DNA from: Atractiella rhizophila | Taxonomy: Eukaryota | Length of the DNA stretch: 51,476 bases | Assembly: GCA_021432655.1 (NCBI GenBank) | Contig: MU271492.1 | Span: 1-51,476 of the forward strand | Reading direction: 5' to 3' | Shown here: piece by piece, positions 1 through 51,476 of the stretch | How positions within the stretch are numbered: position 1 is the first letter of the stretch | Layout: the number at the start of each line of letters is the position of its first letter | Notes under the pieces: model-generated | The model's input: only the letters and a program-made list of their open reading frames with translations | The model's database searches: none | What the model was told of the DNA's origin: nothing | Program-made: the position numbers and the translations under genes

Positions 1-131
1 GCATTTTGTACCCAACTCCCAGTTAGGTGAGTTAAGGAGCAGGTCAGGTTGTAGTGTCGATTAATCCCATACTTGTCGCAGGAGAAGCTTGAAAACATGC
101 TGTACGTTGATCAGTTCTACCCAAATCTTAA

Positions 132-3053
<2,922 letters not shown>

Positions 3054-3156
3054 AGGATAGTGTTTCGTACATTCCTACTAAGTTATACCCTTGCATGAAT
3101 TCATTCATCCTGTTTTCTCGTCTCCCAAATGGTTGGCCTATTCGACACGATGGAAG

Positions 3157-6100
3157 TCAAGCCGTGTATCCTCCTGTGGATACACTAGGAGGTAACTCTC
3201 CCTGGTCCCAGGGCACAGGGTCTGGGCCTAGTTCGAACTCGAGAGTTCCGCCTCTCTTGATCTCATCGTGAGTGATCCAACTTCTATCAATCTTGTTTCC
3301 ATCCAAAGTGACGGATTGTACAAAGTAGGAGGTAGAGGAGAGGTTGTTAGCCCGAATAGTAAGCGTCGCCGGATGGTCCTCAGCGTTGGCCCCAACGGTG
3401 TTGGTGTAGATCCGAACTTTCATTTCCGAGAACCAGGGAGAGGAGAGGAGATAAAGTGGCTGTCCGGTGACGGGATACAGACCTGTCAACTTGGATGAGA
3501 AAATGAAAATTCTGCAGAGACAACGCAAACCCATGAATATCCAAGTCAAGTACGATTGCATAGAGCCTGCATCGCTATTTCCTAATATGATTCCACGAAA
3601 AGATTGGACCCCTTTCAAGTTATCAGGTGAAGGAATGGAAAGCGAACCTGGAAGACCGCTGCTGGATATTCCAAAGTAACGATTCACAATAGACCGGGTA
3701 ACGTTTACGGTCTTATATTGCTTTCCATTGACGTAGTTATACAGGAAAGGTGTCAGAAAGGACGGTTCATTTCCAACATTGTTCAAGCCTAGCTGGAAGG
3801 TAGTGTCGAGTCGACTGACGAAAGTGTCGTCTCCTCCCATCAGCGTTATGAGCTTGGCGATGTCGTGAGGCAAGCTTGATACGAATTCAGTTTCGATTGC
3901 AGGACAGTGAGAGTAAGCTGATCACCTGAAGCTGTATTCCCAAGGAGAAGCTTCGTACGTGTCTATGAAAATGTCATTCGTTAGTCCGAAGCAAAGCCTG
4001 CGTATTTACCGTCACCCCAATACCCAGCACTGTTTATGTTATAACCATTGGTGTTCCAAGCGCCATTAGCATCGCGAGGGCACATGAAACCACTAAAGCC
4101 CTGGTACGTGAGATTGGAATTCCACATGTTTGCCCACTGGCCACTTCGATTCAGATATTTCTGTGCGTCCTCCGTTCTCCCCAACCCGTTTGCAACAAGG
4201 TAGACACCAAAATCGTTGTATCTACAACCTATCATATTGTTGTCTGTTAGACAGTGAATGAAAATCTTACGAGTATTCAACAGCTCGACTGACGCTCCTC
4301 GTATAATTCCTGGTAATCCATCCCAGGTTAATCCAATCCGGCAACGCCCCTCGACCCTCTGTCGTACTCGATTCAGGAGAGTCGGGATCTCCAGTGTTGG
4401 GGGGCACAACCTCTGCATCTTGGAGCAGAGCTGGATAACCGCGCGCTTCCCACGGAATGGAGGATACTTCCGAAAGACCTTTCGAGAAAGCATCTCCAAG
4501 GACTACATCGGCATTCGAGCCACCTTGTACTCGGCCATTGTAGTTGGAGGAGCGTCCATCTTCAAATCAAGTCAGCAGGAGTTGAGCGAGTGACGACATG
4601 CCCTACCAGGCATCCATCCGTCAGCATAACTGAAAACGTTGATTAAAGATCGGACGATGTCGACATATCGGGACGTCCACAGAAGATGGAACAGCGGTGT
4701 GGAGGAACGAAATATATCCCCTTTTTTACAACCGTTCATATGCGTCCGTGTGACGAGCGTAAGAGAACATACAGATGGTATAGAAGTCATCATAAATTGG
4801 TTCATCCGCAGGCCAAGTACCAAACTCCGGAGGAATCTATTACCAATTAGTAGACAGGATAGGCCTGAGGCTGAGCCCTACCTCTCCCTGCCTGTCACTC
4901 GGAACCAAGCTCGTGTAGTACAAGCTGGTGTAGAGCATCGTGCTGCGAGTTGTGTTCTCCTGGACGTCGATTTGGATGCTGCTTAAAATATCATTGTTCC
5001 ACCTCTGTCTTCCTTGTGAGACAACATCGTCGACGTCGCCTTGTACCTCTTCTCGGATATTCGTGCAGGCCTGTTCGGTGGAGACGAAAGATACACCTAT
5101 CGTGCTTTCAACTAGCACCCCAGGCCCCGCGAAGGTGAATACCGCTCCTACTCCGGTATCATTTCCACCTACTTGGTGAAGCGACGTGCTGAGAGGAGGA
5201 GAAGAGGATGGAGGAGGATGTGAAAGACCTTGGTACGGCCACGTGTAGGTGGAAGCGTTACTTGGGACTGAGAAGTTTGCGCAGAAATAGATGGTCCATT
5301 TTGGGCCTAATTCAATGGTTATCAGTGTTATAGGGCGTAAGCAGGATGTGGGATAGATACTGCGGTTCCAACTCCCAGCGTAAGAGCCGCTCCCCCAGTA
5401 GCTCATTCCGTCCTCACTTACGTTGATCTCTCCACCTTCATATGTTTCCGGAAATAAGGCATATTCTCCAGAAAGGGCAGGAATGAAATGTGCAACATCC
5501 ACAATAACCTGCCCGTAATATCAACATCCTCAGACCGACTATGGTACAGCAGAAACATGCATTTGCCACTCCTTGCTCCGGGAACTGATAACGCAACAGA
5601 GCAACACGTCTCGTGGTTGTAGCAGTAACGTTTACGCCTGACTTGAGGACCGTGTTGTACCTTGAAACGGAGAAGCCTTCGAAAGAGCGCGCCTGTGAAT
5701 AGGTGCGGTTGTCCGCCAGATTGATGGACGAAAGAGATCCAACGTAAGGCATCTGCGCCACAACCCCATATCTACCCGCTGATTGCTTAGAAGAGCAGAT
5801 TCACCGGTTGATGTGCTTACTCACTTAGGAGTGCCTATTACTCCTGTTAGCTGGATCAAGATCACCACAACGAATGGAACCTCACCCCCTGTTCCATGTT
5901 CGTGCATCCTGGCATTTTTGCCTGCCCTCTCAGTGAAGACAGAGATTCGAGCAGGGAACTCACATGGAGAAAGCTGTCACATTCCCCCCTGAGTTCCAGC
6001 CAGCCGTCGAGCTTGACGTCCCTAAACAATCCGGCCCAACCTTCACCATTCCAAAAGGAACGGATGCACCTGGAAAGTCATTACCTCCGCCCGTTGTCCC

Positions 6101-6193
6101 AATGCGGATATCGACAAATTCGGTGTAATCCACAACTTGCGAAGAAACCTGGCGAAGGAAAGCGAGGAACAAAGTTGCTTTGCTCCAGAACAT
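3157..6193 (-). CDS. Secreted GH92 alpha-1,2-mannosidase (multi-exon)
   Basis: Hydrophobic signal MFWSKATLFLAFL; IGTTGGGNDFPGASVPFGMVKVGPD; DGRSSNYNGRVQGGSNAD; VGNEPSFLTPFLYNY; GLPGNSDAGSM; GLYPVTGQ; FVQSVTLDG...GGTLEFELG. Confidence 0.92.
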
Positions 6194-6711
6194 TATCACG
6201 ACAAGGGGATGGACGAGCGGACTCGGCTTTTGAAGGGTTGAGTTGCTTTTGAAGGTTTGCGTCAGCACGCGTCGGACCATGTTTCTGTATTTACTCTGGC
6301 AATGAACACGCGGTGGCTAGCGGGATCCAGGATCCAGCTAGCTTGCGGAGAAGAAGCGCAGGAGAGGTGCGGGTGAAAGATGTCACAGATGTCATCACAC
6401 GAGCTTATGGGAGAAGCAGAGACCAGGCGAAGATATCACGAGAGAACGTTTTCATAATATTGGGACAGGGTTGAACGGGTGCGACCAAACTTGTTCAGTC
6501 GGTAAACGTGCGCAAGCGGGAGGAAGAACCTTGAACTCGTTCGAGATGTTGCGATCAGCGACAAGCACGCTGCTTCGATTGGATCTTCATTTTCCATCGT
6601 TTTGCCTTGAACTCATGAGTGTAAAGTCCACAATCCTGCTCCCACGGTTGCTACTATAAGCTGGGAAGAGCGACATACTCCTGTGGTAAAAAATGGAGTT
6701 GATTCGCGCGC

Positions 6712-8031
6712 CTATGTCACAACGACGAGTTCAAATGAATATTCAGCTGACAGGCGCTTCAAACGTTCCAAGGTCTGTTTTTCAAGGCGTGTCCCTTGAA
6801 CAGAAACACTCTTCAGGGCAGGAAGATATTTGGATGTGATCGCGTCGTCCAACCCAGCTATGACTGCAGATACCTCAACCATTCGATCACCCAAATGATG
6901 GAAAGCAAATGCCATGCTCCCGTTGTTCAAGCGTACAAACTCTTCGTCTAAGTTCCACGAGCCAACGGTCAATGTCTCCAGACGAGATCCAAGATTCTCG
7001 AAAATGTCACTATATGTGACTTCATGTTTTGCTTGTCCACCGCAATGAAGGTAAATAAGTCGCAGGCTTGGAGTGGCGAGCAGAAATGTGGTCAAAGAAG
7101 TGACAGAGTTGTAAAGGAGTTTTAAATAACTGACTTCGTCCTCCATTTGCGGACTGACACAGAAGCTTGAAAGTCGGAACTGACATGTCGGAAAATCAGA
7201 AGAAAGTGGGAGGCAGTTCGTGATATACAAAGAGGAAAGATCGGCTAAACCGGGGAGATTAGGAAAGGCAGATTCCAGAGACCAACGTTCTGCCTCGTTT
7301 AGACCAACGAACCGAAGTGAGAGCTCCACGACTGAGGTTGGGAGGGCAAAGTTCTTGGGAGGAAGTTGAAAACTCCAGTCAAGCTTTTTCAGGTAGGACA
7401 AGGCTGTAAACTTTTCTTTCGCTGCCTCTTCAAGAATCCCTTCGACACGGTGCAAGGTGAGGGTTCTCAACAAGAACGACGGAAGATGCAGAGGTTCGAG
7501 GTTGTCGAGCACGGGGAGCCAAAGCTCTGTGAGGGCAGTGCTTTCGTGGAGATAGGGAAATAACACGTTCATCGTGGAGTCCGATTCTTCTGAAACGGGA
7601 CCATTGCAGAAAGTGAGCCGACGTAGTTGTGGGAATGGCGGGAACTTGAAGGCAGTCAAATCTATCCGTGGGAGCGGCGATGCAAACCAGAGTGTGGTAA
7701 GATTGGCAGAGACAGCTCTGACGACATCAAAAATTGTTGTATAGTCCTCGTTTCTAATGGCTGCATCTCCAAGGTGGAAATCTCCCCTACCCAAGGACAA
7801 GTGACGAAGGTTTTCGAGTCGCACAGTACCTATCAGGTCACGTTGATGTCGACCACGCTGCTCATACCAAGGGACTTTGTCGGAAGAATCAAATAGATAG
7901 AGTTTGAGTACACGTCGTCGCTCCAATATAGGCTGAGCAAGCGCATGCCATGTTCGAGAAACTCGAGAAGAAATGGAAAGTTCGGATTTTGAAAGATTGA
8001 GAAGTACTAAATGGAGGATATCGTCCAGCAT
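6712..8031 (-). CDS. F-box protein with LRR/RNI-like C-terminal region
   Basis: About 440-codon open frame with N-terminal LDDILHLVLLNLSKSELSISSRVSRTWHALA (F-box consensus) followed by LxxLxL repeats. The exact start is uncertain. Confidence 0.7.
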   Translation of the reverse strand: MLDDILHLVLLNLSKSELSISSRVSRTWHALAQPILERRRVLKLYLFDSSDKVPWYEQRGRHQRDLIGTVRLENLRHLSLGRGDFHLGDAAIRNEDYTTIFDVVRAVSANLTTLWFASPLPRIDLTAFKFPPFPQLRRLTFCNGPVSEESDSTMNVLFPYLHESTALTELWLPVLDNLEPLHLPSFLLRTLTLHRVEGILEEAAKEKFTALSYLKKLDWSFQLPPKNFALPTSVVELSLRFVGLNEAERWSLESAFPNLPGLADLSSLYITNCLPLSSDFPTCQFRLSSFCVSPQMEDEVSYLKLLYNSVTSLTTFLLATPSLRLIYLHCGGQAKHEVTYSDIFENLGSRLETLTVGSWNLDEEFVRLNNGSMAFAFHHLGDRMVEVSAVIAGLDDAITSKYLPALKSVSVQGTRLEKQTLERLKRLSAEYSFELVVVT

Positions 8032-8969
8032 GACAACGATCGGCGCGCCTATCGGTGCTTGCAATCTACAACTCGAGTTGAGTATCCAGATTTCAGTACA
8101 TCAATGCTCACTGACATAGAGTGACATGATTTGTCAAGCATAGGCAATCACAAAAAACCTGATTAAAGATTGAACTGGTCCCAAAACAATCAGAGTCGAG
8201 TAGCGTGGTATGACAATAGGGAGTCAATATTCGATTGTCGACAGTTAAGTAACGTTCTTTTGCGGTATTCTCGAGAAAGTGCCGTAATTCATTCTACCAG
8301 GCTCCCCCCCGCACAGCCACGACAGCGTAAAGGTCCGAACCCTATGTAGCTTTGAATATCGAGGTTGTTTGTTCATTGCTTTTAAACGCAGATCTTTGTG
8401 CTTTGCGATAATAATACTGTAAACAATCTCGAACGGCGTGGCTAGCTTTGAGATTTGCGAATCTCCATTTTCATTATCTGTGATGATCATATGGTGGGAA
8501 AATGTGCTAGTAACGCTTAACGCCATAACTCGTCGCAGCTTGGCCGTTCATTCTCACAATCTTGCTCAAAGCCAATTGGCTTCTTCCCAGACCCATTTTG
8601 AGGTGGAAACCACGCGAGATTCCACCAGCAGAGCACCAAGACCTTTCTCCGTCTCTGACTTTCACTAAGGCGTCATCACGCGCTCGTAAGTTGGCAGCAC
8701 ACTTTCTACGCCTTCCTAAACAAACTCGTTCCTGCTTGCTGGAACTGAAGAGATGGAGGAAGCAGAGAACACGTTGTTTTTCTGTGGACCTTTCTGGTCG
8801 ATTGGTTATTGATCCGTTCTACCTCTCTGACTTTTGACTTGACTTCCACTCGCTTCCTGGTTCGTTTTCAATCATATATTATGCGAAGATGATTAACTTT
8901 TCACATCAGAATGCTAATAACATATTACATTGACACGATTCAGATTGTGATCGTCATCTAATACGACAA

Positions 8970-9601
8970 TCAATGCTCTCCCTCAACTTTGTGGTCGACG
9001 GCCTGTTTTGCTTTTGTTGTCTCCGTATTATAAGTTTGTTTAGCCTAACCATTCATTATCACATGAATACCTTCCGATAAATCAGTAGGAATGAGCTTAC
9101 CTTCTCTGCTCCTACATTCACAGCTCCTTTAGCCTTCTCAGCTCCAACGCTTGCTGCCCCCTTAGCCTTCTCCGCTCCAACTTTAGCGCTTCCAGTCGCC
9201 TAATTCCCGCCATATCCCATCAACATTTCCTCACGAATCGAGACGGGGACAACGTACGGAATGTGCGCTCGATTTCATTTCGTCTACTGCGTCAGAAGCG
9301 ACATCTTTCCCCATCCCAACAGCGCTCTTCGCTTTGTTTGCGACAGTCTCAGCAGCATCGATACCTTTCACAGCTGCGTTGCCAGCTGCCCGATTCAGCT
9401 TGTGTTATATACAATGTCAGCTCGTCTGTTCCGGAATATGAACGAGGGAGGGGGACAACGTACTTTATCTGCTCCTTCCTTGACTTTTCCCGTCACTGTG
9501 TTATCTCCGACCCATCTTGATGTCGAAAACTGAGCCTGGTAAGTTCGAATGGCAGGTGTGACAGCTCGTGCTGAACGGCGGAGGAAGAGAGATGAAGACA
9601 T
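8970..9601 (-). CDS. Small LEA-like (hydrophilin) protein with probable mitochondrial presequence
   Basis: Four exons: MSSSLFLRRSARAVTPAIRTYQAQFSTSRW, then Ala/Lys/Gly-rich sequence with repeated VGAEKAKGA units, ending KQAVDHKVEGEH*. Confidence 0.65.
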
Positions 9602-9987
9602 GATTATGAGTTCGTAAATTGAGTAATGCGTTTATTTGTCGATGAGTGCTGATATGCTGAGTGAGTACTTTTGAGGAGCGAAGAAGGAGCCCCTTTTATA
9701 GGGAAGAGGGGAAGCTTGAGGACGTCAAACGCTTCCCGGCGTGACGTCACACCTTGAGAATCATTGCCTGAATGCATGCACGCGTAAATGCCGGCGTTCG
9801 ATCCACAATCCGGGAACTTTGAAGACCGATCGATTATTCTGCTCTCTCGTGTCTCAAACTGGTAGGTATCGACTGGCATAATATCACTGGCTGCGATTAC
9901 CTACTGAAGCTGGAAATATATATCTAACTAGCCAAGGTCAGCTCCAATTTCTCAACAGGATGGCCGGCGAAACTGACATTGTAACAG

Positions 9988-12457
9988 ATGGGCATCCTCG
10001 AAAAAATAAAAGCTATCGAAGGTCCTCTCCTCCTTCATCATGGCTCTGATCTTAGGTTGATACTCACTATGTGTGGCATAACAGATGAAATGGCACGCAC
10101 CCAAAAGAACAAAGCGACTGAGTACCATCTGGGTCTGCTGAAGGCCAAACTAGCAAAATATCGCATGCAGTTGTTAGAGCCATCGAGCAAAAGCTCGAAG
10201 CCGGGGGAGGTGTGTCTTCATATGGATTAAGAGATGTCCACTAGTACCGATCCGTGATGGATTGATGCTAGGGATTTGATGTGATGAAATCCGGCGATGC
10301 GCGAGTCGCACTCATTGTGCGTCGTCTTCTTCATTTATCTCTCGTGTAAATTATTGACGAGAACCCATGCTGAGATAGGGATTTCCCTCTGTTGGAAAAT
10401 CCACATTGTTGTCGAAAATGACAAAGACTACCTCCACTGTAGCAGCGTACGAATACACCACTCTGACAGCAATACCAGGCATGTTTCCTTCCGTTCCACA
10501 TCTCTCCCTTAACTTTCTGACGTGGGCATTTCATTTATTAATTGCAGGTGTAATGGAGATTTCTGGCGCGCGTGTACAGCGTCAGTTCTCTTCCCTCCAC
10601 TACCTTTATCACTCAGCCAATGTGCTCCACCGCACAGTCCTCGACCTCCCTGGAATCATAGAGGGAGCAGCCTCCGGACGTGGTCGTGGACGGCAGGTTG
10701 TGGCAGTCGCAAAAACAGCGGATCTGATATTGATGATGCTGGACGTTACGAAGTACGTGAGCTTTCCACCACCTCCCCATCCCTCACCTCCTTCGAACAT
10801 CAAGTTGGCTGACTCGAAATTGGTATGGCGTCCTTGTCATTTGTCATGAAGAGGGGATGAGCAACGAAAGAAACTTGAGTTCGAACTTGAGGAAGTAGGG
10901 ATACGTCTAAACGCAGCTAAACCAGACAGTGAGCATTCCTCCCGTTTCAATACTACCTTCCTTCGTTCCATTCCGAAGTTGACAAATGTCGCAGTTGTAT
11001 TCAAACAGAAAGTTCGTTCCCGTTATCCTTCTCGCACAACACAAACGTATAAAAATTGATGTCGCCATGGATGATTGGATGTGAAGGCAGCAGGAGGAAT
11101 CACGATCAATAACACCGTGCCGTTGACGCATCTAAATGAGAGGATGATAAGGCAGATCCTGCAGGGTTACAAGATGCACAACTGCGATGTTATGATACGG
11201 CAGGATGTGCGATAGAGTTCGAACTTGAAGAAGTGGGGATACGCCTAAACGCAGCGAAACCAGACAGTGAGTACTCCTTCCGTTTCGCTACTACCTTCGT
11301 TCCATTCCAAAGTTGACGAATGTCTCAGTTGTATTCAAACAGAAAGTCCGTCCTCTCCTTCTCGCATAAACACAAACGGATAAAATTGATGTCGCCACGG
11401 ATGATTGGGATGTGAAGGCAGCAGGAGGAATCACGATCAATAACACCGTGCCGTTGACGCATCTAAATGAGAGGATGATAAGGCAGATCCTGCAGGGTTA
11501 CAAGATGCACAACTGCGATGTTATGATACGGCAGGATGTGCGATGTCTCATTGCTCCAACTAATGTATGGGAGTGTGACCTTGAGATCGGTGATGCAGGT
11601 GACGGTTGATGATTTTGTGGATGTGTTGTTGGGGAACCGGAAATACATCCGGTGTCTGTATTGCTATAACAAGGTACGAAGAGCTCTGATCCTTCTTTGT
11701 TATTATATTTATACAGGTTATTACAGATAGACTCCATTTCGCTTGAAATGGTGGATAAATATGCGCGCATGCCGAACTCCATCGTCATCTCTTGCGAGAT
11801 GGACCTAAACCTAGACGGCCTTACCGAACGGTGCGTGTCTTTGTTCATTAGTGTTTATCTGCTGACAGCCTCGCAGGATATGGGAGTACCTAGGTTCGTC
11901 TGCCTTCGCCTCCTGAAGCGGAAGGAAGCCAACGATGATGGGACGGGGTGAAGCACTCAATCGAATATATACGAAGAAGCGGGGAGTCCCTCCTGACCTG
12001 ACGGAACCACTGGTGGTGCGTCAAAATGCAACAGTTGAGATCGTGGTACGCCATCTTCTACCTACATGCCACTGCCTGCCATCCACTGCATCGTTTGTCA
12101 TATTCACGCAACGAATCCCTGAAACTCTCTCATAACAGTGCCACCGGATCCATCGGACGCTTGCGAGTCAGTTCAAATACGCTCTGGTTTGGGTACGTTA
12201 CATATCTCTTGCCTCATAAAGCTGCACCCCCACTGATTGCATCCTGATTGAAGGGGAAGAGCTCCAAGTTCTCGCCGCAGCCTCAAAAAGTGGTCAGTCC
12301 TCCTTTCCTCTTCTCCTTTCCAAATTATGAACCTGAAGGGTGCATGGTTCAAGGGATTGAATCACGTCGTTGGGCCAGGTATGTTGCCCTTCTTTTGCAC
12401 TGCTACATGGGAACTAAACAGTCACCAGACGACATTATCAGCATCTTCACCAAATGA
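9988..12457 (+). CDS. RBG2: Developmentally regulated GTP-binding protein 2 (Rbg2/DRG2), many small exons
   Basis: [76 protein letters not shown], and a TGS domain (IYTKKRG...FKYALVWG). Contains an internal duplicate at 10877-11544. Confidence 0.95.
10877..11544 (+). repeat. Tandem duplicate of about 335 bp inside RBG2 (10877-11213 / 11215-11544)
   Basis: Both copies start gagttcgaacttga and end gcaggatgtgcgat. The 5' parts differ, the 3' part is identical, and a single 'a' separates them. Confidence 0.9.
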
Positions 12458-12800
12458 ATGACTGCGATGTCTAACAGGGACCCCGACGGATGGATTCTGG
12501 GGGACTATTGGCCTGGTTGTAGTATATTGCACCGTTCAGGTTTGCTGTTTGTTTGCGAAGAATTCGAAGAAATGTCGTGATCATTATGCAGAGAATGTAC
12601 TACGTGAATGGTTGTTCAGAATACGGAGAAAAGGCTGAAGTGCGAGATTGACTAGAACAGAGATATCGTCACTTCCCAAATCCCAGCACGGATTTACCTC
12701 CTGAAAAAATCCATAATGCTACATCAGCATGAGCAAAAGTACACAGAAAAGCTTGCTTGAAGAACAAAAAGAAATTGAAGAGCGTCGAAATTTACGATGG

Positions 12801-15800
12801 TTATTTTTTAAGTTTCTTTGGCTTTTTGATTGCCCTACAACCATTTGTCAGCGGTGTGGAAATGAACGGGATGAAGACGTACCTCCCAAGGTTGGTCTGT
12901 TCGAAGGACCAGTCCTTTGGAATCTCAACGAAAACGTGTTGAAGGAGTCGAGCAGCAGTGGGACGTTGTTCGGAATCACTGCAGAATCGAGGAGGCAGGT
13001 CAGCGAAATACATCTACTTGAAGATAGATTGAAGATAGAGGCATACACGATGAAACAATTGGAAAGGAAATGTGCAGCAACTTGAGATAAAGTCACGTCG
13101 GAGGGAACTGGAGGTGCAAGTCTCTCAGCTCCTAGCTTAAACATGGCCTGTATGGCCTCCTCGTCGGACCACGGACGACGACCACAGAACATTTCGAGAA
13201 CCACGCATCCCAAACTCCAGATGTCAATTTTGGCGCTATATCCCTTTTTCTGATTTGAAACTACTTCAGGGGCCATCTGCAATGCATGGTTTAGGACGTG
13301 AAGGTAATAGTAATAAAACACGTACCCAAAAAATGGATCCTTGGAGAGACATGTTGGCATTGATCTCGTAGATGTTGTCAGAACGCTTGGAGATACCAAA
13401 ATCCGAAATCTTGCACACGCCAGCCAGATCGACCAGAATATTGTCGGCTTTCAAATCCTATTGAAATGGATCAGCTGTGGTTGCAGAAGGGGTTCAAAGA
13501 TCTCACCCTGTGCAAGATATTCTTTGTGTGAAGGTATTCCAATCCATCCAGAATTTGACTCGTGAAGGATTTAACAACTGACTCTTCGAACTTCCCATGC
13601 TTACGCAAACAACGTCCGACGGAACCGCCAGTGACGTACTCAAGAAAGACATTGAGGTTCAGATCTGTTCGTTCCATGCCGAGATACTGCACAATATTGG
13701 GATGATCCAAGTCTTTGAGCAGCTCGACCTCCGACACCAATGCATCGACAACACCAGTTTGCCGTTTGTCTTCTCTATCGCTATCGGTTTGAGGGATAGC
13801 AACTTGTTTAACAGCTAACATTTCTCCTGTCGTAGCGTTCAACGCGAGGTAGACTTGTCCATAAGTTCCCTTCCCGATCAAGTCTCCCTTCACCCACTTG
13901 AATGACAGATTGGCGGCCTCTTCTTCTGTGGGGGACTCTGGAATAGCGTTCATCGCAGGTTGTTTGCGCATACGGGCAGCGGCTCCAGGCGTCACTTCTT
14001 CCATCTTGCTCCCCCAAAGCTTTGTGCTCTTCCTTCTCAACAATCCTGCCCCGCCTCCCGCACCAGCACCTACAGCAGGAACGTCCTTCATCATGCCCGC
14101 CTTCTGTAGCCTTTTCCTTCCATCCTGAGCAATACGGCGGATCGATTTCTTGTGGCCAATCCCTCTAGAAGGCGGCGCTAGACCCTGCGCAGGGGGCTTT
14201 TCTGTGGTTGGAGAGGAAGAGGATGAATCCTCCGTCGAAGCTGCGCCAGCAGCAGCCGTATCGATGAACTCTTTATCGAGATCATGATCTGGAAAGAACT
14301 CTTCCATGTGCTCGTAAACATCTTCGACAGAAGGTCGGAATGCCCAATTGTCTTTCTCACCACGCACAGCAAACGAGGTCTTCCTTACGATCGGTGAACC
14401 TGAACCAGTACTCGAGTTCGAGCTCGAGGTGTTGTTGCGTCGAGGGCCCCTCCTGCCTGAAGGGCGCAAGTGTTCCTGCGGCTGCTCGTCTTCCTGAGGA
14501 GACCTCGCAGTGCGTAGGACTGCAGAAGCCTGAGAAGCTGAAGCAGGTCCTTTACCGTCGATCGGCAAACCCATAGTCAATTTAAGGGACGGCTTCTCTT
14601 TCATGTTGAGACCACCAGGGATAGTGGGCAAAGGACGGACGGAAGGAGTGCTTGGGGTGGAAGAGCTGGACGAAGAAGCCGGGATGACGACAGAAGTTGG
14701 CGGGCGAACCCAAGTCCCACCACTACCATCATCTTCATCTTCGTCGGAACCATCATCTTCAATGAAGGCGACCCCTCCTCCGGAATTGTCATCGTCTACG
14801 AGGGTCTGATCCTCGTCCTTGTTGTCATCCGGCTTGGGAGGGTCGGCAAACTTAACTTTTGGTGGATTAGCTTCATCCTTCAAGGTCCCCTCGCCATCCT
14901 CGTTCATTGACTGGATTCGACTCAACATTTTGTTCATGTCGTCCGCCTTCATGGTCCCTTCTCCCTCCTCACCTTCTTCCTTTGCTTTGTCATCTTTCTC
15001 TTTTGAAGGCGGTGGACGAATCCAAGTACTTCCGTCGACATCATCCTCATCAGAGTCATCGTCTCCTTCAATGGACCAGGGCTGATCAGCTTCCACAGTG
15101 GTAGTATCAAGCGTCGACTCCACTGCCTTCTTCAAGCTGAGATCCGTAGCAGGAGTCGAAGGAGCGCTATGGTCGCTTCTGCGAGAGGCGGCGCTACCTG
15201 GACGTTGCATGCCGTCGTACGGGCCCTCTTCATTAGCGCGTTGCATGGAGGAGGAAGAGCCGGAACTCTTTTCGGACGGCGCACGCACTCGGTTGGGAAT
15301 GGTAAGTGGGGGTGTTGTGCCTGGCGCAGGCGGAGGCTGACGAAGAGCGTGAGGATATCCTTGAGGTTCTGCAGGTAGGGAACGGGCTCCTTGGGGATGT
15401 GGAGCACGAGGACCATTGGCGCGAGGAATATCGGGGCTCGATTGAATCTGTGGCATGATACGTCAGCTAAAGTCAGCTCTGTTTGGGAAACGACGAACCT
15501 GCTGATTCCCTGGTCTCTCCTGTGAATAAGGCGAGCTTCCTGGTGGTCGACCGTAAGGGCTGGGCGCGTAATTCTGCTGACCGTCTGCGCGATAGAATGA
15601 ATTAGATGGAGGGTTTGAACCTCCCAGAGCGTTGGCAACATTGGGACCATATATAGAACTTGGCGCTGGTGGCTGATATCGACCAGCCAACATATTCGCA
15701 TTCGCACTCACATGTCGCGCAATAAAAGGTCCCTGAGGTCCATATCCTCCAGGCGGTCCAGGGCTCTTGCTTCTCCCATCTCCAGGAGGAGCTGCATTAG

Positions 15801-18406
15801 CTTCCTTTCTCATATCATTCATGCTTTTTGCACTCTGCAGCCCCTTGGAACCAGGGCCAGATCCCACTCGCAAAGGACCCAACGGACCCATCCCGCCAGG
15901 GATGAAACCACCAACAAAATTCGAATTAGGAGCGGAGCGTTGCTGGCTCGAAGCTTGTCCTGGAGTCGGGGGTAGACCTCTCGGAGCGCCCGTAACGCCT
16001 GCCGGATGCAGAAAAGGTCCAGAGGGGCCCATACCGAACGACCGCTGATTGGCAGGGGCAGACTCGACTGTTGGAGTAGGCGCTTGAACCTGAGCTCGAG
16101 GAACGGCTCCGTATCCACCCTCCTCGCTCATATGTCGCGGCGGGTTTGGAGACCTCGGACCCCTCATATGCACCGGTGGGCTCGTTTGGTCCGACCAACC
16201 GTACGGGGAGCGAAGTTCGTCCATGGTTCGCTGTCGAGGGGAGCGAACTGGGGAAGTGGCGTTATTTGGGTAAGGAGAGGAGAGGTCTGAGAGGGTACGA
16301 TCTCGGACAGAGGGATGTGGGCTGTTGGCAGGCGAGGGGTCGAGGTGCTGAGAGTAAGGTCCTTGCTCGGACATACCTCTTCCATGCCAACCAGGTTGGT
16401 TGTTCTGATTGAGGAAGAATTCGTTCACGAGGTTTTCGCTCAGGGTCGAACTACTTCCCAAACTCCCACTCTTGTTGTGCACCGCTTCGGTCGTGATGTG
16501 AGGGGGGAAGACATGCCCGCTATGTTCTCTGGTCGCACTGACAGGAGCGCTATCTGTAGGCTTGACCTGCCTCACGAGCAGGATGATGCTGTCACCCTTC
16601 TTCTGATTGGCACACAGATCCCAGAGCTCGTCATCAGAAATTTCAGGCCCATTGATGTCCTCCAAACTTTCTCCAATGTACGTTCGATATAATCGACAGG
16701 CGGAGTAATCGTCGTCGTACACGTGTAACTTGCTCAGAATACGCTCGCGAATCGCAGCAGGAGAGGTGAGCTCGGTGGTTGTGATGATCGAAAACTGATC
16801 CATGTCTCGAGAAACGGAGAGGTGGGATTGGGGTAAACGACCCCATACTCGTGGTGGTTGAGCAGGCTGGGAATTGTCAGGAGAGGTGATGCGAGAGCTC
16901 GAACCCGGTGGTGAAAACGTCTGCGCGAAACATTCAATCAGCAAAGTCGTTGCATTACCAAAAGGGAGCGAGGTAGCAAATCAACAACAGGCAAAGTACC
17001 TCCTGGTCGGGAGTGGTGACAATGACTGGAACGCTAAAATGGCGGGACGGGCTGCCCCATACTGGATCCATCCTGCAGATAATTAGGAGCAGCAATACCC
17101 TTTATCAAAGATGGTAAAGACGAGGGCATATCTTCGAGGATATATGGTCAAGGCGGACACCGCTTCCGCGCATCGTTCCCCAGTGCCCAGGTCTCCCTCG
17201 AGACTCCGTGGGGATTAAACACGTTTAAGAGTCCCACAACTCTCACTTCTGTAGCACTTTAAAAACTCTCGCGACGACGGCTCCTGTGGGCGTTCATGCC
17301 TTCGAGAATACTTTCTCGCCCGTGTTCGCTAAATACTCTTCCAACGCCTGGCGGCTTCATGGGACCCAAATAATCCTCTCAACTGGAACAAGGGGTTCTC
17401 TTTTCCAATACAGACTGCGTGACATAGCAGCCACCATTCTAATCCAAGGCGATGGGAGACCACCGTGCGGCGGTCATTTCTGGTTCTCTTTGGCGTCCGT
17501 TCTGGGGAAAAGCATGCGCCCCTTCCATTGCTTACAGTGGACACAAGCAATATGACCTTGTTACTCGTAGGAGCGGAAGGCCCGCTCTGCGTCCGTTTCG
17601 CTTTCGTTACATCTCAACTGAGAGAATGATGACAGTGGTGCGTTGTTGACTGAAGAGTAGGCGGGATGATGTCTTCCGCCCAATCTTCATCCAGCCTCGC
17701 AAAAACAAGAAAGAACACTCTCGAGAAACAGGGTTTGAGGAACGGACTTTCATCAGAGATGAGCGAAACAACTTGATTAACGCCTGGAAAACTTCCAGGT
17801 TGATCAAACCGATTGCCGTCATCTCATCTTCACACTGACGCACTGGGAACTTCAGCGTCCTCACAATTGATAAAACATAAAACAGATCAAAGACTTCTCC
17901 CTATAAAAAGGCGAATCGGAAAACCTCTCCATCCTCCAAACACACATCAAACGGTAAAAGCTAAGACTCACCTGTCTGGTATCGATCCCACTAAGGACCA
18001 TGCTCCTCCTCTCCGCGGTCGGGACTCTACTCAAATCGAGCGGTCTCGTTCCCCCCATCAACCCCAATCCACCACCAGGCGGTCCCTCCACGGGCGAACT
18101 GGGGTTCCTAGCCTGCGCAAGGGCCTCCTGGAAGCGTCCCGCCTTGAGTTTGGGCTTGGAAGTGGTGGACGAGTGCGACTGTGACGAGGGAGGACGCTGG
18201 ATGGGCGGCTGCGGCGGACCGGATTGCGAGGGCGTGGAGGGCTGGGGCATGGACTGGGAGTGGGTGGGTTGTGCGTAGGGATGCGGATGCTGGTGTTGGT
18301 GCTGATGCTGATGCTGGGTCGGGTGGGTTGACGACGGACGGGCGTAGGGATGGGGCTGTTGGGCGTGGGCGTGTGGCTGGGAGGGGAGGGAGGTGGGGAT
18401 CGCCAT
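12801..18406 (-). CDS. BCK1: MAP kinase kinase kinase, Bck1 (cell-wall-integrity) type
   Basis: C-terminal kinase domain [32 protein letters not shown]...HRDLKADNILVD...DFG...SLQGSIFWMAPE...DIWSLGCVVLEM; the Bck1-like motif FRPSVEDVYEHMEEFFPDHDLDK; long disordered N-terminus. The last exon ends RAIKKPKKLKK*. The 5' exon structure is ambiguous (see findings). Confidence 0.88.
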
Positions 18407-20553
18407 GGTGCCTTGTCCTGTTCCTAATCCGAAGGGAAAGGGAGGCGGGTGGATTGATTGGGAAGGGATTTGGATTTATAGCTGGAGTTGGAATGGACCG
18501 GAATAAACCGCCCAAGAATATCAATCTGAAATGAACAGCTCTCCAGGAATGAAATAACGAGCAGCTGAGAAGTCGAATGATCTGAGAACCCAATCCGATC
18601 CAGCTCAGATCCTCAGCTGTTCCTATTTATTCTGGCAGTAGGAAGCAGGCGTGGTCGTTCACAGCAGCGCAGTTGTCCGCACGTACTTACGGCGCTCCTT
18701 CTCCATCTCGTCCGACGCCAGATCCGATTAGCATCAGCACAGTCCAATGTGCAGCTCTTGACAGCGAAAATCTACAATAATGCGGGTCCACAACCTGTAT
18801 TTACAGAATGCACTCAGGACGGTGTATTGGTGGAGGGGAAGTTGGAGTCCGGCTATGGAGCGTAGAAGGTTTTGGAGATGTGGGAGTCGCGGGATCATCG
18901 GAGTAACAAGACGTCCAGATCTTCGTTACGCTTCGTTAGCAGTGTGGGCAGCTAGGTCGCTCGAGACAGGATCAAGTTGAAGTACGGTGTGTTGTTCTGT
19001 GTTATCGTGGAAATGGGAATAGTTCGACTGCTGACATTCCAGCCTTTCGATTGAAATCTGCTAGAATAGTACTTGCAGCAATAGAGCAGCACTAATGGAA
19101 TCCTATTGTAATTATCAATGTGCTAAGTATGGAGTCCAAACTTCAGTATGTACATTTCAAAAGTCTCGAGGTAGTGACTCTCCGATCCGAATGTTATGCC
19201 CACTGGAAGGAATATTACCAAACAAAACCCTTCTATAAGAATCAAGTTTGCAAATATTCCTTATCTCAGAATTGAGGACTAATAGCACGACACACAAACG
19301 GCTGATGACGCTGCTTGTTTTGAACGATTGTTTGACATTTTAACCCGATCCCAGTTTAGATTGGTGGAACTGCCTCTTCTGTATCTATTGTATCTATACC
19401 GTCGTCCCTTTCCTTCTTTCTCAGCTTACATCCGTAACAGAAACTGACGGCCATCACCTTCGAAGGCAAGGGCCGAATTGACAAGCATTTGGTCGCAGGC
19501 AAATTGAACATACAATTCTGATTACTTTTTACGACGAAGCTTTGGCATCAGGGAGCCAGTTTAAATCAACAACTTGTAAGTGTAGAACGTTCCTAGGCGT
19601 AAACCTACGGATGGATGCAGCATGTTAAATAAATACTGCGTATCGCGGATACGTAACTTGACATTGTGAATAGTTCCTCCTCCCCATGAGTGCCAATGTT
19701 GATTCCCTACGAACTAGGTAAGCGAGTAAAGGACCATGATCCTGACTAAAAGGTAACAGACCCTGTGGGTACGCAAACAGGCCAAATAAGTCCCCAGCTT
19801 GCTGTCTTCAACGGCGTTTCCGTCTGTATTGCGGGCATCTCCTTAGACCTGCTCCTAACTTGCCCGTCAATATAAATTCTACAACGAATGTCGACTCAGA
19901 ATAACTCTCAATAACGTTTTCTGTGCGAGTTATGTAGCATGCACGACCTTACCGCGGATGCTCTAAACCTTCTAAAATCTAGATATTGCAACACTCACCG
20001 TATCGATACCAGTTACATGACAATCCTTCTCTACCTTAATATCCTATTCCTCTACACTAGTAGTTCTAGCCTACAATTAGTTTGATTTGTGGAAAAGCTT
20101 TGAAGAGTAGTAGCAAGAGGAAACAGGAAGGTGATATCGAGGAGAATTAAGTAATCTATAACTATTTTAGAGACTGCGTTACCCAAGTTGATTGTTGACG
20201 AACAGATAGTTCCTTGAAGAAGGCCGACACTGTTTTCGTTTGCCAGCTCGCGACTCTGCTTGTTGGGACACCTAGTAACAGGTGGGGGCAGTCGTCCTCG
20301 AAATAATATATTATATTTCCTTTCTGTTCCTACGGATACCGATGAACTTAACGAATGTGGTCCATGACGGTCGGATGGACGCCTCCCTTGTTACCCAAAA
20401 GCTTCCACCCCAATTACCGAAAAGGCAGCCAGCAATCAACCACCGTTTGTGGCGTGCTCCCCGCTTGCAGGTGCTCCTTTTTTCCCTGCCAGTAGCCATA
20501 ACTGATTGTTTATGACCCAGAAAGGAACAATCAAGGGGTGCAGAGACAACGCG

Positions 20554-21846
20554 ATGTCGCAGAACATCTGCACTCCCCTATCTCTTACGGGCTTGCCAAA
20601 CGAACTATTACTCTTAATCGAATCCATGCTCGGAAGAGCAGGTAGAATAGCTCTAGGATCGGCAAACAAGCGTCTTCGTGGGCTTTGCCTTCCTTCCATG
20701 TTTCGAACGATGAAAATGGCAGCAAGCGACTGGAATGCGACCAATTTTTTTCTCTGCCTGCCTCGATCTTATGTTCAGTATGCAAAAGAAATCAACATTT
20801 ATATCTACTTGGGCACTCGGGAAGAAGCCTCAGCTATTGCAACCACCTCAGCTTCGAATTTTCGAATGATTATCCAACATTTTCGAAAATATCTACTGCT
20901 GGACGTTGAAAATCATCCCTCAGTATCACTTCATATCCAACGTTTCCGTCCCAAAGGCATGCCACCTCCACGGGAACCATTGAACAACCCTCATCCCAAA
21001 TTTGGACCTTACCCCAAACCTGCGTGGTACGCTTACCCGGCCTTCGACCTTGCTATAGTTGCTCCTCCTGGCTTGATGCCTGTGAACGAGACAGAGGTGG
21101 AATTTTTGGAACATCTATGCGATCCAACTTATTGGGGCGACGATATTTGTTTTGCACTACGACGCGTGGATCTCCCCTACTTTGGAAGAGCGATTCGACA
21201 GAAATTGGACGGCATGGAGGAGCTCAGCATTTCGTCTGGTCACTCAATGTCTACCTTTTATCTAAATGTCCTAACCAAAGCACCTTCAATATTCCTTCAC
21301 ACGCTTAATTTGAAGGGGAATCCCCGAATGCGAGGCATTCATATACACAAACTCCTCCATCTCTGCCGCCTTTCCTTGAAACGCCTCAGCCTTCATCACG
21401 TGAACCTTAGCGACAGGGCATGGCCAGATCGGTGCACGGCGCTCTTTTTGGATTCCTTGGAGCTTTGGGACTGCTTTTCAGGTTCCAGGCTGGAAGATGT
21501 CCAAACTGTCATCCACTATTTCGCCGCTGCTATGATTCAGAGATTCGTTTTTTCTGACACAACCAGGTGGCCCGATAACTCGAGGACAGGGGTATCGGCC
21601 ACAGTACAAACGTTTGAACTTTTAGCTTACGTCGAGCGATGGCCTTTCCTTAGGCATTTCACAGTCTCGATCTTCCCGGGTACCGTTCGTTATACCGACA
21701 ATTTTTTCAAAGTGGTTGAAGCTTTGAAAAAGTCGAAGGTGCAGGTTAGTCTGAAATGGGTTGGAGCAAAATCACTTTGTCCCGAGCTTCAAAATCCTAG
21801 CATAGCAATTGCTGTGAGTCCTTTTGCTGATCAAATCTCAGACTAG
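20554..21846 (+). CDS. F-box/LRR-like protein (copy 1, intact)
   Basis: LSLTGLPNELLLLIESML...LGSANKRLRGLCLPSMFRTM (F-box), then LHTLNL/LKRLSL/LDSLEL repeats. A 3' intron near 21814 is possible. Confidence 0.72.
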   Translation: MSQNICTPLSLTGLPNELLLLIESMLGRAGRIALGSANKRLRGLCLPSMFRTMKMAASDWNATNFFLCLPRSYVQYAKEINIYIYLGTREEASAIATTSASNFRMIIQHFRKYLLLDVENHPSVSLHIQRFRPKGMPPPREPLNNPHPKFGPYPKPAWYAYPAFDLAIVAPPGLMPVNETEVEFLEHLCDPTYWGDDICFALRRVDLPYFGRAIRQKLDGMEELSISSGHSMSTFYLNVLTKAPSIFLHTLNLKGNPRMRGIHIHKLLHLCRLSLKRLSLHHVNLSDRAWPDRCTALFLDSLELWDCFSGSRLEDVQTVIHYFAAAMIQRFVFSDTTRWPDNSRTGVSATVQTFELLAYVERWPFLRHFTVSIFPGTVRYTDNFFKVVEALKKSKVQVSLKWVGAKSLCPELQNPSIAIAVSPFADQISD

Positions 21847-22242
21847 TGCGGCCTCTTACTGGCAATGTTTTAGCGCGAATCGGTTCAGGAATAATTCCCG
21901 TTCTTGTTGACATCGCTTCGTTTCTTTAGAACATTACGCGAGAAGTCTATGATCTGTACATTAAAGCTAGTCTCAATAAGAACTTTGATATCCACCCTCG
22001 CGACGCTTTTCCAAAAGGTATCACTGCAATTTCCATCTCAGCCCACTGCAGTCACTAATCTCACAGCTCCATTTCCATCAATATTCCCATATAAAGGGCC
22101 TGAAGTTGCAAGCTTCAAGATGCATAACAACACCTCCTAAACCAGACTTCTACAGCTCAACATCTGCACAGCCTGGACGCCGCCCAATAACACCTGGTTG
22201 TATTGATTTATCATCAAAGTATAACCGCGTGGCAAACCGACC

Positions 22243-22741
22243 ATGTCACAACACGCTCTGATCGAAGCTCAGATCTCCTCCCTGCGCTCGCAGCTCACTG
22301 CTCTCCAATCCGAACTCGAGTCTCTGCCATCTGAACTTCCTGGAGCTGCTGAAGACGCTGCTGGGGATGGAACTGAAAAGAAGTGGCCGCTTGCCAAAGA
22401 TGAATATATACGCTATGGGCGACAGATGATCGTACCTGGCTTCGGACTCGACTGTCTGTCCTTGCCCTTGCCTCTTTTCATTTTCCCAAATACTGACGCA
22501 GTGGTGTCCGGTAGCACAGACCAAGCTTAGAAATGCAAAGGTGCTGGTCGTGGGAGCTGGAGGCCTCGGATGTCCATTGCTCCTCTACCTTGTTGGAGCG
22601 GGAGTTGGTGAGTGGTCTACAAGCATCTTTGATCTGTTACCTCTACAAGAACGCTATTGGTTTACTTTATCAGAGAAATGCTTGATTTCCTGACTTATGA
22701 GGCTCTGCTCGTCAGATGGATTTAGGAATATGTCCTGATTG
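22243..22741 (+). pseudogene. UBA4: Truncated 5' copy of UBA4 (probably the alternate allele)
   Basis: MSQHALIEAQ...[15 protein letters not shown]...[13 protein letters not shown], cut off at the duplication junction. Confidence 0.75.
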
Positions 22742-22746
22742 AAAAA

Positions 22747-24084
22747 CACTCCCCTATCTCTTACGGGCTTGCCAAACGAACTATTACTCTTAATCGAATC
22801 CATGCTCGGAAGAGCAGGTAGAATAGCTCTAGGATCGGCAAACAAGCGTCTTCGTGGGCTTTGCCTTCCTTCCATGTTTCGAACGATGAAAATGGCAGCA
22901 AGCGACTGGAATGCGACCAATTTTTTTCTCTGCCTGCCTCGATCTTATGTTCAGTATGCAAAAGAAATCAACATTTACATCTACTTGGGCACTCGGGAAG
23001 AAGCCTCAGCTATTGCAACCACCGCAGCTTCGAATTTTCGAATGATTATTGAACATTTTCGAAAATATCTACTGCTGGACGTTGAAAATCATCCGTCGGT
23101 ATCGCTTCATATCCAACGTTTCCGTCCCAAAGGCATGCCACCTCCGCGGGAACCATTGAACAACCCTCATCCCAAATTTGGACCTTACCCCAAGCCTGCG
23201 TGGTACGCTTACCCGGCTTTCGACCTTGCTATAGTTGCTCCTCCTGGCTTGATGCCTGTGAACGACACGGAGGTGGAATTTTTGGAACATCTATGCGATC
23301 CAACTTATTGGGCGACGATATTTGTTTTGCACTACGACGCGTGGATCTCCCCTACTTTGGAAGAGCGATTCGGCAGAAATTGGACGGCATGGAGGAGCTC
23401 AGCGTTTTGTCTGGTCACTCCATGTCTACCTTTTATCTAAATGTCCTGACCAAAGCACCTTCAATATTCCTTCACACGCTTAATTTGAAGGGGAATCCCC
23501 GAATGCGAGGCATTCATATACACAAACTCCTCCATCTCTGCCGCCTTTCCTTGAAGCGCCTCAGCCTTCATCACGTGAACCTTAGCGACAGGGCATGGCC
23601 GGATCGGTGCACGGCGCTCTTTTTGGATTCCTTGGAGCTTTGGGACTGCTTTTCAGGTTCCAGGCTGGAAGACGTCCAAACTGTCATCCACTATTTCGCC
23701 GCTGCTATGATTCAGAGATTCGTTTTTTCTGACACAACCAGGTGGCCCGATAACTCGAGGACAGGGGTATCGGCCACAATACAAACGTTTGAACTTTTAG
23801 CTTACGTCGAGCGATGGCCTTTCCTTAGGCATTTCACAGTCTCGATCTTCCCGGGCGCCGTTCGTTATACCTACGATTTTTTCAAAGTGGTTGAAGCTTT
23901 GAAAAAGTCGAAGGTCGAGGTTAGTCTGAAATGGGTTGGTGCAAAATCACTTTGTCCCGAGCTTCAAAATCCTAGCATAGCAATTGCTGTGAGTCCTTTT
24001 GCTGATCAAGTTTCAGACTGGTGCGGCTTCTTACTGCACTGTTTTAGAGCGAATCGGTTCATGAGTAATCGCCGTTCTTGTTGA
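22747..24084 (+). pseudogene. F-box protein copy 2; lacks the start and has a 1-nt deletion
   Basis: Matches 20571 onward. tattgggcgac at about 23310 versus tattggggcgac in copy 1 splits it into ORFs 22739-23440 and 23200-24084. Confidence 0.75.
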
Positions 24085-24435
24085 CATCGCTTCATTTCTT
24101 TAGAACATGAGGCGAGAAAGTCTGAACTATGATCTGTATATTAAAGCCAGTCTCTCAATAAGAATTTAGATATCCACACTCGTGCCGCTTTTTCCAAAAG
24201 CGTAAAGAAGGTATCACTGCCAATTTCCATCTCAGCCTACTGCAGTCACTAATCTCACAGCTCCATTTCCATCAATATTCCCATATAAAGGGTCTGAAGT
24301 TGCAAGCTTCAAGATGCATAACAACACCTTCTAAACCAGACTTCTACAGCTCAACATCTGCACAGCCTGGACGCCGCCCATAACACCTTGTTGTATTGAT
24401 TTATCATCAAAGTATAACCGCCTGGCAAACCGACC

Positions 24436-26404
24436 ATGTCACAACGCGCTCTGATCGAAGCTCAGATCTCCTCCCTGCGCTCGCAGCTCACTGCTCTCCA
24501 ATCCGAACTCGAGTCTCTGCCATCTGAAGTTCCTGGAGCTGCTGAAGTCGGTGCGGGGGATGGAACTGAAAAGAAATGGCCGCTTGCCAAAGATGAATAT
24601 ATACGTTATGGACGACAGATGATCGTACCTGGCTTCGGACTCGACTGTCTGTCCTTGCCTCTTTTCATTTTCCCAAATACTGACGCAGTGGTGTCCGGTA
24701 GCACAGACCAAGCTTAGAAATGCAAAGGTGCTGGTCGTGGGAGCTGGAGGGCTCGGATGTCCATTACTCCTGTACCTTGTTGGAGCCGGAGTTGGTGAGT
24801 GGCCGACGAGCATCTTTGATCTGTTACCGCTGCAAGAACGCTATTCGTTTACTTTGTCAGAGAAATGCCTCATTTGCTGACATATGAGGGCTCTGCCAGT
24901 CAGATGGATCTAGGAATATGTCCTGATTGCAAGTGAAGAAGCGACGCATCATCTCACACTGCGTCCTTTTTTGAGATATTCCATGAACCGAAGATTAGAC
25001 GACTGATTTTACTTTGGCTAAATCGCACTGTCATGTTGCTGATAATATCTTTACTGAAGGAAACATCACAATCCTAGACGGCGACACCGTCGACCTCTCA
25101 AATCTGCACCGCCAAGTTCTTCACACCACTCAAACACTAGGTCTCAACAAGGCTCTCTCCGCCTCCAGGCACCTATCCGCTCTCAACCCTAGCATCACAC
25201 TCACCCCACTCCCATACTCACTCACGCCCTCCTTTCTGCGCTCTCCACCCTCCTCCTTCCCATCACTCTCCACCTTCAACCTAATCATCGACTGCACCGA
25301 CGCCGCTCCCATCCGCTACCTCCTCTCCGACCTCGCCTCATACCACCGTATTCCCCTCCTCAGCGGCGCTGCGATCGGTACTGAGGGATGGGTGGTCTGT
25401 TGGAACGTCCCAGTTGACGAGGGAGCGTGTTATAGATGCGTGTTTCCCGAACTTCCTGGGCCTGATCCGGAGAAAGGGGAGCGGAGTGGGAGGTGCGAGG
25501 ACGAGGGAGTGGTGGGGACCGTGACGGGGACGATTGGGACGCTCATGGCTGGAGAAGCTCTGAAGATGTTGTCGGGGAGAGGAGAGGGAGGGAGGATGTT
25601 GCTCTATTCGTTTGATTTGGAGGGAGAGGGGAGGGGGAGTCCGTTCAGGAGTATTCGGCTGAGGGGGAGGAAGGAAGGATGTGTTGGCGGTGGGGAGGGG
25701 AAGAGGGCGTGGTGGCTTGATGAAGGGGTGGAGTGGGGAGATGATACGTATTGTGGTGTGGAGGAGAAGGGAACGGATGAGAGGATTTCTCCCCTCGTGC
25801 GTCCTCCTCATTCACTCACTCTAGTTTCGATCCCCGACTCTTACCTCTCCTCTGATGCTGATGCTGTTGTGGTTCTGAATGCGCAGGAACTTAAATCCAG
25901 ACTGGCTGCCTCCACATCCCTTGATGCTGAGGAGGAGAAGAAGACTTTGCGCAAGACCAGAATAATCGACGTCCGTCCTTCGATCGAGAGCAGCATCTGC
26001 TCCATCCCTGGATCAACCAGTGCGTCCCATCTATCCACTCATTCATTCTCCTCATCCCACTACCTAAAAGTAAGCATAAACTTGAACTGAACCGAGAAAC
26101 AGATATTCCTTTCCCACAATTGTTGAGGGATCCGGAACTCGCTTTTGGTCTTCCTTCCCCTTCTGCTCAGAATGAGAATGAGAATGAGGGCGAGGAGATC
26201 GTTTTCGTTTGCCGGAGAGGCAACGATTCTCTACTGGCCGCTAGAGCTGTGAGGGAACATCGGAAGGCGAAAGCAAATTCGGATCCGGAATCAGGGAGGG
26301 GGACAGATGAAAAGGGAAGAGTGGGAGAGGGCATGAAGGTGTTGGATTTGAGAGGAGGGTTGAGAGGTTGGAGTGCTGTGGAGCCGGATTTCCCAGTGTA
26401 TTGA
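24436..26404 (+). CDS. UBA4: Adenylyltransferase/sulfurtransferase Uba4/MOCS3 (ThiF/MoeB plus rhodanese)
   Basis: [53 protein letters not shown], and the rhodanese active loop CRRGNDS, ending DFPVY*. Confidence 0.95.
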
Positions 26405-26623
26405 CTTGACAGCTGAGATGAGAGACGAAGACTTGTATCTGTTGATGTCAAATGTGTCTGAAGGATGTGATAGTTGAAATGTACCGATGGTGGTTTGTTC
26501 TTGCACAGTGTTGAAATCATGTTTTCACAATCTCTAGATCCAATTTACATGTTGAAAAGCACTGATCTTATATATCCCTTGGCCCTTGAAAGGTGCAGGG
26601 TGATTTTTTTTGGTCGATGCATG

Positions 26624-27307
26624 TCAACGATCTATCCGCCTTGGTGATTGAGAGATGGAACGCATTAAGAAAGAGGGATGCACACCCTTCACAGTATCCT
26701 GCACTAGACCCTCTAACACCTTCCTGGTCGCCTGCACGATCGCGACATGTTCTGCCTGGTGCATCCTCGTTTCCAACTCCTCCAGCGTCTCCTCTTCTCT
26801 GAGTTCCACCTCGACAACCACGATCGGTTCCCCAGCATCAACTTCCTCCACCACATAATGTACCATCACACCCGTCTTCTTCAGTCCCTGCTCCGTCCCC
26901 GCCTTCCATGCCCTTTCAATAGCTTTTGTCCCCGGAAACTGACCAGGGAGTGCCGGATGGAGGTTGATGACAGGGACCTTCATTTCCGCCAGAGGGGATA
27001 GGAACGAAGGAGAAAGGACGAGCATCCATCCCGCCAAAACGACGAGACTTGGCTTTGGTTCGTGCTCCAAGACGATCCTCGCCAACTCCCGATCGAAGTC
27101 GGACCGCGTCTTCCCGGGATTCTTGGCTAAGTAAGGCTTGAGAGCGTGCACGGTCGTTGGGACTGGTGGATCGTGGGATGCGCATCGCGTGAGCCCGTAG
27201 GCGGAGGAGGAGGAGGAGACGACGTGCGTTATCGTGCGCTTAGGAAGGGCGTCTAAGAGGGCTTGAAGGTTTGACCCGGAGCCGGATATGAGCACTGTCA
27301 CGCTCAT
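26624..27307 (-). CDS. ADE8: Phosphoribosylglycinamide formyltransferase (copy 1)
   Basis: MSVTVLISGSGSNLQALLD, LVVLAGWM, INLHPALPGQFPG, TGVMVHYVVEEVDAGEPI. Confidence 0.93.
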   Translation of the reverse strand: MSVTVLISGSGSNLQALLDALPKRTITHVVSSSSSAYGLTRCASHDPPVPTTVHALKPYLAKNPGKTRSDFDRELARIVLEHEPKPSLVVLAGWMLVLSPSFLSPLAEMKVPVINLHPALPGQFPGTKAIERAWKAGTEQGLKKTGVMVHYVVEEVDAGEPIVVVEVELREEETLEELETRMHQAEHVAIVQATRKVLEGLVQDTVKGVHPSFLMRSISQSPRRIDR

Positions 27308-27721
27308 GGCGAGAGTATGAGCAGGAGTAGGGGTTGGGAGCGAGAAGGATTTTTCGGGAAGATTGATTGTGGCCGGAACTTTTTCGGGCCTTCCAATGCA
27401 CATGAAACTCACTCAGTAAACAGGATATTCCGATATTCGGAAAGGCTGAAGGAAATGTTTTGTGCAGATAACGAAGGGAGAACTGAGAGATCTGGTTACT
27501 TTGTACTTAGCGGTGGCGGTGCGTTTCTCCCTTACTTTTCGACGCCAGAGGGAGCGACTTTCCGCTTCACGAATCATGATGTATTTCTTCATCCCTCCCT
27601 GCTCTGTGGCGGATCTTCCTTTCCCCGCCAATGAACGAGATTTTCTTTGACAGGACTATCATCCTTTTTGGCGCGAGAATGAAAAGGAAAAGAGGAGGAG
27701 TACTTCATTTGTTCTGCAGAA

Positions 27722-28305
27722 CACTCACTCTATTTCGATCGCCGATCTTACGTCTCCTCTGATGCTGCTGTGGTTCTGAATGCACAGGAGCTTAAATCCC
27801 GACTAGCCGCCTCCACATCCCTTGATGCTGAAGAGGAAAAGAAGACTTTGCGCAGGACCAGAATAATCGATGTCCGTCCTTCGATCGAGAGCAGCATTTG
27901 CTCCATTCCTGGATCAACCAGTGCGTCCCATCTATCCACTCATTCTTTCTCCTCATCCTACTACCTAAACGTAAGCGTAAACTTGAACTGAACCGAGAAA
28001 CAGATATTCCTTTCCCACAATTGTTGAGGGATCCCGAACTGGCTTTTGGTCTTCCTTCTCCCTCTTTTCAGAATGAGAATGAGAGTGAGGGCGAGGACAT
28101 CATTTTCGTTTGTCGGAGAGGCAACGATTCTCTACTGGCCGCTAGAGCTGTGAGGGAACATCGGAAGGCGAAAGCGAATTCGGATCCGGACTCAGGGAGG
28201 GGGACGGATGAAAAGGGAAGAGAGGGAGAGGGCATGAAGGTGTTGGATTTGAGAGGAGGGTTGAGAGGTTGGAGTGTTGTGGAGCCGGATTTCCCTGTGT
28301 ATTGA
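27722..28305 (+). pseudogene. UBA4: 3' (rhodanese) fragment of UBA4, duplicate
   Basis: RIIDVRP...FVCRRGNDS...DFPVY* with no 5' exons. Confidence 0.75.
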
Positions 28306-28543
28306 CTTGACAGCTGAGATGAGAGACTAGAACTTGTATCCGTTGATGTCAAATGTGTCTGAAGGATGTTATACTTGAAATGTACCGATGGTGGTTTGTT
28401 TCTTGCACAGTGTTGAAATGATGTTTTCACAATCTCTATATCCAATTTACATGATGAAAAGCACTGATCGATATATTCCTTAGCCCTTGAACGCTGCAAG
28501 GGGGTTTTTTGGTCGATGCATGTCAACGATCTATCCGCCTTGA

Positions 28544-29206
28544 TTATTGAGCTATGTAATTCAATACGAAAGAAGTGTACACACCCTTCTCCGTGTCCTG
28601 CACTAATCCCTCCAACACCTTCCTCGTCGCCTGCACGATCGCGACATGTTCTGCCTGATGCATCCTCGTTTCCAACTCCTCCAGCGGCTCCTCTTCTCTA
28701 AATTCCACTTCGACAACCACGATCGGTTCGCCAGCGTCAACTTCCTCCACCACATAATGTACCATCACACCCGTCTTCTTCAGCCCGTGCTCCTTACCCG
28801 CCTTCCACGCTCTTTCAATAGCTTTTGTCCCCGGAAACTGACCAGGTAGTGCAGGATGGAGGTTGATGACAGGGACCTTCATTTCCGCCAGAGGGGATAG
28901 GAACGAAGGAGAAAGGACGAGCATCCATCCCGCCAAAACGACGAGACTTGGCTTTGGTTCGTGCTCCAAGACGATCCTCGCCAACTCCCGATCGAAGTCG
29001 GACCGCGTCTTCCCGGGATTCTTGGCTAAGTAAGGCTTGAGAGCGTGCACGGTCGTTGGGACTGGTGGATCGTGGGATGCGCATCGCGTGAGCCCGTAGG
29101 CGGAGGAGGAGGAGGAGACGACGTGCGTTATCGTGCGCTTAGGAAGGGCGTCTAAGAGGGCTTGAAGGTTTGACCCGGAGCCGGATATGAGCACTGTCAC
29201 GCTCAT
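28544..29206 (-). CDS. ADE8: Phosphoribosylglycinamide formyltransferase (copy 2, probably allelic)
   Basis: Nearly identical to 26624-27307 apart from a few substitutions and the C-terminal tail. Confidence 0.85.
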   Translation of the reverse strand: MSVTVLISGSGSNLQALLDALPKRTITHVVSSSSSAYGLTRCASHDPPVPTTVHALKPYLAKNPGKTRSDFDRELARIVLEHEPKPSLVVLAGWMLVLSPSFLSPLAEMKVPVINLHPALPGQFPGTKAIERAWKAGKEHGLKKTGVMVHYVVEEVDAGEPIVVVEVEFREEEPLEELETRMHQAEHVAIVQATRKVLEGLVQDTEKGVYTSFVLNYIAQ

Positions 29207-30124
29207 GGCGAGAGTATGAGCAGGAGTAGGGGTTGGGAGCGAGAAGGATTTTTCGGGAAGATTGATTGTGGCCGGAACTTTTTCGGGCCTTCCAATGCAC
29301 ATGAAACTCACTCAGTAAACAGGATATTCCGATATTCGGAAAGGCTGAAGGAAATGTTTTGTGCAGATAACGAAGGGAGAACTGAGAGATCTGGTTACTT
29401 TGTACTTAGCGGTGGCGGTGCGTTTCTCCCTTACTTTTCGACGCCAGAGGGAGCGACTTTCCGCTTCACGAATCATGATGTATTTCTTCATCCCTCCCTG
29501 CTCTGTGGCGGATCTTCCTTTCCCCGCCAATGAACGAGATTTTCTTTGACAGGACTATCATCCTTTTTGGCGCGAGAATGAAAAGGAAAAGAGGAGGAGT
29601 ACTTCATTTGTTCTGCAGAGGCCATGAACGTTAAAAGAGCGAAGCGAAAGTATGGAACACGTGCGCACCAATACGGCGCGCTTCTTGCACGAAGCGTGGG
29701 TATGGGGGTCTGAGGAATGTGCTCCCCCAATCCAAGTTGAAGGTTGAAATTTCCTTGTACAAAGAAAAGTGCGAAGTGGAAGTTGTTCCTGGAAGGCGAC
29801 AAGGAAAAGGGAACCATGATTTCTATATTCCTTTAAACGGCCATTGCAAAAGCAAGACGTTTAATGCTTTATAATATCTGCAAGTTTAGTACTTCATTTC
29901 TGAAGGGAACAAGACCGCGAACAAAGGCGGTAATTTCGTACCACCCGCCTAGACAAAGGCAATATGCCTAGTAGCTGCTTTCAAAACCTACAACATTGCC
30001 AGCTCCAATGTGACCTTCGTAAAGGGAAACAAGGCTGCGAATAAAGAGAAGAATACGTGTATACCCATGTACCAGAATAAAAACGAAATATGTGTGTCCC
30101 CTCCTTGCGAAGATCCATGACAAG

Positions 30125-31336
30125 ATGCCTCTCCTCGATCTCCCCAACGAGCTGCTGGCGGAAATCGGCAGCTGTCTTTACAATTGTGACGCTCTGAAGC
30201 TCAGTTGCACCAACTGGACTTTCCGAAGACTTCTACTTCCACAAATTTTTCGCAAATTAAAGCTATGTAAGGAGAGGTGGAGATCAGAAACATACTATCA
30301 GCATTTTCCGAAAGCCTTCTTGCAGAAAGTTAGGTCTTTGAGCCTCCATTTCACGATATTGGACGACATTGGCGAATTGCTTCGCGACCTCGACGATTGC
30401 ACCCTTGCCCTTCAGCATTTGCTGACGACAGGTCACGTCGAGCCCTCCTCCATTCGTCAAATTTCCTTTCATTACGATCCCTGCGGCCTTGCCGTCTGGA
30501 TTTGGAATGACGACAGATTCGAAGGAGACGGGCGAGCTATTGCAGCAGTCAACAAGCTATTCAACACGTTGAGCCGATGTCCGGCCTTCGATCTCTCCTT
30601 GACACAGGAAAGGAGGTCTTTGGCATATCCAGAACTGGCCAATGACTTATTCACCTGCCTGTTTCAAACTGCTTGTTCATCTCCAAGTAACTTCGACCAA
30701 CTCAAGCTCTCTGCTCCATTGATGTGGCCATCCTTCCTACATAATCTTTCAGACCGAAAGAAATCTCTCGAGAAATTGCACATTATGTCTCTTGCTCCTT
30801 TGAACATGTCAACGATGGAGGTGGAAATCAAGGTGAAGGAGTTGATTCTCGAAGACATCGGCCCAGTCTCCCTGAACTTGTTGCTCAACTCCTGCCAGGC
30901 CACACTTCAGACTTTGAAACTCGATTTCTCCGAACAACACTGTGGTGATTGGTCTGGACTATGTGCAGCCACAAATCTCACATCCCTCACCATCTCAAAC
31001 ATGTCGTGTCTTTTCGGCGTCGACGTTATCCAAGAAATTCTCTCATATTTCTCACAATGCCCCATAGTGGACTTCAATGTCTTCTTTCAAACACGACGAC
31101 TATTCTATAGGACAAGCCATCTCAAGGAGGACGATCGTACATTGGCAATCCAGGCAACTATTCAAGGCCTTTGTAAGCTCAGGGTGCTCACCAAATCGTG
31201 GAAGGCGCTCGAACACTTCCACCTGCCATGCGTTCACATAGCAGACGAATTGACCGAGAAATGTTTGCGGCAGCTTACAAATGATCGGGTGAAGGTCTGG
31301 AGAGGTGGAATGCTCTATGCTAGAGGGGTAAACTGA
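30125..31336 (+). CDS. F-box/LRR-like protein
   Basis: MPLLDLPNELLAEIGSCL...LSCTNWTFRRLLLPQIFRKLKL (F-box), followed by LEKLHI/LQTLKL/LTSLTI repeats in an uninterrupted frame. Confidence 0.75.
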   Translation: MPLLDLPNELLAEIGSCLYNCDALKLSCTNWTFRRLLLPQIFRKLKLCKERWRSETYYQHFPKAFLQKVRSLSLHFTILDDIGELLRDLDDCTLALQHLLTTGHVEPSSIRQISFHYDPCGLAVWIWNDDRFEGDGRAIAAVNKLFNTLSRCPAFDLSLTQERRSLAYPELANDLFTCLFQTACSSPSNFDQLKLSAPLMWPSFLHNLSDRKKSLEKLHIMSLAPLNMSTMEVEIKVKELILEDIGPVSLNLLLNSCQATLQTLKLDFSEQHCGDWSGLCAATNLTSLTISNMSCLFGVDVIQEILSYFSQCPIVDFNVFFQTRRLFYRTSHLKEDDRTLAIQATIQGLCKLRVLTKSWKALEHFHLPCVHIADELTEKCLRQLTNDRVKVWRGGMLYARGVN

Positions 31337-31591
31337 CTCAGTACCCGACTTGATGACGTTTAAGCTGAAGCTTTGAGGCAGAAAAGACTTTGCCTTGTTA
31401 ACACTGCTTTTGACGTTCATTAGCAATCTTAATTTTTTCGCCGCTTCTAATCCTCCTGGCTTTCTGTACATAGCAAACCTAATTGTTTTTGATGTTCCTT
31501 TTGATTACGTTATCTGCTAAACATTAAACAGGCATCAAACACTTTGTGGTCAGAACATTGGCCCTCATGCTTGTGAACGCTGGCGGCACGC

Positions 31592-32823
31592 TCATTCCTC
31601 AAAAGGGTGAATGACAAGCTTGATTCCGCTCACTTCGTTCTTCTTGTATCGCTCAAGCCCATTGGATACGGCGCTAAGACCACCAGGAAGAACTTCATAT
31701 CGCGCACCCTATATCTCGCATTAAATTGCTTGCGTACTTTGGCAGAGAGTACGGACCACTAGGATTCTGTCCTTCAACAACTCTGGAAGTCGCTGTAAAG
31801 CGTGTTCCCGAATGGAAGCATTCGTAAATTGGCTAAAGACGTGGAAACCAGTCTTATTTTCTGTCCTCGATCTCCATTCAGTTGACGTATGATTCGATTT
31901 GGTGAGATTAATGAGCCCTCCTCCTGGCTTGAGACAGTCGAGAGCGACACCTTGAGACTCTTCCGTACCCAGAACCGCATCCACGACGACGTCCAGATCT
32001 GAATATAGGGAAGAGAGGTCGCGCAGGGAAACTGAGGAACGATCCAACACTTGAGTAGCGCCGATAGAAGTGAGGTAGGCGGTATGCTTGTTCGACGCGT
32101 ATGCCACAATCTCAGAAAAACCAAGGAACTTGAATACTTGAATACCTGGTTATCACCACACACATTTATGAGGATTGCACCTTAAGAATAATAGAGAAAG
32201 CGTGCCGAATTGACCAACGGTGCTGCTACCACCAATTATGAGTGCTCTTTTACCCTTGCATGGTTGATCCATCGAAAAGGTAGGGTTGAGTCCTAACCCA
32301 CGGGGAGGTTCGTTCATGACACCGATGATCATGGTCCCGTAGCAGACTGGAATGGTAGCCGCTTCTTCGAAGCTTACGTTGTCAGGTATCTGATTAAAAA
32401 AAGCAAGTTAGTTTCCGAGCAGCTTTGCAAAATGAGTAAACGCACGGGAAACACAATCTGTTCTGACACAGCAACATATTGTTGGAAACCTCCTCCCATA
32501 GTCCCAACCATCCTATACAAACCCTTACTGAGTTACGCTTTTGTTCTGTTTGATGAATACACTCACACTCTATCTCCAACTTTTAGCCGGCTCACTCCCC
32601 TTCCAACAGCCTGCACCGTGCCAGCAATATCACTTCCTAAAATACATGGATAAGAAGTAATGTACATTCCACTGTCATGCCTCTTAGCATCTACAGGATT
32701 TAAACCTGCCGCCATGACCTTGATTACGACTTCTCCTTCTGCGGGAGCGGGCACATCCCGACTCTGGACGACCCATCCGCCTTGGAAGAAGGGGATGACA
32801 AGGGCTTTCTGAGTGGAGACCAT
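31592..32823 (-). CDS. MDR-superfamily NADPH enoyl/quinone reductase-like protein (GroES plus Rossmann)
   Basis: PAEGEVVIKVMAAGLNPVD...YPCILGSDIAGTV...LKVGDRV; SFEEAATIP; IGGSSTVGQF; GGL...EVSGIKLVIHP. No zinc-binding Cys pattern seen. Confidence 0.85.
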
Positions 32824-33699
32824 ATTCGCTTGCTAATACTTTGAGGCTTGATGAGATCGAGGAGCTTTATATTCCTCTCTAGATCTGCTGGAGTCGATCA
32901 ACGCTTCTGAAGACATCGTTTTCCTTCACTTAGACATGGCCTCCACTTGGATAGTCTTGTCAAGCCTCTCCGCCCCCTCCTCTGCCTTCACACTGCAGGT
33001 GAGGGGCGGTTCCAGAGCGGGTGAGGAAACATGACATGGAGAAAGAGCGCTTTGCCGGTTCTGCAACTGCCAGGATGCAAAGTGGAGGAACGGCAGCGGC
33101 GGAGAAACTCAGCAGAAGCTAAACGCCGATCAAAGGGGTCAGAAACAGAAGACGGATATGTTCTGTCGCAGAACGCGAGCAGAGCAAACAAAGGACTAAT
33201 TGTCAAAAGCTGACAGCGAGACCACTCGCAGTCTCTGTGATTGATTGAGGTGATATCGTAATAGATCCTCTGTGGACGCAAAGTCAAGCACCAAACAGCA
33301 CGAGTGTTCTGCTTCTGACAAGCTTGTAAAACTGAGAGGACGCAAATGTTGACTATCCCTGCAGTTGGCCTCCTACGACAACCGTGCTCAACAATTTTTG
33401 AACAGAAGTGGTGGATAGGTCCCTCTAGCGACGTTGGCATTTTGAGGTATACAGTGGCAAGTCTCACAGGTGATGTTGTGAATACAGATATGTCTAGGTG
33501 AGTATGCAGCTTGTAGACTGGAGCAAAATTAAGTTTCTGTTTATCCGTCTCCTCCTTTCAGCTTTTGTGTTTGATAGGCGAAGAGCTGAAGGACTTTTAT
33601 AGGTTTCCACTTTTGCTAGAATGGCAGCGTTGAGCGTTTGCTTCCCTTGAAGAGGGTGTAGCTGTGAAATCCGTCTTGGTCTTTCAGGTGGATTTCTGA

Positions 33700-34405
33700 G
33701 GTTCGGCCTGTGTTCAAAATGTTGGCTCTGCTTGCATCAGATAGAAAGAACTGAGGAGCGCACCTAGACGGTGATTTGACTTCTGTCGGATCAGAGAGTA
33801 CGGGCTTGTCGGTCTTCCTCTCCCTTCCTTGTTCAATTCGGTTCAGTCCAGGCTAACTTTATTTGGCTGTAGTGGATATTATACCAGCGTTGCTCTCTCC
33901 GTCACTTCTCATCCTGACCTGGTAAAAATGATTGGATACCAGGATTCACTGTTCGGTCGGCTTTTTCAGTTCCCTTCCCTCCTCTGGAACTAGCTGATTT
34001 TTCTTCAAGATTTGTGAGGTGACAGAAATGTGAATGCGGCGCATGGTCAAGGGGAGGGATCTTCGTTAGCTGGAACTGGGGATGACGTTCCTCGGCATCC
34101 TTGATCTTTCATCTGTTCCGTTCGTTCTTCGCTTCTCTCATCTTTGTTTCTGAACTGCGCTAATGAGAGTGTGCGATGCAAAGGTTGGAATGCAGGCCTG
34201 TCCGCCGCCTCGAGTTGTTTTCCTTTCCCAATCAATCCGTCCGCTCCATTTCCTGCAAACTCGCATGCCCCATCTTCGTCTGCACTCCTTCCGTCGCGTT
34301 CAGCCACTGTTTGGTCTTTGTTCGAGTTTCAGCTTGTTTAGGGGACGTGGTAAATGGAGCGTTCGTACAGGAGCTCTGGACGAGCGATTGATTTCATCGA
34401 TCCTG
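33700..34405 (-). pseudogene. Decayed copy of the 3' half of the Cys/Met PLP trans-sulfuration gene
   Basis: Collinear similarity with indels to 41030-41620, for example gagcgcacctagacgg vs gagcgcacctaaacgg and cgagttgttttcctttcccaatcaatcc shared; residual GADGLIGKGKQLEA. The left boundary is approximate. Confidence 0.75.
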
Positions 34406-35737
34406 GGGCGGGTCAGACGAAGAGTAAGTTCGAGTGGTGGGTTGAAGGGAACACGTATACTGGGTCCTCTACCACTAAGTCGACGAAGAAGGGAAGCTAC
34501 AATATTGGATGGACGAAACCGGCCACTCTGTTGGATTCTACTAGCGGGAAGTGGTATGGAAGAAGTAGACCGCAGTATGAACAGTATAAAACGACAGATT
34601 TCGTTAGCGTCAAGGCGGCAGGTGCGAAGGGGGATGGAAAGGCGGACGATACGGACGCCATTAATAAGGTGTTAAGCGCTGTAAGCCTCCCTTCTTACCA
34701 CTCCTGCAATAGATGGATAGGCTAAGTAATTGTCTCACAGAACGCAGGTTGCAAAATCATTTGTTCGTTCTTCATCCCCCCCAAGACTTCTATTCACCTT
34801 TGCTCCTTCCCTCCCTTTAACCATGTCTCTTAACCTTTGACATGCAGACTTTGACGCCGGCATCTACCGCGTGAAGAACACCATTAAAGTCCCACCCGGA
34901 ACACGCATCGTAGGCGAATCGTACCCAGTCATTCTCGGCTATGGCGCGAACTTTGCATCCGCCTCCTCTCCCCGTCCCGTCATCCAAGTTGGCACGAAGG
35001 GCAGTAGTGGTCTGGTGGAGATTTCAGGGATGGTTTTTGGCACTCAAGCAGGGGCTGCCGGTGCGCCATTCTTTCATCCTTTCTCTTGTCGCTCTTTGAA
35101 CATGTAATTTACAAGATGGCTTGTGGTAACCGGTACAGGTGCGAAAGTCGTGGAGTGGAATATCGATGCTGGACAGAAAGGAGGGATGTGGGATACCCAC
35201 GTCCGGATTGGAGGCGCTTATGGAACCAACCTCAGGTGATCGACGATTCACAACGTAGAAAGAAGGGATCCTGAATAGAACGCAGGTATTCGCAATGCCA
35301 AAAGCAGAGGAATAATGGAAACGACTGCATTGCGGCTAATATGGGCCTTCACATCACGAGTGGCGGGAGTGGGTACTTTGAGAATAACTGGATCTGGACC
35401 GCGGACCATGATATCGGTGAGTACTTCTACATTACTTTTCGTAGGATAGGACCGGAAGAGATTGAGCGAAGCGATAACAGAGGATAAGGATCAGAGACAG
35501 ATCGATGTTTATGTGCCCAGGGGTGTGCTTGTCGAGAGTGCTAAGGGACCAGTATGGGTGCGTTCCTTTCGAGACTCAACCGCGTAAAATACGCTAACTT
35601 GACTTTACTTAGTTGGTTGGCACCGGCTCAGAGCACAACACTCTTTACCAGTTCAACGTAGCCGGAGCTTCGAACGTCTTCATGGGTATGGTCCTCCTGC
35701 TCGTGTAGTTATAGTTGACGCAGTCCCTTCTAGGTAA
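34405..35737 (+). pseudogene. Internal fragment of a GH55 exo-beta-1,3-glucanase gene (spliced, both ends missing)
   Basis: YGRSRPQYE, VSVKAAGAKGDGKADDTDAIN, FDAGIYRVKNTIKVPPGTRIVGE, MWDTHVRIGG, YFENNWIWTADHD, GTGSEHNTLYQFN. No N-terminal half; cut by the LTR at 35738. Confidence 0.85.
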
Positions 35738-36038
35738 TGAGATTTTGGCTTGGGCTAAGTTGTCCCCAATCACGAAAGCGTGAGCACGATCAAAATGGAT
35801 AATAAAGTGATTTATTACAGAGCATATAAACATACCTAAGTTGTCCCCAATCACGAAAGCGTGAGCACGATCAAAATGGATAATAAAGTGATTGGGGAAA
35901 AGGAAGAGAATTTCGCAGGCGCTCCCTTATAGTACCGGACTTGCGGTGAAGTGCCACATGTTTGCTGATGCATCAGAATGCACGGCAAACACGGCAAACA
36001 CGCTTCGCATTCCATTGTTTCCATCACCCTTTCCAACA
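35738..36038 (-). repeat. 3' LTR of the copia element
   Basis: On the minus strand it starts TGTTGG right after the PPT. The end (..ATCTCA at 35738) is inferred from the return to GH55 sequence; there is no second LTR to confirm it. Confidence 0.7.
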
Positions 36039-36045
36039 CTCCCCC

Positions 36046-39000
36046 TCACTTCACCGCACCACTCTTTTCCACCCGCAGCCCTTCACCACCTCCTACACTC
36101 GAACCAGCCGTACCGTAATATTCATTTCCGGCAAGCCCCATGAGCGCACAGAACCTCCAGTGCATCGTCGCGGCGAGGCCTTTTGTGAGCACATCTGCGA
36201 TCTGATGCCTCGTCGGTATCCATTCTAGGAGCACGGTTCCGTCCTCCACCCGTTCCCGTGTGAAGTGGTAGTGTACCGCAATGTGCTTGGTCCTGCTGTG
36301 CGCAACCGGATGGGAGGCCAGGCGAATTGCTCCTTGATTATCACCTCGAATGAGGGTCGGCTTGAGGGAAGGGTATCCAAGGTCTGTGAGCAGCCTTCTT
36401 AGCCACACTGCCTCCCTAGTTGCCACTGACATAGCTACGTATTCCGCCTCCGTAGACGATACGGCCACCGACATCTGACGCTTCGAAATCCAAGAAATAA
36501 CCGCCCCTGCGTTCCGGAAAAGGACTCCTGAGACTGATCGACGGGTAACAGGGTCCGCGGCGTGGTCAGCGTCGACGAATGCATCTAGGGAAGGGACGGG
36601 GAAAGCGTAACCGTCGTAGACTAATCCATGGTCCAACGTCCCCGCCACATATCGATATATTCGCTTCATGGCTTGCCAATGACCCATTCCAGGGTTGTTG
36701 CAATACCTTGAAACCTCTGAGACGGCGTATGCGATGTCGGGGCGAGTGCACGCGGACAAGTATATAAGGGCCCCTACTGCTTCTCTGTAAGGTATTCCAC
36801 GCATGCGCTCCCGCCCCGTTGACGAGTTTGGAGATAGGTCTGGGGAAAGTCGTTTGTTGGCTTCACAAGGCATCTGCACGGGAGATACTGAGTCGCCAAG
36901 ATACTTGCGAACAATCTTCGTCGCATACCCTTTCTGATGAATCTTCACACGTCTCCCACCGTCTTCCCCTTCTATTTGGATACCAAGGAAAACGGATGCC
37001 GGGCCAGCCTGCAACTTGAAGAACTCTTCCAGTCGGTGGAATACTTCTTCAATCAGCGTTTCGGAACTACCAACCACGAGACCGTCGTCGACATGTAGGC
37101 AAATGATCACGACGTCCTTCCCTTTCCTCATCACGTATACCCCATCATCAGCCGATGTCTGTCGGAATCCCAATGCCGTAAGCACCCCTTTTATTTTCTT
37201 CCACCATTGACGCCCTGCTTGACATAGCCCATATAGGGCCTTCCCTAACTCGTGGACTTCATTTGGTCGTTCAGCATCCACAAACCCAGGCGCTTGTTTT
37301 ACGAACACCTCCTCCTCGATTTCCCCATTAAGGAATGCATTGCTGACATCGAACTGACGGCGTACCCAACCCTCCTGAGCAGAAATGGATAGCACTGCGC
37401 GAACAGATGCCATGCGAACTGTGGGTGCCCATGTCTCTTTGTAATCGACCCCGTGCGTTTGTTGATCACCCCGTACTACTAGTCGAGCCTTGTATTTAAT
37501 CACCTCCCCGGCTGGGTCCCGCTTTATCAATAGTACCCATTTTACTCCCAGCGCCTTCCTTCCTGGTGGAAGCTTTCTCAACCCTCCTTTCCATGTTCCC
37601 ATGGCCTCCAGCGCTGCCAGCTCTGCCACCATTGCGGCAATCCAGCGGTCGCGGTCCGGTCCTGCTACAGCTTCCTTGAAAGAAGGCTCGTCCATGTTCC
37701 CCGTCCAGTAGACTTGCTCGTTTGTTTCATCTTCGTCGTGGTCGGCTGTCAGTTGGAAGGCCTTTGGGTTTCGTCTAACTTCAGCAGCCAATTCCATGAC
37801 AGGTCCGTTCATGTCCCCATTCCCATAGATCTGTGTGTAGTAGATCCCTCGCTCATGCAACTTTTTGTAGTCCCAGGCTGGCCTTCCTGCGTTCCGTGCT
37901 CCTCTCCCCTCTCTCCTCTGCCTGTACGGTGAGAATCGTGCCCGAGTCTCCTCATCTTCTCTCGCCTTTCGTATCGTCTCTTCAATATGAGATACCTTCT
38001 CTTTCACGAACGATGCATCCTCTTCTGGCTGCAAAAGTACAGTTGGCGGTCTCGCCAGCATGTCCTCGCGATTTCCCGGCTCATCCACAGCTGCCTGTTT
38101 TCGTCTCAGGGTTGGAGACGGCGGCGCATCCACATCGTCGTCGTTATTTTGACTACACTGTTCTCCGCCTCCGGTATACGTGAGGTCCCCTGGCACCTCT
38201 ATCCTTCTTCCTCCAAGCTCCCCCTCAAGTTGACTCCGTGTCACCACTTCCGCTCCCTCCTGTGGCAAAAGCATAGGTAAGAAGTCCTCTGGTTCCAATG
38301 TCCGTATCCGCTCCGTTTCTTCCTCATTTCTCCTTGTATAGAACTGGTCTTCAAAGAATCTCGCCGACTTCGCCTCTACTATCCTTCGTTTCATAGGATC
38401 CCAGAATCTCCAACCGTAACCATCCGTAACATATCCCACAAAGTACATCATCTTCGCACGAGGAAGCAGTTTAGAATCCCGTTGCTCCGGCATAATCGTG
38501 ACTGCCGCCATGCAACCAAACACCCTGATGTGGGTAGTGTCTGGCTTCCTCCCGTGGAATACCTCATACGGCGATTGATTATCCTTGTTCCCCTTCGTAG
38601 GCATGATATTCTTCATGTATACGGCGACCCTTAACGCTTCGTACCAGAGGTACAACGGTAACCCCGATTCGAGTAGGAGACAGCGGACAATGTTAAAAAG
38701 GGTATACCACTGACGTTCCCACAGACCAGCTTGATCGTGTGCATACACCATGGTCTTCATAGATGCAATATTATGCTTATTGCACCAATCCTTCATCGCG
38801 TGTGACATGAATTCTGTCGCTTGGTCGTGTCGTATTTTCCTGAGGTCTACGTCCAAGTCCCGCTTTATGGCAGCCCGTATCCCTTCCAGTAACCGTGGCG
38901 CCTCAGACTTCAGCTTCATTCCTCCAACTATCATATACCTCGATGCTTCGTCTACTGCACCAAAAACGTATCGGAAACCCTGAATACTTGACAATGTGGC

Positions 39001-40971
39001 CGGTCCCCAGGTATCAAATCCTAGGGTTTTTCCTGGATTTTCCTCTCTGATGGTTGCAGGACCTTTACTCTTCGTGTATGTCGCCTTTCCTCTTGCACAA
39101 GTCAAGCACTGATGTAAATGTGTTGCATTGCAGGTACCCTTTATCTGAGACTTCGACAAAATTTCATGCTTGATAGCTAAGCGGAGCCGTTCGTTGCTCG
39201 GGTGACCTAACCGTTGATGCCAGACACGTATAGGCACTGCGATGAAGGTTGCATGAGGATTCTGATCCGGAGGTATTGAAGCGGGGAGGTAACTCGCCTG
39301 CAAGGTAATGAGCGTTCGGCCAATGGAAGCTATTCCGAACAATTTCCCATCCTTCCCATGCAGGTAGACCCTCTTCGTGTCATTGTTGAATACCACCCCA
39401 GCTTCCATCAGAATCTTGGACGAAATGAGATTCACTCCCAACCCTGGTGCGTAATACACGTTCCGTATCATTCCTACTGTTGTCGTCCCATCGTCGAGGA
39501 CGAATGCCGCTTTCAGGTTACCGATCGCCGTAGCAAATCCCTTTGAACCCCAAGCACCCTTGATGCCAATGGGTTTCTCAAGCTCCCTGAGATCATGCAG
39601 TAGCCATGGGCAGACGGTCAGATGAATCGAGGCAGCGCTATCAAGGTGGAAGGGGCGTATCGTGCCTTCGATCTGCTCTCCGTCGCTTATTCCAGCCATC
39701 AGTGCAAATCCTTCGCCTTCTGAATTGAGGCTGGCAATTTCTGACGGGTTCACGGTGTCAAGGTCAAACGATGTGATGTAGGCACCAAAGTCGACCGTTT
39801 CTAATCCATCGTCGTCGTCAACTTCCGCCAAATACGCTCCGGTTGACCCATCATAGTCCGACACCACGCCCAACTGTTCGTTATACGGTTTTCCCGTCGA
39901 AGGATCGTTATCCGTCGCACGTATCGGATTTGCATGTTGTTCGTCTGCAACAGTAGCAATGAGAACGTGTAGCTCGTTTCGGGGGACTTCGATGTCATAC
40001 TGCTTGAAAACAGCAAGGAGGGAGGCCGCCTGTTGTTTTCTGTTAAGATTGCAGTTGCGTCCATAATGACCGTCCTTCCCGCAGTGATAACACTGACGCG
40101 TTCCCAGTCGAAATTGTCCCCTCTCGGTTGTCCCATGGGGCCAATTTCCCCAATTTTTGATCGCTCTGGCATTCGGCGCAATCCTGTTGATCAATGGACG
40201 TTGTGGACGGCCATCGTTGCCCTCTCTCTTCTTTCCCATGTTCGAGGACGTGATCTGCTGAGGGGAGATCCTAGAGACGAGTGCGATGTCCTTATCTCCT
40301 GATCTGACCTCCTCCCTATTCCTCAAAGCCATCTCTTCCGCTGTCAGTCGGTTTACAACAGATGCGAGGTCAGCTTGGTTGACCCCTGTTGAGGATAGCC
40401 ACCTTCGCGTTTCTTCTCGCAAGCCATTGATGAGGGTATACGAAAGGAGAGTATCGCTAATCGTCAACTCGTCCTGGGACTCATTGAATATTCTTCTTCG
40501 CTCATGCAATTTCGCGATCCATTCGATAAGGCTGAGATTACTCGACTCGTGAGTAAAGTTCGTAAATTGGCGCAAAAGGTGTGCCGTGTCAGCAAATTCC
40601 TTGGTCTCGTATTTGTCCTTCAGAATCTTTATGGCCTTTACCGGATCCACCTGGTCTTCGATGAACACCCTCGCTGTGTCTCCCACAGATTGCTTCAAGA
40701 CCATCATCGCAACGGCCGCCATGCGTCTCCAGTTCGACAAAGCCTTGATGAACGCAGTATTCTCCTCATCCGTTGGGCTCTTTATCTTCGGAGTTTGACC
40801 CTTGGACATCATCTCTTGCATCTGCGTCACCGTCAACCCTTCCTCAGACATAGGGCTGACTGGTTCCGTCACGATGCCATCCAGCAGAATCCCCACATTG
40901 TTCGCGTCGAGGATGGATTTCAGAGAGCGGAAGAACCTGGTGGAATTTTGGAGAGTGAGGGGAGGAATCTT
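36046..40971 (-). CDS. Copia Gag-Pol polyprotein, about 1640 aa, uninterrupted, in frame with the upstream host gene
   Basis: ORF 36046-41046 has no stops; Gag N-terminal-like IPPLTLQNSTRFFRSLKSIL begins near 40968. Confidence 0.9.
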   Translation of the reverse strand, partial: KIPPLTLQNSTRFFRSLKSILDANNVGILLDGIVTEPVSPMSEEGLTVTQMQEMMSKGQTPKIKSPTDEENTAFIKALSNWRRMAAVAMMVLKQSVGDTARVFIEDQVDPVKAIKILKDKYETKEFADTAHLLRQFTNFTHESSNLSLIEWIAKLHERRRIFNESQDELTISDTLLSYTLINGLREETRRWLSSTGVNQADLASVVNRLTAEEMALRNREEVRSGDKDIALVSRISPQQITSSNMGKKREGNDGRPQRPLINRIAPNARAIKNWGNWPHGTTERGQFRLGTRQCYHCGKDGHYGRNCNLNRKQQAASLLAVFKQYDIEVPRNELHVLIATVADEQHANPIRATDNDPSTGKPYNEQLGVVSDYDGSTGAYLAEVDDDDGLETVDFGAYITSFDLDTVNPSEIASLNSEGEGFALMAGISDGEQIEGTIRPFHLDSAASIHLTVCPWLLHDLRELEKPIGIKGAWGSKGFATAIGNLKAAFVLDDGTTTVGMIRNVYYAPGLGVNLISSKILMEAGVVFNNDTKRVYLHGKDGKLFGIASIGRTLITLQASYLPASIPPDQNPHATFIAVPIRVWHQRLGHPSNERLRLAIKHEILSKSQIKGTCNATHLHQCLTCARGKATYTKSKGPATIREENPGKTLGFDTWGPATLSSIQGFRYVFGAVDEASRYMIVGGMKLKSEAPRLLEGIRAAIKRDLDVDLRKIRHDQATEFMSHAMKDWCNKHNIASMKTMVYAHDQAGLWERQWYTLFNIVRCLLLESGLPLYLWYEALRVAVYMKNIMPTKGNKDNQSPYEVFHGRKPDTTHIRVFGCMAAVTIMPEQRDSKLLPRAKMMYFVGYVTDGYGWRFWDPMKRRIVEAKSARFFEDQFYTRRNEEETERIRTLEPEDFLPMLLPQEGAEVVTRSQLEGELGGRRIEVPGDLTYTGGGEQCSQNNDDDVDAPPSPTLRRKQAAVDEPGNREDMLARPPTVLLQPEEDASFVKEKVSHIEETIRKAREDEETRARFSPYRQRREGRGARNAGRPAWDYKKLHERGIYYTQIYGNGDMNGPVMELAAEVRRNPKAFQLTADHDEDETNEQVYWTGNMDEPSFKEAVAGPDRDRWIAAMVAELAALEAMGTWKGGLRKLPPGRKALGVKWVLLIKRDPAGEVIKYKARLVVRGDQQTHGVDYKETWAPTVRMASVRAVLSISAQEGWVRRQFDVSNAFLNGEIEEEVFVKQAPGFVDAERPNEVHELGKALYGLCQAGRQWWKKIKGVLTALGFRQTSADDGVYVMRKGKDVVIICLHVDDGLVVGSSETLIEEVFHRLEEFFKLQAGPASVFLGIQIEGEDGGRRVKIHQKGYATKIVRKYLGDSVSPVQMPCEANKRLSPDLSPNSSTGRERMRGIPYREAVGALIYLSACTRPDIAYAVSEVSRYCNNPGMGHWQAMKRIYRYVAGTLDHGLVYDGYAFPVPSLDAFVDADHAADPVTRRSVSGVLFRNAGAVISWISKRQMSVAVSSTEAEYVAMSVATREAVWLRRLLTDLGYPSLKPTLIRGDNQGAIRLASHPVAHSRTKHIAVHYHFTRERVEDGTVLLEWIPTRHQIADVLTKGLAATMHWRFCALMGLAGNEYYGTAGSSVGGGEGLRVEKSGAVK

Positions 40972-42638
40972 CTCAAGCCCTTGCTCCAGGTCTGCTCTCA
41001 AATCCTCAAAGTCTTCCACGCCAATCGACAAACGGACTGTGACCAAAATGTTGGCATGCTTCCATCACATAGAAAAAGAGGAGCGCACCTAAACGGGGAT
41101 CTTCTGTAGGATCAGAGAGTAAACGCTGCTCGATCAAACTCTCCACTCCTCCTTCAATTCCAGTCCAGAAAAGGCAGAGTATATTATCAGCATTACCTCC
41201 GAAATTCATAAGTAAAAATGAGCATACCAAGAGACGTTGCCGGCTTCAGTGAATGTTCAGCGAGAATTGACAGGGCAGAAACATAAATCGGCGCACCGTA
41301 AAGAGTTTCAACGCAAAAGGCAAGCGTGCAGCGGCATCCTTGTCTTTCATCTATCGCTCGCTCTTAGCCTACATCTCTGCTTCTGAACAGCGAGAGAGAG
41401 TCATACAAAGATCGAAAAGCAGGCGGGTCCCGCTTCGAGTTGTTTTCCTTTCCCAATCAATCCCTCCGCTCCTTCCTGCAAACTCGCGTGCCACACCTTC
41501 TCTACCTCCTTCCTCCCGTTCAACCACTGTGCGATCTTCGTTCCGGTCTCAGCCTGTCTGGGGACGCGCAAATGCAGCGTGCGCAGGGAGCGAAGGACGA
41601 GCCATTGTTCCATGGATCCGGGAACGAGTCCGAGGTACGTGCGAGTGTGCCAGAGGGAGTTCCAGGTCTCCATTGATTTAACCGAGAGGGTGCCCATGAG
41701 AGCGTCGGAATGGCCTCCCTTTCGCAGTGCAAAGAGATGAGGGTGGTAAAGACGGAGAGAAGTTAAACCGTACGAAATATTTCGTTCCACTGTGCATGAT
41801 TACATCTACTCCCCACTTAAAAGGATCTGATAGAGGAGGTGGCGCCAAGGTGGAGTCAACCACAAGAATTCCTTGCTCAGGAAGCTTTTTTCGATCTGCC
41901 ATGTATCCCGTCAGTAAGGTAATTTGGAATGAAATGGAGGTGGCAAACAGAAAGCAAGGTCTCGAACCTCTCCTGTCGGGTTCAACGGGGTCTCCACCCA
42001 GGCAAGTGTTTTAGGATGAGTGAACGGTTCCGAGAGATCAATCAATTTCTGATTCCAATCGATTTATTACGTGTCCAATGCGGTCCATAAAAAGGGACGC
42101 ACCACATTGTTTGAACCCTTTAGCTCGACATATTTCTCGATAACCATATGCACGCCATGATATCCCTTTGTAATAGCAATCACTTCCTGCCACCCGCATC
42201 TCAGCTTGACCTCGATATTGACGATTGGAGGTTCACTGGTTGATAGTGCATAAGCACCCCGAAAGCTGCGCTCAATCCACTTCCGTAGACGATGGTATGC
42301 CCTCCAATAGCCGCAGAAAGAACTTTTTCGAGCCGATAAAGGACGGGCGTTGAATACCTTCACCGGAGACAGCAAAAGTCAAAATCGAAGCAGATGAAGG
42401 ACCACGTAGGTTTACCTGGAATAAAGGTATGTCTTTGGGTCCTCTGGATCGAATTCTACGTACTCTCCATCAGCGGAAGGAGTATGCCGGAAAGTGGTTG
42501 TGAGCCTGGAAGTCACAGTTTAGCACTAGAAATAAAAGGAAGAAAAAGGTGAACAGACGAGATCGAAGGTGCGACATCTGCTCTTTCGTGAGCGTCATCG
42601 GCATGTAGAAGAGTGGTGCCTAGTTGTTGTGGTGACAT
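40972..42638 (-). CDS. Cys/Met metabolism PLP-dependent trans-sulfuration enzyme (cystathionine gamma-lyase/synthase family, YHR112C-like), 11 exons, no stop codon of its own
   Basis: LGTTLLHAD, YLYSRYSTP, YGSGLSA, GYHG, WVETPLNPTG, VVDSTLAPP, MHSGTKYFGGHSD (PLP lysine), LRSLRTLHLRV, ATSLGGVESLIE, VRLSIGVEDFEDL. All intron phases are consistent. Confidence 0.92.
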
Positions 42639-43698
42639 TTTCGTATTCTTCCCCGCTTGGTTTTGTGCTACTGCAATGCCCTTACTTCCAACGTTTTGGA
42701 GAGCAGTATATGTATACGATGGAGAGCAACAAATTCGTCTGAGTCGCGGTGACAGCAGGGGACTTTATAGGGGATTTTACAGGGAGTTTATGGGGACAAA
42801 AATGAGCTAAAATGTCGTGCCTCCTTTCATTGATTCCTTCGATTCGGCACAGAATTCGGCGGATTTCTTCTCGCGAACAAGGACAGAATACAAATTGTCC
42901 AACAAAAATTGTCCAACAACTGCGGAATGATTGCGAAAACTGGAATTGACTGGAAAACCCTGTCATAAATAGGGAGGGATGCAGGTACCAGATAGAAAAC
43001 GAAGAAGACGAATTTTCACTGCCAGTATCCTATCCTGTTCTGTTACTGTAGTGCTGTTGTTCAAGCTTCTTTCTGGTTTCAAGGGAACTGCTATTCAAAG
43101 TCTTAAGAAATAGGACCTTTTGGTTCATCGTCGGTCCCATAATCATGACATTCTAAAGGAAGAGTTGTTTGAACTCAGGTTTGACGGACAGTTACCAGGA
43201 GGACATTCCTCACCCACCGTTCATTAGATGACCTAGAATAAATCCAACGGGTACGTTAATGAGTTGAAGGAAGTATAACAGTTAGTATTGAGAGTATCAA
43301 AAGTAATTTTGAACTACAGCTGAAGTACTGACGATGGAAGAACTGGAAGAACGCAGGAAGAACGACACAACGAAGTATGAACAGCTGCCTCAAGAAAATG
43401 CCTCACCCAAAAGGAGTAGATAGAGCCTAGCTCACCAAAAGAAGAAGGGAAGAATAAGTAGGTATGTGGCGTAAGTGTAGAAAAGAATGACGACGTTTGT
43501 ACACAGCGGAACAGCGAGACCTTCACGCAACTGGAGATAATAGGAATCCATCCATCAAGCAATCCAATCCAATCACTTGTCTCCTTATTTTAAATTTGAC
43601 CGCAAGGACCCCAGTCAGGGGTCCATCACCGCTCAGCTTCTTCCACAAAGCGATGTGTCCTCCACTCCTTCCCTGCCTCATCCGATCGAAAAGGTCGC

Positions 43699-46494
43699 TC
43701 AATGTCTCCTCTTATCTTCATCCTCCACCTCCTCATCTGCTCCCCTTACCCGACTCCGATCCTCCATCCTCACACTCGCACAATCAATCGCGTCCTCCGG
43801 CTTGACACCAATGTCTTCCTCCACTAACCTATCGTATCCATACTTGCACCATCCATACCTCGTCTTCCTCAAAATCATCTCCCTCAATTTCGGATCGAAT
43901 TTATTCCACGCCGAGAAAGCAGGTGACTTCCTCGAGTAATAAGGCTGATTCGAATCCGTGCCATTCGGGTTGAAAAGGGAGCAACTGAGGTTCGGAAGAG
44001 TAGGGCGATATTCCTGAGGTAGGAGGAAAGCGAGAAGTCCGAGCATCTCAGTCAAAGTGTTCGAACGAAGATCCTCGTATCTCATCACGTGAGTGGCAAT
44101 TGGCGCGTCGTCCCAATAATTCGTATGTTGGATCCATTGATCTGCGAACCCGCTGATTTGCGTCCACTGGGAGAGGGGAATGAAGTCGTTCTCAGAGTGC
44201 CAAGAGTGATCGCGCTCTCCAGCTTCGTTTTTCGGCGCATGACGGAAATTCCAATAGGAGTAGATGGCATCGATGGGGTTCCTCACTATCATTCACCGGT
44301 ACATTAGCGGCTACATCGGAGCGAAGGAGCGAAATGATCAAGGACGAACCTAGATGAACTGTCTGATCCCATTGCCTCCAATAGTCCTCGATAACATCCC
44401 CGGTCAAGACGGGATAATGAGTCTTAATGAGCCACTTCTCGGTCCTGTCGCACTCTCCCAAAAAGGTCTTCCTCAGCGCCGGATCACAATAAATAGAGCT
44501 CGTCCTGAAACCCGTCGTTTTCTCCAACAACGATCGAATATACGAATTGCCGCTCCTTGGGAAGGTGACAAGTCCAGTCTTCGGCGTGCTGTCCAGGGTA
44601 GGGAACTGGCTCGTTTCAACATGGGAGTCTGGGCAGGAGCCGACGGTACCGGAAAGAGTGGCGAGTTGTTCCCCCCATGTTGCCTGTTGTGCGATAGTTT
44701 CGGCGAGGAGTGAAGAGTCGAATGCCTTCTCGAACGGGTTGAGGTTGTGGAAGGTTGTTTTGAGGCTTTCGGTGTCGACGGACGGTAGAGGAGTACCGAG
44801 GAAAGGGGAGATGATGATGGAAAGGATGAGAGGAACGAGGACCGGGATTCCGTACTGCTTGAATGCTGCATCACGAACCGAGCACGAAAGAATTAGTATG
44901 GATGTTCGTCCACAAAAAAAACGTTTAGCTTTGGGATCGCATTCAATTTTTCACACTTCACACGTTGACAACCGTCGGAACTTTGGACGGTTTCTGAAAA
45001 TACCACTCCGTCTTCCCGAGTGAGTCCAAGATAGCCATGCGAGGCATAAATAGAGATTTTGTTCTCCTTCAGAGCTACAAATAACCCGCATGGTCTCTTA
45101 GGCCAATTCTCCTCCCCCCAATTCTCCTCCCCTCCAATCCCCAAACGAAAGCGAAAGCGAGAGCAAGAAGAAAAAGAAGACGTACGTCCGCCAGGTTTAG
45201 GTTTCGACACCTCAGGAAGATCGGGCAAAAACTTTTCTTCCTCCATATCCCTCAAATTCCGACTCGTAATGCGAGCGTGGCTCCTGGTGTCCTCCCTCGA
45301 ATAGCTGCGTCCATGGCTCCTAATCTCTCGTTGTCCTTCTCCTCCAGAAGTCGGTTTCGGATCATCGAATCTCTTATCCATCTTTATCCACACTCCACTT
45401 CCTACCCATCCAACTCCCAGCCAGCCAGCGCCGCCGATCTTTCCTAGGTTTCCAAAGATACCAGCATTGATGAGAATGCCAAGAAATTGGCGAACCGTCA
45501 TTATTGTCGATGACATGAGGGCGCCAAAATTGGAAATGGTGGATAAAAGGACGACCAGGCCAAGACAGGAAGTGAGGGACAGGAGGATGATGGATCCTCC
45601 CACGCTGAGGGGGTATTTGATGATGAGGAGAAGAGATGTGCCGACAGAGGAAGTGGGGGAGGAGAAGTGAGAAAAGACAAGGGTGATGAAGCTGATGGCA
45701 CAGGCGAAGAAGTTGACCCACACCATCTGGTCGAGAATGGGCGAGTTGGCAGTAAAAGGATTCATCCCGCCTGATGCACCGGCATCCTTGCTCTTTCCGA
45801 AGACTCGCTCCTGTGTCGTCGACGTAAGGCCGTCGAAGAAGAGATATCCGAGCAAGAGTGCAGCGCCGAGGAATCCTTCCCATCCGTCTGCTCCCTCTTT
45901 TCCTTCGCTCTCCTCTCCGCCGAACCACAGATAGGTCGCACCTCCGAGGACAACTAGCGAGGCGCCAATCCATTCTCGGGTCTTATGGCTCTTGCCGTAG
46001 ACGCATTTGCCGACAACGAGGACAGGTACCATTTTCACTGTCTTCGCAAGAGATTGGGTTGTGAAGGAGACATGCTTGAGTGCCTCGTATTGGCAAGTAG
46101 TGGAGAGGAAATTAAATATGGAGACGAGGAAGTAGGCATAGATTGGGGAGGCAGGCATGAGGAGAGATAGGATTGATTGACCTGGTACGGGTTGGTGGGA
46201 AGGAGAGCGCATACGGAGCGAGAGGAGCATGAATGCTCCTGTCGTGCAGGAAAAGAGGCGGTTGAAGAAAACTAGTAGTGGAGAGGAAGTAAAGCGCTCT
46301 TCATTCTCTCCTATACAACGGAGCCTTCAACGTCCCGCAGCCTTTGCAGCAGAGGGAAAGGACAAACCATAAGTGCCTTTCATGATCTTCTCTTGCAAAA
46401 TGCCATAAAGACTGTACAAAACGAAGATCCCTATTCCATGAGCGAGGAGGCCCAGGCCTCCCCCTCCATCGGCACGATGTGAGGTGGCGGTCAT
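43699..46494 (-). CDS. Fusion gene: PAPS transporter (UAA/SLC35B2-like) + TM anchor + sulfotransferase domain
   Basis: Transporter: LYGILQEKIM, ERFTSSPLLVFFNR, CQYEALKHVSFTTQSLAK, YLFFDGLTS, IMTVRQ. A phase-1 intron at 45185-44866 leads to YGIPVLVPLILSIIISPFLG, then TFPRSGNSYIRSLLE (5'-PSB), KTHYP, VRNPIDAIYSYW (3'-PB) and MRYEDL. Confidence 0.82.
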
Positions 46495-49400
46495 TTGAAT
46501 GAGTGTTGTCCAAAGAGTGTTCTGCGCCAGCCACCTATGAACTCGCCCGTGCCATAAGAGAACAGGAAACTCACGTCTTACACGTATGCTTGAATCGTCT
46601 GAGTGAGGAATTTTAAAAAACGAGGCCTTTCCTTCGTGGTCGTTCTGGCTCTTCTGCGACTTCGGAAAATTTCGAACGGCAACCTAAAACACAGTCTTGG
46701 CGTCGATGTTGAAATGACCGGCTGAGCTCTCTAAAGTAGCTCCTACTTCTAATTTTGATAGATAATGTGGGTTTGGTTAGCAAAGGGAAGTAGAATTGGA
46801 GGAGGTTAGCTTTATGAAATATGAGGAATGGCTACGGGCTACGGAGGTCCGTGTGGTTGTCAACTTCGGGAACGAGGAAAAGGGGAGAAGGAGCTGCGAG
46901 CTGCTGCTCCGTCGGCAGACCTTCTGTACATTCATGTGAGAGAAGAAAGGAACAGGAGTGGCGTTCTCCAAGGGCAGTCATGTCTTGTTTTGTCAATAGA
47001 CCTGCGAGAACCTGACCCCTGGAGCACTTTATAGTCCAGTGCTTTCAGCAGTTCATTGCCGTCATCGGCATGAGTGCGGAATCTGATGCGCAGATGTCCC
47101 ATCCTCTCCCTGTACATTTTGTGTTTCTTCATCCCTTACTGGCTATTGCGCGAAAGGAAAAGAGGCATCCGTAAGGGATATGAGTGTCTTCTATGGACTT
47201 CACCGTAAGTTCAATTTAGATGGCAATGTTTTTACCCCGTTTCTGCTCAGTAATGCGCGCCTCTCAAGTTGTATATCTGGTGTGATACTGAAGAAGGGCT
47301 TAAGCAGCTCCTAACGGAAATACAACACGTCTCGTGATTTGGCAGAGAGTTATCTTGATTTCCACTTTGCAGGCTCGTTAATTCTTCACTCATTGTCAAA
47401 CCGTGATATTTTGCTTTTTTTACTTGAGGTTGACTCTGAGGCCAACAGTTTCGCCAAATGAAATTTCGATCATTGCCCAATTTGAAATTGTTATCAGCCC
47501 GACTCAGACAACATTTCGCCAGCAGAACATCCTTGTAAAGCTTTAGTCATCGCGTTAGGCAGCAAAACAAACTTGTGATAGGCATCTGTAATCAACAGCG
47601 GTGTCTGCGCGTGTTCTTTGCTCGTCCATTGGTCCCTGATATTCCGTAAGAGTTATCCCCTCTTTCAGTAGTTCTTTTCACAGCTGGTCTAGGTTCTAAT
47701 CTTTCTACACATAACAGAACAAAAACAAAGTAGATCATGACATCAAAAAAGCTAGGCACGAGCCTTCTGCACGCAGATGACTCTCACGAAAGAGCAGAGG
47801 TCGCACCGTCGATCTCGTCTGTCCCTCTTCTCTTTCGCTGTGCTATCTCCCAGCTAACGTTTAGCTCCAAGGCTATCAACGACCTTCCGTCACATTCCTT
47901 CAGCCGACAGCGAGCATGTACAATTTGACCCTGTAGACCCAAAGACACACCTTTATGCTCGGTAGCGTCATCTTGTCCGTCTGGCTGCCGTGCCTTTAGT
48001 GTTTACTGTTTCGGAAAAAAAAAAAAAACCCAGGCCTCCCCCTCCATCGGCACGATGTGAGGTGGCAGTCATTTGAATGAGTGTTGTCCAAAGAGTGTTC
48101 TGCACCAGCCACCTATGAACTCGCCCGTGCCATAAGAGAACAGGAAACTCACGTCTTACACGTATGCTTGAATCGTCTGAGTGAGGAATTTTAAAAAACG
48201 AGGCCTTTCCTTCGTGGTCGTTCTGGCTCTTCTGCGACTCCGGAAAATTCGAACGGCAACCTAAAACACAGTCTTGGCGTCGATGTTGAAATGACCGGCT
48301 GAGCTCTCTAAAGTAGCTTCTACTTCTAATTTTGATAGATAATGCGAGTTTGGTTAGCAAGGGAAGTCGTTTTGGAGGAGGTTAGCTTTATGAAATATGA
48401 GGAATGGCTACGGGCTACGGAGGTCCATGTGGTTGTCAACTTCGGGAACGAGGAAAAGGGGGAGAAGGAGCTGCGAGCTGCTGCTCCGCCGGCAGACCTT
48501 CTGTACATTCATGTGAGAGAAGAAAGGAACAGGAGTGGCGTTCTCCAAGGGCAGTCATGTCTTGTTTTGTCAATAGACCTGCGAGAACCTGAGCCCTGGA
48601 GCACTTTATAGCCCAGTGCTTTCAGCAGTTCATTGCCGTCATCGGCATGAGTGCGGAATCTGATGCGCAGACGTCCCATCTCCCTGTACATTATGTGTTT
48701 CTTCATCCCTTATTGGCTATTGTGCGAAAGGAAAAGAGGCATCCGCAAGGGATATGAGTGTCTTCTATGGACTTCACCGTAAGATCAATTTAGATGGCAA
48801 TGTTTTTACCCCGTTCCTGCTCAGAAATGCATGCCTCTCAAGCTGTATATCTGGTGTGATACTGAAGAAGGGCTTAAGCAGCTCTCTAACGGAAATACAA
48901 CACGTCTCGTGATTTGACGATGAGTTATCTTGATTTTCGCTCTGCAGGCTCGTTGAGTCTTCACTCATTGGCGAACCATGATATTTTGGTTTCTTTACTT
49001 GAGGTTGACTCTGAGGGAGAACACAACAGTTCGGAGCAAACTACCACATCAACTGTTTCTCCAGTGGAAGGTCCTCCTGCATGAAAACAATGCCATCTCA
49101 AACATCTCAGGGTCTGTGGGTTGGGAAGAATCAAAAGGAAGACGCTGAAGGAAGGATAGTCCAAAGTACTTGATGTGTTCTAGGTTAAAACCTTTGGGTT
49201 TTGTCACTTATCCTGTCCAACAAATCTGCATGTTTGCAAAGACAGCCATGTTAATGTTACGAGATTTATGAAAGGAAGTCCAATTACGACTGCGTTGGAG
49301 AACTATCATCGGCATCCATCCATTTATCTCCTAACGACAGGACTCTGAGGATTCTAATTATGATTAATGGAACACTCAGTTTTATTCATCATGGATCCAT

Positions 49401-49988
49401 CAGTGCTTCAATCAAATTTGAAATCAAGTCACATACGAAATTCGATCATTGCCCAATTTGAAATTGTTATCAGCTCGACTCAGACGACATTTTCTCAGCA
49501 GAACCTCGCTGAAAAGACTTAGTTATCGCGTTAGGCAGCAAAACAAACTCGTGACAGGCATCTAATCAGCATCTGTGTCTGCGTGTGTTCTTTGCTCGTC
49601 CATTGGTCTCTGCTTTGTCGTAAGAGGTACCCCCTCTTTCAGTAGTTCTTTTCACGCCCGGTGTAGGTTCTAATCTTTCTACATATAACAGAACAAAAAC
49701 AAAGTAGAGCATGTCATCAAAAAAGCTAGGCACAAGCCTTCTGCACGCAGATGACTCTCACGAAAGAGCAGAGGTCGCACCGTCGATCTCGTCTGTCCCT
49801 CTTCTCTTTCGCTGTGCTATCTCCCAGCTAACGAATAGCTCCAAGGCTATCAACGACCTTCCGTCACATTCCTTCAGCCGACGGCGAGCATGTACAATTT
49901 GATCCTGTAGACCCAAAGACACATCTTTATGCTCGGTAGCGTCATCTTGTCCGTCTGTCTGCCGTGCCTTTAGTGTTTACTGTTTCGG
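46451..49988 (+). repeat. Tandem duplicate (46451-48014 / 48029-49988) of the divergent promoter region and both flanking gene starts
   Basis: Near-identical copies joined by A14 (48015-48028); copy 2 carries about 400 bp of extra sequence. Confidence 0.9.
47737..48014 (+). pseudogene. First two exons only of the trans-sulfuration gene (duplicate, probably allelic)
   Basis: MTSKKLGTSLLHADDSHERAEVAPSIS...DPKTHLYAR, ending at the A14 junction. Confidence 0.75.
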
Positions 49989-51442
49989 CGAAGGTACTCG
50001 ACCCCGATTCTTTATCGACTCGAAAAGGTTCTATCTGCCGCCATCGGAGGGCATACAATTGTGTATGGAAGTGGACTGAGCGCGGCGTTCGGAGTGTTAA
50101 TGCACTATCAGCCAGTGAATTTCCCAATATTCGTCGTCGAAGTTAAACTGAGATTCGGGCGATAGGAAGTGATTGCCATTACGAAAGGGTACCATGGTGT
50201 GCATCTCGTTATCGAGAAATATGTTCAGTTAAAAGGTCCGCAAAACGTGGTGGGTCCCGTTCTCTTTCTTTGACACGCCCAACATGTCGATAATGAGTGT
50301 GCGGGAGAGATTAGAAGTTGATTGATCTCACGGAACCATTCACTCATCCGAAAACATTGGCGTGGGTAGAGACCCCCTTGAACCCAACAGGAGAGGTCCG
50401 AGACCTTACTTTCTGTTTGTCAGCTTTACTTCATGCGACTTATTCAAACTGACGGCTGGAATTATGGAATAAACGCATTGCAGATCGAAATAAACTCCCA
50501 ACAGAAGGAATTCTCGTAGTTGATTCCACCTTAGCGCCTCCCCCTCTGTCCGATCCCTTCAAATGGGGAGCAGATGTAATCATGCACAGCGGAACAAAAT
50601 ATTTTGTGCGGCTTTAACATTCCTCCGCTCTTATCAGCTTCTTACCCCACTATGAAAAGGGAGGTCATTCGGACGCTCTTATGGGCACTCTCTCTGTCAG
50701 GTCTCTCGAAACCTGGAAATCACTTTGGCACACACGTACCTACCTTGGACTGGTCCCAGGATCGATGGAACAATGGCTCGTCCTGCGCTCCTTGCGCACA
50801 CTTCATTTGCGCGTCCCAAAAACAGGCTGAGACCGGAACAAAGATCGCACAGTGGTTGAACGGAAGAAGGGAAATAGAAAAAGTTTGGCACGCCAGTTTG
50901 CAGGAAGGAGCGGACGGATTGATCGGGAAAGGCAAACAATTAGAAGCTGGACCAGCCTGCTTTTCAATCTACGTATGCTCGCTTACTCTCTCTCCTGAGA
51001 CGCAGAGACGGAGATTGATCCTGGCTGATAGATGAAGGATAAAGATGCCGCCGCACGTCTGCCTTTCACTTTGAAACTCTTTACGGTGCGCCAATTTGTG
51101 TTTCTCCCGTTCCAGTTATTGCTGAATATTCACTTTAAAGCCGGCAACGTCCCTTGGTATGCTCACTTTTACCATGAGTCCGTATAAAGGCTGATTACAT
51201 ATTCTGCTTCCATGGAATAACAGGAGGAGTGGAGAGTTTGATCGAACAACGTGCAATCTCTGATCCTACAGCAGACCCTCGCTTAGGTGCAATCATTTCT
51301 ATCTAAGGAGACCTCGCTGACACAAGGATATTTGCACATAGTCCGTTTGTCGATTGGAGTGGAAGACTTTGAAGATTTGAGAGCAGACCTAGAGCAAGGT
51401 CTTGAGGCTGTCCATAGCAGGAGCGGAAGAGCAAAGTTGTGA
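49711..51442 (+). CDS. Second Cys/Met PLP trans-sulfuration paralog; +1 frameshift as assembled
   Basis: Same 11-exon structure as 40972-42638, ending GLEAVHSRSGRAKL*. An extra A in cccaaaaacagg (50818-50822) brings TGA 50828-50830 into frame. Confidence 0.85.
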
Positions 51443-51476
51443 ATGATCAGTGAGTGAAAGTACATCCATGTTCTGA

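What the first reader, a model, noticed from the sequence alone, without database searches (positions are those of the whole stretch)
43699..46494. PAPS transporter-sulfotransferase fusion: a possible self-supplying Golgi sulfation unit in a fungus
Seen: the ORF track shows separate pieces, but the transporter exon ends ...CCT GGC GGA C|GTACGT (45186/45185). A TACTAAT branch site (about 44892-44898) and TGCAG| acceptor (44866) resume at CA TTC AAG, so the phase matches exactly. The downstream exon has no in-frame ATG before the catalytic motif and encodes a hydrophobic helix (GIPVLVPLILSIIISPFLG), a stem and a sulfotransferase domain (FPRSGNSY, KTH, VRNPxDAxxSY, RYEDL). Known: CQYEALKxVSF and ERFxxSxxLVxxNR are characteristic of SLC35B2/PAPST1 PAPS transporters, and the FPxSGN/KTH pattern resembles WSCD-type glycan sulfotransferases; in animals the two are separate proteins. 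Inference: the extra helix would place the enzyme in the Golgi lumen beside the exit of its sulfate donor, implying secretory-pathway sulfation (glycan or glycoprotein), which is poorly characterised in fungi. I know of no characterised example but could not search.
Basis: partly seen in the sequence, partly recalled or inferred. Interest (0 to 1): 0.9.

Follow-up and report, generated by a model that had tools for sequence, protein, structure and literature searches.

The report
Fungal PAPS-transporter–sulfotransferase fusion gene
One spliced gene of the root fungus Atractiella rhizophila joins a Golgi-type transporter for the sulfate donor PAPS to a sulfate-adding enzyme through an extra membrane helix, which suggests that some fungi sulfate molecules inside their secretory pathway.

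Summary
On the minus strand, four exons (46494-46368, 46310-45186, 44865-44350, 44285-43699) give a 784-aa protein. Transcript contigs from two runs, one on record as a root metatranscriptome, carry all three splice joints. These include the 320-nt GT..AG joint 45186/44865 that links the transporter to the sulfotransferase. Of the 40 listed differences between these contigs and the window, 39 are synonymous.

The protein has a 10-helix UAA/SLC35B-fold transporter, a disordered linker, a conserved 11th helix and a PAPS-type sulfotransferase fold.

No rooted tree with B1 or B3 could be made.

The gene is already deposited as a 751-aa "UAA-domain-containing protein". That model has two extra small introns which the transcripts do not support. 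The same architecture occurs in nine other named basidiomycetes.

WSCD kinship, the substrate and Golgi residence remain untested. Six literature searches found no paper on this fusion. Verdict: a real, conserved, expressed and uncharacterised fusion, and a new variant of known kinds.

The parts
46368..46494 (-). Exon 1: ATG at 46494 and the first transmembrane helix of the transporter
   Evidence: Contig X3 record 11 covers 46367-46487 and shows the joint 46367/46309.
46311..46367 (-). Intron 1, 57 nt, GT..AG
   Evidence: Skipped in the contigs of X1 and X3. Reading frame checked.
45186..46310 (-). Exon 2: the rest of the 10-helix UAA/SLC35B-type transporter (residues about 11-355) and a K/R-rich disordered linker (about 45378-45186)
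   Evidence: Pfam PF08449 E 1.1e-26. The AF2 model has 10 helices in residues 12-353 and pLDDT below 50 for 369-407. Z 30.7, rmsd 2.7, 289 aligned to SLC35B1 9i20_A.
44866..45185 (-). Intron 2, 320 nt, GTACGT...TACTAAT (44898-44892)...CAG. If it were retained, the frame would stop at 44895-44893.
   Evidence: Skipped with 255 letters on each side in X1 and X3, and depth is 0 in bins 44913-45114. No Rfam match.
44795..44851 (-). 11th transmembrane helix, GIPVLVPLILSIIISPFLG (residues 423-441 of the 784-aa protein), preceded by a conserved QY
   Evidence: Kyte-Doolittle 19-mer mean 2.19. The QY..P...P helix aligns in the fused relatives, and P429 (P0004 numbering) is nearly invariant among the 14 aligned. 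The same helix ends the 'stand-alone' transporter models.
44350..44865 (-). Exon 3: helix 11, the lumenal stem and the N-terminal half of the sulfotransferase, with PRSGN at 44560-44546 and K-T-H at 44425-44417
   Evidence: Both contigs cover it without gaps, so the two small introns of the deposited model (about 44815-44774 and 44755-44699) are not supported.
44286..44349 (-). Intron 3, 64 nt, GT..AG
   Evidence: Skipped in X1 (side 255) and X3 (side 28).
43699..44285 (-). Exon 4: the C-terminal half of the sulfotransferase, with RNPIDAIYS at 44283-44257, RYEDL at 44082-44068 and stop TGA at 43701-43699
   Evidence: Pfam PF00685 E 1.6e-4 at 21.6 bits, just under the 22-bit cut-off for this piece alone. 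The sulfotransferase fold gives Z 14.3-14.4. Invariant residues are listed.

Best explanation
The gene at 46494-43699 (minus strand) makes one 784-aa membrane protein that both supplies and uses the sulfate donor.

Shown:
- A 10-helix SLC35B-fold transporter is covalently followed by a roughly 60-residue disordered, K/R-rich linker, one further hydrophobic helix, a stem and a complete PAPS-type sulfotransferase domain.
- All of this lies on one spliced mRNA and is under purifying selection.
- The arrangement is conserved in several basidiomycete classes.

Inferred:
- Nucleotide-sugar transporters of this fold end in the cytosol, so helix 11 carries the chain across the membrane and puts the enzyme in the lumen of the Golgi or ER.
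- The transporter imports cytosolic PAPS, probably in exchange for the product PAP or AMP.
- The tethered enzyme transfers the sulfate to a lumenal acceptor that is not yet known (a glycan, glycolipid, secreted protein or metabolite).
- The fusion guarantees 1:1 expression and the same address for donor supply and donor use.
For: Single transcript:
- All three joints, including 44865/45186, stand in contigs of two runs. One run is on record as a metatranscriptome, and the X1 contig of 2000 nt runs from exon 1 to exon 4.

Selection:
- Of the 40 listed contig-versus-window differences, 39 are synonymous and 37 are at third codon positions, including in the helix-11 and stem part. Fourteen further differences were not listed.

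Transporter:
- PF08449 E 1.1e-26.
- Best solved fold is SLC35B1: Z 30.7, rmsd 2.7, 289 of 295 residues.
- blastp to human SLC35B2 isoform b gives 130 bits and 31% identity, with ERFT.S..LV..NR and CQYEALK.VSF shared.
- SLC35B1 reads SNSALQFVNY at the second motif.
- phmmer gives 101.7 bits to the SLC35B2 cluster and 64.2 bits to SLC35B1. The Mixia fusion behaves alike, with 101 against 60 bits.

Enzyme:
- Invariant in the 14 fused proteins aligned: R488, S489, G490, N491, K532, H534, S566, R625, Y626, E627. Nearly invariant: R558, N559, P560, D562 (P0004 numbering).
- Sulfotransferase fold: Z 14.4 to Teg12, 14.3 to SULT3A1, 12.0-12.4 to the TPSTs.

Lumenal side:
- Four invariant and two nearly invariant cysteines lie in the enzyme part.
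- Eight of the 10 unfused relatives that begin with Met and have at least 19 residues before the domain carry a hydrophobic 19-mer (KD 1.6 or more) upstream of the domain, seven of them within the first 50 residues, like signal anchors.
- A review passage places an SLC35 C-terminal tail in the cytosol (PMC6709370, passages read).

Conservation of the fusion:
- 29 of the 158 proteins stored at that time carry both domains, 28 of them in the order transporter then enzyme.
- Named species: Meredithblackwellia eburnea, Sporobolomyces ruberrimus, Rhodosporidiobolus microsporus, Mixia osmundae, Pseudohyphozyma bogoriensis, Phenoliferia sp., Microbotryomycetes sp. JL221 and Kwoniella bestiolae.
- One Pseudohyphozyma protein has the same transporter and helix 11 followed by a different sulfotransferase family, PF13469. 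This ties the transporter type to sulfation as such.
- In the transporter tree all fused or helix-11 rows lie on one side of a branch with support 100.
Against: - No transport assay exists. Identity to human SLC35B2 is only 31%, and the fungal clade sits behind a long branch (0.64) apart from the 71 other rows.
- No SLC35B1/Hut1, B3 or B4 reference could be put in the tree, so orthology to B2 is not shown.
- The protein-atlas feature search named a cluster 'Solute carrier family 35 member B1' as nearest to the transporter part.
- Exon 4 alone scores 21.6 bits for PF00685, under the cut-off of 22.
- Solved sulfotransferases of very different substrates all lie at Z 11-14, so the fold says nothing about the acceptor.
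- Lumenal orientation, Golgi residence and antiport are inferred.
- The contigs come from about 98% identical strains, not proven to be the window's strain. Contigs drop rare variants, so a minor unfused isoform (intron retention would stop at 44895-44893) is not excluded.
- The fused models of the other species are gene predictions. The Pseudohyphozyma PF13469 model also carries a stray N-terminal sulfotransferase fragment and may be partly chimeric.
Confidence: 0.65

Rival explanations
1. The fusion is real, but the transporter half carries another nucleotide (ATP/ADP like SLC35B1/AXER, or a UDP-sugar like Hut1 or SLC35B4). The sulfotransferase would then get PAPS by another route, or the two halves would serve one pathway for a different reason.
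For: The only solved relative, and the best structural match, is SLC35B1. The atlas feature search names a B1 cluster first. The fungal clade is long-branched and only 31% identical to human SLC35B2. No B3 or Hut1 sequence was in the tree.
Against: Bit scores favour B2 over B1 for both Atractiella and Mixia. The CQYEALK.VSF motif is shared with B2 and not with B1. The same transporter type is fused to two different PAPS-dependent sulfotransferase families, which is hard to explain unless the cargo is the shared donor.
Confidence: 0.15
2. Helix 11 does not span the membrane, or the transporter has an odd topology. The sulfotransferase would then face the cytosol and merely be anchored to an endomembrane, acting on a cytosolic or membrane-leaflet substrate.
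For: Topology was not measured. The nearest solved sulfotransferases include cytosolic SULTs (Z 13-14).
Against: The helix is strongly hydrophobic (KD 2.19 over 19 residues) and conserved. It has K/R on the linker side and acidic residues after it. Six conserved cysteines lie in the enzyme part. Unfused relatives carry N-terminal signal-anchor-like helices. A cytosolic enzyme would gain nothing from a donor importer.
Confidence: 0.07
3. These are two neighbouring genes joined only by annotation or assembly, with the sulfotransferase using its own first exon.
For: The 320-nt intron is five times longer than the other two (57 and 64 nt). Some relatives are deposited as transporter-only models.
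Against: A GT..AG joint with 255 matching letters on each side appears in two independent runs, and there is no coverage in the middle of the intron. There is no in-frame Met before the catalytic motif. The 'transporter-only' models all stop just after a helix-11-like segment. ORFs from unannotated Logan and ENA contigs span both domains.
Confidence: 0.02

Closest known systems
Human SLC35B2 / PAPST1 (Golgi PAPS transporter; P0181 = isoform b)
   Same: UAA family and the 10-helix core. It shares ERFT.S..LV..NR and CQYEALK.VSF. blastp gives 130 bits and 31% identity over 322 columns.
   Different: The animal protein has an N-terminal extension and ends after helix 10. It has no helix 11 and no enzyme domain. 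The fungal clade is separated from the group that holds it by a branch with support 100.
Human SLC35B1 / AXER (ER ATP/ADP exchanger; PDB 9i20, 9grz)
   Same: Best solved structural match: Z 30.7, rmsd 2.7, 289 of 295 residues, 28% identity.
   Different: Lower sequence score (64.2 bits). It differs at the CQYEALK motif, carries a different cargo, and has no helix 11 or enzyme.
WSCD1/WSCD2 sialate O-sulfotransferases (PMC9304399, passages read)
   Same: Golgi lumenal catalytic domain with 5'-PSB and 3'-PB motifs behind a single membrane span.
   Different: No WSC domain in the window's protein or in any of the 28 relatives scanned. No WSCD sequence was available to compare. The paper places WSCD orthologues in deuterostomes only.
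Sulfotransfer_1 enzymes with solved structures (SULT3A1, SULT1B1, Teg12, StaL), plus TPST1/2 and heparan sulfate 3-OST/NDST
   Same: Same PAPS-binding fold: Z 14.4 to 10.6 over about 190-210 residues. Same order of motifs: P-loop, catalytic His and RNPxD...S. The match to SULT motifs is from recall.
   Different: Only 12-20% identity. No solved family stands out, so this is a separate subfamily. The P-loop has Arg where cytosolic SULTs have Lys (recall). It carries conserved cysteines and is membrane-tethered.
Non-covalent transporter-enzyme pairs of the Golgi (for example UDP-galactose transporter with a galactosyltransferase, or SLC35A3 with Mgat enzymes; recalled, not read here)
   Same: Same logic: donor importer and donor user are kept together.
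   Different: Here the coupling is covalent, in one polypeptide, and concerns sulfation.

Membership tests
UAA / SLC35B nucleotide(-sugar) transporters (PF08449) | Match to the family profile above the curated cut-off | tested here: met
   94.1 bits against a cut-off of 26.2, E 1.1e-26, on exon 2 alone.
UAA / SLC35B nucleotide(-sugar) transporters (PF08449) | 10-helix DMT fold | tested here: met
   The AF2 model has 10 helices in residues 12-353. Z 30.7 to SLC35B1 and 20-26 to TPT, CST and Vrg4.
SLC35B2/PAPST1 orthogroup | Closer to SLC35B2 than to SLC35B1/Hut1 | tested here: met
   101.7 bits to the cluster with human SLC35B2 against 64.2 bits to SLC35B1. Motifs are shared with B2 and not with B1.
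SLC35B2/PAPST1 orthogroup | Falls inside the B2 clade in a tree rooted with B1/Hut1, B3 and B4 | tested here: inconclusive
   The unrooted FastTree of 100 transporter domains puts the fungal clade beside, not inside, the group with human SLC35B2. No B1, B3 or B4 sequence could be fetched.
SLC35B2/PAPST1 orthogroup | Transports PAPS | not testable with these tools
   Needs vesicle or proteoliposome uptake assays.
Sulfotransfer_1 (PF00685), PAPS-dependent sulfotransferases | Match to the family profile | tested here: inconclusive
   Exon 4 alone scores 21.6 bits against a cut-off of 22. The deposited whole protein carries a precomputed PF00685 hit. Of the 28 relatives scanned, 22 match at E of 0.001 or less and 18 reach the cut-off.
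Sulfotransfer_1 (PF00685), PAPS-dependent sulfotransferases | Sulfotransferase fold with 5'-PSB loop, catalytic His and 3'-PB Arg/Ser | tested here: met
   Z 14.4 to Teg12 and 14.3 to SULT3A1 over 203-208 residues. PRSGN, K532-x-H534, R558 and S566 are invariant or nearly so. The assignment of roles to these residues is by recall of SULT and TPST structures.
WSCD-type sialate O-sulfotransferases | WSC domains before the catalytic domain | tested here: not met
   No PF01822 hit in the window's pieces or in any of the 28 relatives.
WSCD-type sialate O-sulfotransferases | Catalytic domain groups with WSCD1/2 | not testable with these tools
   No WSCD sequence or structure was reachable. The 30 nearest atlas clusters show no WSC family, which is only a weak lead.
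Type II Golgi sulfotransferases | Single N-terminal signal anchor with the catalytic domain in the lumen | tested here: not met
   Here the anchor is the 11th helix of a polytopic transporter. Unfused relatives do have N-terminal anchors. It probably works like a type II enzyme but is built differently.

The most novel reading that the evidence does not exclude
Several fungal lineages, mostly plant-associated or phylloplane basidiomycetes, run a dedicated lumenal sulfation pathway of their own. It is built as a single-polypeptide 'import-and-use' machine in which PAPS entry and PAP exit are coupled to a tethered enzyme. Its products would be sulfated secreted glycans, glycolipids or peptides, a class of fungal surface or signalling molecules that has so far been overlooked. 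The fusion would also be a natural proof that Golgi donor transporters work in fixed partnership with their enzymes.
Probability: 0.35. Interest if true: 0.8.

Novelty: new variant of a known kind. Interest (0 to 1): 0.62.

Why it matters
Secretory-pathway sulfation is well studied in animals and plants but hardly described in fungi. From recall, baker's yeast lacks a Golgi PAPS transporter and is used as a null background to assay the animal ones.

A conserved, expressed gene that welds a PAPS-transporter-like carrier to a lumen-facing sulfotransferase predicts that some fungi make sulfated secreted or wall molecules. It also gives a single gene to knock out in order to find them.

It is a natural 'Rosetta stone' for the idea that Golgi donor transporters and their enzymes act as units. 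It also offers a compact part for engineering sulfation in yeast.

In addition, the work corrects the deposited gene model from 751 to 784 aa.

Tried and rejected
- Whole-genome search of the window's own assembly: none is held. I could therefore not look for a separate Hut1, APS kinase or Golgi PAP phosphatase.
- Raw-read RNA runs X20 and X22 laid 0 reads and are no test.
- NCBIfam: no family for P0004, P0012 or P0009.
- Rfam on 43300-47000: no match at E of 0.1 or less, so there is no sign of an intron-borne RNA.
- The bacterial-type promoter and terminator scan of the 320-nt intron found nothing. It is not suited to a fungus anyway.
- Direct repeats of 80 nt or more in 34500-43000, looked for as LTRs of the neighbouring retroelement: none.
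- The protein-atlas feature searches gave only generic sulfotransferase clusters, and for the transporter an automatic 'SLC35B1' name. I did not use these for orthology.
- The first homologue search with exon 4 and 'longer' lengths found only the gene's own record.
- Earlier findings of this scan: nothing on this genome or sequence, and only prokaryotic sulfation loci by words.
- Literature: searches found no paper on a transporter-sulfotransferase fusion or on sulfotransferases of these fungi. One search was too broad to be useful.
- I considered and dropped folding the enzyme domain alone, because the whole-protein model already has a confident enzyme domain and the wide structural search had reached it.
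Full report
**1. The observation**

- ATG at 46494.
- A donor ...CCT GGC GGA C|GTACGT at 45186/45185.
- TACTAAT at 44898-44892.
- An acceptor TGCAG ending at 44866, after which the frame resumes with CA TTC AAG at 44865.

The stop-to-stop frame 44950-44192 holds no Met before FPRSGNSY. A script that joins the exons by coordinates gives one open frame only with these exons: E1 46494-46368, E2 46310-45186, E3 44865-44350, E4 44285-43699. That is 2355 nt and 784 aa.

**2. Is the splice real?**

Yes. I laid four runs on 43600-46600.
- Two raw-read RNA runs (X20, X22) laid nothing and are no test.
- Logan contigs of X1 (kind guessed) and X3 (on record as a metatranscriptomic library from roots) both skip 44866-45185, which is 320 nt with CT..AC on the + strand. 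255 letters are laid on each side of the joint.
- Both also skip the 64-nt and 57-nt introns.
- One X1 contig of 2000 nt runs from 46449 to 44009 with all three introns removed.
- The two bins 44913-45114 inside the 320-nt intron have depth 0 in both runs.

A cis-splice joint between the two coding parts means they lie on one RNA.

The contigs differ from the window at about 2% of places, so they come from close relatives of the sequenced strain. Of the 40 differences that one search lists (14 more were not shown), 39 are synonymous and 37 lie at third codon positions. The one replacement is V146I. The synonymous changes include sites in the helix-11 and stem region. The whole frame, join included, is therefore under purifying selection.

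**3. Identity of the record**

Exon 4 finds, at 100% identity, a deposited 751-aa protein named 'UAA-domain-containing protein [Atractiella rhizophila]'. Its precomputed Pfam hits are PF03151, PF08449 and PF00685. The fused model therefore already exists in public databases.

That model lacks 14 and 19 residues (about 44815-44774 and 44755-44699) which it treats as introns. Both transcript contigs cover 44350-44865 without gaps. The retained residues complete helix 11 and align with the Sporobolomyces protein. The 784-aa form is therefore the supported one.

**4. The transporter half**

- Exon 2 alone matches PF08449 (UAA) at E 1.1e-26.
- An AlphaFold2 model of the deposited protein, built with 119 aligned sequences (mean pLDDT 84.7), has ten helices between residues 12 and 353.
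- Its best solved match is human SLC35B1: Z 30.7, rmsd 2.7, 289 of 295 residues. Other DMT-fold carriers follow at Z 20-26.

By sequence it is nearer to SLC35B2:
- The 50%-identity cluster that holds human SLC35B2 isoform b scores 101.7 bits, against 64.2 bits for SLC35B1.
- For scale, human B2 against B1 gives 118 bits.
SLC35B1 reads SNSALQFVNY where the query and B2 read CQYEALK.VSF.
- The Mixia fusion gives the same ratio, 101 against 60 bits.

In a FastTree of 100 transporter domains, all fused or helix-11 rows stand on one side of a branch with support 100. The other 71 rows stand on the other side and include human SLC35B2, an ascidian 'PAPST1', algae, plants and aphelids.

I could not fetch SLC35B1/Hut1, B3 or B4 sequences. 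The tree is therefore unrooted and orthology to B2 is not proven. The atlas feature search even put an automatically named 'SLC35B1' cluster first.

**5. Linker and helix 11**

After helix 10 the model is disordered, with pLDDT below 50 for residues 369-407. This stretch holds 17 K/R and 13 D/E.

Next comes GIPVLVPLILSIIISPFLG, the most hydrophobic stretch in the second half of the protein (KD 2.19), followed by an acidic stem. In the 14 fused proteins aligned, a QY..P...P helix stands at the same place, and P429 is nearly invariant.

Seven transporter-only models all stop 10-20 residues after such a helix. They are three from Rhodotorula, one from Meredithblackwellia, one from the ascomycete Chlorociboria aeruginascens and two unnamed. 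Animal-type and aphelid transporters lack the helix. These short models are probably truncated gene predictions, which I could not check.

**6. The enzyme half**

Invariant in the 14 fused proteins aligned (numbering of the 751-aa record; add 33 for the 784-aa protein):
- T481, R488, S489, G490, N491, R495, E499, C511, E522, C523, K532, H534, S566, H610, W614, R625, Y626, E627, C658, Y672, S674, F680, C703 and G706.

Nearly invariant:
- R558, N559, P560, D562, C462 and C725.

From recall of SULT and TPST structures, these are the 5'-phosphosulfate loop, the catalytic His, the 3'-phosphate Arg/Ser and the YED motif. The enzyme therefore looks active.

Structural matches over residues 475-715:
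- Teg12, Z 14.4.
- SULT3A1, Z 14.3.
- StaL, Z 12.5-13.2.
- TPSTs, Z 12.0-12.4.
- Heparan sulfate 3-OST and NDST, Z 10.6-11.1.

No substrate class stands out.

Pfam places relatives in PF00685. Of 28 scanned, 22 match at E of 0.001 or less. None carries a WSC domain. WSCD1/2 are type II Golgi sialate O-sulfotransferases said to be restricted to deuterostomes (PMC9304399, passages read). The 'WSCD-type' label is therefore untested. Only the WSC-domain criterion was tested, and it fails.

**7. Which side of the membrane?**

This is inferred, not shown.
- Carriers of this fold have cytosolic ends. This rests on recalled knowledge of Vrg4, CST and SLC35B1 structures, and a review passage speaks of a cytosolic C-terminal tail (PMC6709370). 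One extra span therefore puts the enzyme in the lumen.
- Six conserved cysteines in the enzyme part fit this.
- So do two N-x-S/T sequons at residues 688 and 697.
- Unfused relatives from unnamed eukaryotes carry N-terminal hydrophobic anchors: 8 of the 10 that begin with Met and have enough upstream sequence have a 19-mer with KD 1.6 or more.
- Nothing tells Golgi from ER.

**8. Distribution**

With local phmmer, 29 of the 158 proteins stored at that time have both domains. In 28 of them the order is transporter then enzyme.

Named carriers:
- Meredithblackwellia eburnea (three).
- Sporobolomyces ruberrimus.
- Rhodosporidiobolus microsporus.
- Mixia osmundae (two, named 'Sulfotransferase domain-containing protein' in UniProt).
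- Pseudohyphozyma bogoriensis.
- Phenoliferia sp. (two).
- Microbotryomycetes sp. JL221.
- Kwoniella bestiolae, a tremellomycete.

Several further ones are plain ORFs from Logan or ENA contigs that span helix 10 through helix 11 into the enzyme. This is independent of eukaryotic gene modelling.

One Pseudohyphozyma protein has the same transporter and helix 11 followed by a PF13469 sulfotransferase. If that model is sound, the transporter has been joined to two different PAPS-using families. This is the best indirect argument that its cargo is PAPS.

In the enzyme tree, all fused rows fall in one group of 27, apart from 10 anchor-bearing unfused rows. The support is only 83.

**9. Mechanism**

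Shown:
- One mRNA and one frame, under selection.
- A transporter fold, an extra conserved helix, and a sulfotransferase fold with intact motifs.
- Conservation of the join.

Inferred:
- Import of PAPS made in the cytosol by the sulfate-assimilation enzymes.
- Transfer of sulfate to a lumenal acceptor.
- Return of PAP or AMP by antiport.
- A gain from 1:1 stoichiometry and co-location, in cells where cytosolic PAPS reductase competes for the donor.

I put the real fusion at about 0.97 and the whole model at about 0.65.

**10. Known or new?**

Both parts belong to known families. The fused gene models are public but carry only automatic names. Six searches of the held literature found no paper that describes or tests such a fusion, or any sulfotransferase of these fungi. 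Subscription journals and closed supplements were not searched.

I file it as a new variant of a known kind. The architecture is uncharacterised and the biology it predicts, lumenal sulfation in fungi, is barely explored.

Noticed in passing
window 36046-41064 (-): An uninterrupted 1672-aa frame of a Ty1/copia-type retroelement: RVT_2 E 1.2e-59, plus integrase core, gag-pre-integrase and SH3-like domains. It lies about 2.6 kb downstream of the fusion gene. No direct repeats of 80 nt or more were found in 34500-43000.
   Followed up: partly
window 41404-41799 (-): An exon-sized frame matches Cys/Met metabolism PLP-dependent enzymes (PF01053, E 1.1e-16). This is a sulfur-amino-acid gene between the retroelement and the fusion gene. 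The proximity is probably a coincidence.
   Followed up: no
window 44699-44815 (-): The deposited 751-aa model removes two in-frame pieces of 42 and 57 nt as introns. Both transcript contigs keep them, so the protein is 784 aa and helix 11 is full length.
   Followed up: yes
window 44866-45185 (-): The intron at the join is 320 nt, against 57 and 64 nt for the other two, and sits exactly between the cytosolic linker and helix 11. It may be a relic of the spacer between two formerly separate genes. No Rfam family matches it.
   Followed up: partly
P0008 (Pseudohyphozyma bogoriensis, 971 aa): The same transporter type and helix 11 are followed by a Sulfotransfer_3 (PF13469) domain instead of Sulfotransfer_1. 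The model also has a stray N-terminal fragment of the Sulfotransfer_1 type, so it may merge two neighbouring genes.
   Followed up: partly
P0024 (Chlorociboria aeruginascens, Ascomycota) and P0165: These transporter models end just after a helix-11-like segment and group with fused rows in the tree. The architecture may therefore reach beyond Basidiomycota.
   Followed up: no
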